Below are positions 1 through 64,000 of a DNA stretch of 64,000 nt, piece after piece. The DNA is taken from contig OX597816.1 of NCBI GenBank assembly GCA_951406725.2, forward strand, positions 61,070,001 to 61,134,000, given 5' to 3'. The stretch's first letter is position 1; every line of letters begins with the position of its first letter. Both the position numbers and the translations under genes were made by a program. Source of the DNA: Octopus vulgaris (taxonomy: Eukaryota). Under the pieces are notes generated by a model. It saw nothing but the letters and a program-made list of their open reading frames with translations, made no database searches and was not told the origin of the DNA.

Positions 1-1034
1 TGCAGCGAATGTTTTCGCCACGGAAACTCGTCGGAGAGGAGAGAGAGATACAACAACAACAACAGCAGCAGCACGAAGAGATACAGAGGCAACCGAGAGA
101 GACACAAAGAGGCAAGGCAGCTGGCTTACATTTAACAACTAGTTTATATGACAATCAATTGTTACAACATCAATTACATATCAAGATACATCAAAGCATT
201 TAAACATGCAAGTAACAACATATCAAATACAATACATCATACAGGTATACCACAGACCAAAGCATTTAAACGTGCAGAAACAATATAACAGTCCGGTAAC
301 AACACATCAAGTTCAATAACAACAGCAATTAAAGAGTACACGTCCGGAGACACAGTTCTGTTTCAAAACACATTAAAGGCATATACAGTTCAAAGGACAT
401 TACAGGCCTAACAGTTCAATGTTCATTATACAATGTTCAAATCACAACACTGTACACAATGTCCTTACACATTTCACATTGTTCTTTTCAATCCCTTTTT
501 ACTGTCTCATTTCTTTTCACTGTTCAATACATCGATTCTTTTTTCCTTCTTTTTCTTCACATATCAATACACAATTCACGTACCTTACATTAGCCAACGC
601 CTCATATTGTACTTCCTCTCTCTCAGTACCGCTAGCTCCAACTTGCCAAACTCTTGCCCCGAATTCCCAAATCCTCGCTCCTAAAATCCCAACCGCTCGC
701 TTTGACGACCAAATACCGACTCTGAAAACCTCTTGCTCTCTCACCACCCTCAATCTCCCCTAGCACTGCTAATATTTTCTCTATTACCGCTTGGCCCTAT
801 CTGCCTATCTTTATCGACGCTGTCACTGTCATCCTCTCTCCTAGTTCTCAGATTCCTAACTCTGTCTTTCTCACTACTTTCTTCTTCCTCTTCTTCAAGT
901 GGTGTTTAGAACGAACTTCAGTTCACCCGAAAGGGGTCGCAGGTCTACCCAGAACCGATCAATCCACCTGAATCTGACAGGACAATGGGTTTATCCCAAA
1001 AGTAGGTCACAGCTAACTGTCCTTAAGTTGAACC

Positions 1035-1083
<49 letters not shown>

Positions 1084-1121
1084 TTCGTATTTCCTGTTAT
1101 TTATGTTTTGTGACGTCCTAT

Positions 1122-1372
1122 ACCCAGGGTCAGTTTCCTTGGCGTATAGGTTCCCCACCTGGATGGGACGCCGGTCCGTCGCAGGTGAGCTGCAAGATGC
1201 AGTAGGAAAGTCGTGCAGAAAGATTCATCAAAAGTTCGCCATTACCTTCTGCCGGAGCCGCACAGAGGTAAGGTGTTTTGTTCATAAACACATATTGCCC
1301 GGTCTGAAATCCGAACCCGCGATCCCTCGACTGCGAGTCCGCTGCTCTAGCCACTAGGCCATGTACCTCCAC
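1122..1372 (-). mobile_element. tRNA-derived SINE (family C)
   Basis: Minus strand TGGAGGTACATGGCCTAGTGGCTAGAGCAGCGGACTCGCAGTCGAGGGATCGCGGGTTCG has A/B boxes; body is related to copies at 35.2 and 37.1 kb. Confidence 0.7.
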
Positions 1373-1680
<308 letters not shown>

Positions 1681-2169
1681 CTGTTTCTATAAACCTATCT
1701 ATCATATAGCGAGAGAGAGGGGGAGAGGGGGAGAGAGAGACAGATGCATACATACATACTCGAGTTTGTATAATTGTGTATAATATATATATTTACGGAT
1801 ATATGCATATATGTATGTATAGTTAAATATCTATCTATCTGTGTGTGTGTGTGCGTGTGTGTGTGTGTCTTTGCGTCTGTGTTTGTCCCCCTACCGCCGC
1901 TTGACAACCGGTGTTGGCGAGATTTCGTTCCCGTAACTTTGTGGTTCAGCAAAGAAAGACTGATAGTATAAGCACCATGCTTTAAAAAAAAACAATAAGT
2001 AATGGGTTCGATTCATTCGACTAAGAATTCAAGGCGGTGCCCTAGCATGGCCGCAGTCTAATCACTGAAACACGTAAAAGATAAAAGATAAAAGGGGGCG
2101 TCCCCTCCAGTTTTTAATGGCGGTGCTCCAGCACGGCCACAGTCATAGGACTGAAACATGTAAGAGAAT

Positions 2170-2496
<327 letters not shown>

Positions 2497-2849
2497 ACTT
2501 GTGTACGCCTGTGTTATGTACGAAAGCGGAGTTTTCTTTTCTATACACACACACAAACACGCAGCTGACACAGATACACAAATACACATGCATAAACACA
2601 CCTACACACGCACATACATATACACATACTCATTGAGACACACACAGACAATAAAAACGCATGAATAATAAACATACACTAATTACGGACGTATACAGCT
2701 GTATATAAGTTATCTATGCAACACAGAGACAAAAAGATGTGAAGAAAAAAATTTGCTGAGCTCGCCAAAATTTCAAGCAGCTGTTTAGGCTAGTGACATA
2801 AACTTTACATAGTTCAGTACCTTTAAATTGTAACCCAGTTTCATGCGAA

Positions 2850-2921
2850 GCGTCGGTGGTGTAACGGTTAGCATGGTTGCCTTCCAAGCAGTCGATCCGG
2901 GTTCGACTCCCGGCCGACGCA
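2850..2921 (+). tRNA. trnG-TCC: tRNA-Gly(TCC), intact
   Basis: GCGTCGGTGGTGTAACGGTTAGCATGGTTGCCTTCCAAGCAGTCGATCCGGGTTCGACTCCCGGCCGACGCA: 72-nt cloverleaf, anticodon TCC, A/B boxes, poly-T Pol III terminator downstream. Confidence 0.97.
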
Positions 2922-3630
2922 TCCCTTCGTTTTTTTTGTTTTTTTTTAATTAATTAATTGAATGATTAAGTTTATTTAACAATCATGTAGTCACGGGTTT
3001 GATCCTCTCGCACGGAACCTTGGACAAAAGTCTTATGAACTCGGGTCGAAGCAGGGCTCATAAGTGAAATTGCTTTCATTGAAACTATTGAGACATGTAT
3101 CACATGGATTGAGCATGTAATTCAAAATGTGCATGTTTATGGAATACTCAGCCACTTACAACCTAAGTCAGTGAGTAGACCATTCCGTTTTTCGAACGAC
3201 TGGAACATTCTTTTACTTCATTCAGTCAATGGACTGCAGCCATGCAGGGACGGCGCCTTAAAGGGGATTTGTTGAACAAATTAATCCCAGTATATATTTT
3301 TAAATCTGGTCCTTATTCGATCGGTTACTCGCCAAGCCGCGAAGTACGGGGACATAAATTAACCTACACCATTTGTCAAGCGGTAGTGGAGACAATCGTT
3401 TGCGCGCGCACATACATACATGCATACGTTTGTGTGTGTGTAGATGCGCTTTCACACATATTCCATCTATCAATTTCCGCATCAAAGAGCCGGGGATTTA
3501 TCCCGGAGGCTTGATAAACCTTGGTACGCTGTGCAAAATTCTCTCAAGCTGAGTGAGAAAGTGTATAAAGAGGGAAAATGGCACCTCATGAGCTGTCCCC
3601 TGATAATAAAACCATGCGTTCAGCAACGAT

Positions 3631-4045
3631 GGCGTAGGAGTGGCTGTGTGGTAAGTAGCTTGATTGCGAACCACATGGTTCCGGGTTCAGTCCCACTGCG
3701 TGGCACCTTGGGCAAGTGTCTTCTACTATATCTTCGCGCCGACCAAAGCCTTGTGAGTAGATTTGGTAGACGGAAACTGGAAGAAGCACGTCGTATATAT
3801 GTATGTATATATATTTATGTATGTGTGTGTGTATATATGTTTGTGTTTGTCCCCCCCCCAACGTCGCTTGACAACCGATTTTCGTGTGTTTACGTCCCCG
3901 TAACTTAGCGGTTCGGCGAAAGAGACCGATAGAATAAGTACTATGCTTACAAAGAATACGTCCTGGGGTCGATTTGCTCGACTAAAAGGCGGTGCTCCAG
4001 CATGGCCACAGTCAAATGAACGAAACAAGTAAAAGAGTAAAAGAG
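3631..4045 (+). mobile_element. tRNA-derived SINE (family A, CORE-like domain), full length
   Basis: Head GGCGTAGGAGTGGCTGTGTGGTAAG...GGTTCAGTCCC, central CCTTGGGCAAGTG, internal (TA)/(TG) tract, GTAAAAGA tail; more than 10 copies in the window. Confidence 0.88.
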
Positions 4046-4072
4046 AAACAAAATACAGGCTCAGCGGAACTT

Positions 4073-4660
4073 CTAAACACAACAGATCCGCGGCAATTTT
4101 GCTACCAGCTTCACCTTGTTTATCCAGGCCACCACATCGCCTTGGCCAGAGAATGGTCTCAATATGTCGTTGCCGGGGCTAATTTTCGATGCCATATTTT
4201 ACCGTGGACAGTAGATTTTTTTTTCTTTGGACGCTATGCAATGAGCCGAAATAGTTTGTGGTATGAAGAGGAAATAAACAAAAAGGAGAATTGAGGCTTT
4301 CTTACCTGTCGATTTGGAGAGAGCGTTCTCTCACCACCCACTTGGTCGTTTCCTCTGTTGGTCGTACACACACATCTTGATTTCGTGCTGTCCGGCTGCA
4401 CTTTCCCTCTTCTTGTGCCTGCTGCTCGTGCACTCTTCCGCACTTCCGCCCTTATGGACTCCCGATAGCGCCTACCCACTCTCCCACTTCCGCCTTCACC
4501 ACAGCTTCAGCTCAATACCAGACAATCCAAATGCCTGACTCGACAAAGTATTTCAGCGTCGCATGCCCAATCATTAGAGACTTACGCATGGAGCCCTTTT
4601 CAGAGTACTGAAGTCTAAACATGCAATTATGAAATTAGTCTCGCTACATGTTTATCACAT
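4073..4660 (-). mobile_element. LTR retrotransposon relic (probable LTR plus 5' end of Gypsy-type gag)
   Basis: 4195->4073 translates MASKISPGNDILRPFSGQGDVVAWINKVKLVAKLPRI, resembling Gypsy gag N-termini (PFSGxGDVxxW); right boundary uncertain. Confidence 0.5.
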
Positions 4661-4809
4661 GGGTTGTGCGCGTTATTTAAAAGGTGTACTTTTCGGTAGG
4701 CCTAATAGAAAGTAGAATGAACTAACACGTGTACCGAAATTCAAACCCCTTCCCGGGGGAATGAAAACTTATATATAAGGAGGGTAAATCTAAATACTGT
4801 AATGTTAAG

Positions 4810-5155
4810 AGGCTCACTTTGCAACCTCGTGGGTTCAGTTCCTCTGCATGGCAACGTGGGTATGTGTCTTGTACTTTAGCCCTGGGCTGACCAATGTCTT
4901 GTGAATAAAATTTGTAGACGGAATCTGTGTGAAAACCCGTCGGATATGCATGTGTGTCCGCGTGTGTGTGAATGTGTCCAGCAAAACTTGACAACCGGTG
5001 TTGGTTAGTTTATGTCTCCGTGACTTAACGGTTTGGAAAAAACAAGCGATGGGATAAGTATCAGACTTTAAAATATGAGCTGGGTTCAATTTGCTCAATT
5101 AAATCCTTTGAGGCGTGTCCCAGCATGGACATGGTCGAATAACTAAAAGAAACAA
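4810..5155 (+). mobile_element. diverged family A SINE
   Basis: Degenerate match to the family A body and tail. Confidence 0.6.
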
Positions 5156-5435
5156 AAAAAAAAGGGTTCCAGTTGTTCGAAAAACAGAATGGTCTATTCA
5201 TTGAATCAGATTGTAAGTGGCTGAGTATTCCATAAGCATACACCCTTTGAATTATGTGTACAATCGATGTGATAAACTTCTCAACAGTTTCAGTGCAACA
5301 GTTTCACTCACAAGCCCTTCTTTCATCCCGAGTTTATGATGAAAGACCCTTGTGTGATAGAATCAAACCCGTGACTACACGATAGTAAAATAAACTTCTT
5401 TATCACTTAGTTAAAAAAAAGAAAAAAAAAAAAGC

Positions 5436-5507
5436 TGCGTCGGCCGGGAGTCGAACCCGGATCGACTGCTTGGAAGGCAACCATGCTAACCGTTACACCA
5501 CCGACGC
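5436..5507 (-). tRNA. trnG-TCC: tRNA-Gly(TCC), intact
   Basis: Exact reverse complement of 2850-2921; A-run at 5413-5433 is the T terminator on the minus strand. Confidence 0.97.
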
Positions 5508-5738
5508 CTCTCGTAAATGCTATTGCCAATTTCAAGATACTAAGTTATGCAGAGTTTGGGGAATTACAACCGTCTTTCGTGGTCTGCTACCACAACAGCT
5601 CCTTTATAGGATCCAGTTAGCTCAAGACATCATCAGGAGGAACCACGTCTGGTTTCGGCAGCTGCTTCAAGGTTTTACTGAACTCAGCAAATTTTTTCTT
5701 TGCTAATTTTTATTTGTGTGTTACATGCATACTCGTGT

Positions 5739-5796
<58 letters not shown>

Positions 5797-5798
<2 letters not shown>

Positions 5799-5956
5799 AT
5801 ATTTTAACATGTATAAGAAACCCTTTTTTATCAAAAATTAGGTTTAAAAAATATGGAAGTTTCTTATACATGGATAGCATTGTAATCCCTAACAAAACCT
5901 TTTTTCCAAATGTTAAGCCCTAAAAATTAGGGGGTTCCTTATACACGTTAAAATAC
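5797..5956. mobile_element. small Tc1/pogo-like MITE
   Basis: Imperfect TIRs CCATATTTTAACATGTATAAG / CTTATACACGTTAAAATAC, embedded in (TA)n. Confidence 0.5.
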
Positions 5957-5971
5957 TTTTTATTATATATG

Positions 5972-6043
<72 letters not shown>

Positions 6044-6260
6044 ATTTGAAAACCCCACTGGAATGGGAGAAAGCGCTAATAATCCGAATGATATGATCTG
6101 AATGATATGATAGATATATATATGTAAAAAATGTAATATATAAATAAATATCTATAAATATGAACCATCCGATCTGATTACCTCATTTTTTCTAATATAT
6201 ATATATATATATGCATATCGTCAGAAATTCATATAACCGAAAAAAAAGAAGCATATTCTA

Positions 6261-6594
6261 AAGTTAAAAGTTATGACCAGTCATAGAGTGACTATTAGTT
6301 ACGCATTTATAAAACGCTTAGCAGTATAGGCAACTCGTTCGACTCAAATGGTTGAAGGTGCACAATATCTATACAACTGGAGGAAGAAATACGTAACGTT
6401 CAGTTGGTTTTGTAAACAAAATTATTTCTCCATGTTGCGGTCAGGAACCAATTGACTGCTACGTATTTCTTCTTCCAGTTGTAGAGAGGTCAAGTGCTTT
6501 CAGCCATTTGAGTTCAACTAATCGCCTATACTGTTAAGCGCTTTATAGGTGCAAAACCAAAGGTCGCTCTGTGACCGGCCATAACTTTTAACTT
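6261..6594. mobile_element. old palindromic (foldback) MITE
   Basis: Arms pair along most of their length, e.g. AAGTTAAAAGTTATGACCAGTCATAGAGTGAC / GTCGCTCTGTGACCGGCCATAACTTTTAACTT and TACAACTGGAGGAAGAAATACGTA / TACGTATTTCTTCTTCCAGTTGTA. Confidence 0.7.
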
Positions 6595-6654
6595 CCTAAA
6601 ATGTATACAGTGAGAGAAAGAGTGAGAGGGAGACATATATATACAGGCACACAC

Positions 6655-6840
6655 ATGCATGCATGCATACATACATGCATACATACATGCATACATACAT
6701 ATATACATACATACATACATACATACATACATACATACATACATACATACATACATACATACATACATACATACATACATACATACATACATACATACAT
6801 ACATACATACATACATACATACATACATACATACATACAC
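6655..6840. repeat. (CATA)n microsatellite
   Basis: Seen directly. Confidence 0.95.
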
Positions 6841-7418
6841 GATGGCTCCAAACTCGTGTTTGAGTATTGCCATTGGCTGATCGAAAGTCCCACACATGCA
6901 AAGGCTACGACCAGCCATTTTTGTGATAGGTCTTACTTTTATTTTTCAAGCGATGCCTGTGCATGATGATTCTTTTACAGTGGGGAAAGGATTTGCACAA
7001 ATCCAATCCCACTCTCGGAACATGGACAACATAAACTCGAAAAGAAGAACCAGTCTACATCATCGAACATTGGCAGTGTCGCAGGTTTCCCTCTCCTAAA
7101 GAGATGTTTTGACAGCAAGGGGATCTCCCACTCCCAGTCGGCCAACTGCACGCCTGGACACCAACCCAGGTATTTCCACGTCCCCGTGCATACATACATG
7201 TATGTATACACATGTACACATATTGTTGGCTTGCTGTTGACTGTTCATGGGCTCTTCCATCCTTTGACAGGTCTCGTTTTTCGTCCTGCAAGGTGTCCAA
7301 CAATCACTCTTCTCACCAAGCAAGCTTGATGGCGTTGCCGGTTTAGTCGCCGACAACCTGACCATGTAACAGGTTGTACTGGGTTACAAGTTACCAGGAG
7401 CACCCAAGAGCAACCTGA
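6841..7418 (-). mobile_element. degenerate 5' part of an RTE-like LINE (UTR plus APE endonuclease relic)
   Basis: Minus-strand traces WFFFSS...SGIGFV and GNTQTRVW resemble APE motifs (FFWSG..GVGF, GDFNARVG). Confidence 0.4.
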
Positions 7419-7486
7419 CATACATACATACATACATACATACATACATACATACATACATACATACATACATACATACATACATA

Positions 7487-7999
7487 CCGTAAATCCTCGA
7501 GTATGGTCCGCCCTTGAGTATAATACGCAGGGGATTTTTAGGGGGCTGTACCTCTGAAAAACCTAAACCTTGTGTATAATACGCACCCCTTCTCTAACTT
7601 GAGTCAAGGAGGTCTATATAACGTCCTTGGTTTGTAAAAATGTATACGGTAACGTCCTTTATTATTATTATATATATATAACATAATGCAAACGTGTAGC
7701 TTTTTTGTGCATTTTGTTTGCAGTGAATAAAGAAATAACAGTAATAACGTTTAATAAATGTTGCTTACTGCAAGTTATGGATGATTCTTTTATGACCTCA
7801 TTGCTTTCAGGCTTAGCTTAAGACATTTTCGCGCCCGACATCACAAAATGCGTCTGAATAAACATTGCCGACAGAAAACAGAGACTCGGACATTGCTTAG
7901 AAAATATTTTTCGTTTTCAACCTCGTATATAGTACGCACTAGGGATTTTGACCTTTTAATTCTGGGGGGAAAATGCGGATTATACTCGAGGACTTACGG
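7487..7999 (-). mobile_element. pogo/Tc1-type MITE, complete
   Basis: TIRs CCGTAAATCCTCGAGTAT / ATACTCGAGGACTTACGG, TA on both sides; inverted relative to copies at 11477 and 43244. Confidence 0.85.
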
Positions 8000-9055
8000 T
8001 ACATACATACATACACACATACATACAATGTAAACAGACGTCGTCAATTTGGTATCCTTCTATCTCTATTTCGTTTCCCCCTCCCTCTCTAATTCTAATT
8101 TTGTTTCATAAACCGAAACGGTTTTTATTCGTTGTATTTATTTTCCTTACGCACAACCTTTAGCTGTATTGTTTCATTTCAAATGTCTACACTTTTATTT
8201 TCTACCACGCATTTTACTTGTCTAACTTTTTATTTACTAGAGTCCGATACCCGTTTCTTTGCTGAGAACAAGGTGAAAGGAAGACCTGAACCTGTCTGAA
8301 AATGAAAATATTTCTTCGCACATTAATATTTTACTGTTGAGCAACGAGTCACAACACCTCCCTGTCACTCTCCCCGCAAGAAATGCAATTAAACAGTGTT
8401 CGACTCGTGGGAAAGCTGTAACTACCAACATTATTATTCACAAATTCGCAAATCGGTGAAAAGATATAGGAAGAGAAAGAGAAAACGAGTATAATGTTGA
8501 ATTAATTCGTCTATTTTCCCACCAAATGCGTTGACGGCGATTGCTTCTCAACTACACGAATAAAACAATGGAAGTGGATTCATTGCCCTTCCTTCTTTTT
8601 CTCAATTTGAAAAACTGTATCTATTTTGATTCTTATAAATAGTCTTAAATTCGACTTCATTCAGAAAATGGCCTGTTTAGACGGAAATACGTTTATGCGA
8701 TTGGAGTTTTATGGTTATATATTTTTGTTATCAAAGAAATTAATACGAAATAAAGAAAAAACATTCTACATTTGGATGTTAATTATTATTGCTATGAAGT
8801 AACTAAATATGGAATATATTTTCTTCCCATTACAGAAATAAAATGGATGCACCAATCAAAAAGCATCATTATTAATGATATTAAACATTATAAGTTTCAG
8901 TTTCTGACAGAAAAGAAATACAGACCTCTTTCTCTTTTCTGTCAGATAATTGATTCTTATAATGTTTAATATCAGTTTACATTGAATAATTACAGCACTT
9001 AATTCATTCCTGATATGATAACTATTCAAAAACTATCACTCAAGCAGTGTGTGCG

Positions 9056-9117
<62 letters not shown>

Positions 9118-9695
9118 CGTGTGTGTGTGTGTGCGTGCGTGAGCGCGCGCGTATATATGCGTGTGATAATTATTGCTGTTGCTGTTATTGATGTCGTTAT
9201 TGCTATTTCTACTGCTGCTGCTCATGATGATGATCATCATCATCAGCTCTGATCAAGAAAGCCTCTAATTTAAGCGTTCCAGCCATAAACATCCCATCTT
9301 ATTTTCATACATCCAAGACTGCATTATCGAATATGTCCTTCCGATTTTAAGATGGTAGAGGTAATTTGGCTAGTATTGTTAGCACGAAGAGGTTCCCACG
9401 TTAGTCTCTTATTGCTGTAGGAGTACGCGCCATCACATGTCTATATCTCTGGGTATCCAGCCTCTTGGATCAAACTACTCACCAATTAACAATATTTAAC
9501 GGTCAAAATATTTCTTGACCTATCTCGGAAGTTGTGTACAAAAAGACAAGAGTTTCATTAAAAATTCAAAACATCTCTGTAGTTAACAATCATATTCTGT
9601 CAGATGAAAACTATTTTATTTCTTGTCAAATGAAGGTAGAGGATCAATATCTGTGATGTACTCAGCCTAAAACTGAATATATCAATACAAAATCT

Positions 9696-9960
9696 GACCA
9701 ACATCAGTATCCATCCTAATAATTTTACCGTCAGTTGGATTCACTATACAATTGTTTGATAACCGGATTCACTCTACAGTTTATTGATAACAAAAGGATT
9801 TATCTTAAACTTGACAATTGTGCGAATTCATCCGTTTGCCGACAGATGGATTCATTTTATATTTGATAGGCATATTGGTTCATGGCAACACTTCGTTGAC
9901 AATTTGATCCATCTTACGCGCCGATCCATAAATCATTTAGCTGACAATTAGATCCTTTAG
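9696..9960 (+). repeat. degenerate ~28-bp periodic motif array (GAYA..GGATTCA core)
   Basis: Core starts at about 9696, 9730, 9758, 9786, 9813, 9841, 9865, 9898 and 9943. Confidence 0.55.
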
Positions 9961-10272
9961 TTGAAGCTAGGTTTGAAATATGTGACGATTTTTCGTGTTA
10001 ACTTCAAAAATATAAACTTAGGCAAAATTGCATCACAAAGACTAGGCTTTCTTTTTCATGGACAGAAAATGCTTCGATCCGGACCAGTTAACTTACTCTC
10101 GTGAAAACTTTCAAATAAGACTCACTTAGGAATTGTATACGCATATCTGAGAATCGAAACTATGATGTCTATATTCATTTTCAAAGTGTCACAGAGTTAC
10201 CCTACAACAATGAATTGAGTGTATTGCCAACACACAGCTCCTAAAAGTAAAATGTGTCCACGAACATATTGC

Positions 10273-10559
10273 AATATGCTTTATTGGGATCTGTTCGTGC
10301 GGTTGCTCAGAGTATTTCTTATGAGGTTAGAATATCTTTAATTTTAATAAGTTGTTTATTATTGGTGGGGAGAATAAATTGGCTTAATTTATTGAAATAT
10401 CAGTATATTTGTTGGATTTCTTTTTGTTATTTTTTTATATTTATAATGTGAGTTGTATCAATAATTTCAGAGACTCATCGGGCTCCATTTGATTTTGCTG
10501 CGGGAGAATCAGAATTAGTTTCTGGCAGTGGGGTTGAATATGGAGCAGTGGGGTTTGCA
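10273..10559 (+). pseudogene. ND1: NUMT: mitochondrial NADH dehydrogenase subunit 1 fragment
   Basis: In the invertebrate mitochondrial code reads YALLGSVRAVAQSISYEVSMSLIL...[37 protein letters not shown]; hallmark ND1 motifs; in-frame TGA read as Trp. Confidence 0.93.
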
Positions 10560-11476
10560 AGATGTTCAGGAGCACATAATTCGCGTAACTCGGAGAATTC
10601 CTGCATAAGGAAGAAAGAGAGTGGTAGGGTTGATGATTGCAACTTCTTACCGACTGCATACATTTGACGGGGTCAGTTTTGATTTGACTTATCAGTTTTT
10701 ATTAAGGCGGCGAGCTGGCAGAATCGTTAGCACGCCGGGGAAAATGCCTAGCGGCATTTCGTAGGTCTTTAAGTTCTAAGTTCAAATTGTTAAGATGTTG
10801 GTGGTGATCTTGATTGAGATGATTGTGATGACAATGGCGTTACTCTTCTTTTCTTGTTACTGTTTGGGTCCAGGTCTTCACTAAAAGAGTTGACCTACAG
10901 TCAAAAGGTGTTCCGTTCATAAATATATATTCAGAAAATACCTTTTCCCTAAGCCATCCATTATGCTAATCTGACTCCAGCTTCCACCGATACGGAAAAG
11001 ACTTATCCAAGAATTCTTATGCTGAACAACTCCAGAGAATATCTTCCACTTAACTGATTAAACACTCGCAATTATTCATGATTCATTAATAAACAGCAAA
11101 AGTTTGCCTGACCTTTACTCTCAGCCAAAACCTTGTCTTTCATCTTAGCACTAAGCTAATTTGCTTCAGCTATTCAATGATGCAAAACATTTATCCAAGA
11201 ACAGACTTCTTCCATTACCGTGTGCTACAGTATGTCGCAACGTAGATGAGGTTTTTGTAGGAAATTGAATTACCACGCGCTAACTCTGCTCACGCCACCT
11301 CCACTAATTTTACTTGACCAACCAGGAAAAGGATAATAACAGTTCCATATCTCTTTACAAATAAATATTGAGGACAGCGGGAGCAATCATTGCTATATCT
11401 TCGTCAGCTATTGGATATAGCATATATTTGACTGAGATCAGGACCAAATGTGATTCAATTCTCATAAAGACGACTA

Positions 11477-12106
11477 CCGTAAATCCTCGAGTATAATCCG
11501 CATTTTTTCCTCAAAATTTAACGATCGAAATCCCTAGTGCGTACTATATACGAGGTTAAAAATGGAAAATATTTTCTAAGAAATGTCCGAGTCTCTATTT
11601 TCTGTCCGACAATGTTTAGTCAGACGCATGTTGTGATGTCGGGCGCGAAAATACCTTAAGCTAAGCCTGTAAGCAATGAAGTCAACTTGCAGTAAGCAAC
11701 ATTTATTAAAAGAAAAGTATTCAGAAATAAATGAAAATGAATCTTCTGATGTTGACTATGAATCTGATGATGATGGAGATTTACACTACAATGATGCTGA
11801 CATGTTTACGGAGAAACAAATGGAACAGTTATTTGATGCTGAAAGTGACGTTGAATTTGAAGGATTTGAATAAATGTTTTTGCTTTTGCTTTTGTAACTG
11901 ATAGCGATAAATATGTAAAGGCAATTTACTTAATATTTATTTTTCACCGACATTATTACTGTTATTTCTTTATTCTCTGCAAACAAAATCCACAAAAAAT
12001 CTATACGTTTGCATTATGTTTATATACAATAATAATAAAGGACGTTAGCGTATACATTTTTACAAACCAAGGAAGTTATATATACCTCCTTGGCTCAAGT
12101 TAGAGA
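11477..12106 (+). mobile_element. pogo-type element, longer deletion derivative with transposase C-terminal acidic tail
   Basis: Same TIR and body as 7487 and 43244, plus an extra segment encoding ...SDVDYESDDD...LFDAESDVEFEGFE* (11676-11873); right end truncated. Confidence 0.75.
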
Positions 12107-12154
12107 CTAATCGTCTCTCATCAAACTTGCTGGCCTCGTGCCTAAATCAGAAAT

Positions 12155-12365
12155 CATTATTACTTTCGCCTTGGCGAAGGCGGAGGCATTGTTTTCAGTC
12201 GTGTTTGTTTGTCTGTCCGTGGACAAGATATCTCAAGAACCCCCGGATGGATTAAGATGAAACTTTCAGGGATGTTTGGTCTCGTGACTGGCACAAACTG
12301 ATTAGATTTGGGGATGGATCCAGTATCGGACAAGGATTCTGAATTATTTTTTATATTTTCTTTAC
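12155..12365 (+). mobile_element. Crypton-like non-autonomous element fragment
   Basis: TTATTACTTTCGCCTTGGCGAAGGCGGAGG..GTTTTC..GTTTGTCTGTCCG..GATATCTCAAGAAC..GGATTAAGATGAAACTTT resembles widespread aquatic Crypton-V-type elements (recalled, not searched). Confidence 0.5.
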
Positions 12366-12471
12366 TTTACATGTATATGTAAAGTTCCACATAGTTCTCT
12401 TGTACTCGCACACACATACACACATATACTCACACATTTTCAGCGTTGAACATTACCATCCCATTTCTCTT

Positions 12472-12509
<38 letters not shown>

Positions 12510-12720
12510 ACACCCACATACACACACAAATACACGCAAACATACCTCTCTTTTACACACACCTATACTCACACTTCAAACGTCGTTTAATCGGCTTTTC
12601 CGCTCTTTCGTTCGTTATTCATCTATCACCCCTTCCTTTCTCATTCATACGACGCTCTCTTTGCCATTTATCTCGTCTACCTTCACCTCTCACTCCGATT
12701 CTATTTCATATATATATATA

Positions 12721-12892
12721 GGCGCAGGAGTGGCTGTGTGGTAAGTAGCTTGCTAACCAACCACATGGTTCCGGGTTCAGTCCCACTGCGTGGTACCTTG
12801 GGCAAGTGTCTTCTATTATAGCCTCGGGCCGACCAATGCCTTGTGAGTGGATTTGGTAGTCGGAAACTGAAAGAAGCCTGTCGTATATATGC

Positions 12893-12928
<36 letters not shown>

Positions 12929-13150
12929 GTGTGTGTGTTTGTGTGTCTGTGTTTGTCTCCCTAGCATTGCTTGATAACCGATGCTGGTGTGTTTACGTCC
13001 CCGTAACTTAGCGGTTCGGCAAAAGAACCGATAGAATAAGTACTAGGCTTACAAAGAATAAGTCCCGGGGTCGAGTTGCTCGATTAAAGGCGGTGCTCCA
13101 GCATGGCCGCAGTCAAATGACTGAAACAAGTAAAAGAGTAAAAGAGAAAG
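12721..13150 (+). mobile_element. family A SINE, full length
   Basis: Near-identical to the 27595 copy. Confidence 0.9.
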
Positions 13151-13492
13151 AATATATAGACAACGCTCATTATTATATTAGGAGATTATACATACATTTT
13201 AATACTTTACAGTATACTTACATATATACATAATTCTATACATCGATCAAAAACAACAGGATTACTAAAGGAAACCGGAATTTAATAGAAGGGAAGATCA
13301 AAAGGTCTCATGATATTCATAGAAGGATTTTATTTCAGCTATTCTCATTTTAAAGATCACTATTTGAAAACTTACTATTTGAAACGTTTCAAATAGTAAA
13401 ATACTTTTTTCTTTTCTTTTTCTTTTCTCACAATAACATCTTTGAAGGAATCATAGAAGTTGCCAGATCGTGGTCGACTTACACAACACGCT

Positions 13493-13820
13493 GCCCTCGA
13501 CTCGGACGAGACTACCCGCCGTACTTAAGCATATCGCTAAGCTGAGGAAAAGAAACCAGCCGGAATTCCCTAAGTAAGTAACGGCGAGTGAACCGGGAGA
13601 AGCCCAACGCCATATTTCGTCGGCCGCGCCGGTCGTCGAGAGCTGTGGCGCAAGGGTCGTACACGGTCGATCGTTTCGCCCGGCTAAGTTCGGAGTCCCC
13701 TCGATCGGGGCTGCTCAGAGCGGGTGCCAGGCCCATTCGGAACCGGCGGCGATCGGCGGTGTTCATCGACCCCGAGAGTCGGGTTGCTTGGGAACGCAGC
13801 CCAAAGCGAGTGGTAGGCTC
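13493..13820 (+). pseudogene. 28S: orphan 28S rRNA 5' fragment
   Basis: ACCCGCCGTACTTAAGCATATCGCTAAGCTGAGGAAAAGAAACC...GTAACGGCGAGTGAA...GAGTCGGGTTGCTTGGGAACGCAGCCCAAAGCG match conserved LSU 5'/D1 motifs; GC-rich island with no 5.8S or 18S nearby. Confidence 0.9.
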
Positions 13821-14033
13821 TTAGAAGGTCAAAAGAGCGCACTGAATAATAAAAAGACTTTTTAAGATCTACTACTCAAGTATGCCATTGCCATTTCAAA
13901 CCTTTAGCGCTTCATAGCATGAACAAATATGTGCGATTAACTAATGATTGTTACGTACTCTCTACTGCAAATAATAAGTTTATGAAACATCTAAGATGTG
14001 AAAGACAAGGATGTGGTGGTGGGAGGTAACAAA

Positions 14034-14105
14034 TACGTCGACTGAGAGTCGAAACCGGATCGACTGCTTGGAAGGTAACCATGATAACCATTACACCACC
14101 AACGC
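14034..14105 (-). pseudogene. tRNA-Gly(TCC) pseudogene
   Basis: 72-nt copy with 9 substitutions versus the intact genes, hitting the acceptor stem, T arm and B box; no T terminator. Confidence 0.88.
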
Positions 14106-14251
14106 TTCATTGTCGATGACGATTGAATTTAATCTTAATTTACTTAAAAATACATCATGTTATTTTGAATGTTTTCGCTGAAATTAACTGTTTCTGTTTT
14201 TGTCAAACTTTGGCAAAAGTTATGGCTTATGGCCATAATGAATGTGTGTGT

Positions 14252-14300
<49 letters not shown>

Positions 14301-14464
14301 AGAAGATTGGGTGCGCGCGCATCTGTGAATGTGTTCAAGTAGCCTACTGTATGTTCTCAATACTCTTTATTATAATATGTATGCGCCGTGACCAATATAC
14401 AAAGAAATATTCTTAAAACAGTAGCTTCTTCTTTTTCTTCTGCTGGATTTTTCAGTTTGTTTAA

Positions 14465-14792
14465 GAACCTTTTACACCTGATGTCTTCGTAGACAACATT
14501 TCTGACTGCTCTTTCTGACACGTGGAGATCTTTTGCAATTCACCTCATGGACTTTCTGAGATTGCAATGAATGGTCTGTTGAACTTGCTGGATAAATTCA
14601 AGTGATCTGATGATTTCAGAGCGTTTAGAATGCTCTTTATTCTTTGATACTGGTGATACACTTCCATCTTCAGTCTCTAACTCCTTACAAACTTTGTAGA
14701 CGAAAGATGTGGCAACTTTTAAAAATCAAGATATTTCTAAATCACCCAGCCTTTATAACCACAATAACAGCATGCCTATTCGTTTCTTGAGT
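14465..14792 (-). mobile_element. Tc1/mariner (maT/DD37D-like) transposase N-terminal relic
   Basis: Translates with stops and a frameshift as NRHAVIVVIKA..DLEIS*FLKVATSFVYKV..LEFIQQVQQTIHCNLRKSMR*IAKDLHVSERAVRNVVYEDI (paired HTH pattern). Confidence 0.65.
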
Positions 14793-15097
14793 AAGCTGAA
14801 GGTCTGCCATTATTATTTTCTGAAACAAAGATTATACAGAGTGAGCAAAAAATGCAGCAATGACCCAAAAATGGTATGTCCTCAAATACCTTACGCACCT
14901 TGTATAATGTTTGCATAACGAAATACGGTGTCCAATGATGTACGAACATTTAGTGATATGGAGGAATACACACATACATGCATTATCAAACTCCGTTGCG
15001 GGAAAGAAAAAAAATTGTGTAATGAACGTAGAGTAATGTCTATTCTATACAGCTCTACTAGTAAATATATTTATAAAAGAAAAAAAAACGAATGTGA

Positions 15098-15169
15098 TGC
15101 GTCGGCCGGGAGTCGAACCCGGATCGACTGCTTGGAAGGCAACCATGCTAACCGTTACACCACCGACGC
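15098..15169 (-). tRNA. trnG-TCC: tRNA-Gly(TCC), intact
   Basis: Exact reverse complement of 2850-2921; A-run at about 15080-15088 is the terminator. Confidence 0.97.
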
Positions 15170-15408
15170 CACACATTAGACTTGCTGCAATTTAATCTTA
15201 ATTTACTCAGAAATACTTTATGTCAGTAGAACTTTCAACTATGAAATATTTTTGCTGAAATCAGCTTTTCCACTTTCGCCAAACTTGTGCGAAAATTATG
15301 ACATACATAAACATATGTGTGTATACACACCTACATACATACAGACATAAATGTGTGTGTGTGTGTTTGTCAGTGTCTGTGTCTGTGCCTCTGTGTGTGT
15401 GTGTGTGT

Positions 15409-15440
<32 letters not shown>

Positions 15441-15620
15441 ATGCACTAGCGTGCCTCCCGGCCTTCAACCCGGTCTATACGGTGCTGAAATGTATTAATA
15501 AGGCACATATTGGCATCTATCGTAATACCCATTTTCCTTAGAATAAAATTTGTTAAAAAGTACTTAAATATTGCATAACATAATTTTAAAAATTTATTTA
15601 AATATCTAAATATAGGAAGT

Positions 15621-16405
15621 GGATCTTTTCCTTTTGAACGGCAGTTTGTAACATAATTTCTAGGTAACTAAAAAGTTTTAAACTTCGTATACTGGTAGAA
15701 TGTGTTTATAAAACATCATTTTCTCTTGGCTTTATTGAGAAAATTCTATAGGTTGTAACATATTTCGTCTTTAATTTCTTGCATTTCGGCAATTCTAACC
15801 AATCACTGGCGTCCATTTAGGTAAACAACATTCTGTGCCGCATGAATATGTCCCTCCTTTAAGAAACAGATTGGGTTTATTTACATTTGAGAAGAAAAAA
15901 AGATACCCTTCCCCCACGCCTAACCATAACCCTAACCCTAACTAACCCGAACTCTAACCCTAAATCTAAGTTTTATATAGCGGTGTCGTATGAAATTGTC
16001 ACCCATAATTATAACCCTAGTATCGATCTATTGCATTTCAATCTATTTTAGATTTAGGGTTAGAGTTAGGGTTAGTTAGGGTTAGTTAGGGTTAGGGTTA
16101 GGGTTAGGCGTGGGGGAAGGGTATATTTTTTCTTCACAAATGTAAATAAACCCAATCTGTTTCTTAAAGGAGGGACATATTCGTGCGGCACAGAATGTTG
16201 TTTACCTAAATGGACGCCAGTGATTGGTTAAAATTGCCGAAATGCAAGAAATTAAAGACGAAATATGTTACAACCTATAGAATTTTCTCAATAAAGCCAA
16301 GAGAAAATGATGTTTTATAAACACATTCTACCAGTATACGAAGTTTAAAACTTTTTAGTTACCTAGAAATTATGTTACAAACTGCCGTTCAAAAGGAAAA
16401 GATCC
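15621..16405. mobile_element. foldback DNA transposon (MULE-like) with ~350-bp TIRs and internal telomere-like repeats
   Basis: Termini GGATCTTTTCCTTTTGAACGGCAG / CTGCCGTTCAAAAGGAAAAGATCC; perfect 8-bp TSD TAGGAAGT (15613-15620, 16406-16413); (TAACCC)n and (GGGTTA)n at the inner ends of the arms. Confidence 0.9.
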
Positions 16406-16791
16406 TAGGAAGTAATATAGATAATGACAGAGAAATATGTTATACGAAAATTTTTAAACATTTACGGAACTTCAGTATATACAACGTTTGTGACTTTTTT
16501 CTTTGGAACATATATAAAGAGTATCTGTGGGTATCCTATTCCGGAACAACCTACATATAATTGACCATCTGGGAAACAGCCTTCTTCTAGATGGAGACTG
16601 GCAACCTGCTGTGTTTGACCTTGGGACTTGTTAATTGCAATCATTTGAAACGAAAGGGGACATCTGTTGGTATTAGTCGTATTCTAGATATAAATACAAT
16701 GTCTCCTTTACTACATCCAGTGAAGATTTTTGCTTCGATTATGTGAGGCTGTAGTTCAGTCACAACCATACGTGTACCATTGCACAATTTT

Positions 16792-17382
16792 ATTTCTTTA
16801 TTGCCAACAAGGGGCTAAACATAGAGGGGACAGACAAGGACAGACAAACGGATTAAGTCGATTATATCGACCCCAGTGCGTAACTGGTACTTATTTAATC
16901 GACCCCGAAAGGATGAAAGGCAAAGTCGACCTCGGTGGAATTTGAACTCAGAACGTAACGGCAGACGAAATACCTATTTCTTTACTACCCACAAAGGGCT
17001 AAACACAGAGAGGACAAACAAGGACAGACAAACGGATTAAGTCGATTGTATCGACCCCAGTGCGTAACTGGTACATATTTAATCGACGCCGAAAGGATGA
17101 AAGGCAAAGTCGACCTCGGCGGAATTTGAACCTAGAACGTAGCGGCAGACGAAATACCTATTTCTTTATTATCCACAAGGGGCTAAACACAGAGGGGACA
17201 AACAAGGACAGACATAGGTATTAAGTCGATTACATCGACCCCAGTGCGTAACTGGTACTTAATTTATCGACCCCGAAAGGATGAAAGGCAAAGTCGACCT
17301 CGGCGGAATTTGAACTCACAACGTAACGCAGACGAAATACCGCTAAGCATTTCGCCCGGCGAGCTAACGTTTCTGCCAGCTC
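16792..17382 (-). mobile_element. family B SINE (Deu/Nin-domain-like), tandem trimer
   Basis: One head (GAGCTGGCAGAAACGTTAGC) followed by three ~180-bp bodies containing CTTTGCCTTTCATCCTTTCGGGGTCGAT..AAGTACCAG. Confidence 0.85.
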
Positions 17383-17383
17383 T

Positions 17384-17530
17384 TGCACAATTTTGGCTGA
17401 TCCAGGTTTCTGAGAAGCATGATGACTGCGCCCTTCTTCAATTCAAGGTTGTGTGGCGGTATACTGGATCGTTGCAGACTATTGAGGAATGCGACAGGAT
17501 AATGAACAGCATCGTCCTCATCGACAACTT
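17384..17530 (-). mobile_element. Helitron RepHel PIF1-type helicase fragment
   Basis: [48 protein letters not shown] matches the Helitron helicase signature YPxEFLNSL..GLPPHxLxLKxGxPIMLLRNL. Confidence 0.88.
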
Positions 17531-17892
17531 GTTTTTTGTCCCTAACCCCTTTGCTATATAGCTCTCGTATTTTTTTCTCTAGACGGAAAAAGCGGTAAAG
17601 GTAGTGAGAGAGAGACATATATACAACCTGAGAGAGAGAGAGAAGGGAGAGGTAGTGAGAGAGATAGAAACATAGTGAGGGACATATAGATAGAGAGAAA
17701 GCGGAGGTACGGCGTCTCGCTTTTTCTCCGTAACCACCTCTCTCTGTCTCTCATGTGTTTTTTCTCCACAGAAAAAAAAAAGAGGTAGAGATCCGCCGGC
17801 GACTTCAAAGGAATAAATGTAATGTATAAAGTTAGAGAAAGCTGGAGGTGGATTGAATGAGAGGTGGAGTAATTTTTTCACTCTGTAAAAAG

Positions 17893-18608
17893 TATTACGG
17901 TGAAATAGACAGTATTACGGTGAAATAGGCTAAAAAATAGGAGCCACTACACCACCAATTCGCCCTCCCCCACCATTCTGTTTTCGGAAATAAGTGCATT
18001 GTTATCTGCGGAATGATCAAATTAATTTAAATGACATGAAAAACCTGACACATCAATTATATTTAATGTTTTCAGCCGTCAAATTAGAAAGAAACAAACT
18101 GCTTTTTATATTTAGTGTTTTCAGCGGTCAACGTATAAACAGCGGTCAACGTATAGACAAACAAACTTAGCTGTTTATGGGGATATATATAGATATTACG
18201 GTGAAATAGGGAGTACGTGGATTACAAGAAATAGGTTTCAATACACCATCAACTCACCCACACCCCATCCGTTTTCGGAAAATAAGTGTACAATTATCTG
18301 CGGAATGGTCAAATTAATGTAAATGGCATGAAAAGCTTGAAATTTTATTAGTGTTTTCAGTGGTCAACGTACAAAGAAACAAACAAACTGCTTGTTATAA
18401 AGATAGAGAAAATAAGGATATATAGATATTACAGTGAAACAGAGAGTACGCGAAATACTAGAAATAGGAGCTAATACTCCATAAACTCGCTTCCCCCAAT
18501 CCGTTTTCGGAAAATATGTGCACAGTTATCTGCGGAATAGTTAAATTCATGTAAATGACATGAAAAGCCCGAAATATTACCAATTTTATTTAGTGTTTTC
18601 AACGGTGT

Positions 18609-18610
<2 letters not shown>
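17893..18610. repeat. three diverged tandem units (~190-300 bp)
   Basis: ATTACGGTGAAATAG...GTTTTCGGAAA...TTATCTGCGGAAT...AAATGACATGAAAA...GTGTTTTCA recurs at about 17894, 18195 and 18428. Confidence 0.75.
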
Positions 18611-18639
<29 letters not shown>

Positions 18640-18710
18640 GTATGATGACTAGTAGGGACACCGTATTTCGTTATGCAGCCATATTCCACAAAGTTTATTA
18701 AACGTTTTTG

Positions 18711-19125
18711 TAGGAGTGGCTGTGTAGTAAGTAGCTTGCTTACGAACCACATGGTTCCGGGTTCAGTCCACTTGCGTGGCACCTTGGACATGTGTCTTCT
18801 ACTAGAGCCTCGGTCCGACCAAAGCTTTGTGAGTGGAGTTGGTAGACGGAAACTGAAACAAGCCCGTCGTGTATATGTATATATGTGTGTGTATATGTTT
18901 GTGTGTCTGTGTTTGACCCCACCCCCACCCCAACATCGCTTGACAACCGATGCTGGTGTGTTTACGTCCCCGTAACTTAGCGGTTTGGCAAAAGAAATCG
19001 AAAGAATAAGTACTAAGCTTACAAAGAAAAAGTCCTGGGGTCGATTTGCTCGACTAAAGGCGGTGCTCCAGCACGGTCACAGTCAAATGACTGAAACAAA
19101 TAAAAGAGTAAAAGGGTAAAAAGAG
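18711..19125 (+). mobile_element. family A SINE
   Basis: Head, body and tail match the other copies. Confidence 0.88.
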
Positions 19126-19513
19126 CACTGAGCCATATTTCAGGAGTTTTGATCCTTCCTCAGTACCCATCCAACCCATTAATCATCCCAGTACTCATTG
19201 ATTAGATAGCCACTAAATATAGCGGAGAAATGTTATTGGATATACCAATTTTACATATTAAGCATATTTCTAGACACTGGTACGTAAATATTACGTTTGA
19301 ATAACGAAATACGGTATGCAATGACGTACGAAGATTTAGTGATATGGGGGACATACACACACACACACACACACACATACGTGCGTACATATCATATCAT
19401 ATCCCATACCGTAAAAATTGCGTAAGGAACGTAGAGTACTGTCTACTCTATACAGTTCTGTATAACAAATATATTTATAAAAACGAGCGGGGAAAAAAAA
19501 AAAGTGATAGTGA

Positions 19514-19580
19514 TGCGTCGGCCGGGAGTCCGGATCGACTGCTTGGAAGGCAACCATGCTAACCGTTACACCACCGACGC
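19514..19580 (-). pseudogene. tRNA-Gly(TCC) pseudogene with 5-nt T-arm/B-box deletion
   Basis: Identical to the intact copies except for loss of GAACC (GAGTC-GAACC-CGGATC becomes GAGTCCGGATC). Confidence 0.9.
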
Positions 19581-20139
19581 CTCATATACTCCATATGTGA
19601 ATTTAAACCTAATCTACACCAAAAACTTTATAAAACTAGACCTTTCAGTCACTTTAATGTTTTGCTGAAATCAGCATCCGGTGCATTCTTCTTTTTTTTT
19701 TAATGATGATGGCAGAGTGTTATCCGAGGGAGATTTAGTTGCTAATTCTTACCATGCTGAGTGACCACACGAGGTTCCCTTTTTAGTTCCATTGTGGTGG
19801 TGGTGGTGGTGGTGGTGGTGGTGGTGGGTGTTTTTTGTGTGCCCATCTTTCCATGCTTTTCGGATGCAAGTCGGCGAGACTTGCTCTGAATGCTCTAATG
19901 TTTTCAGTGAATTTTCCTGTTGCTTCGGACTCTCGGCAAAGAACACCCTCAAAAAACACGTAAGGGCCATAACAACTGGAAGGTGGGCACGTTACCGCAC
20001 CACCCACTTCCCGGGCACCAGACGTTGCCCGATACACCCGCATGTAGTCAGTAGAACGACTTGGCGCTACCCACAGAATCATCGTCTCGGTTACACCACG
20101 TCCCTGCCTAGATGATGATGATGATGCTGTAAAACTGGC

Positions 20140-20448
20140 ACTACGTCGGTTAGGGGGACAAGGGTTCCAGTTGATCCGATCAACAGAACAGCTTGCTCGT
20201 GAAACTAACGTGCATGTGGCTGAGCACTCCACAGGCACGTGTACCCTTCACGTAGTTCTCAAGAAGATTCAGCGTGACACCACAGGCTGGCCCTTTGAAA
20301 TACAGGCACCACTCATTTTTGCCGGCTGAGTGGAATGGAGCAACGTGAAAATAAAGTGTCCTGCTCGAGGACACAACGAGTCGCCGAGAATTGAACTCAC
20401 AACCTTATGATTGTGATCCATATACCCTAACCACTAAGTTACGTGCCT
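20140..20448 (-). mobile_element. family C SINE
   Basis: Shares its 3' body with 37149-37513 and its 5' part with 35232-35474. Confidence 0.7.
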
Positions 20449-20537
20449 TCGCGGATGATGCTGTACACTAATGATATTCAACCATTCTTTGTTTACTATT
20501 TTATTCTGGTGGACCCCCATAGCCATTCGATGTTTAA

Positions 20538-21161
20538 CCCCTTACCCAACAATTATTTTGAAAATAAATGTATTTTTTCAGACATATTTTTTAATTGTTT
20601 TATTTTACTATGTTTTCAATGGTGATTTCGAGGTATATTTCAAACCTTATTTATTATGAATTTTAATTCAATAATATTGCCAGTCTCTTGCATCTACCTC
20701 ATCCTCATCTTCAGTTTCTTCACTTGAATAAAACTCTTCTGACGAACTTTCACTCTCATCAGATGTATCCAACCCTCCAAGAGAAGCTTCATAATCGCTA
20801 TCATCATCAGAGCTCGACATGGTGGGGTTATAATATAAAGGTATAAAGAAAAACAACGTAAAAACAAAGTGAATACTTCTATTCATAAAATGTGCCTTCC
20901 AACCCTTCGACTGTCTCCAGGTGACTAAATCATACTCGGTCTTCAATGCCTCACTCAAGCGAAAGGTGGCAGAAATCGTCACTGCCAGACGTATAAAGTG
21001 AGCGAATATACTCGTATACGTCAAAAAAGAGTTTATAATAGACAAAGGAACTCGTTTGCTGTCGATTTTGGCGAGTCTATCTTTTGACGAGTTAACTCGC
21101 CAGAGATAGAAAAAAACGATTTCGGTCAAAACGCATATATTCGTTTCTGCCGGGTAAGGGA
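20538..21161 (-). mobile_element. piggyBac internal-deletion derivative
   Basis: TTAA on both sides (20534-20537, 21162-21165); TIRs CCCCTTACCC / GGGTAAGGGA; retains an acidic transposase N-terminus MSSSDDDSDYEAS...EDEDEVDARDW (20820->20668). Confidence 0.82.
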
Positions 21162-21339
21162 TTAAAAACTAATTTTATACATTTCAAGATTTAAAATTCT
21201 TACGTTGCTTTTCTTACATTAACTTGTGTAGGTTGAATTATGTAAAATGTTAAAGAGAGAATTTGTTTCTTGCAAGAGATACAGTTAAATCAAAACTTAA
21301 ATGGAACCTTAAAATGCTACTGTGGATCTCCGGTATACT

Positions 21340-21535
21340 ATTTCTTTACTACCCACAAGGGGCTAAACACAGAGGGGACAAACGGATTAAGTCAATTATA
21401 TTGACCCCAGTGCGTAACTGGTACTTATTTAATCGACCCCGAAAGGATGAAAGGCAAATTTGAACTCAGAACGTAACCGCAGACGAAATACTACTAAGCT
21501 CTTCGCCCGGCGTGCTAACGATTCTACCAGCTCGC
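21340..21535 (-). mobile_element. family B SINE
   Basis: Matches the 16792-17382 unit. Confidence 0.8.
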
Positions 21536-22379
21536 ATTGCTAACGTGAACCTCTAATAATCATGTATGGACCCAGGTTGAGAGCCACTGCTGTACACTAA
21601 CAAATAGTCATGAATAATGAATATAGTAAGCAATATTCATTATTCATGAATAAAGTGTGACAGTTTAGACATAACTGCACCTTATCCAGAGTTCAGTTTA
21701 TCTCTGTACTCACGGAAATTCTGTTGTTAGCTGCAGATGAAATGGTAGGCACGGGTAGAACGCGACAGTTGCTATTCTTCTACACTTAATGTCGATAGTG
21801 TACATCCTCGTAGACTATTTGGAGCTGGTAAAGCATTTGATATTGCAGTTATTTCTGTATGCATGTTATTTGTACTTGCTCAGATGAATGGGCGAGATAA
21901 CACTTTTCTTACAGTGGTTTGGGATGTTATATATGCGTTTAGATATTCGAAGGTGGTGTTTCATGTCGTGTCAAGCGTTGGAGACGGTGGAATGATGCTG
22001 GCTGCGGCAACAGACTGTGACCCTTACATGTTCAGGTAGCTTTTCTTTTTAATGTTTTATTTCGTAAGTAGTTTGCGAATGTCGTCTCTGTATAACCGGC
22101 GAAAATGTGTAAAACCTCGTTTTCCATATTTTGTAGTTTGCGAAACGCAGATAAGTGTGAAATAAACTTTGATTGTATCTTCAATATCATTTGTTTTACA
22201 CCATTGTTGTACCTTTCCGTTTGACTGAATGTGGTACCTGTGGTTGCTCTAAGCATTTTCGTGTTCCGGTTTTGTTTTCTTGACAATGTTTTCTATAAGT
22301 ATTTCTATAAGATGTTGCAACTTCTAGGATTTTTAATGTTTGTCGTGTGTGTGTGTGTGTATATATATATGTGTGTATG

Positions 22380-22431
<52 letters not shown>

Positions 22432-23539
22432 TGTGTGTGTTGTGTGCGTGTGCGAATGCGCGTGCGTGTGTATGTGTGTTGTTGAGGCTGATGGCTGTTT
22501 GTATTTCATGTTTACTGATGATACTGATAAATAAGAAGACAGTTGATTCTTTAAGTCTGTTGTTTTGGAGCCAGGTTTCTAGGTGATTGATGAAAGGTTG
22601 GAATAGTTATACAGCAGTATTTAGACATTAGTGGGTGGATGTGAGTGCGATGTCGCAGTATATCAGACTGTGAGTATGCTTAAGAGAATATGTGTTTGCA
22701 CTAAGAATATGTGTATGCTTTGAGAATTTACGTACGTTTTGAAGGTGTGGAAAGATCGTTTAGATATAGGTTGAAGAAAGTGGGGTGGAAGAATGAACAG
22801 GAAGATAGAAAGTTATGGGAGTGTTGTTTTTGTATACATAAACTTGGCGGTCTGACAAGATAGTTCGCCAGCCATAGTTTTATGCTACTTTTTAAGAAGG
22901 TGTTGATTATTTTGTGTAAATGGACGGGTAGCGGGTAATGGGGTCGCGAGCATTTCTGATAGCGATGATAGTCTGAACTGTGGTGTGTAGTCCTCTGGAA
23001 GACGGCCAGTTGGTAGAGCCGTTATATCGTGGGATAGAATGTCTCGTGGTATTTGTTCCTATTCTCTGCCCTCTGAGTTTAAATCTTGCCACGGTCAACT
23101 TTATTCTTCCATTCTTTCTATGTCGGTAATAAAGCATTAATCCAAGACAGTTGACGGCAAAAGTTGTTAGAGGGTCGAGCCAGATACCTTGTGACATTGG
23201 CTCTTCGCAGTTTGGCAGCGATGCCTGTGATCGCACTGATACCAAGCTGTATCGACCCAAGTCGGCGGCCGTGTATGTGTACATATATATATAGAAATGA
23301 AGGTGGCTATAAGCAATATAAAACCAAAACGGAAGAAGTCAATTGTCACTAACTGACTGACAGTACAGAGTAGCACCCACATTGCTCGAAATAAGGAATA
23401 AAATCCCTCTTGGCTGCAAAGAAACACAAGTCTATGACAGGGAAGCGAACCGTTCCACAGCCTGCGAGATCATCATACTAGAATTCTAGTTTCTCTTGAA
23501 ATTAAAGCTCTTCAGCGATGATTATTCCGTCTCTGAATG

Positions 23540-23607
<68 letters not shown>

Positions 23608-24186
23608 AACATAAATAGCTCCAAGTGACCAGAGGAATGTATTTAAACAACATACAGGTATATCACATACCATACAACGCAAATTCTTTATTTATTAAAA
23701 ATACCTCCGCCTCTAAAGGATGCATCCGAATTACCAAATGGCAATTCAGACCAACTCCTCTTGAAAAAGGGATTTAATCTCAAGGATCAAGAATTCCCTA
23801 AGTTGACATACCGTTAAGGAAAAGGACTGAGTTATTCTCTAGAGATAAGAGCATAGTCGTGGATACCTGTTTCTAACTCAACAGTCGTCATCAGCTGGAC
23901 AATTGACGGACCTTATCTCTAGTAGCCGCGGCACTTAGACTTATACGAAAAAGAGTAGAATATACTTCAGTATCGAGAAGTGAGAAGGCTGACATGCAAG
24001 GGTAACCCCTAATCTTCTTTTAAAAGATCCTTGTCCAAGCCTACGCATGCATGTGGAGACACATGGTCAACTGAGACCGAGAGAAGCCCTATATATGTCC
24101 ACTGTATTAGTTCCGAGATTATTGTAATGGTTACCATAATCATGTTGTGATTTATAGAGCGGCATATTTGAGTTAGAAATCGAAAG

Positions 24187-24572
24187 CAGCGGACCCCAAC
24201 CCTTTCCAGTTTTATGCAAGGCAATTTTCCCACGGACTGGGGATCACGCACTAAACACAGTGAAGTGCATAATATATAATTTAATTATTAGATATCAAAC
24301 ACACACACACACACAACGGAGGACTGGCCAGGTTGCCAGCTTGCCCGATGGCAAGTGGGCTCCTGCGCCATTAGAATCCATATATGGGAGGCCCATGTTA
24401 GTACCTAAGGGACCTATTCCCTCAAGTTTTAGAAATTTTTATTCACTCCTTGAAGAACACATTAATTATTTCAGCCTGGCTGTGTTTGTAGATAGTTGAA
24501 AAGAATACTTTTAACACACACACTTTTGGCAACCAATACTTTTAGACCTAGTCCGCCACTGACACACACACA

Positions 24573-24616
<44 letters not shown>

Positions 24617-24776
24617 TACACATATAATACACATCCAATGCTAAAACACCCTGCAAAATGCGTTAGTCAATTAAACAGAAGTAAAATTTTAAAATTTATT
24701 CTCCCTCTGCTGCCCAGAGCCATATCATCCACGGCCCGGTACTGGTCCACGGTCTTATGGCGGATGGGGACCCTAG
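24187..24776. mobile_element. hAT-Charlie (MER1-like) MITE
   Basis: Termini CAGCGGACCCCAACC / GGATGGGGACCCTAG; degenerate 8-bp TSD ATCGAAAG / ATCTAAAC (NTCTAGAN-type). Confidence 0.65.
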
Positions 24777-25099
24777 ATCTAAACGACGAGGCTTTCTAAA
24801 ATTTTCGAGGAGGATGATGGGATACTATTTCATTTTTGCTTGTGATGATGACCTTTAGAAATCCTATTATACTCCCAGTTTCCTAGATTCTGGAAATTTG
24901 ATAGCGTTTGCACGAATAATTGTAGATGCTGGTGGTCGCAGAGATACCTTGAGGCTCTATGCGTTTTAAGTGTATGTTAATGATTTTGTGAAGATCTGAA
25001 GTTTTTGAGCTTTCTAATGATGTTGTTGATATTGTTATTGTTCTCTTTGTTGTTTAGTCCCTGGAAAATCCTGATGGAGCAGACCTACATTTATACCTT

Positions 25100-25756
25100 G
25101 ATCAGGAAATTTTTAGCCGTTGTTTTAATATTGTGTAAAAGGAAATATACATATAAAAAGAATATTTGTACATAAACTTGATCGGTTCGCGTTTTAGCCA
25201 CTGCCGGGTAGTGTTTAATTTGTTCACTGAACACCGCCGCGAATTCCCCCTCGTTTTTTTCAAAAAACATCCCTAAATCACAAAATAAGGGAGGGGGAGA
25301 ATCTGCCCTATTTTTAAAATTCTGGCAGCAACACTGAAGCTGGAAGCAGGGTAATAATCTAATTCTATACTTTATCACATTCAAGAATATAAACACGTTT
25401 TTAAGCACAACACACGCGGATTGAAAAAGAAACATTACCTTTCACCGTCACTGCGTGAACGACAGTGCTTTCTCTCCCTAGCATGAAGCTTCCTATCTCG
25501 GACATGTGAGCATGCGCACAACAACCAAACACCGCGTTGCTGGAACTGTGAAGCACACAGTACTATACAAAGATTTTTGCATTGTTTTCATAAACTAGGC
25601 AATGGCTACTGACATTAAGCTTAAGGGTTATATAATGTACAAGTATAAAGAAAGAATTAACGAAAAAAGGACTCATTATATTGAATGTTATCGATAATAT
25701 CGAGTGGAAATAGGGGGTGCTGCAGTTCCGTAGTGCCTATACACGAGCCGCCACTG
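25100..25756 (-). mobile_element. non-autonomous DNA transposon (hAT-like CAGTGGCGG terminus), copy 1
   Basis: About 650 bp homologous in inverted orientation to 41134-41802; ends in CACGAGCCGCCACTG. Confidence 0.7.
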
Positions 25757-25849
25757 ACCTTGATCATCCGAAAACTGTTTCAATGCCTCCTTCCTTCTGA
25801 AAATGATTTAGCGTCGTTTTAAGGAATTTTTTTCCAAGATGAGGATGAC

Positions 25850-26264
25850 TGTGCTATTGTTGTTGTTGTTGTTGTCGTCGTCGTTGTTGTTGCTGATGAT
25901 GATGCTATTGTTGTTGTTGTTGTTGATGATGATGATGGTGATGATGTAGTGGTGTCGGTGGTGATGATGGAGGTGGTGGTGGTAGTACACTGATGATGTT
26001 GTTACTAGTGTCCGTGTGGTTGCCAGTATAAGATGATGCTGATGAAATTGTTGTTGTTTACGGTGACGGTGATGGTGATGATAATGGTGGTGGTGGTGGT
26101 GGATTTGGTGGGGCGGGTGGTGGTGGTGGTATGTTGATGTTGTTTTGCTGTTATTACAGTGGTGTTGGTGGAGATTGGTGGAGATTGTGGTGCTAATCTT
26201 CTTGCTGCTGTTCTTGTTGTTCTTCTTAAACTTCTGCTTCTTCACCTCCACCTCCTCAGCCTCC

Positions 26265-26295
<31 letters not shown>

Positions 26296-26790
26296 CAACG
26301 ATAGCAATGGTGGTGGTGGTAGTGGTGGTGGCGGCGGCGGTGGCGGCGGTGGTGGTGGTGGTAGTGTTGATATTGTTTTGTTGTTATTACAGTTATTGCT
26401 GGGGAGGGGGGTAGTTTTGATGGATGTTGTGTTGTTGTTGCTGCTGCTGTTGTTCTTTTTCTTCTTCTTCTTCTTTTTCTTCTTCTTCTTCTTCTTCTTC
26501 TTCTTCTTTTTCTTCTTTTTCTTCTTTTTCTTCTTCTTCTTCTTCCGCTTCTTCTTCTTTTTCTTCTTTTTCTTCTTCTTCTTCCGCTTCTTCTTCTTTT
26601 TCTTCTTTTTCTTCTTCTTCTTCTTCTTCTTCTTCTTCTTCTTCTTCTTCTTCTTCTTCTTCCTATTCTTCTTCTTCTTCTTCTTCTTCATCATCATCAT
26701 CACCATCTTCCTATTCTTCTCCTTCTCCTCCACTACCTTCTTCTCCACCTTCTTCCTTTTGTCGGTGATGATGGTGGCAGTGGTGGTGGT
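25850..26790. repeat. ~0.95-kb compound trinucleotide repeat tract (TTG, ATG, TGG, TTA, GGC, TTC)
   Basis: Seen directly; produces spurious poly-F/K/S/G ORFs. Confidence 0.95.
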
Positions 26791-27513
26791 ATTAATGATA
26801 CTGGTACATGATCTAACCATCTCCGTTACCGAATTTCCATCATACCGTTGTAAACACGCGAGGAATTTCTTTGAACATTATATTTCCGACTATTCTATAT
26901 TTAGGTTGCCAACACTCGACACCAATTTATCTCAACCATTTCCTCTCGGTGTTCGTTAGTCGTCCATTTTACACCTATTTATCTATTTATTTATCTCTTT
27001 AATTACACACACGTATGCACACGTGTGCGTGCGCATGCGTGCGAGGGCGCGCTTGTAAGTGTAAGTATGCGTTAACTTTTGCGTTTAGTTAAGTGCTTAA
27101 GCGTTTATTTAGTTTCATCTAGATATTCTTATTTGCTTTTACAACCTACGTGTTTTGATACTCAATTATCTACACACACACACTTCATTCAAGAGAGAAC
27201 GGGAAAAGGAAATAAAAGCCATAGGAAATAACGTCCTATCTTAACCTCAACCAGACACGTCTCAGACAGTCATAAAAAGAGTAAGAAGCAACGTTTTATG
27301 GCCTAGGGTGATTTGCATAATTAAAATAGAAAATGAGCTAGAAGAAGTAACTCAGAGTGGCCGGTGGCATAAATTTGAATAACAAACACGAAGAAAGGTA
27401 TACTAAATACCATGCGAAATAAATTTTTGATTTACTGATATTATCTTCGCTTCGAATAAACGTAAACAATCCACCCACCCGCGCACACACAGAATCACAT
27501 CATATGTGTGTAA

Positions 27514-27594
<81 letters not shown>

Positions 27595-27597
<3 letters not shown>

Positions 27598-27997
27598 GAG
27601 TGGCTGTGTGGTAAGTAGCTTGCTAACCAACCACATGGTTCCGGGTTCAGTCCCACTGCGTGGCACCTTGGGCAAGTGTCTTCTACTATAGCCTCGGGCC
27701 GACCAATGCCTTGTGAGTGGATTTGGTAGACGGAAACTGAAAGAAGACTGTCGTATATATGCATATATATATATATGTATGTATGTATGTGTGTGTTTGT
27801 GTGTCTGTGTTTGTCTCCCTAGCATTGCTTGATAACCGATGCTGGTGTGTTTACGTCCCCGTAACTTAGCGGTTCGGTAAAAGAGACCGATAGAATAAGT
27901 ACTAGGCTTACAAAGAATAAGTCCCGGGGTCGATTTGCTCGACTAAAGGCGGTGCTCCAGCATGGCCGCGGTCAAATGACTGAAACAAGTAAAAGAG
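27595..27997 (+). mobile_element. family A SINE inside a (GATA)n tract
   Basis: Full body; (GATA)n on both sides. Confidence 0.9.
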
Positions 27998-28019
27998 ATA
28001 GATAGATAGATAGATAGAT

Positions 28020-28085
<66 letters not shown>

Positions 28086-28104
28086 AGAAAGAAAATTTTA
28101 TGTA

Positions 28105-28657
28105 TTGGGTTGGCAACTGAGTCCCCTTCGTTTTTTCATATTTTGGAATTTATTGCGTTTTTAAATTTTGGAATCTTTTTTTTTTTCGAGAATTCTATTT
28201 TTGAATCATTTTGGAATCTTTTTTCTTTTTCTAGTTGATATTAGTTAAGTTTTGTTTATTTTGAGATCATTAAAATGGAATGTCAAGTTAAGAAAAACGA
28301 GCATTTTTGACACCTTATTGCTTTTAATCAAGGTTCTAAGGCCCCGAAAGCTGCTCGCGACATTTGTGCTGTGTATGGAGAGGGTGCCATATCTGAAAGA
28401 ACCGCTCGTGATTGGTATGCCAAGTTCAAAATGGAAGTTTTGACCTCAAAGACGCACATCGTTCTGGCCGTCCAGTTGAGATCGATGAAGAGCGATTAAA
28501 CCAACTTTTACACGAAAATTCTCGTCATACGACAAGGGAACTGGCAGAGAAAATGGAATGCTCCCACACTGCTGTAGAGAAGCATCTTCACTCGATGGGA
28601 AAGGTTCAGAAGTATGGAGCATGGGTTCCGCATACTTTAAGTGACAACAACAAAAAT
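28105..28657 (+). mobile_element. mariner (Hsmar1/SETMAR-like) 5' half, frameshifted
   Basis: TA followed by TTGGGTTGGCA terminus; MECQVKKNEHF..AARDICAVYGEGAISERTARDWYAKF../DLKDAHRSGRP...GAWVPHTL (WVPHxL motif). Confidence 0.88.
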
Positions 28658-30111
28658 TTATTTCCAAATCAAACGGTGTAACAATCCAATCGAGTACATG
28701 CATTTTCTCCAGGTCCTTGAAACGTACGTTAAAGTATTCCATTAATTTTTTCAAGATGCTTTTATGTGTTTCTCTGAATCACAGTCTGAAATGTTTTCAT
28801 TTTCTTCCAATTGCCGCAAGTTTGAAAATTATTTAAAATCTCTACGTGCCAATGGAGATTTGAATCGCTCTGTTTTGATTTGGATGTCTATTGGGATTGT
28901 TAGGACTTAAAGCATTGTAATATCTTTACCTTGCAGACGTTTCTGTACTTCATTAAATTTTGAATATAGATCTACCAAATAGAACAGATGGTTCTTCCAC
29001 ATTTTCAACTCGTCACACAGTGATGGGTCCACATCCGTAAGAAGCTTCATAGTTGAGTCAAACAACTCAACAAGTCTTTGCAAGATATCACCTTTTGACA
29101 ACCACTTTGCCTCAGTGTGCAAAAGTAATTGGTTCAAAGTTTCATCATTTTTTTTTTTCACAAAACATTGCAAAGAGTCGTGAATTGAGAGGATGAGCTT
29201 TAATATTATTGATTGACCTGATACACACTTTGAAGGCTTCATGCAGTTCACCACTGAGTTTCTTGGCTACAATATAGTGTCTGTATAAAACGCAGTGAAC
29301 AGTACGCACATTGGGAACCTTTTCCTTGAGTAAGACGGCAAGTCCTCTGTAACGGCCAACCATTGCTGGTGCACCACTGGTAGCCACTACAGTAATATTT
29401 CCGAGGGAACATTGTGTTTCTTCATATAATCCTCCAAACACAGAAAAATTCTCTCCCCTTTCGCATCACCTTTAAGTTACTTAGCAAACAAAAACACGTC
29501 AACATTGTACTTTAAGCTTGAACTATAATACCTCACATAAGAGTATTTGAACTCCTAAAAGTTGATTCATCAAGTTGAACAGAAAATTTGCACTGTTGAA
29601 GCTCAGATGCCAAGCTTCTCTCCACATCATTGGTCATTTCATCAATGTGTCGATGCACTGTATTTGCACTTAATGGTATGCATTTTAGAACAGGTTGAGA
29701 GTTTTTCTTCATAACATTTTTTATTACATCTTTAATTGCTGGTATTATGATCTCTTCATTAATGGTATACGATTTTCCTTTCTTTATTATATTAAGGGAG
29801 ATACTGTATAATGTCTTCATTCCTCCGTCATTATCAGTACTGGCAGATGCTTTAAAATATTTCTTTAAATTTAGTTGATTTCTAAATTTTTCTTTTAGCA
29901 TCTTAAAAACATCAAGATTTTTGTTTTTCTTATCAGAATGACTCCTTTCAAGGTGGTCTTTCATCTTCGTGGGTTTCATGGCACCATTACTGACAGTCTT
30001 TTCACATGACAGGCACGTAGGCATTGTTTTATCAGTAAATGAAGGTACGAATCCAAATTTCAAATATTCTTGTGAATATTGTCTGCACTTCTTAGCATTA
30101 GAGGCTGCCAT
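28658..30111 (-). mobile_element. hAT Buster/Charlie (ZBED5/ZBED8/SCAND3-like) transposase pseudogene
   Basis: Broken ORFs: CRQYSQEYLKFGF..CLSCEK..MKPTKMKDHLERSH (BED finger), FSVQLDEST, TSGAPAMVG, HCVLYR, LLLHTEAKWLSKG, WIVTPF. Confidence 0.9.
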
Positions 30112-30355
30112 TGTGTTTACTAGAAATGGGCAAATTTAAATAGTAAAAGCACAGCTATCAGTTCACTGTCGCCATTCCGATAGCTACGGGTGTTGAGTAT
30201 ACTCTGGCTGTCTCTGGACTAGTTGGCGCCAATGGCCATCTGATGGTTGCTCTGACCAGCAAGCACGTGTTACGTATTGAGCACTGAGTTGATCTATCTC
30301 GGCGGCAAGTCGACCAAACCGAGAACTGTGTGTGACTCATACACACACACACACA

Positions 30356-30421
<66 letters not shown>

Positions 30422-30645
30422 CATATAAATATATATATATATATATCCCTCCCTCTCTGTGTGTGTAGTAGTTGGAATGTTTCTGTGTGTTTATACGTTT
30501 ACCCTCCACCGTTCTACACTCAGTTGGGTTCTGTCTCTGCAGTGTTTGATGCCGCCGTAAGTGAAAGAATTGTCACTGCTGTCTCTGTGACTGTAGGTTT
30601 GTATGCGCACTAACTACGTTGGATGGTCAGCAATATATCAGAAAG

Positions 30646-30825
30646 TTGACAACCGATGCTGGTGTGCTTACGTCCCCCGTAACTTAGCGGTTCGGTAAAA
30701 GTGAGACCGATAGAATAAGTACTAGGCTTACAAAGAATAAACTCTGAGTCGATTTGCTCGACTAAAGGCGGTGCTCCAGCATGGCCGCAGTCAAATGACT
30801 GAAACAAGTAAAACAATAAAAGAGT
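30646..30825 (+). mobile_element. 5'-truncated family A SINE
   Basis: 3' half and tail only. Confidence 0.8.
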
Positions 30826-30830
30826 AATTA

Positions 30831-31034
30831 CAAGGTGTTCAAAAAGTCTATCCACAGTGAATTTTTTTCATCCTGCGCTACTTCAAGATTATTTCGAAGG
30901 GACTTTGGCCACCGAGATCACTTGATTTAACACCTCCAGACTTTTTTGTCTGGGGAGCGAGTAAAGGATCAGCATACAAGAACCGCCAGAAAACCATTAA
31001 ATATTTACTGCGGAGAGACTTTTTGAACACTATA
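30831..31034 (+). mobile_element. Tc1/mariner MITE with catalytic-domain remnant
   Basis: TIRs CAAGGTGTTCAAAAAGTCT / AGACTTTTTGAACAC, TA flanks; internal WPPRSLDLTPPDFFVWG (SPDL motif). Confidence 0.75.
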
Positions 31035-33349
31035 TATAAAAAAACGAAAACATTAACATATTACTACTAATACTAAAACCACTTTCTTTAATTCCTTATT
31101 GGAGGAAGAGGAGGAGGAGGATTTTTTGTAAAGAATGTTCTGTACGTATTTCCTGTCCATCGTTATGACAAATATTTTCTTAATAAAACTGAAGTTACAA
31201 AACAACAAACAAAAGCTCGCCATTATCACAAGAATTACCTTATTTTTACGTCTGATTATTACATTTATTTGTGTCCAAGTTTGTTGTTATTGTTGTTTTT
31301 GTATTTGGTTCAATTAAAAATAGTTCCGTCGATGTCTGAGATTTTAAATGTTTGTTAAGAGACAGCGTGGGATGTGGAAAGATTGGATTGGTTTACTCGA
31401 TAAATGAAAGAAAATATTTTTCTAATATTGAAACCATGCAATACAGATAATCCAGTGCATTGACTGGTAATACTAGACCACAGGAAGTTATCAGTTTGGC
31501 CATTTACAGAGTAAAGACCATTCCAGCAGCCAAAGCTTAAGTAATCAGGGACGGATAACTATCACAGGAAGAACAGCTAGACAATAGTTAAGCATTAGAA
31601 GTTAATGAATTCTTAATCTTAGAAAATTCCCACATTAAATTAGACGTTGCAAATATCTTTTTATCAAAGAAAAACAAAGATCTGTAGACCCAGCGACCGA
31701 ATTTAAGCCACACAGCTATCACTCCCAAAGTAACCGTGGTACCAATTATACTACAGATAGCCTGTTATTATCCCCCCCCCCCTTTTGAAATTAGATTCTA
31801 TAAATGTTACACTTGTTTGTTTGTTTGTTTGTTTTCTGCTGTTTTTATTACACTATTTTATCTTCACAAGTGTCACATTTGTTTCAAGTGTAATTTGTCA
31901 GCCACCTAACACTGACAAGATATGCTACTTCTACTAATGCAAAAATTAGGCAGCGATTTGGCAGAATCGTTATTGTATCGGATGAAATGTTTCGTGGTAT
32001 TTAGTCCAAACTCATTGTGGTATGATTTCAAAAATTTTGCTTTTCATCCCTGTGAGGTAAGGGCCGGTAACATTGATAAACCTTATAACCCTAGCAGCAA
32101 CATGTCTTACTTCCATTCTGCTCAGTTGCTGACCATCTATAAAACTCAAACCTTATGATGACACTAAATATATTGCTGAAACTATATCTCAAAATCTAGG
32201 CTTACTCGTTAAAGTAATTACTTCAATCCTAATGCATCTCGTCAAAGATGCCAAGTGTTAAAACATTTGCCCCACAAAGGCTAAATTTCTTCTTTAGACA
32301 TATGAATCATTTCAACTCAGATCAATTGCTGACAAGGCTTAAGTGTCACACACATTTTTGTACATTAAAACCACATCCCAAAAAAAGACCATTCGGACGA
32401 TTATCAAATACTTACTCTCAAACACACTACAACTGATGTGCTGTCTCTTCTCTCTAACCACTTCTGTTGCAACTACAATAGCTTCTGCAACTTCAAACTT
32501 GCTAGATGTGCACTACTTTTATCAGTAAAGCTCCCCTATCTTTTCTGCCTTCGTTGCCTCTATTGTCCCATCCACCAAATCCTATACTAAATACTAATAC
32601 TGGACCAATTACTTCTAATTTTAAAATCAATTCTATAATCTTTCTACGTCAAAAATGTTTCTCCTGATATCATAGATTTTGTAAGAGGTTGTAGTTAATG
32701 TAGTGGAAGAACCATATTCCCAACAGATTTGACAAAATGGCAAAGCTTCAACCTAAAGTTTAACTACATCGGTTGAAAGAGCTTGCGACTGGAAAGAAGT
32801 GCAAACGCCTAGGGCGCTGTCCCTCCTCGGACTAAATAAAATACAGAGATCTAAACCCAGTGAACTCCGCTTCATTCTTCATTCTTCCAAGTTTGATATG
32901 ATGTGCCAGTCATGCACTGAATTAATTCAATCAATTGTAGTCCTCTTGCTACAGACGTATGGCTCTTGTGCCAAAGTTAGAACCAAGCATTACGTATTTA
33001 GCCTCACCTAACAAAACCAAAAGCTGCGGTCTGAGAAAATATGTGAAGTTTAGTTTGGTCACTATGAAGATCTGCACATTGTGAAGGTCGGGACACTGAA
33101 GATCTGGACATAAGAAAAGTTTAGGCACTGCAAAAGGATGACCACAGTACCTTTAACCTGAATAAACCCCTGAAAAAAAAGTCGGTGAAAAATCTATGTG
33201 GTAGCTCGACCTGTTAGAACAACCAAATTTCTCCCGCATTGTACCCTACTCTCCTTAAAAGGGAATGATATTTCAAATGATTTGTCATAGACACCCATGC
33301 CTGAAAGAATCGACTGGCCCCCTCCCCAAAAATTTCGGGCCTTGATTTC

Positions 33350-33458
<109 letters not shown>

Positions 33459-34555
33459 TTAAGCATTAAGGTATCGTGCCTTTATGCCCATACCCCACCG
33501 AGGATGTTTGCCTTTCATCCTTCCAAGGTCGATATCCTTACAATATTTCTATAAAGCATCCTAGTCGCGTACTAAGGTCTGTATAGTCGACCGTTCTCTA
33601 CCTCAAAAATGCCTGACCTTGTGCCAATGTCAGATATAATAAAGGTGGTAAGCGAGGTTTGGTATAGATTGCCAGAATGGTTAAAGTGGTGAATAAAATA
33701 TTTTGCAATATTCGTTTTGGTTCCCTGAATTCAAATCACGCCGACTTTGCCTGTTACCCTTCCTGAGTCGATAAAATAAAGTACTAGTACTGAGGTCTGT
33801 ATAATCACAGACTTATCCCACAGTAGTTTGTGTAACAAATTCTCCACTGACTTTACATTTCCAACCTATTCCTGTGATGTTTATAAAGTTACTGAATGAT
33901 TAATTAATTCTAAATTAATGAACTAATTAGTATCAGCTGCCAGATAGAGAAACCTAACACAGTTTGAACTAATGTTTATCAGCAGATGGCTTTGGAGAAA
34001 GCTAAAGAAAAACGTTTTTAGCTTTGGCACATGGCCACAAATTCTGGCTATAATTGTTTTTGCTGTTGCTGATTAGCTCCATTAACCCATTTCAAATCTG
34101 ATCGAACATACCTATCAGTGACCATCCCGTCTTTTTTCTGGGTAAGGAACACAGAAGCACATTATCCAACGTGTCCATTTTAAAGACGGTGTACGTGATT
34201 TAAAGAAAATTTGGTTGCTGTTTCTAGCAGGTCGAACGACCAACAAGAGGCTCCGTCATTAGCAATTTAGATGAGAAAGCAATTGATTATATCGTCCTCA
34301 GTACGTAACTGACCCTTATATAATTGGCCCCGGAGAGATGGGAAGTAAAGTTGACATCGGAGAGATTTGAACTCAGAGAGCAAAAGGATGTGACTAAATG
34401 ATACGAAAAGTTGAACTCGACGCTCAACCGATTCCGCCAATCCACCGCACTTAAACTAAATAAAAACCCACAAAAACGCTTCAGTGTGGTCCCTCGGTCT
34501 ACTTCAAATAGCAGCCAAATTTCCGTCAAATCACAGATCAGATGATATATTCTTA

Positions 34556-35020
34556 GATCATCATCATCTGGTCGAGCCTGCTCGGACATTCTTAACCCGT
34601 ACTCACCATCCATCACGGTCCCGCATTAATTGAAGGAGGTCTTCGGCGAGGTATCCAGTGTTTCTGGTGAGTTGGTCTATATGCGTTGTGTTCGGAGGAT
34701 CAGCTCGAATATGGCCATGCTCTGACATCCAAAGCAGTAGTTCACACGTCAGCTCTTGCTTAGCTTGCCAGCAAAGGACCCGCAAAGCATAAGTGCCTTT
34801 CTTTTTCTAATGGTGGGAACAGACAGGAGATCTCCATACAACTGTTTCTTGGTGAGATGTGTTCTCCAAGATATGTTTAAGACTGTTCTTATAATTCGTG
34901 TGTAAGTTCCGTCTAGCTTGGATTCCAATTTTTGGTAAGTATCCAGGCTGCTGTTCCATATAAAAGGGGCTGACAGTGAACGAAATAAGCAATAAGTAAA
35001 AACTCCAAGTCAAAAATGAA
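34556..35020 (-). mobile_element. RTE-clade LINE 3' end (5'-truncated)
   Basis: FLYGTAAWILTKxLESKLDGTYTRIIRTVLNISW..LYG, LLLWMSEHG, HIDQLTRNTG..MRDRDGW; (GAT)n tail. Confidence 0.8.
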
Positions 35021-35231
35021 CGCTAAAAATCATCGGGAATGCTTAGAAACGTGGAAGGATCGTTTTCAGAATTTGCTTGGGAAATACCTTCAGTCTCTGA
35101 TATAGATGTCATGCCTAGATAATCCATTTGAGAAATTGAGATGTCCTGGATGGAACGCTTTCGATAAGAGATCTTCTCGGTCATTGGTTGAGCTGGATGG
35201 TAATCTAAACAATAAAATAAAATAAAAATGT

Positions 35232-35474
35232 GCCCCTTCAAAGCCTAGCCAGGCTCATGGGCCCGGCTTCCCGGTTTCTATGGCGTATGTGTTCCCCAGC
35301 TGGACGGGACGCCAGTCCATCGCAACGTTACTCATTTTTGCCAGCTGAGTGGACTGGAGCAACGTGAAATGAAGTGTTTTGCTCAAGGACACAACGCGTC
35401 GCCCGGTCCAGGAATCGAAACCACAATCTTACCATCATGATGCTGACAGCCTAACCATTAAGCTACGCGCCTCC
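35232..35474 (-). mobile_element. family C SINE
   Basis: tRNA-like head TGGAGGCGCGTAGCTTAATGGTTAGG..GGTTTCGATTCC, followed by GTGTCCTTGAGCAAAACAC. Confidence 0.75.
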
Positions 35475-36206
35475 AATCTAAACAATAAGCTAACAACAAC
35501 AATAATAAAGAGAAAAATGTATTGAATATTGCTTTCTTTTTACCATTTAAATATAATATGAACATTAGTTGGAGATCCTGAAATCCGACGAAAATACAGA
35601 TTTTTGAAATTATGATTAATTCTAGTGATAATACTTTCAGTCAAGAGAACCTGTCTCTAGTTTTCTGTTGTTGAACGTAAAAATAATATTAAACGATTAC
35701 CATTCAATGACATTCCCTTTAAGTTAGCAATTATTTCAAACTAATTCTACGTAGGAGTCAAGGAGCACTGTTATTCGTAAGATAGCATACGACATACACC
35801 AAAATTTGGAGATGTGCCAAGTTTTCAAGTAAATTTATTACCTGCAGACAGACATTAAATTTCTGCCGAAATTTTGTTTTTTCTCTTACTCAAAACATTT
35901 ATCATCCACTCCATCTGCAGGCAAAGGAAATGATGGATCATCATGACTGGTTTAAACTGAAAGAACGCGAAGTTTCATAAAAGTATCATAGCAGGCGTTT
36001 ATTTCGAATTGGAATCAATGTGTTCCTACGAGCTGGAGAAAGTTTCTTTTGTAGCAATATAAATCAGCTGGTTTGAAGAAGTAATAATTTTTCACAATTG
36101 TTTCTCGGCTAGCGAAATTCATTCCGAATATTCTATTTTTATCCTTCTTTCCCACATTCTCTCCCCTGTTGGCTTTCTCTATCAATCTATCCATCCATTC
36201 ATTTCC

Positions 36207-36570
<364 letters not shown>

Positions 36571-37148
36571 TTGTAAATATAATATGTGACAATTATTCGG
36601 TAGCCATCATAAAACTCCGAGTTTCGAATGTCGGGGTGGAAATCCACGCCGCCATCTCTTCAGTTATCCGGCCATCAGAAAAAATGCTATGAAAATGACC
36701 GTTAAACAAAGGGAAATTACAGTGTGATTGACCGTTATTAAGACAAAAGAGCTATTTGAATGACCGCTAAGTAAGGGGGTAAAAATGTTCATATATGTGT
36801 GTGTGAGTGTATGTATGTATGTATGTATGTATGTATGTATGTATGTATGTATGTATGTATGTATGTATGATTGTATGTATGTATGTAGGCACAGGCATAA
36901 CTGTGTAGTTTACAACCATGTGGTTTCAGATTCCCACCATGTGACACCTTCTCCAAGATGCAGACCTGTGCAAGGTATGTTGCAGAAAATCAGCCACTGC
37001 TCATACATGCAAGTTTCCTCTTTCCGCGCCACCGACGTTGTCTAAAGGAATGGTAAAATCCGAGACAGCTTGGCACCAGCGATATTGCTGGCAAGGAATC
37101 CCGTCCGACGTATATTAACAATTCTGCCGATCTACTATTCAGAACTGG

Positions 37149-37513
37149 TGGAGGCGCAATGGCCCAGTGGTTAGGGCAGCGGACTCGCGGTCATAGGATC
37201 GGGCGTTGTGAGTGTTTATTGAGCGAAAACACCTAAAGCTCCACGAGGCTCCGACAGGGGATGGTGGTGATCCCTGCTGTACTCTTCCACCACAACTTTC
37301 TTTCACTCTTACTTCCTGTTTCTGTTGTACCTGTATTTCAAAGGGCCGGCCTTGTCACTCTCTGTGTCACGCTGAATATCCCCGAGAACTACGTTAAGGG
37401 TCCACGTGTCTGTGGAGTGCTCAGCCACTTCCACGTTAATTTCACGAGCAGGCTGTTCCGTTGATTCGGATCAACCGGAACCCTCGTCGTTGTAACCGAC
37501 GGAGTGCTTCCAT
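37149..37513 (+). mobile_element. family C SINE
   Basis: Head TGGAGGCGCAATGGCCCAGTGGTTAGGGCAGCGGACTCGCGGTC; 3' body shared with 20140-20448. Confidence 0.75.
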
Positions 37514-37619
37514 TCCACTCAGAACTGGTATATATATATTTTTTTTACCGATTCCAGAAAGTACGGCATTGTAGACCTCAACTAAATCTGAGCTCTGTGT
37601 GCAGAAAGTCTGAACAAAT

Positions 37620-37836
37620 ATTGGTTTCAAAATTTTGGCACAAGGCCAGCAGGAATGGAAGAGGGGTTGAGTCGATAACATTAACCCGAATGCTCAACTG
37701 CTATTTATTTTATCGACCCCTAAAGGATGAAAGGAAAAGTCAGCCTCGGCAGAATCTGTACTCAGAACGTAAGTATGGACGAAATGCCGCAAAACATTTT
37801 GTCCGGCGTGCTAATGGTTCTGTCAGCTTGCCGCCT
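37620..37836 (-). mobile_element. family B SINE (diverged)
   Basis: Deu/Nin-like core plus head. Confidence 0.7.
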
Positions 37837-38529
37837 TAGAACAAATGTCGCAAGCCATTGACGACTCTGCCAGTTCGACGCTTTAAATAACTACTTAAAA
37901 TGGTACCAATAGCATATAAGGGTCTGCTCAAGTTGTCATTGAACTTGAAGTAAATAAATTATGAGCTTGTCTAGAATGAAACATCAGTGACATCAGAAAA
38001 TTATGTGGCTGTTGCAATATTGAAGTAATTATTAATTTAATACCGTCGTTTGTGGAATTCCATTCTGTTATTTTACGCAAGACGGATGACTGATTCAAGC
38101 AAACATTTCCTTTAAAACTGGCGTCGAGTCAAAAACTTTCTTAATTCCTGAGTAACACACCCTTTACAAACTATGATGCAAACAACACGTTAATAGCTTT
38201 GACATTTTCCAATTATGAAACTGATGACTTAAACAAGATGCACCAATATGAGGACTACTTCAACTGGCAGAAAATTTGAAGTGAGGAATTCTTGATTTTC
38301 CAGATAAGATTTGAAGTTTTTTTTTAGACTTACACACATACACACACGCGCGTGTATATATGTATGTATGTACGTAAGTGTGTGCGCGCGTGTATGTGTG
38401 TATGTAAAGATTTCAATGTGTGTGAGTATGTGTGTGCATGGTTGTGTTTGTGTTTGTATCTGGGACCTGTCGTCTGAGTAAGCTAGGTGTGGAGTGCCTG
38501 GTAGATATGCATATATAATTATAAATAAT

Positions 38530-38926
38530 CCTTTCTACTCTAGGCACAAGGCCTGAAATTTTGAGGGAGGAGGCCAGTCGATTAGATCGACCCCAGTACG
38601 CAACTGGTACTTAATTTATTGACGCCGAAAGGATGAGAGGCAAAGTCGACCTCGGCAGAATTTGAACTAGAACGTAAAGACAGGCGAAATACCTATTTCT
38701 TTACTGCCCACACGGGGCTAAACACAGAGAGGACAAACAAGGACAGACAAACGGATTAAGTCGATTATATCGATCCCAGTGCGTAAATGGTACTTATTTA
38801 ATCGACCCCGAAGGGATGAAAGGCAAAGTCGACCTCGGCGGAATTTGAACTCAGAACGTAACGGCAGATGAAATACCGCTAAGCATTTCGCCCGGCGTGC
38901 TAACGATTCTGCCAGCTCACCGCCTT
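38530..38926 (-). mobile_element. family B SINE, tandem dimer
   Basis: One head and two bodies, with the same junction as the 16.8-kb trimer. Confidence 0.85.
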
Positions 38927-39007
38927 TATAACTATTTTTCACGTATTCCTGTGTATTGGTGTATATTAAATCTTCTCTTCTCTCTCTATCTATTTATTTC
39001 TCTCGCC

Positions 39008-39081
<74 letters not shown>

Positions 39082-39103
39082 GTGTATGTGTGTGCGCATA
39101 CAT

Positions 39104-39230
39104 GACGAGTTGGCACAATCGTTAGCACGCCAGGCAAAATGCTTAGCGGCATTTCGTCCGTCTTTACGTTCTGAATTCAAATTCTGCTGAGGTCGGCTTT
39201 GCTTTTCATCCTTTTGGGGTCGATAAAATA
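39104..39230 (+). mobile_element. family B SINE, 3'-truncated
   Basis: Head plus core; diverges head-to-head from the 38.9-kb copy across (TG)n. Confidence 0.7.
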
Positions 39231-39275
39231 CCCAACTAGGCCGCTCCTCCGAACTTACTTAAGCTATAATTTGAA

Positions 39276-39311
<36 letters not shown>

Positions 39312-39756
39312 ATATATACGACGGGCTTCTTTCACTCAAACTTCACAAGTAAAACTGAGTCGACGGAAAATGTCTAAAAGCTTGTTAGTTAGACGTACTT
39401 GTAATTGTAAGGGCCAACCGTGTGACACATTGTGTCTTTCTTGAAAATTACTTTAAGGGACTTTCAGCCGCGCACCAGTAAATTCAATAAAAAGTGGTTC
39501 TGTTGAAAATCCATTTACATTGCTTACTTATAGCAGTATTTCTTATTGGTTTCAAATTTTGGCACAAAGCCAGCAATTTCAGGGACGGTGTTAAATTGGT
39601 TACAACGATTCCAGCATCCCAGTGCTCAACTGGTACTTATTTTGTCGGCCTCGGCTGAATTTGAACTCAGAATATAAGGATGGACGAAATGCCGCAAAGT
39701 ATTTTGCTTTGCGTGCTAACGATTCTGCCATCTCGCCGCTTTTAGCAGTATATATA

Positions 39757-40014
39757 CTCTTTTACTTGTTTCAGTCGTTTGACTGTGGCCATGCTGGAGC
39801 ACCGCCTTTAGTCGAGCAAATCGACCCCAGGACTTATTCTTTGTAAGCCTAGTACTTATTCTATCGGTCTCTCTTTTGCCGAACCGCTAAGTTACAGGGG
39901 CGTAAACACACCACCATCGGTTGTCAAGTGATGTTGGGAGGACAAACACAGACACACAAACATATACACATACATACATACATACATACATACATACATA
40001 CATACATACATACA

Positions 40015-40050
<36 letters not shown>

Positions 40051-40229
40051 TATATATTCATATATACGACGGGCTTCTTTCAGCTTCCGCCTACCAAATC
40101 CATTCACAAGGCTTTGGTCGGCCCGAGGCTATAGTAGAAGACATTAGCCCAAGGTGCCACGCAGTGGGACTGAACCCGGAACCATGTGGTTGGTAAGCAA
40201 GCTACCTACCACACAGCCACTCCTGCGCC
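39757..40229 (-). mobile_element. family A SINE with expanded internal (TACA)n
   Basis: Full-length reverse-complement copy. Confidence 0.88.
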
Positions 40230-40399
40230 TACGTATATATCTTGTGGAACATATATACATGTATGTATAACCAGTTTCTTTCATTTTCCGTCTACCAAAA
40301 TCCATACACCAGGAGACACTTGCCCAAGGTGCCACGCAATAAGACTAAACCCGGAGCCATGCGTATATACATACATATACACACACGTGCACGCTTGTG

Positions 40400-41110
40400 T
40401 TTTACCGAAAGTAATGCAAAAGTGGGACAAAAATATTTAAAGGAAAGAAAAACAGCATCGAAGACAAACCATGCGGTGGGAGACCATTCAACTGCGACCA
40501 GTGATATGAACCGCCTACAAGTGGTTGAGTTGATCTCAAGATCAGTGAGCTTGCTGCACAACTGAACTGTGCTCACAATGCATTGCAGAGTACGGAGGAA
40601 GATTTGGGGCATGAGAAAACGAGTACAAAGTGAGTGCATCGACAGTTGACATCCTTTTGAGGGAGAGAAGGGCGAAAGTTTTCTCTGATATGCTGGGAGC
40701 GTTTGAAGCCGATGAAGGAACTAGTTTTCACCCCCTATCGAGTGAAACAAGGTTGGAGGAAACGAGAGCGTATCTTTATGTTCCGGAAGCGAAGGTTCAG
40801 TTCATAAAATGACGGAACATCTCTTTTCCAATGACTAAGAAGTTCGAGAACTAGCGACCAGCCCACTAAGTCATGCTGATGGTTTTAGGATTACAACATC
40901 ATTATCCTTGGTTTTCTGGAAAGTCAACGGCGAGCAGTACATTAAAACACTAAAAAGGCTTATAGAAGCCATTAGGAGAAAGAGACCGAACAAAAACCTG
41001 AATGCGATCCGCATTCGCCATAACGATGCGCGACAACACGCATTTTTGGCAACAAATCAGGCTTTGATTTATATCTCCAGACATCAACGTATTCCAGTAA
41101 TCACCTACCT
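40400..41110 (+). mobile_element. highly degenerate mariner transposase relic
   Basis: Traces of AYKWL, GMRK...K*V, SETRL, VNGEQYIKTLKRLIEAIRRKRP and HNDARQH (HDNARPH motif). Confidence 0.65.
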
Positions 41111-41133
41111 CTATAATACGTGTATGTATTATA

Positions 41134-41802
41134 TAGCACCCCCTATTTCCACTCGATATTATCGATAACATTCAATATAATGAGTCCTTTTTTCTTTAAT
41201 TCTTTCTTTATGCTTGTACATTATATAATCCTTAAGCTTAATGCCAGTAGCCATCCCTAGATTATGAAAAAAATACAAAATCCTTGTATAGAACTGTGTG
41301 CTTCACAGTTCCAGTGACATGGTGTTTGGCTGTTGTGCGCATGCCCACATGTCAGAGATAGGAAGCTTCACGCTAGGGAGAGAGAGCGCTGTCGTTCACG
41401 CAGTGCCGACCCTTGTGTGCTGGTGAAAGGTAATGTTTCTTTTTGACTCCACGTGTGTTGTGCTTCAAAACGTGTTTATATTCTTGAATGGGATAAAGTG
41501 TAGAATTAGATTATTGTCCTGCGTTAAGCTTCAGTGTTACTGCTAGGATTTGAAAAATAGGGCAGATTCCCACCCTCTCCTTATTTTGTGATTTAGGAGG
41601 GATTTTTGAAAAACAAGGGGGAAATCGCAGCGATGTTCAATGAACAAATTAAACACGTTACCCGGCAGTGGCTAAAACGCGAACCGATCAAGTTTATATA
41701 TAAATTTTCTTTTTATATGTTTGTTTCCTTTTACACAACATTAAACAGCTAAACATTTTCTGAAGCAGCACCCCAACTAATTTTATCTACGAGCCACCAC
41801 TG
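41134..41802 (+). mobile_element. non-autonomous DNA transposon (hAT-like), copy 2
   Basis: Inverted homologue of 25100-25756; carries the opposite terminus TACGAGCCACCACTG. Confidence 0.7.
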
Positions 41803-42267
41803 ATTAATTTGATTTCAAATTTTGGCACAAAGCCAGCAAGTTTCGACTACATCAACTCCAGCGCTCAACTGGTACTTATTCTATCGACACCCAAAGGATG
41901 ATAGACAAAGTCGATTTCGGTGGATTTGAACTCAGAACGTAAGGATGGACGAAATGTTGCACTGCATTTAGCCCGGTTTGTTAGCTATTATGCCAGCTCG
42001 CTGCCTTACTTGTACATATTACATTGATTAGAACTTCGTGTATCCTTCTGGCAACGTATGGCAGCAGGAATATTGTTCTACTGTCAATAGTTTCAGGAGA
42101 CAGTCTATAATTTGTTTTGTTTTTGTTTTTGTGTTATTTTCTTTTTAAATAGTTTCAAAAATCTTTATCTTTTTGACATGCTTAACGTATATATAATCGT
42201 TGAAAAAGTGTGAGACTTTTGTGTTCGTCTCGGAAAATATCCCTTTACAAACATGGTGTATTAAAAA

Positions 42268-43080
42268 TCTATATATATAAAACTCAACTTGTGTGTCTGT
42301 GTGTTTAACTTCCCGGCACATCTCCTCCTAGCCAACAAATCGTAGAACCACAAAAAATGGGTCACTTAAAGTTTAGGCGAATGAAAATTGAACTGCGCTA
42401 TTTCTGTTCCGAAATTCATCTCGCAAGTGCAAAAATCAATAATGTGTTTGTTTAGGCCTTATCCCATGCATTGAATAGTGAACTTTACTCAGTCAGCTGT
42501 TTGACGTGAACTGTGTTCACCACGCGTGCAAGCATGCGTAAATTGCATGGAAAATAAAAAATCAAGATATAAAAACGAATCGCCGTAAACATTGTAGAGA
42601 TTCGGCAAAGAAATGAATTTTCGGGATGTAGCCTGGAGGGGTTTTTCAATTTTAATCGTTTGGACTTTGTGAACACATACCAATTGTTTTCATAACATTT
42701 TTAACGCTTTGAATGAAATGTGACCATTTTGCGTTGAGTCTGCAGTTTGAATCACTTTAACCAAATTTTAGCAGGCCAGATTTTTGATCATCACGATACA
42801 TCGCCAGCGACTCCCGGAAACTCTCCCCTGAAATCCCCGTTGAGAAATACTGATCTAAAAGAATAATTCAACAATGCAATTATTTGATCAACAAAACTTT
42901 ATGAAACGCTTCAACGTACTTCCTATTGAGGAAATGGAACACATAAGCGCAAAAATAGAGGGCATTAAATGCTTGATTTTAAAACCAAAATAATTTAATT
43001 TTGATTGAACTTCATCCAAGTTTAGCTTAATTCGCGCGTGCATAGAACGCACGAGCGCACGAACCGGGCAATACTGCTAG
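42268..43080 (+). mobile_element. non-autonomous Helitron
   Basis: 5' TC (A|TCTATATATATAAAA), 3' CTAG|T, GC-rich hairpin-like CGTGC..GCACG near the 3' end, inserted between A and T with no TSD. Confidence 0.72.
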
Positions 43081-43243
43081 TAATATATATTTCTGAGTAG
43101 ATTCAGACTTTTCAACAGCATTCATATGTTAAGTATGTCATAAATATAAAAATTTTCATCTTAGCGTTAACTTCTAGCGCACAATTCGGATTAAATAGTG
43201 TAAGGGAAATAACTGTGCTTTTGTTCCTTTGGTGAAACTAGTA

Positions 43244-43754
43244 ACGTAAATCCTCGAGTATAATCCGCATTCCCCCCCACCCACCCACCCACCCAAAATT
43301 AAAAGGTCAAAATCCCTAGTGCGTACTATATACGGGGCTAAAAATGAAAATCGTTTCCTAAGCAATGTCCGAGATTCTATTTGCTGTCCGGCAATGTTTA
43401 TTGAGACGCATTTTGTGATGTCGGACGTGAAAATACCTTAAGCTAAGCCTGAAAACAATGAAGTCATAAAAGAATCATCCATAACTTGCAATAAGCAACA
43501 TTTATTAAACGTTATTACTGTTATTTCTTTATTTTCTGCAAACAAAATTCACAAAAAAGCTATACGTTTGCATTATGTTATATATACAATGATAATAAAG
43601 GACGTTAGCGTATACATTTTTACAAACCAAGGACATTATATCGACCTCCTTGACTCAAGTATTATACACAAGGTTTAGGTTTTTCAGAGGTGCAGCCCCC
43701 TAAAAATACCCTGCGTATTATACTCAAGGGCGGCCTATACTCGAGGATTTACGG
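43244..43754 (+). mobile_element. pogo/Tc1-type MITE, complete
   Basis: Same family as 7487-7999; TIRs with TA flanks. Confidence 0.85.
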
Positions 43755-44192
43755 TATGTGTTAGAAATCGATATTGTTTTATAAAAAAATTATTCTTGTA
43801 GATTATTATCATCATCGTCGTCCGTCGTAATCATTATGATTTTATGTCCGTTTTTCCGTGCACGCATGGGTTTGATGTGTCTTTTCAACACTGTGCCTCG
43901 CTTCTTGTTGCGATCTTTTGCCGTCTCTTTTTAGAGCTTCAGTCTCCATCACTTCTTTTCATGTCCCCTTCGGCTGAGCCAAAGGAAGCCTCTATGTGAT
44001 CGTCCAACCTATTAGAAAAAGTAGCTAAATAACCCTCAAAAACCACACGCCCGTCTTTTGAAAAGATCACATGTTTGACAATGTTGTCCTGGTGTCCCCG
44101 CACGTCAGAAAAGCTGAGATGGCCACGGAATTTACCTTTAATCATTCATACATCTACCTGATTGAATGTAAACATAAAGCACACACACTATA

Positions 44193-44394
44193 CTCTTTTA
44201 CTCTTTTACTCTTTTACTTGTTTCAGTCATTTGACTGCAGCCATGCTGGAGCACCGCCTTTAGTCGAGCAAATCGACCCCGGGACTTATTCTTTGTAAGC
44301 CCAGTACTTATTCTATCGGTCTCTTTTGCCGAACCGCTAAGTTACGGGGACGTAGACACACTAGGGGGACAAACACAGACACACAAACATATAC

Positions 44395-44425
<31 letters not shown>

Positions 44426-44587
44426 CATACATATATACGACAGGCTTCTTTCAGTTTCCGTCTACCAAATCCACTCACAAGGCATTGGTCGGCCCGGGGC
44501 TATAGCAGAAGACACTTGCCCAAGATGCCACGCAGTGGGACTGAACCTGGAACCATGTGGTTGGTTAGCAAGATACTTACCACACAG
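44193..44587 (-). mobile_element. family A SINE
   Basis: Reverse-complement copy with a small internal deletion. Confidence 0.85.
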
Positions 44588-44743
44588 TGTGTAATCTTTA
44601 TTTAATTCTAATTTTTTTTTAAATCATTTCAATAAAACGGATTATATATACTTCTTAAAATGATATTGTTTCAATATTTCCTGTTATTCGTTTAACTGTT
44701 ACTTAAGGTTTCTTGTGTTGTTTGGTTTTGGTTTTGATTTTTT

Positions 44744-44969
44744 ACTCTTTGCTATTTTACCCTTTTACTTGTTTCAGTCATTTGACTGCGGCCATGCTGG
44801 AGCACCGCCTTTAGTCGAGCAAATCGACCCCAGGGCTTATTCTTTGTAAGCATAGTACTTATTATATCGGTTACTTTTACCGAACCGCTAAGTTACGTGG
44901 ACGTAAACACACCAGCATTGGTTGTCAAGCGATGTTGGGTGGTGGTGGTGGACAAACACAGACACACAA

Positions 44970-45003
<34 letters not shown>

Positions 45004-45184
45004 ACACACGTATATATATATATATATACGACGGGCTTCTTTCAGTTTCCGTCTGCCAAATCCACTCACAAGGCTTTGGTCGGCCCGAGGCTATTTTAGA
45101 AGACACTTGCCCAAGGTGCCACGCAATGGGACTGAACCCGGAACCATGTGGTTGGTAAGCAAGCTACTTACCACACAGCCACTC
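44744..45184 (-). mobile_element. family A SINE
   Basis: Reverse-complement copy sharing diagnostic variants (TCCACGT, CCACCACCACCCAAC) with 60996-61405. Confidence 0.88.
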
Positions 45185-46446
45185 ACTCTTTTCGATAAAT
45201 TGCATTTCGATCAGCTGTCTACATATTCTAATTATACATATTGTGCTTAACTCATATGACGAGTTTGTTTTGTTTTTTATTTTGTTTGTTTTTCTCACAG
45301 ATGAAGTTTATTCAAATATTGGTAAAACGGCTGCGCAGCAGCAGTTGTAAGGTAGCCTAGCTGATGTTTAAAAAAAACTTGGTTGCAGTCCTTCCTTGTA
45401 TAGTAAATGCAATATAAAATTCCCACTGCATTCGTTCTAAAACTCGACTAACAGAATCGTTAAAGAACTGAATAAATTTCCTTAAGAATAAAATTTCCTT
45501 AAGGCTCGAGCTCTTTTATGTTCTGAATTCAAATCCCAATATAAACTATATTCTTCCTATTGGGGGTCAATAAAATAAAGTATCATTTAAGTACTGAAGT
45601 CGATTGATTTTCCTATAACGAAAGCAAATGAGATGTGGATCGAATAAAGCTAACATAACTTCTTAGAATACGATCTATAATGACAAAAGCAATAGTTATC
45701 TCCCTTTAACCAGTTGGGCTGTTACTTTTAATTTCAGGTTGAATGAATTAAAGTGAGTCGCAACGTTTACAGATCTTTTGGCCTGATTTATCAAATCTAG
45801 ATCTAATCAACTTTGTCTTCTTCTTTCTGAGATCAATAAGATAAGTCCATCCAATCAAGTATTGGATTCATTGTCATCGGCAATATCAGCTTTCCTAAGT
45901 CATTCATCCGAATGTGTCGAATGTCGAATGCAGATCGAAATTTCATTAGAGGCGGCGATTTTTCCTTTTAACTCCGGAACGTTTTTCGAAAGGCGTAATA
46001 TCAGTTTCAATTCTCCCTCTACTAAAATATAAGCCCTTAAGGGTGGTGAAAAGGAGAACAATATTTCAAAATTTTCGACAAACCCCTTGTATTTAAGACA
46101 AATTTAAGGAGAGAAACATAACTGCTACCCGATTTCGATTTTTTTTTTTTTTCACTTTTCGTTGCCTGTGTGCTTTGGAGAGAACAGCCATTCACTTCTC
46201 ATTATAATAGAAGGTTTACACTATATTTACACTGTAGGAGAGTGCCTGTCGGACATTTTGCTGACAGACTGACGTATGGCCATATATATGCACATACACG
46301 TATATAAAAAGCACCATGGATGTGGAGTGGTTGGCGTTAGGAAGGGCATCCAGTTGTAGAAACCAAACCAAAACAGATTATGGAACCTGGTGTGGCTCCT
46401 AGCCTTACCTGTTCCTGCCAAGCTGTCCAACCTATGCCAGCATGGG

Positions 46447-48588
46447 AATATGGACCATAAGGGTAGGGGTGCATGAGTGGCATGGATCAGATTCGAAAGG
46501 TGGAGGCTAGTCGTGGTACAAAAACATTCTAGCCATAACCATCCTACCTTTTTCAGGTGAAAGGAACCTAAGTTCATTAAAAAAAAAAAAACGTAGAGCT
46601 GCTATTTCTAGCAGGTCGAGCAACTATGTTGGTTCAGTTAACGGCTTGATGCTAATCAGTCAGTGGTCCTTTCTTTATAGATTATTCGCATATATTATGG
46701 TAGGCCTCTTTACGCCAAAAGCAAATTAACCCTGCCAAACAGAGTCGATAATTTAGACTAAAAACTTTAGGTGGTGTTCCAGCCCAATTTACTGAAACCA
46801 GTGAATTTATTGGTTTTTTATACCCCACTCAATGAATATTTTCTGTTAAGAAAAAGAACCCGGTCGCAAAACAATGTCTAGATCACTTAATACGGATTCG
46901 TATTAAAATGAGTTTGGTGGGACGAGAAGAATTTGTTGCACAATGAGACTACAAACAGCTGTCAGAATCAAACGTTTGGCAAGCAAACGACAAGTCCTAG
47001 TGAAGTAGACCTATGATCAAATGCGTTCCAACTGTGACTACCTCTTTTCAATTCATATACTGTATGTATGGGAATATGGATATAATTAGCTGAAGCAACT
47101 AAAGAATCGCATTATTCAATATAACCCTCGTTTTTGTTAGACGGTGATAAGGAAAATAATACGATCAATTAACATTACTTCGCTTTTTGGAATTAGATGG
47201 AAATTGTAGAAAGGAAGGCGTGAGAAGATGGTTAAAAATTCAAAGTTGAATATATGTAATATGCAATACATAACTAGCAACCAATACACTCTAGACAAGG
47301 CGGTTATAATCTGTAGTAGTGGTTGGAAAAGGAATAAGCTGGAAACCGGTAATTTCTGTTGGCAAAAGGGCGCGATAATTTGATAAGTCCAAATCGCGCC
47401 AAGCTGGCCTTTGTTAATATATTTAAGGTTTTGTGCTAATTAACAATACCCTCCACCAGATTCTCTAGCCATGTATCAAAGACAATCAGAGAATAAGTTA
47501 CAATTAGATATTATTTACAATAAGTACCAGCTGAGCACTGGGGCCGATGTAATCGATTGATACCTACCGTAAATTTGCTGGTTCTGTGCCAAAATATGAA
47601 AGCAATTTGGTTAAGGGAGCACCAAATACTAAAGTAGAAAATAATATGTGGTGAGGGAAACAGTATTGGTAAATTTTTATTTGTTATTTGCTTGCATTTC
47701 AAAATGAAATGAAATCAATTTTAACGTTTCTGAAGTTTAGATATTTATCATAAGATGCAAAAAAAAAAAAGAAAAGAAAAGAAAATGTCTAAGATTTTTT
47801 TTAAAGAATTTTGACACAAAGACTGAAATGTGAAATAACAAAGGAGAAGCGCCCAAACTTCGTAAGTTCAGTTCAGTAAGCGCAGAATAAAGTAATTCTT
47901 TCTTTACATTCACGCCCGCTTTCTGCACCAACTGTCATTGACAGTTGTATTTATCATACGGGCGAGAAATAGCAGCCAGCTTACATAATACTGGTTTTAG
48001 AAAAGGGAAGGACACGTTAATGTAGTCCTAAAGTCCCTAAGAAGACAGGATGGTCCCGTCCGTATCCTTTCGAGACGTTTGCAGGATATAGGCTGACTTG
48101 GGGTTAAGCAACATTGCATTCTTTACATCAAGTATTGGCGCCGTGTTTGAAGGATTTAAAAGATTTCTTCTTGAGCTATTATTCAATTTTTAGCAGAAGT
48201 AAAAGAAACGGCACTGATAATGCTTTGTGTTTTAAGCACAATCCTAAAACTTTGAAGGGGATTTAAGTAAGTCGATGATATCGATGCCAGGACGCAAATG
48301 GTACTTATTTAATCGCTCATCAAATGGTTAAATTGATCACAGCGGAACGTCAACTCAGAACGCAAAGACAGACGAAATGCCGCTAAACATTTCTCCCAGC
48401 TCGCCGCCTTCAAGAAACAGTACTAATAAAATAATGCACTTCTAAGAGATATTTATCAATATCTTTTTCTTCGTAATGGATAGGATTGTGTTAAATTACG
48501 CTCTTCCTCCCAAAAAGTCAAATAATACAAGCGACATTTCAAGGGTAGTTCAACTTACTAGAAACAGCAGTTAAATTCTCCCTAAAAA
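46447..48588 (+). repeat. left arm of ~2.15-kb inverted segmental duplication
   Basis: Reverse complement of 54087-56241 along its whole length, with scattered substitutions and small indels. Confidence 0.93.
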
Positions 48589-49014
48589 TGGTTAAATTGA
48601 TCTCAGTGGAACGTGAACTCAGAACTTAAAGACAGACGAAATGCCGCTAAACATTTCTCCCAGGGCGCGATTAGACGGTTTCTTGATAAAAGAGTTTTGC
48701 TAAATGGATCAAAACTAAAAGCCAAGTAATTTTGGTTCTTATTTTAGGAATGTACATGACCCTCAGCCTGGCTAAATCAGTACGGTGATCGTTAAACAGA
48801 GCCTCATTGCAACTTTTAAGTTGCGCCTAGATACCTCTGAACAATATCAACAGTGAGGCTATAAAATTGCATAAAGTCTGTTCTAAAGGTGTTAGAAGAT
48901 AACAAAAATAAATGACTAAACGAAATCATCTTTCTCAACATTTGATTTCCTTAAACCTCTTATACAAGCTCATATGGTCGTTGATGGGAGGAAGTTCCGT
49001 TAGTTGTGCATCTG

Positions 49015-49371
49015 ATCTGGTACCAGTAAACTATTCATTTGACTGGGATTGAAATTTCTACACTTTCTGATGGGATTTTTTAATAAAGGATAAATGATTC
49101 GGAGCATTCCCTAGTTCAACGTCTGAAATAAATTTTGAAATGGAAAATAGAACATGCGAAAAATGCCCTTGTATGTAGTCTCACGTAGTCATCCAATCTT
49201 TTAAAGGCGTTCCAAAATCCACGACTCGTCCATCTGGTACCAGAACAATACTGTGCTTTCTTTTGATTGGGATTGAAATTTCTACTCTTACTGATGGGCT
49301 TTTAATAAAGGACAAATGACTCGGAGTGTCCCCTAGTTTAACGTCTGAAATAAATTTTGAAATGGAAAATA
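49015..49371. repeat. diverged direct duplication (~135-bp units, 217 bp apart)
   Basis: ATCTGGTACCAG...GGGATTGAAATTTCTAC...AACGTCTGAAATAAATTTTGAAATGGAAAATA at 49015-49150 and 49232-49371. Confidence 0.8.
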
Positions 49372-49686
49372 AGACAGATGATGTAATCTGGGATACGTTG
49401 GATAAAGCCTGAAAATAATGCGAAAGCACGAACTTAACCTGGGGCGGAATGACAATAACTAGCGAGAATCCAGTGCTGATATAATAGCTAGTAACCAGCT
49501 AGATTTTATGAAATAAATTTGATAATAAAGCTGTCGACCCAGATATGGATATGCCCAATAATGGTCAAATCCCGTCGTATGAAGTTTATTTTGGTCTATG
49601 TATTCGCTTGTGACTAAGAAAGCAGCAGCGACAGTAATAGCTTAACTCGACAATAAGTTGAGATGAACAGTGGTCAGGATATGAGG

Positions 49687-49702
49687 GGCCCTTAAAAGGG
49701 CC
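49687..49702 (-). terminator. histone 3' stem-loop (H2B)
   Basis: GGCCCT-TTTA-AGGGCC on the minus strand, 27 nt after the stop codon. Confidence 0.93.
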
Positions 49703-49729
49703 ATTTGGGTTTTCGAATACGAGGAAGAT

Positions 49730-50101
49730 TTACTTGGTGCTGGTGTATTTTGTGACAGCTTTCGTACCTTCAGAGACAGCGTGTTTGGCCAACTCACCAG
49801 GGAGGAGAAGACGGACAGCGGTCTGGACCTCACGACTGCTGATAGTTGAACGTTTGTTGTAGTGAGCTAAACGGCTGGCCTCATTAGCGATTCTTTCGAA
49901 CAGATCGTTAACAAAGCTGTTCATGATGGACATAGCTTTGCTCGAGATGCCAGTATCAGGATGGACTTGCTTCATGACTTTGTAGATGTAGATAGAATAA
50001 CTTTCCTTCCTCTTCCTCTTCCTCTTCTTGTCTCCAGTACGAGGGACTTTAGATTTGGACGCCTTTTTGGCTCCTTTGACGGGTGTTGGTGTAGGTGGCA
50101 T
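49730..50101 (-). CDS. H2B: histone H2B (replication-dependent)
   Basis: 123 aa, [26 protein letters not shown]...AVTKYTSTK; intronless; 3' stem-loop. Confidence 0.99.
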
Positions 50102-50369
50102 GATTGAATGCGAGATTCGATGCGAAGTTACAATACCACCAAGTTTACTCTATTTATAGCTGACAAGTAGGCTCACCGGACAAGGAACACCAAACAGTTT
50201 GGCGCGTTTTAATCTCATTGGTGGAAATTGACATAAGCAATAATCACATGATAATGGTGAGAAAAATAATTTTTACTAACTGCTGGAGCCTATAGAAGCC
50301 TATATAAAGGTAGATTTCCCACATAAGCTCACTGCACACTTATTTAAGCGATCTTCATTCTGTATAACT
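50102..50369. promoter_or_regulatory. bidirectional H2B/H2A promoter
   Basis: TATAAATAG on the minus strand at about 50150-50158, E2F-type TTTGGCGC 50198-50205, ATTGG at about 50217, ATCACATGAT 50243-50252, TATATAAA at 50301. Confidence 0.75.
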
Positions 50370-50747
50370 ATGTCTGCGCGTGGAAAAGGAGGCAAAGTGA
50401 AAGGAAAGAGCAAGACTCGATCATCTCGTGCTGGACTTCAATTCCCTGTAGGCCGTATCCACCGTCTTCTCCGTAAAGGAAACTATGCCGAGCGAATTGG
50501 CGCCGGAGCTCCAGTCTACCTAGCAGCTGTAATGGAATATTTAGCTGCTGAAGTGTTGGAGTTGGCTGGAAATGCTGCCAGAGACAACAAGAAATCTAGA
50601 ATCATTCCGCGTCACTTGCAGTTAGCCATTCGCAACGACGAAGAATTGAACAAACTTTTGTCAGGTGTTACTATCTCGCAGGGTGGCGTCCTTCCCAACA
50701 TCCAAGCAGTTCTTCTTCCCAAGAAGACCCAGAAAGCCTCTAAGTAA
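50370..50747 (+). CDS. H2A: histone H2A (replication-dependent)
   Basis: 125 aa, [22 protein letters not shown]...LLPKKT; no C-terminal SQ(E/D)Y so not H2A.X; 3' stem-loop. Confidence 0.99.
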
Positions 50748-50777
50748 ACATTTTGGTTTCTTAGTAATATTATTAAA

Positions 50778-50793
50778 GGTCCTTTTTAGGGCC
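50778..50793 (+). terminator. histone 3' stem-loop (H2A)
   Basis: GGTCCT-TTTT-AGGGCC. Confidence 0.9.
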
Positions 50794-50989
50794 ATTAACA
50801 TTTAAGTATCGTCATTCTCAACTGATTATTCAAGAAAACGATTCTAAAGATACCCGAAGTAAACCGTTTGCAGTTTATCGTACTGGACATTTTCAGCCCA
50901 ACCAGTTGGTGCTAAGTCCAATTGAACAGGTTCATTTACCATTCAAGTCTCGTCTTAGGTCGCTTTGTAACGGCATTACAAATATATAT

Positions 50990-51218
50990 ATTTCTTTACT
51001 ACCCACAAGGGGCCAAACACAGAGGGGACAAACAAGGACAGACAAAGAGATCAAGTCGATTACATCGACCCCAGTGCGTAACTGGTACTTAATATATCGA
51101 CCCCGAAAGGATGAAAGGCAAAGTCGACCTCGGCGGAACTTGAACTCGGAACGTAAGGACAGATGAAATACGGCTACGCATTTCGCCCGGTGTGCTAACG
51201 TTTCTACCAGCTCGCCGC
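50990..51218 (-). mobile_element. family B SINE
   Basis: Complete monomer. Confidence 0.85.
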
Positions 51219-52286
51219 ATAAACGTAGCAACTATGCTGTAATTTTGAATCTATTTTGCCCACTCAGAAAGATTAATACCCATCTTTTCCTGGGAATTTA
51301 TCCTCAGATGAAAACCGTGACAACAGATTGTAACTACACTAAAGGAGCCCAAATATATTGCCAGAGAAGTCATAAACTTTGAGTTTTCCATATAGGAATT
51401 TATTTTCCATCTGTCATAAATAGTATCCTTAAAATGTACAATGTCTGGTCCGAAAATGTTTTAGATATGTAAAATGCTCATCTTGGAGTACACACACACT
51501 ACACTGAAAAAATAAATACCGCAATACTCCGGCCATAACCGTTGAAACAATTTTAAAGATGAAGATTAAAAAAAGAGACAGAAATTTCAATATTTTTATA
51601 AAATTCACCGTGGTGAAGAAAGAATACAGATACAACCTGTTTTGTTTTAAACAGTGAAGATACACAAAATATCTCATTTTGGAGATGTCGCCCTTCTCTT
51701 TTGTAGAAATAGTTACCCACGAGTCTGAGGCGTCAAGTTAATGCAGAGATAATAAATAGGTTTGTGACGCCTAAGCCTTCGAAGCGACGTCGCTATTTGA
51801 TCAAACCAATTGTAGCTTGAGTTTCATACAGGCGTAAGGAAGGCCACATTAAAAAATTTTTAATGCACATAAATATCTTACATTAATTACGAAATTTTAA
51901 TTATAAAGTAAGAAATAAATAAGTAAACTAACCTTTAAATGACATTTAATGAATAAATATTAACATTGTAATCAACGGGAATATTTTTATACAAAATCCA
52001 GATTTGAGTTGGCAGATTCTCCTTGAGACAGGTTAGTTTTTTCCCTGCCAGTCGATCGCGTTTGGCTGGCGACAGTTTGACGCATTGAAATAAAGCCTTT
52101 GAAAAATAGAACACTAGCAGAGGTCAAGCATTTTCTTTACCAAGTAGTAGACTTCTTAGACCCAGATATATTTCATAGATAAAGTTAATCTATGCGATAA
52201 GTGGTTCAGCTACTTTTTTTTCACATACGCAACTTGCAGGGTGGGAGTGTGAAGTTTGTATTGCATATGATTAACATCTGTAAATG

Positions 52287-52328
<42 letters not shown>

Positions 52329-52884
52329 AATAATAATAATAAATGATACGTGCAGAATTAAGTAGGGTGAATGACGACATTTTTTCACACATTCACACGT
52401 AAAGTGGTTTGGACACTTTATGAAACGTGCTTAGAAAATTACATTGTAATAATAATAACGCGAGTTATTTTCAGCTTTTCAGTTAATTCCTATGATCAGG
52501 GAGTAGGGTGAGCAAAATCGCATTTTCCTTATTGAATTTGCCAACTCCGGTGGTTCTTTCTAATGTAGGAGACATTGGAAATAAAACGCATTTTGGTCAG
52601 AAACTGGGATTGTAAATAGATTAGCTAAATTGTTCTTTTATTGCAGTTCTATTCACATTTTTGGAGCCTTATGGAAATATTAAATCTATCCGACTTCACT
52701 GGTAAATGATCATATTTTCCAACTGTGACTATTCTGTCTTCATTTTCTGTCAAGGTATACACTAAGACTAGGGGCTCACCAACTAATTTTACTCGGAATC
52801 CGTTATATGATTTTCAAAAAATCACAAAACCCACCGTCATCCTAATTTCAAGACCTTATCTGAAATAAAAATTATTTTTGAAAT

Positions 52885-53275
52885 TGGCTGTGTGGTAAGT
52901 AGCTTGTTTACCAACCACATGGTTCCGGGTTCAGTCCCAGTGCGTGGCACCTTGGGCAAGTGTCTTCTACTATAGCTTCGGGCCGACCAATGCCTTGTGA
53001 GTGGATTTGGTAGACGGAAACTGAAAGAGCCCGTCGTATATATGTATATATATATATGCGTGTGTGTGTTTATGTGTCTGTGTTTGTCCCCCTAGCATTG
53101 CTTGACAACCGATGCTGGTGTATTTATGTCCCCGTTACTTAGCGGTTCGGCAAAAGAGACTGATAGAATAAGTACTGGGCTTACAAAAGAATAAGTCCCG
53201 GGATCGAGTTGCTCGATTAAAAGGCGGTGCTCCAGTATGGCCGCAGTCAAATGACTGAAACAAATAAAAGAGAGT
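52885..53275 (+). mobile_element. family A SINE
   Basis: Tail-to-tail with the next copy. Confidence 0.88.
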
Positions 53276-53280
53276 ATATA

Positions 53281-53670
53281 CTCTTTTACTTGTTTCAGTC
53301 ATTTGACTGCGGCCATGCTGGAGCCACGCCTTTAATCGAGCAACTCGACCCCAGGACTTATTCTTTTGTAAGCCCAGTACTTATTCTGTCGGTCTGTTTT
53401 GCCGAACCGCTAAGTAACGGGAATATAAACACACCAGCATCGGTTGTCAAGCAATGCTAGGGGGACAGACACACAAACACACACACGCACATACATATAA
53501 ATACATATATACGACGGGCTTCTTTCAGTTTCCGTCTACCAAATCCACTCACAAGGCTTTGGTCGGCCCGAGGCTATAGTAGAAGACACTTGCCCAAAGT
53601 GCCACGCAGTGGGACTGAACCCGGAACCATGTGGTTGGTAAACAAGCTATTTACCATACAGCCGCTCCTG
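53281..53670 (-). mobile_element. family A SINE
   Basis: Reverse copy about 5 bp from the tail of the previous one. Confidence 0.88.
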
Positions 53671-53674
53671 ATAT

Positions 53675-53708
<34 letters not shown>

Positions 53709-53759
53709 ATATACATACATACATATATACATACATACATACATATATACATATATACA

Positions 53760-53791
<32 letters not shown>

Positions 53792-53828
53792 CATACATAT
53801 ATACATATATATATACATACATATATAT

Positions 53829-53861
<33 letters not shown>

Positions 53862-53893
53862 ACAAAGTTGAGTTGTGGGGTATCGCACGAGTG

Positions 53894-53929
<36 letters not shown>

Positions 53930-54086
53930 CATTAAATTGAATAATGGTGGAAAGCATTGGGTTTATAAAATAAATCTTTATTCAACTTTATCACTCGAAA
54001 CCCCGGGATTTTTTCACAGAACCCACTTTGAGAATCCTTTTGCTAGACTACATCATCTAATAAATTAATTAAGACGATATGTCGTC

Positions 54087-56241
54087 TTTTTAGGGAGAAT
54101 TTGGCTGCTGTTTCTAGCAAGTTGAACTACCCTTGAAATGTCGCTTGTATTATTTGACTTTTTGGGAGGAAGAGCGTAATTTAACACAATCCTATCCATT
54201 ACGAAGAAAAAGATATTGATAAATATCTCTTAGAAGTGCATTATTTTATTAGTACTGTTTCTTGAAGGCGGCGAGCTGGGAGAAATGTTTAGCGGCATTT
54301 CGTCTGTCTTTGCGTTCTGAGTTCACGTTCCGCTGAGATCAATTTAACCATTTGATGAGCGATTAAATAAGTACCATTTGCGTCCTGGGATCGATATCAT
54401 CAACTTACTTAAATCCCCCAAAATTTCAGGATTGTGCTTAAAACACAAAGCATTATCAGTGCCGTTTCTTTTACTTCTGCTAAAAATTGAATAATAGCTC
54501 AAGAAGAAATCTTTTAAATCCTTCAAACACGGCGCCAATACTTGATTAAAGAATGCAATGTTGCTTAACCCCAAGTCAGCCTATATCCTGCAAACGTCTC
54601 GAAAGGATACGGACGGGACCATCCTGTCTTCTTAGGGACTTTAGGACTACATTAACGTGTCCTTCCCTTTTCTAAAAGCAGTATTATGTAACCTGGCTGC
54701 TATTTCTCGCCCGTATGATAAATACAACTGTCAATGACAGTTGGTGCAGAAAGCGGGCGTGAATGTAAAGAAAGAATTACTTTCTTCTGCGCTTACTGAA
54801 CTGAACTTACGAAGTTTGGGCGCTTCTCCTTTGTTATTTCACATTTCAATCTTTGTCTCACAATTCTTTAAAAAAAGATCTTAGATATTTTCTTTTCTTT
54901 TCTTTTTTTTTTTTTTTGCATCTAATGATAAATATCTAAACTTCAGAAACGTTAAGATTGATTTCATTTCATTTTGAAATGAAAGCAAATAACAAATAAA
55001 AATTTACCAATACTGTTTCCCTCACCGCATATTAGTTTCTACTTTAGTATTTGGTGCTCCCTTAACCAAATTGCTTTCATATTTAGGCACAAAACCAGCA
55101 AATTTACGGTAGGTATCAATCGATTACATCGGCCCCAGTGCTCAGCTGGTACTTATTGTAAATAATATCTAATTGTAACTTATTCTCTGATTGTCTTTGA
55201 TACAAGGCTAGAGAATCTGGTGGAGGGTATTGTTAATTAGCACAAAACCTTAAATATATTAACAAAGGCCAGCTTGGCGCGATTTGGACTTATCAAATAT
55301 TCGCGCCCTTTTAGCCAACAGAAATTACCGGTTCCCAGCTTATTCCTTTTCCAACCACTACTACAGATTATAACCGCCTTGTCTAGAGTGTATTGGTTGC
55401 TAGTTATGTAATGTATATGACATATATTCAACTTTAAATTTTTAACCATCTTCTCACGCCTTCCTTTCTACAATTTTCATCTAATTCCAAAAAGTGAAGT
55501 AATGTTAATTGATCGCATTATTTTCCTTATCACCGTCTAACAAAAACGAGGGTTATATTGAATAATGCGATTCTTTAGTTGCTTCAGCTAATTATAATCC
55601 ATATTTCCATACATACAGTATATGAATTGAAAAGAGGTAGTCACAGTTGGAACGCATTTGATCATAGGTCTGCTTCACTAGGACTTGTCGTTTGCTTGCC
55701 AAACGTTTCATTCTGACAGCTGTTTGTAGTCTCATTGTGCAACAAATTCTTCTCGTCCCACCAAACTCATTTTAATACGAATCCGTATTAAGTGATCTAG
55801 ACATTGTTTTGCGACCGGGTTCTTTTTCTTAGTTACAACAACAGAAAATATTCATTGAGTGGGGAATAAAAAAGCAAGAAATTCACTGGTTTCAGTAAAT
55901 TGGGCTGGAACACCACCTAAAGTTTTTAGTTGAAATTATCGATTCTGTTTAGCAGGGTTAATTTGCTTTTGGCGTAAAGGGGCCTACCATAATATATGCG
56001 AATAATCTATAAAGAAAGGACCACTGACTGATTAGCATCAAGCCGTTAACTGAACCAACTTAGTTGCTCGACCTGCTAGAAATAGCAGCTGTACGTTGTT
56101 GTTTTTTTTAATGAACTTAGGTTCCTTTCACCTGAAAAAGGTAGGATGGTTATGGCTAGAATGTTTTTGTACCACGACTAGCCTCCACCTTTCGAATCTG
56201 ATCCATGCCACTCATGCACCCCTACCCTTATGGTCCATATT
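54087..56241 (-). repeat. right arm of ~2.15-kb inverted segmental duplication
   Basis: Reverse complement of 46447-48588; the ORF track also shows the same MNLGSFHLKKVGW.. peptide on opposite strands. Confidence 0.93.
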
Positions 56242-56798
56242 ATATCCACCACGTCACGAGCTAACCACAAAGCAGTTATCCCAGTTGAGCCTAAGTCAGT
56301 GCTCTTTGATCTAAGGGCGGACTAGGAACCCTTCCTTTACACTAAAAGAAAAAAACTCCATCTACCAAGTTACAATGAAGCTATTAATTTAACTGGCACT
56401 ACAAAAGGGATCGCTTAAGGTGACACGGGGTGGAAACAAAACGTGGAAATTCTTCTCTTTAGTGAAATTCAATTATCTGAAAAAATGTTTTTTTACATCC
56501 GGCCGTACGAAAAACATCTAGATAAAACTTGGTTTTGGATATTTTACCTCATTACTAAAAATTCCACCATACTAATAGCGAAATACCTTTGCTGTAGACA
56601 TGAATGGGTAAACAAGAATACTTAACATGTATACAAATGTTTGCCTCAGTTTGTCATGCGTTTAGGGAAGTGATAAGATTCTAGACAATATATTAATTGC
56701 AAATCATATAGTTCAAGGTTAAAACGCACAGTAAAGTAACAATATAAAGCAAATCTTATTACATGGGTCAGGAGAATGATTAACAATAAAATATAAGT

Positions 56799-56814
56799 GG
56801 CCCTGAAAAGGGCC
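56799..56814 (-). terminator. histone 3' stem-loop (H4)
   Basis: GGCCCT-TTTC-AGGGCC on the minus strand, canonical. Confidence 0.95.
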
Positions 56815-56834
56815 GTATAGAAGCTAAATTTAGT

Positions 56835-57813
<979 letters not shown>

Positions 57814-57838
57814 TTTTTTTTTATTTATTCAGTCCCAC

Positions 57839-57854
57839 GGCCCTTTCCAGGGCC
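57839..57854 (+). terminator. histone 3' stem-loop (H3)
   Basis: GGCCCT-TTCC-AGGGCC; loop position 3 is C. Confidence 0.88.
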
Positions 57855-58059
57855 ATTTATTTTCTGAGAAAGTGTCCCGCATATTAAGTGATTTGTGATT
57901 TCTAATATATTCTCTAATATACAGTTTACCAAAGGGGTTGTTTTTTTAAAATTCAGAATCCCTATTAATGAATTCTATACGTACGTAAGCAGTTAAGTAA
58001 TCATTGAAATAAAGTTTCTTCGCCTGTTTTGTGCAGGGAGAAGACAATTATTTAGCTTC

Positions 58060-58413
58060 AGTGGCTGTGTGGTAAGTAGCTTGTTTACCAACCACATGGT
58101 TCCGGGTTCAGTACCACTGAGTGGCACTTTGGGCAAGTGTCTTCTACTATAGCCTCGGGTCGACCAAAGACTTGTGAGTGGATTTGGTAGACGGAAACTG
58201 AAAGAAGCCCGTCGTATATATATGTATATATGTGTGTGTGCCCCCAACATCACTTGACAACCGATGTTGGTATGTTTACGTCACTGTAACTTAGCGGTTC
58301 GGCAAAAGAACCGATAGAATAGGTACTAGGCTTACAAAGAATAAGTCCTGGGGTCGACTTGCTCGACTAAAGGCGGTGCTCTAGCATGGCCGCAGTCAAA
58401 GAGTAAAAAGAGT
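58060..58413 (+). mobile_element. family A SINE
   Basis: Body and tail match. Confidence 0.85.
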
Positions 58414-60188
58414 TAAGGAAGATTCTGGAATCCGAAGAGCTATAGATCGAAATAATTTTCCTTTTAACTAGCTAGATTCGACAAGGCTATTTAAACAAGA
58501 GGGTGATTTGGTTACCATTTTTACAAGGTCCAGCAACCACGAAGGGATGCATACGTGTCGACCATTAATCTACCTGTCGAGGTCCCATCAGTAAATTATT
58601 CAATAAATAGTAATCGATGGGAGGCTACTCTACTAACATTTTAGAAACATTGTGTCCCTTATATTCACTTGTAATTTAATGACTTATTGTCAGAAGAGGG
58701 AAGACTATGACCCTCTCGGGGGTTCCAAAAAGCTGGGAAGAAGTTATCCTCAGCCATGTCGGCGGCATGAGCACAGTGATTTCAAATCTACAAAGGCAAA
58801 TGCGTTTTTATCTGGTGAAATGACAGTTTTTAATAGTTCCTCTATGGTCTGCAAACTGAGAATCCATTATAAATTGGTAAGTTATGATTAGGTAATGGTA
58901 ATGCCGAAAGAGTATTATAAAAACGATTGAGACTACACAGAAACGACATGCTACATTTAGCAAATTTACAAATAAGTCTAAATTTAATGAAACTGGATTA
59001 ATTGCCATTTTATGGTATATTTTATAAATCAACATTCAGATATTCCAGTATGTGGTCTTTTCCATTTCGTACCGAAGGTTGTTATTTACGTACCTATTGA
59101 CAACTTTATCTAAGATGACTCTGTAATTAACCGCTAAATTACATATCTCCCGCCTAAACTTGCTCCATTCATGTCTTCGCCAGGGTCTAAATATTACAGA
59201 ATTGTTGCCTCATAGTAGGTGTTATAAGACATTTCTGTTTAAGGCAAAGACTAATTACACTGTTGGTTTTAGCAGGGACTGGAATGGTAAGTTACGATTT
59301 AAACAAACCTGGTTTGATTCGTGAAAAGTTGGCGTAAATATTCTGATAACAAAAAGTTTGGAAAGAATCAGATCGGAATTTATCTGTTATTCTAACTATA
59401 AATTCAAAGACCAACAACGACATGGTCTAATGCATCTTTCATTTTTAATACGATAGGGTTCGATTTTGAGAAAATACTGAAGATTGAGCGGCCACAAATG
59501 TTCGCGCATGGCTTGAACTTATCAAACTTGTTTATGTTAATCAGGAGGAAGCAAAACAATCTAATAGATTTTTGAAAAAGTAAGACAAAATACACTATAT
59601 TTATATCATTAACTTTTTTCTTCCTACAGCCTTCTTAAGTTCATCATTCGTAATTTCGCCAACAAGATTACGCACCTCCCGGTATCAATATTGATTTCAG
59701 TCATATGCACAAGAAAAAAAGCGGAAAGTTGCGTCGATTTTAATGATCATGGTGGAATTTTTAACTCAGAACTTGGAATACCACTCGATATTTCATCAAC
59801 CGCTCTACACTACATTTTATTATCTCTCGTACAACTGATAATATTAGGGATCTTTTCCTTTTGATGGACGGAATTTTCTAGTTAACTAAAACAATACAGT
59901 CTTCTTGGTCATTAATAATGATTATGATTTTTTGAGCAAGTCGATTCATCTTGAGAAATGAAATTTCTTTTCATATTTATATCTCCATTATTTCTGATCA
60001 TCGCTTGTCATCATAGCATTGAATATTGTCGTCTGGTATAAACTTCAAAAAGACGAGGTGATCACCGCTTGAATAATTTTGTTCTTCATTTGGTCGATCG
60101 GGACTAATAGTAGTATATTTCATATTTGGAAACTAAGTAAATTCTCAGTACTTCAAACTTTTAGCTGATCTGGAATAAAGAAATAGTT

Positions 60189-60371
60189 GGTACAATTTAA
60201 GAAGTGCGCGCACTCGCACATCCGCGCTAGCTAGTCGTGACTAGTTGATCCTTACTTTGTTTTAAAAAAAATTATTTATTTTATGTTTTATTTACTTTGC
60301 TAGGTAGTCATTGTAGGAACGACTAGCTAGCGCGAGTGCGCGCACCGGGACCACACTTCTTAAATAGTGCC
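60189..60371. mobile_element. MULE-type palindromic MITE
   Basis: TIRs GGTACAATTTAAGAAGTG / CACTTCTTAAATAGTGCC, inner CGCGCTAGCTAGTCGT / ACGACTAGCTAGCGCG; perfect 9-bp TSD GAAATAGTT. Confidence 0.85.
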
Positions 60372-60995
60372 GAAATAGTTAATCGATGTTATTGGTAAAT
60401 ATCTACGACTTCATTTAATTCTTGGTTCTCAACCAACCAATAATAGTTTCTGTACATGGTCACTTGATCTGCATAAAATAACAGCCAGATCTCTCTCGGA
60501 CGACACCACACTAAATAATGTAGTTCTTCATATACAGTAAGATGGTAAATTGGCAGTCTTTAAAGTACCGATAAAATGCCATGCGGTTTTCCGGATTTCT
60601 GCGCTGTGAGTTCAAATCCCGTTATGACTGACTACGTTTCATTCTTTCGAGGTCGACTAAATATCAATCTAATACTGAACACGATACACTTCGCTCTTAC
60701 CTTCTTTTTTTTTTTTTGTGTGTGTGTGGTAGTGGTGGTGGTTGGGATAATCTAATCCAAAGATCCAAATTAGCCATGCTGTTTCTAACTGAGAATTGCA
60801 TTAAAAGCACACACAGAATGCACATTGAACGATGTAGTCGTAGACTAGATATTAAAAAAAAAATCCGGGATGGTCGCAGCTGGAACCTTCTATCGGGGTT
60901 GATCTAGAGCAAGCCTGGCCAACACGAATTACATTGCGGACCACTTTAGTCACAGAAAGTTTTTTGAGGTTCTCTTGTATACTTTATGCACAAAA

Positions 60996-61405
60996 GGCGC
61001 AGGAGTGGCCGTGTGGTAAGTAGCTTGTTTACTAATCACATGGTTCCGGGTTCAGTCCCACTGCGTGGCACCTTGGGCAAGTGTCTTCTACTATAACCTC
61101 GGGTCGATCAAAGCCTTGTGAGAGAGGATTTGGTAGACGGAAACTGAAAGAAGCCCGTCGTATATATGTATATGTATGTATATATGTGTGTGTGCTTGTG
61201 TGTCTGAGTTTGTCCACCACCACCACCCAACATCGCTTGACAACCAATGCTGGTGTGTTTACGTCCACGTAACTTAGCGGTTCGGTAAAAGAAACCGATA
61301 GAATAAGTACTAGGCTTACAAAGAATAAGTCCTGGGGTCGATTTGCTCGACTAAAGGCGGTGCTCCAGCATGGCCGCAGTCAAATGACTGAAACAAGTAA
61401 AAGAG
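60996..61405 (+). mobile_element. family A SINE, full length
   Basis: GGCGCAGGAGTGG head through GTAAAAGAG tail. Confidence 0.9.
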
Positions 61406-61636
61406 TTATAGTCAAATAATCAAATTACAGAATCAAGAATTTTTCATTCTTTTCGTTTGTTTAAAATTTATGGAATTGCAAGCTATTGCTTTATTGCCAC
61501 TTATAAATTTTTAATTTATTTTGAAACAAATGTTTTACACACACACAAATTTATTCTGAAATTAAACACAATAAGGCGGTCACCCATTTCAAGAAAGTAT
61601 CAAGCGGGCCTCAGGTTGGCCAGTCCAGATCTGGAG

Positions 61637-62147
61637 CAATGTTTCCCAACCTACTTTCCCCCACAACTCACTGTAACTTTCTAGAAAATGTATGCCTCAC
61701 TGCTGGGTGGGAAAATTTTTTATCTTTAATATTTTTATTACAAGGCGGAGAGCTGGCAGAATCGTTCGCATGCCGGGTAAAATGTTTAGCGACGTTTCAT
61801 CCGTCTTCGTGTTCTGAGTTCAAATTCCGCCGCCGTTGACTTTGCCTGTCATCTATTTTGGGGTTCGATAAAAAAAAAAAAGTACCAGTTAAGCACTGAG
61901 AGCGATGGTAATCGACTTACTCCCTCCCACGAAATTGCTGGCCTTGTGACAAAATTTGAAATCAATATTTTATCACAACTATTTAATACGAAAGACTCTG
62001 CCAGTAACTCTTGTATCAAAATATTGATTAAGAAAAAAGAAAAAGGGAATCGCTTTAATGAGAACTTTGTGCCTGGCGACTACGACACCACGCCCTACCG
62101 TAACTTTCCCCACCGGTGGGGCATAGGCTCCACGTTGGGAATCACTG
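61637..62147. mobile_element. hAT-Charlie-like MITE with nested family B SINE (61742-61966, +)
   Basis: Termini CAATGTTTCCCAAC / GTTGGGAATCACTG; degenerate TSD ATCTGGAG / ATCAAAAG. Confidence 0.6.
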
Positions 62148-63878
62148 ATCAAAAGAAGAAAAATAACATGATGAATAAAGTATTCAGCAAAGAGAAAACG
62201 TTTAGCTATGTTGAATGATGCCAAATCTAGTTCAGCCCTGATTAGTCAGCCCCATGTTATTTACGTATAATGTGTATGTAGAATTTTCCGAGGTGTCTTT
62301 TTTTTTAAAAAAAAGATACAAAAATATAGTTTGAAAGAGATTTGTTCGCCACTTCTAGCAGATTGAGTACCATGTAATGTAATTTCCTGGTTGAAGTTCA
62401 TAAAATCATAGTGATCTAGAAAGTTTATTTCAATAAAACATTTCATAATTATAAGTGTTATAAACTCCAAACAGCAAGGGAAAGGTGAGGAAAATGTTGG
62501 ATTTATTTTGAATAGAGTTTCGCCCTGGGCACATGTGAGAATTCTTCAACAATCCACGGCGGCACACCAAGCAATACAAGTCGCTGAATCTGATAAAGAT
62601 CGAGCCAGCGTCGTAATTGTATGTTTTCGTTAATTATCTGCTGAGCTGTATTTTGTTGGGATTCACAATAAAACGAGGAGCAGCAGGGCTCGACGAGACG
62701 TGCAAATCGAATTGAAATGAAATTGAAACGAATTCGATTTTACGAACGAAAAATAAGAAATTACCCCTTATAGCTTATTTGTCTGACAAAGTAGACCTAT
62801 AATAAAAAAAAGCATCCCCTCTGTTCAGAAGTAATACATATCTAAGGGGTCTTCATTTGCTCCAGGTTGTTTTTTGGGGTCAATTTGTCAACATATTAAG
62901 AAAAGTGTACATGAGATTAAAAACAGTTTTTGTTATCTCCCTTTGACCGATGTATACCGTTTCTTTGCTCGCCACTAACTGGATATGTCTATTTAGAAAT
63001 CAAGAAAGAAAATGTGCTTAGAGCTATTTGCATAATGAAATATAACGATTGCTTAAACGAAAGAATACAAGAAATAAAACTATTTTGTAGATACATTTAA
63101 AAAAACGTATAGCCTTTAAAAAAAATTGACAATTTTATTTTTTTATAGCCTTTCATTGTTTTATTACCCTGAACATGAACTCACTTCATTGTCACCTAGC
63201 TCTTTTCTATAGAGATTTCCATCCTTTTGGAATTGGTAAAATAAAATAGCAGTCAAATACTGAGGTCGATGGTATCGACTAACCCCCTCCGCTCAAAAAT
63301 CGCTAGCCTTGCGCCTAAATCAAAAATCAATATTATCGTTGTTGATATTGAGGTTTCTGTAAATAATTTTGGGTGATCTTTCTGCCCAACTATTACATGG
63401 AAAGTTACAATTTTCTGTTCGTATATCTCAGCGACACACCGTTACACAAAAACACAATAAAAAGGACTTCTACTCTTATAAAAATTAAATATCTTATCAT
63501 GCTTAAAACTTCAGATAATTATTTCTCAACTTAAAAGAATTTAATTGGTGTCATTTTCACAAACATAAGGTATGGCCGATTTTTCAATAAAATGAAGACT
63601 AGTTTATTGTGTAATACTTGAGCAGCTGTTTTCTTTTTTATAAAACAAACTATAACTTTGATTTTGAATTATGCTAGAAATCCAAGCTTGTGTCCGGTAA
63701 CAATATATTTACCTTAATACATATATTACTTGATTTTGTTTCCTTGTAACTTTTGGTCTTAACTATCGCTCTGTGTGTGTGTACATGATCCCCGAAGAAA
63801 CTTCAAGTTGCATGAAGCCGAATCAGACTGTTTTAAACAATATTACATGTAACTGCTACTCATGCGTGTGTATGTGTG

Positions 63879-63909
<31 letters not shown>

Positions 63910-64000
63910 GGGCGGAGGGGAATTATGCGGATAAACAAATTAGATATACTAAATATAATATATTTAAGTATAAATATATATGGGTAGCAGCACGAAATTT

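What the first reader, a model, noticed from the sequence alone, without database searches (positions are those of the whole stretch)
49655..56780. Pyrimidine-rich, position-conserved TCAT(T)CTC motif where the histone downstream element would be expected
Seen, reading sense after each stem-loop: H2B has TCATCTCAACT starting at +21, H2A has TCATTCTCAACTGA at +19 and H4 has TCATTCTCCTGA at +20. None of the three has a purine-rich AAAGAG-like element, and the conserved ACCCA-type 3' flank is missing (CCTCA, ATTAA, ACTTA). H3 lacks the motif but has GAGAAAG at about +12. Established: metazoan histone pre-mRNA cleavage uses a purine-rich HDE that pairs with the U7 snRNA 5' end. Inference: this lineage may have a U7 with a compensatory (..GAGAAUGA..) 5' end, or a different 3'-processing signal.
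Basis: partly seen in the sequence, partly recalled or inferred. Interest (0 to 1): 0.7.

Follow-up and report, generated by a model that had tools for sequence, protein, structure and literature searches.

The report
Unusual two-part histone mRNA cutting signal
Behind their end hairpin, the histone genes of this animal carry a fixed-position, two-part signal in place of the textbook purine-rich one, and it likely pairs with a rewritten U7 guide RNA whose gene has not yet been found.

Summary
The motif is there as described, but it is the local form of a looser genome-wide signal. I examined 82 distinct histone 3' flanks (27 clusters; H2A, H2B, H3, H4). None holds AAAGAG, and TCAT(T)CTC occurs only in the window's three genes. 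They share box A (about AAGTCWYCTC, G at +18..+20; 25 of 27 clusters, shuffled mean 5.3), also in window H3. Motifs learned on H3/H4 predict H2A/H2B and the reverse. Box A starts where the mouse HDE core starts, an intact Lsm10 gene is present, and a pyrimidine HDE works in vitro with a compensatory U7. Best reading: a lineage-specific HDE read by a divergent U7, perhaps with a long guide. Six genome searches found no U7 gene, so pairing and cleavage remain inferred. Non-purine flanks are also common in unnamed metagenome contigs, which lowers the surprise. The scan's notes returned no earlier report of this element, only an analogous fixed-distance box in a diatom.

The parts
49730..50101 (-). 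Histone H2B gene, intronless, 123 aa
   Evidence: ORF
49687..49702 (-). H2B 3' stem-loop
49660..49669 (-). H2B box A (+18..+27, TGTTCATCTC); no box B by the rule used
50370..50747 (+). Histone H2A gene, intronless, 125 aa
   Evidence: ORF
50778..50793 (+). H2A 3' stem-loop
50810..50819 (+). H2A box A (+17..+26, CGTCATTCTC); no box B; contigs of three probable RNA runs pass through it
56835..57146 (-). Histone H4 gene, 103 aa
   Evidence: ORF
56799..56814 (-). H4 3' stem-loop
56772..56781 (-). H4 box A-like (+18..+27, AATCATTCTC; lacks the conserved G, so it fails the rule)
56747..56755 (-). H4 box B (GATTTGCTT, +44..+52, unusually far out)
57403..57813 (+). Histone H3 gene, 136 aa
   Evidence: ORF
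57839..57854 (+). H3 3' stem-loop
57870..57879 (+).
57890..57900 (+). H3 box B (GATTTGTGATT, +36..+46)

Best explanation
The motif is the local form of a two-box signal conserved at a fixed distance behind the stem-loop of all four core histone gene types in this genome, and it likely acts as the histone downstream element, pairing with a divergent U7 snRNA that would guide cleavage 4-5 bases after the hairpin. Shown: box A (about AAGTCWYCTC, G at +18..+20), box B (about GATWTGCGAT, +33..+47), no AAAGAG, and an intact Lsm10 gene. Inferred: SLBP binds the hairpin; a U7 with about GAGRWGACU just before its Sm site pairs with box A; a 5'-terminal block of about AAUCGCAWAUC pairs with box B across a bulged spacer (the weaker step, about even odds); CPSF73 cuts after the A at +4/+5.
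For: Box A in 25 of 27 clusters (shuffled mean 5.3, maximum 12 in 5000) and 77 of 82 flanks. The cluster-weighted rate is 0.95 in register and at most 0.39 at 34 other offsets. Box B in 18 of 27 at +28..+50 against 0, 0 and 1 in three control windows, and 18 sense against 1 antisense. Cross-validation between H3/H4 (14 clusters) and H2A/H2B (13): box A z 6.5 and 7.8, box B z 2.6 and 3.3, 0 of 300 shuffles reaching each; far windows z -0.7 to 1.6. The mouse core starts at +17 in the substrate printed in PMC7026596, as box A does. The same paper shows that a UUUCUC core is processed when U7 carries GAGAAA. Lsm10: single-exon 136-aa ORF, best PDB match human LSm10 at E 4.9e-24, next match E 1.2e-7. 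A at +4 or +5 in 82 of 82 flanks.
Against: No U7 gene was found in six genome searches: Rfam model, best 28.7 bits under the cut-off of 34; five patterns with 5, 17, 35, 79 and 28 rows against reversed-pattern controls of 1, 14, 8, 62 and 41, none of the hits examined convincing. Lsm11 was not recognised among 17 LSM matches; SLBP and FLASH were not searched. The two boxes span about 30 bases, twice the roughly 15-base mammalian guide, and their spacing varies from 10 to 27, mostly 19-25. Contigs of probable RNA runs pass through the window H2A hairpin and box A (3 of 6 such runs laid) and, by their loose ends, through two other H2B hairpins, so some transcripts are not cut there. No cleavage site was mapped.
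Confidence: 0.68

Rival explanations
1. Box A is the U7 site, with an ordinary short guide, and box B is a separate site read by a protein of the cleavage or termination machinery.
For: Box B floats (spacing 10-27) and is absent by rule from 9 of 27 clusters. The mammalian guide is about 15 bases. GATATGC occurs at +36 behind purine-rich cores in 2 of 86 metagenome flanks.
Against: Box B is a specific 8-10 base word rather than a U/GU-rich tract, and the two searches that required its complement do not decide the matter. This rival shares box A with the best explanation.
Confidence: 0.15
2. Processing is U7-independent, as proposed for C. elegans: both boxes are read by proteins or by other small RNAs.
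For: No U7 found. C. elegans has its own downstream element, no identified U7 and a CSR-1 route (passages of PMC6509145).
Against: Intact Lsm10. Register matches the mouse HDE. PMC5054213 states that sequence searches fail for U7 outside four known groups, so a blank is expected.
Confidence: 0.1
3. The boxes are DNA-level signals (termination or factor binding), or the genes are mainly polyadenylated and the boxes are relics.
For: Read-through contigs; an AATAAA 508 bases after the start of one such H2B hairpin.
Against: Strict sense orientation and fixed distance to the hairpin rather than to the gene. No AATAAA within 50 bases of any of 82 hairpins. Polyadenylated forms of stem-loop histone genes are known in mammals alongside U7 processing (abstract of PMC5100578).
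Confidence: 0.05
4. Chance, or shared ancestry of duplicated flanks.
For: Many flanks are near-identical copies (82 collapse to 27 clusters); the simple rules were written after seeing the data.
Against: Cross-validation between different histone types; two clusters fetched after the motifs were noted (L123, L125) carry both boxes.
Confidence: 0.02

Closest known systems
Metazoan replication-dependent histone pre-mRNA 3' signal: stem-loop (Rfam RF00032), HDE, SLBP, U7 snRNP (RF00066), Lsm10/Lsm11, CPSF73
   Same: Intronless genes, 16-base hairpin mostly 20-50 bases after the stop, A at +4/+5, conserved element starting at about +17, Lsm10 present.
   Different: No AAAGAG core in 82 flanks; pyrimidine run at +21..+27; a second box at +33..+47; no U7 matching the Rfam model over its cut-off.
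Engineered suppressor pair H2a/Ys pre-mRNA and SupU7 (PMC7026596, passages)
   Same: A pyrimidine HDE core that needs a purine-rich U7 guide.
   Different: Natural rather than engineered; the pyrimidine run starts about four bases later, after a retained AAGT; not tested biochemically.
Drosophila HDE and U7 (PMC7026596, PMC3884669, passages)
   Same: Lineage-specific HDE that is incompatible with mammalian U7.
   Different: The fly HDE is AU-rich with a purine core; here the core is pyrimidine-leaning and split in two.
[quoted passage not shown]
   Same: A lineage-specific downstream element and no identified U7.
   Different: This genome has an intact Lsm10; that nematodes lack it is recalled, not checked here.

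Membership tests
Replication-dependent histone 3' processing signal | Intronless core histone gene with a 6-bp stem and 4-base loop shortly after the stop | tested here: met
   (Rfam matches significant but under the gathering score)
Replication-dependent histone 3' processing signal | Conserved element at a fixed distance after the hairpin | tested here: met
Canonical purine-core HDE | AAAGAG-type purine core | tested here: not met
   AAAGAG and AAGAG in 0 of 82 flanks; purine fraction 0.33 at +18..+27
U7-dependent HDE | A U7 snRNA gene with complementary 5' end, U7-type Sm site and 3' hairpin | tested here: inconclusive
   six searches without a convincing candidate; patterns allowed no mismatches
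U7-dependent HDE | Lsm10 encoded | tested here: met
   L176
U7-dependent HDE | Lsm11 encoded | tested here: inconclusive
   not recognised by eye among 17 LSM exon matches; only L176 was compared with solved structures
U7-dependent HDE | SLBP and FLASH encoded | not tested
   no search made
U7-dependent HDE | Cleavage 4-5 bases after the hairpin, no poly(A) tail | not testable with these tools
   only contigs were served, which cannot show ends

The most novel reading that the evidence does not exclude
This lineage has rewritten both partners of the histone-cutting code: a U7 with a purine-rich guide of about 30 bases that grips two separated boxes, twice the mammalian guide, a natural version of the laboratory suppressor pair. 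The two boxes would then spell out the sequence of a mollusc U7 not found in the papers searched, and weak or missing box B would mark the copies that read through to poly(A) sites.
Probability: 0.3. Interest if true: 0.65.

Novelty: new variant of a known kind. Interest (0 to 1): 0.45.

Why it matters
U7 is described with confidence in only a few animal groups because homology search fails (PMC5054213). [quoted passage not shown] A well-defined non-purine element gives a direct prediction of the U7 5' end and a general route to missing U7 genes: read the HDE first. The second box raises a testable question about guide length and about which histone copies are polyadenylated. The surprise is moderate, since HDE and U7 are known to differ between fly and mouse and many unnamed metagenome contigs also lack a purine core.

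Tried and rejected
U7 searches. Rfam RF00066: 9 matches, none over the cut-off, only 65 candidates scored. Pattern B'+A'+Sm: 5 hits. The best, L072 (G000:C6:8631295), is antisense to both boxes and is followed by an Sm-like ATTTATCTAA; it pairs with one H4 flank at -36 kcal/mol. I rejected it as a functional U7: no 3' hairpin (-0.6 kcal/mol), no promoter match, no gap between guide and Sm-like site, single copy. It may be chance or a U7-derived fragment. Promoter-based patterns: 17 rows, all examined; 35 rows, 30 examined; 79 rows, 77 fetched and the other two a duplicate and one already held. A'+Sm+GG: 28 rows, all examined; L352 has the box B complement upstream but no hairpin or promoter. 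Thirteen 10-kb stretches around U2 and U5 genes held only U2 and U5. U2 pairing with box B: only five bases, rejected. Sequencing runs: no RNA holder on record was listed; all eight runs laid were contigs and the first lay was swamped by repeats. One H2B contig stops at 49707, five bases before the hairpin, in one run only; this is not evidence of the end. Rows dropped: 3 AT-rich non-histone hairpins; one search kept only hairpins with a histone gene just upstream. Davila Lopez and Samuelsson 2008 is not held, so any mollusc HDE or U7 candidate there was not seen.

Full report
Setting. The window lies at G000:C3:61070001-61134000 in a 2.8-Gb animal genome; octopus-like is my inference and no call names the organism. 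It holds one quartet of intronless core histone genes, H2B/H2A and H4/H3 as divergent pairs, each followed by a 16-base stem-loop.

Observation. To test them I fetched the loci of 30 of 36 H4 matches, 30 of 61 H2A matches and twenty 10-kb stretches of histone clusters. These 80 loci gave 82 distinct 50-base flanks behind a hairpin with a histone gene upstream (28 H2A, 16 H2B, 18 H3, 20 H4), which collapse to 27 clusters. This is not every copy in the genome, and H1 was not examined. TCAT(T)CTC occurs in 3 of 82, all in the window; AAAGAG, AAGAG and AATAAA occur in none. ACCCA is the commonest first pentamer (14 of 82) and all 82 have A at +4 or +5.

What is conserved. Box A: G followed by T or C, with the G at +18..+20 (80 of 82), then a pyrimidine run; consensus about AAGTCWYCTC. 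It is present in 25 of 27 cluster representatives against a shuffled mean of 5.3 (maximum 12 in 5000); the cluster-weighted rate is 0.95 in register and at most 0.39 at other offsets. Window H3 has it; window H4 lacks the G. Box B, about GATWTGCGAT, lies at +33..+47: 18 of 27 clusters against 0, 0 and 1 in control windows, 18 sense against 1 antisense, 68 of 82 flanks. These rules were written after seeing the data, so I cross-validated. Motifs learned without supervision on H3/H4 (AAGTnnTCTC, GATATGnTTT) score H2A/H2B at z 6.5 and 2.6; those learned on H2A/H2B (TAGTCnTCTn, nTTTGCGATT) score H3/H4 at z 7.8 and 3.3; 0 of 300 shuffles reach any of these, and far windows give z -0.7 to 1.6. I chose the search windows. 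Window H2A and H2B lack box B.

Mechanism. In mammals the roughly 15-base 5' end of U7 pairs with the HDE, and the cut falls at a fixed distance from it (PMC7026596, passages). In the mouse substrate printed there the core starts at +17, where box A starts. Replacing AAAGAG by UUUCUC nearly abolished processing, and a U7 with GAGAAA restored it to about 80%, so a pyrimidine HDE is workable if U7 changes with it. The genome encodes an intact Lsm10 (L176, G000:C2:151.76 Mb; E 4.9e-24 to human LSm10). I therefore infer a divergent U7 with about GAGRWGACU before its Sm site. Box B is either paired by a 5' extension (guide of about 30 bases, bulged, spacing mostly 19-25) or read by a protein. Neither pairing nor cleavage is shown.

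Search for U7. From U2 and U5 genes I derived a promoter pattern, AATTNANT N24 ATCAGT, matched by 25 of 30 loci, and a CAGAY 3' box. The Rfam model and five exact patterns gave no candidate that has guide, Sm site, hairpin and promoter together. L072 is the most suggestive and was rejected. Each pattern fails on a single mismatch, and PMC5054213 (first two of four parts read) reports that such searches fail outside known groups, so the blank is weak evidence.

RNA. Only contigs were served and their RNA status is a guess. Contigs in 3 of the 6 probable RNA runs laid, from two studies, pass the window H2A hairpin and end at 50863, 50913 and 50969. Loose ends map to two other H2B genes with hairpins (L041, L068), whose contigs appear to extend several hundred bases; L041 has an AATAAA 508 bases on. 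Two of these three read-through genes lack box B and one has it, too few to conclude. Polyadenylated forms of stem-loop histone genes are known in mammals (PMC5100578, abstract).

How unusual. Eighty unnamed metagenome loci with H4 gave 86 hairpins in 47 loci (upstream genes not checked one by one). Of these, 35 of 86 have a purine word in +8..+30 against 3 of 27 here, 14 of 86 pass rule A, none passes both A and B, and 21 of 47 loci have none of six purine words. Divergent downstream elements thus seem widespread, while this pair of boxes was not seen elsewhere in that sample. Five flanks have an AGTCATGA-like word at +15/+16 behind a run of A, a possible intermediate.

Literature. Searches for HDE + U7 snRNA + mollusc, U7 snRNA + octopus and U7 snRN + lophotrochozoa + histone returned 0 papers; searches listed nothing on a cephalopod HDE by title or abstract start. 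A mollusc histone survey has no occurrence of stem-loop, downstream element or U7 (PMC12210499, passages). The 2026 preprint 10.64898/2026.10.14.759114 (passages) calls metazoan HDE regions generally purine-rich and does not mention molluscs; its supplements were not seen and may list cephalopod flanks. PMC3884669, PMC6509145, PMC5011920 and PMC5068929 were seen as passages. Davila Lopez and Samuelsson 2008 was not held. The library lacks most subscription papers.

Verdict. A real, genome-wide, non-canonical two-box downstream signal; it works like an HDE by position, is not a purine-core HDE, and its U7 is unproven. New variant of a known kind, interest 0.45.

Noticed in passing
L072:1500-1540 (G000:C6:8631295): Single-copy stretch antisense to both boxes and followed by an Sm-like word, without hairpin or promoter; chance or a U7-derived fragment.
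   Followed up: partly
L076-L105 (U2 and U5 genes): Shared snRNA promoter pattern AATTNANT N24 ATCAGT about 50-55 bases before the start (25 of 30 loci) and a CAGAY 3' box.
   Followed up: partly
L137:360-760 (G000:C10:3170360): H2A copy with a degenerate hairpin and two AATAAA signals; contigs of three probable RNA runs carry its long 3' region. A candidate polyadenylated replacement H2A.
   Followed up: partly
L135:4250-4305 (-): A histone-like hairpin followed by a perfect box B, with no histone gene upstream, at the end of a broken LINE-like reading frame (by eye) inside a histone cluster.
   Followed up: no
L006:2111, L022:1171 (-): A second hairpin 250-276 bases after the H4 hairpin; in L022 it repeats boxes A and B.
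   Followed up: no
L303, L308, L315, L331; L305, L309: Unnamed metagenome contigs with AAAGTCATGAC-like words at +14..+24, and two with GATATGC at +36 behind purine-rich cores.
   Followed up: partly
window 13515-14525; 2850-2921, 5436-5507, 15098-15169: A degraded large-subunit rRNA fragment and three tRNA-Gly(TCC) copies with the same score.
   Followed up: no
window 57403-57813 and 49730-50101: Window H3 reads SESY where SEAY is usual (recalled), and window H2B shares fewer 5-residue words with the other H2B copies (54-90 against 118 for itself), so this isolated quartet is somewhat divergent.
   Followed up: no
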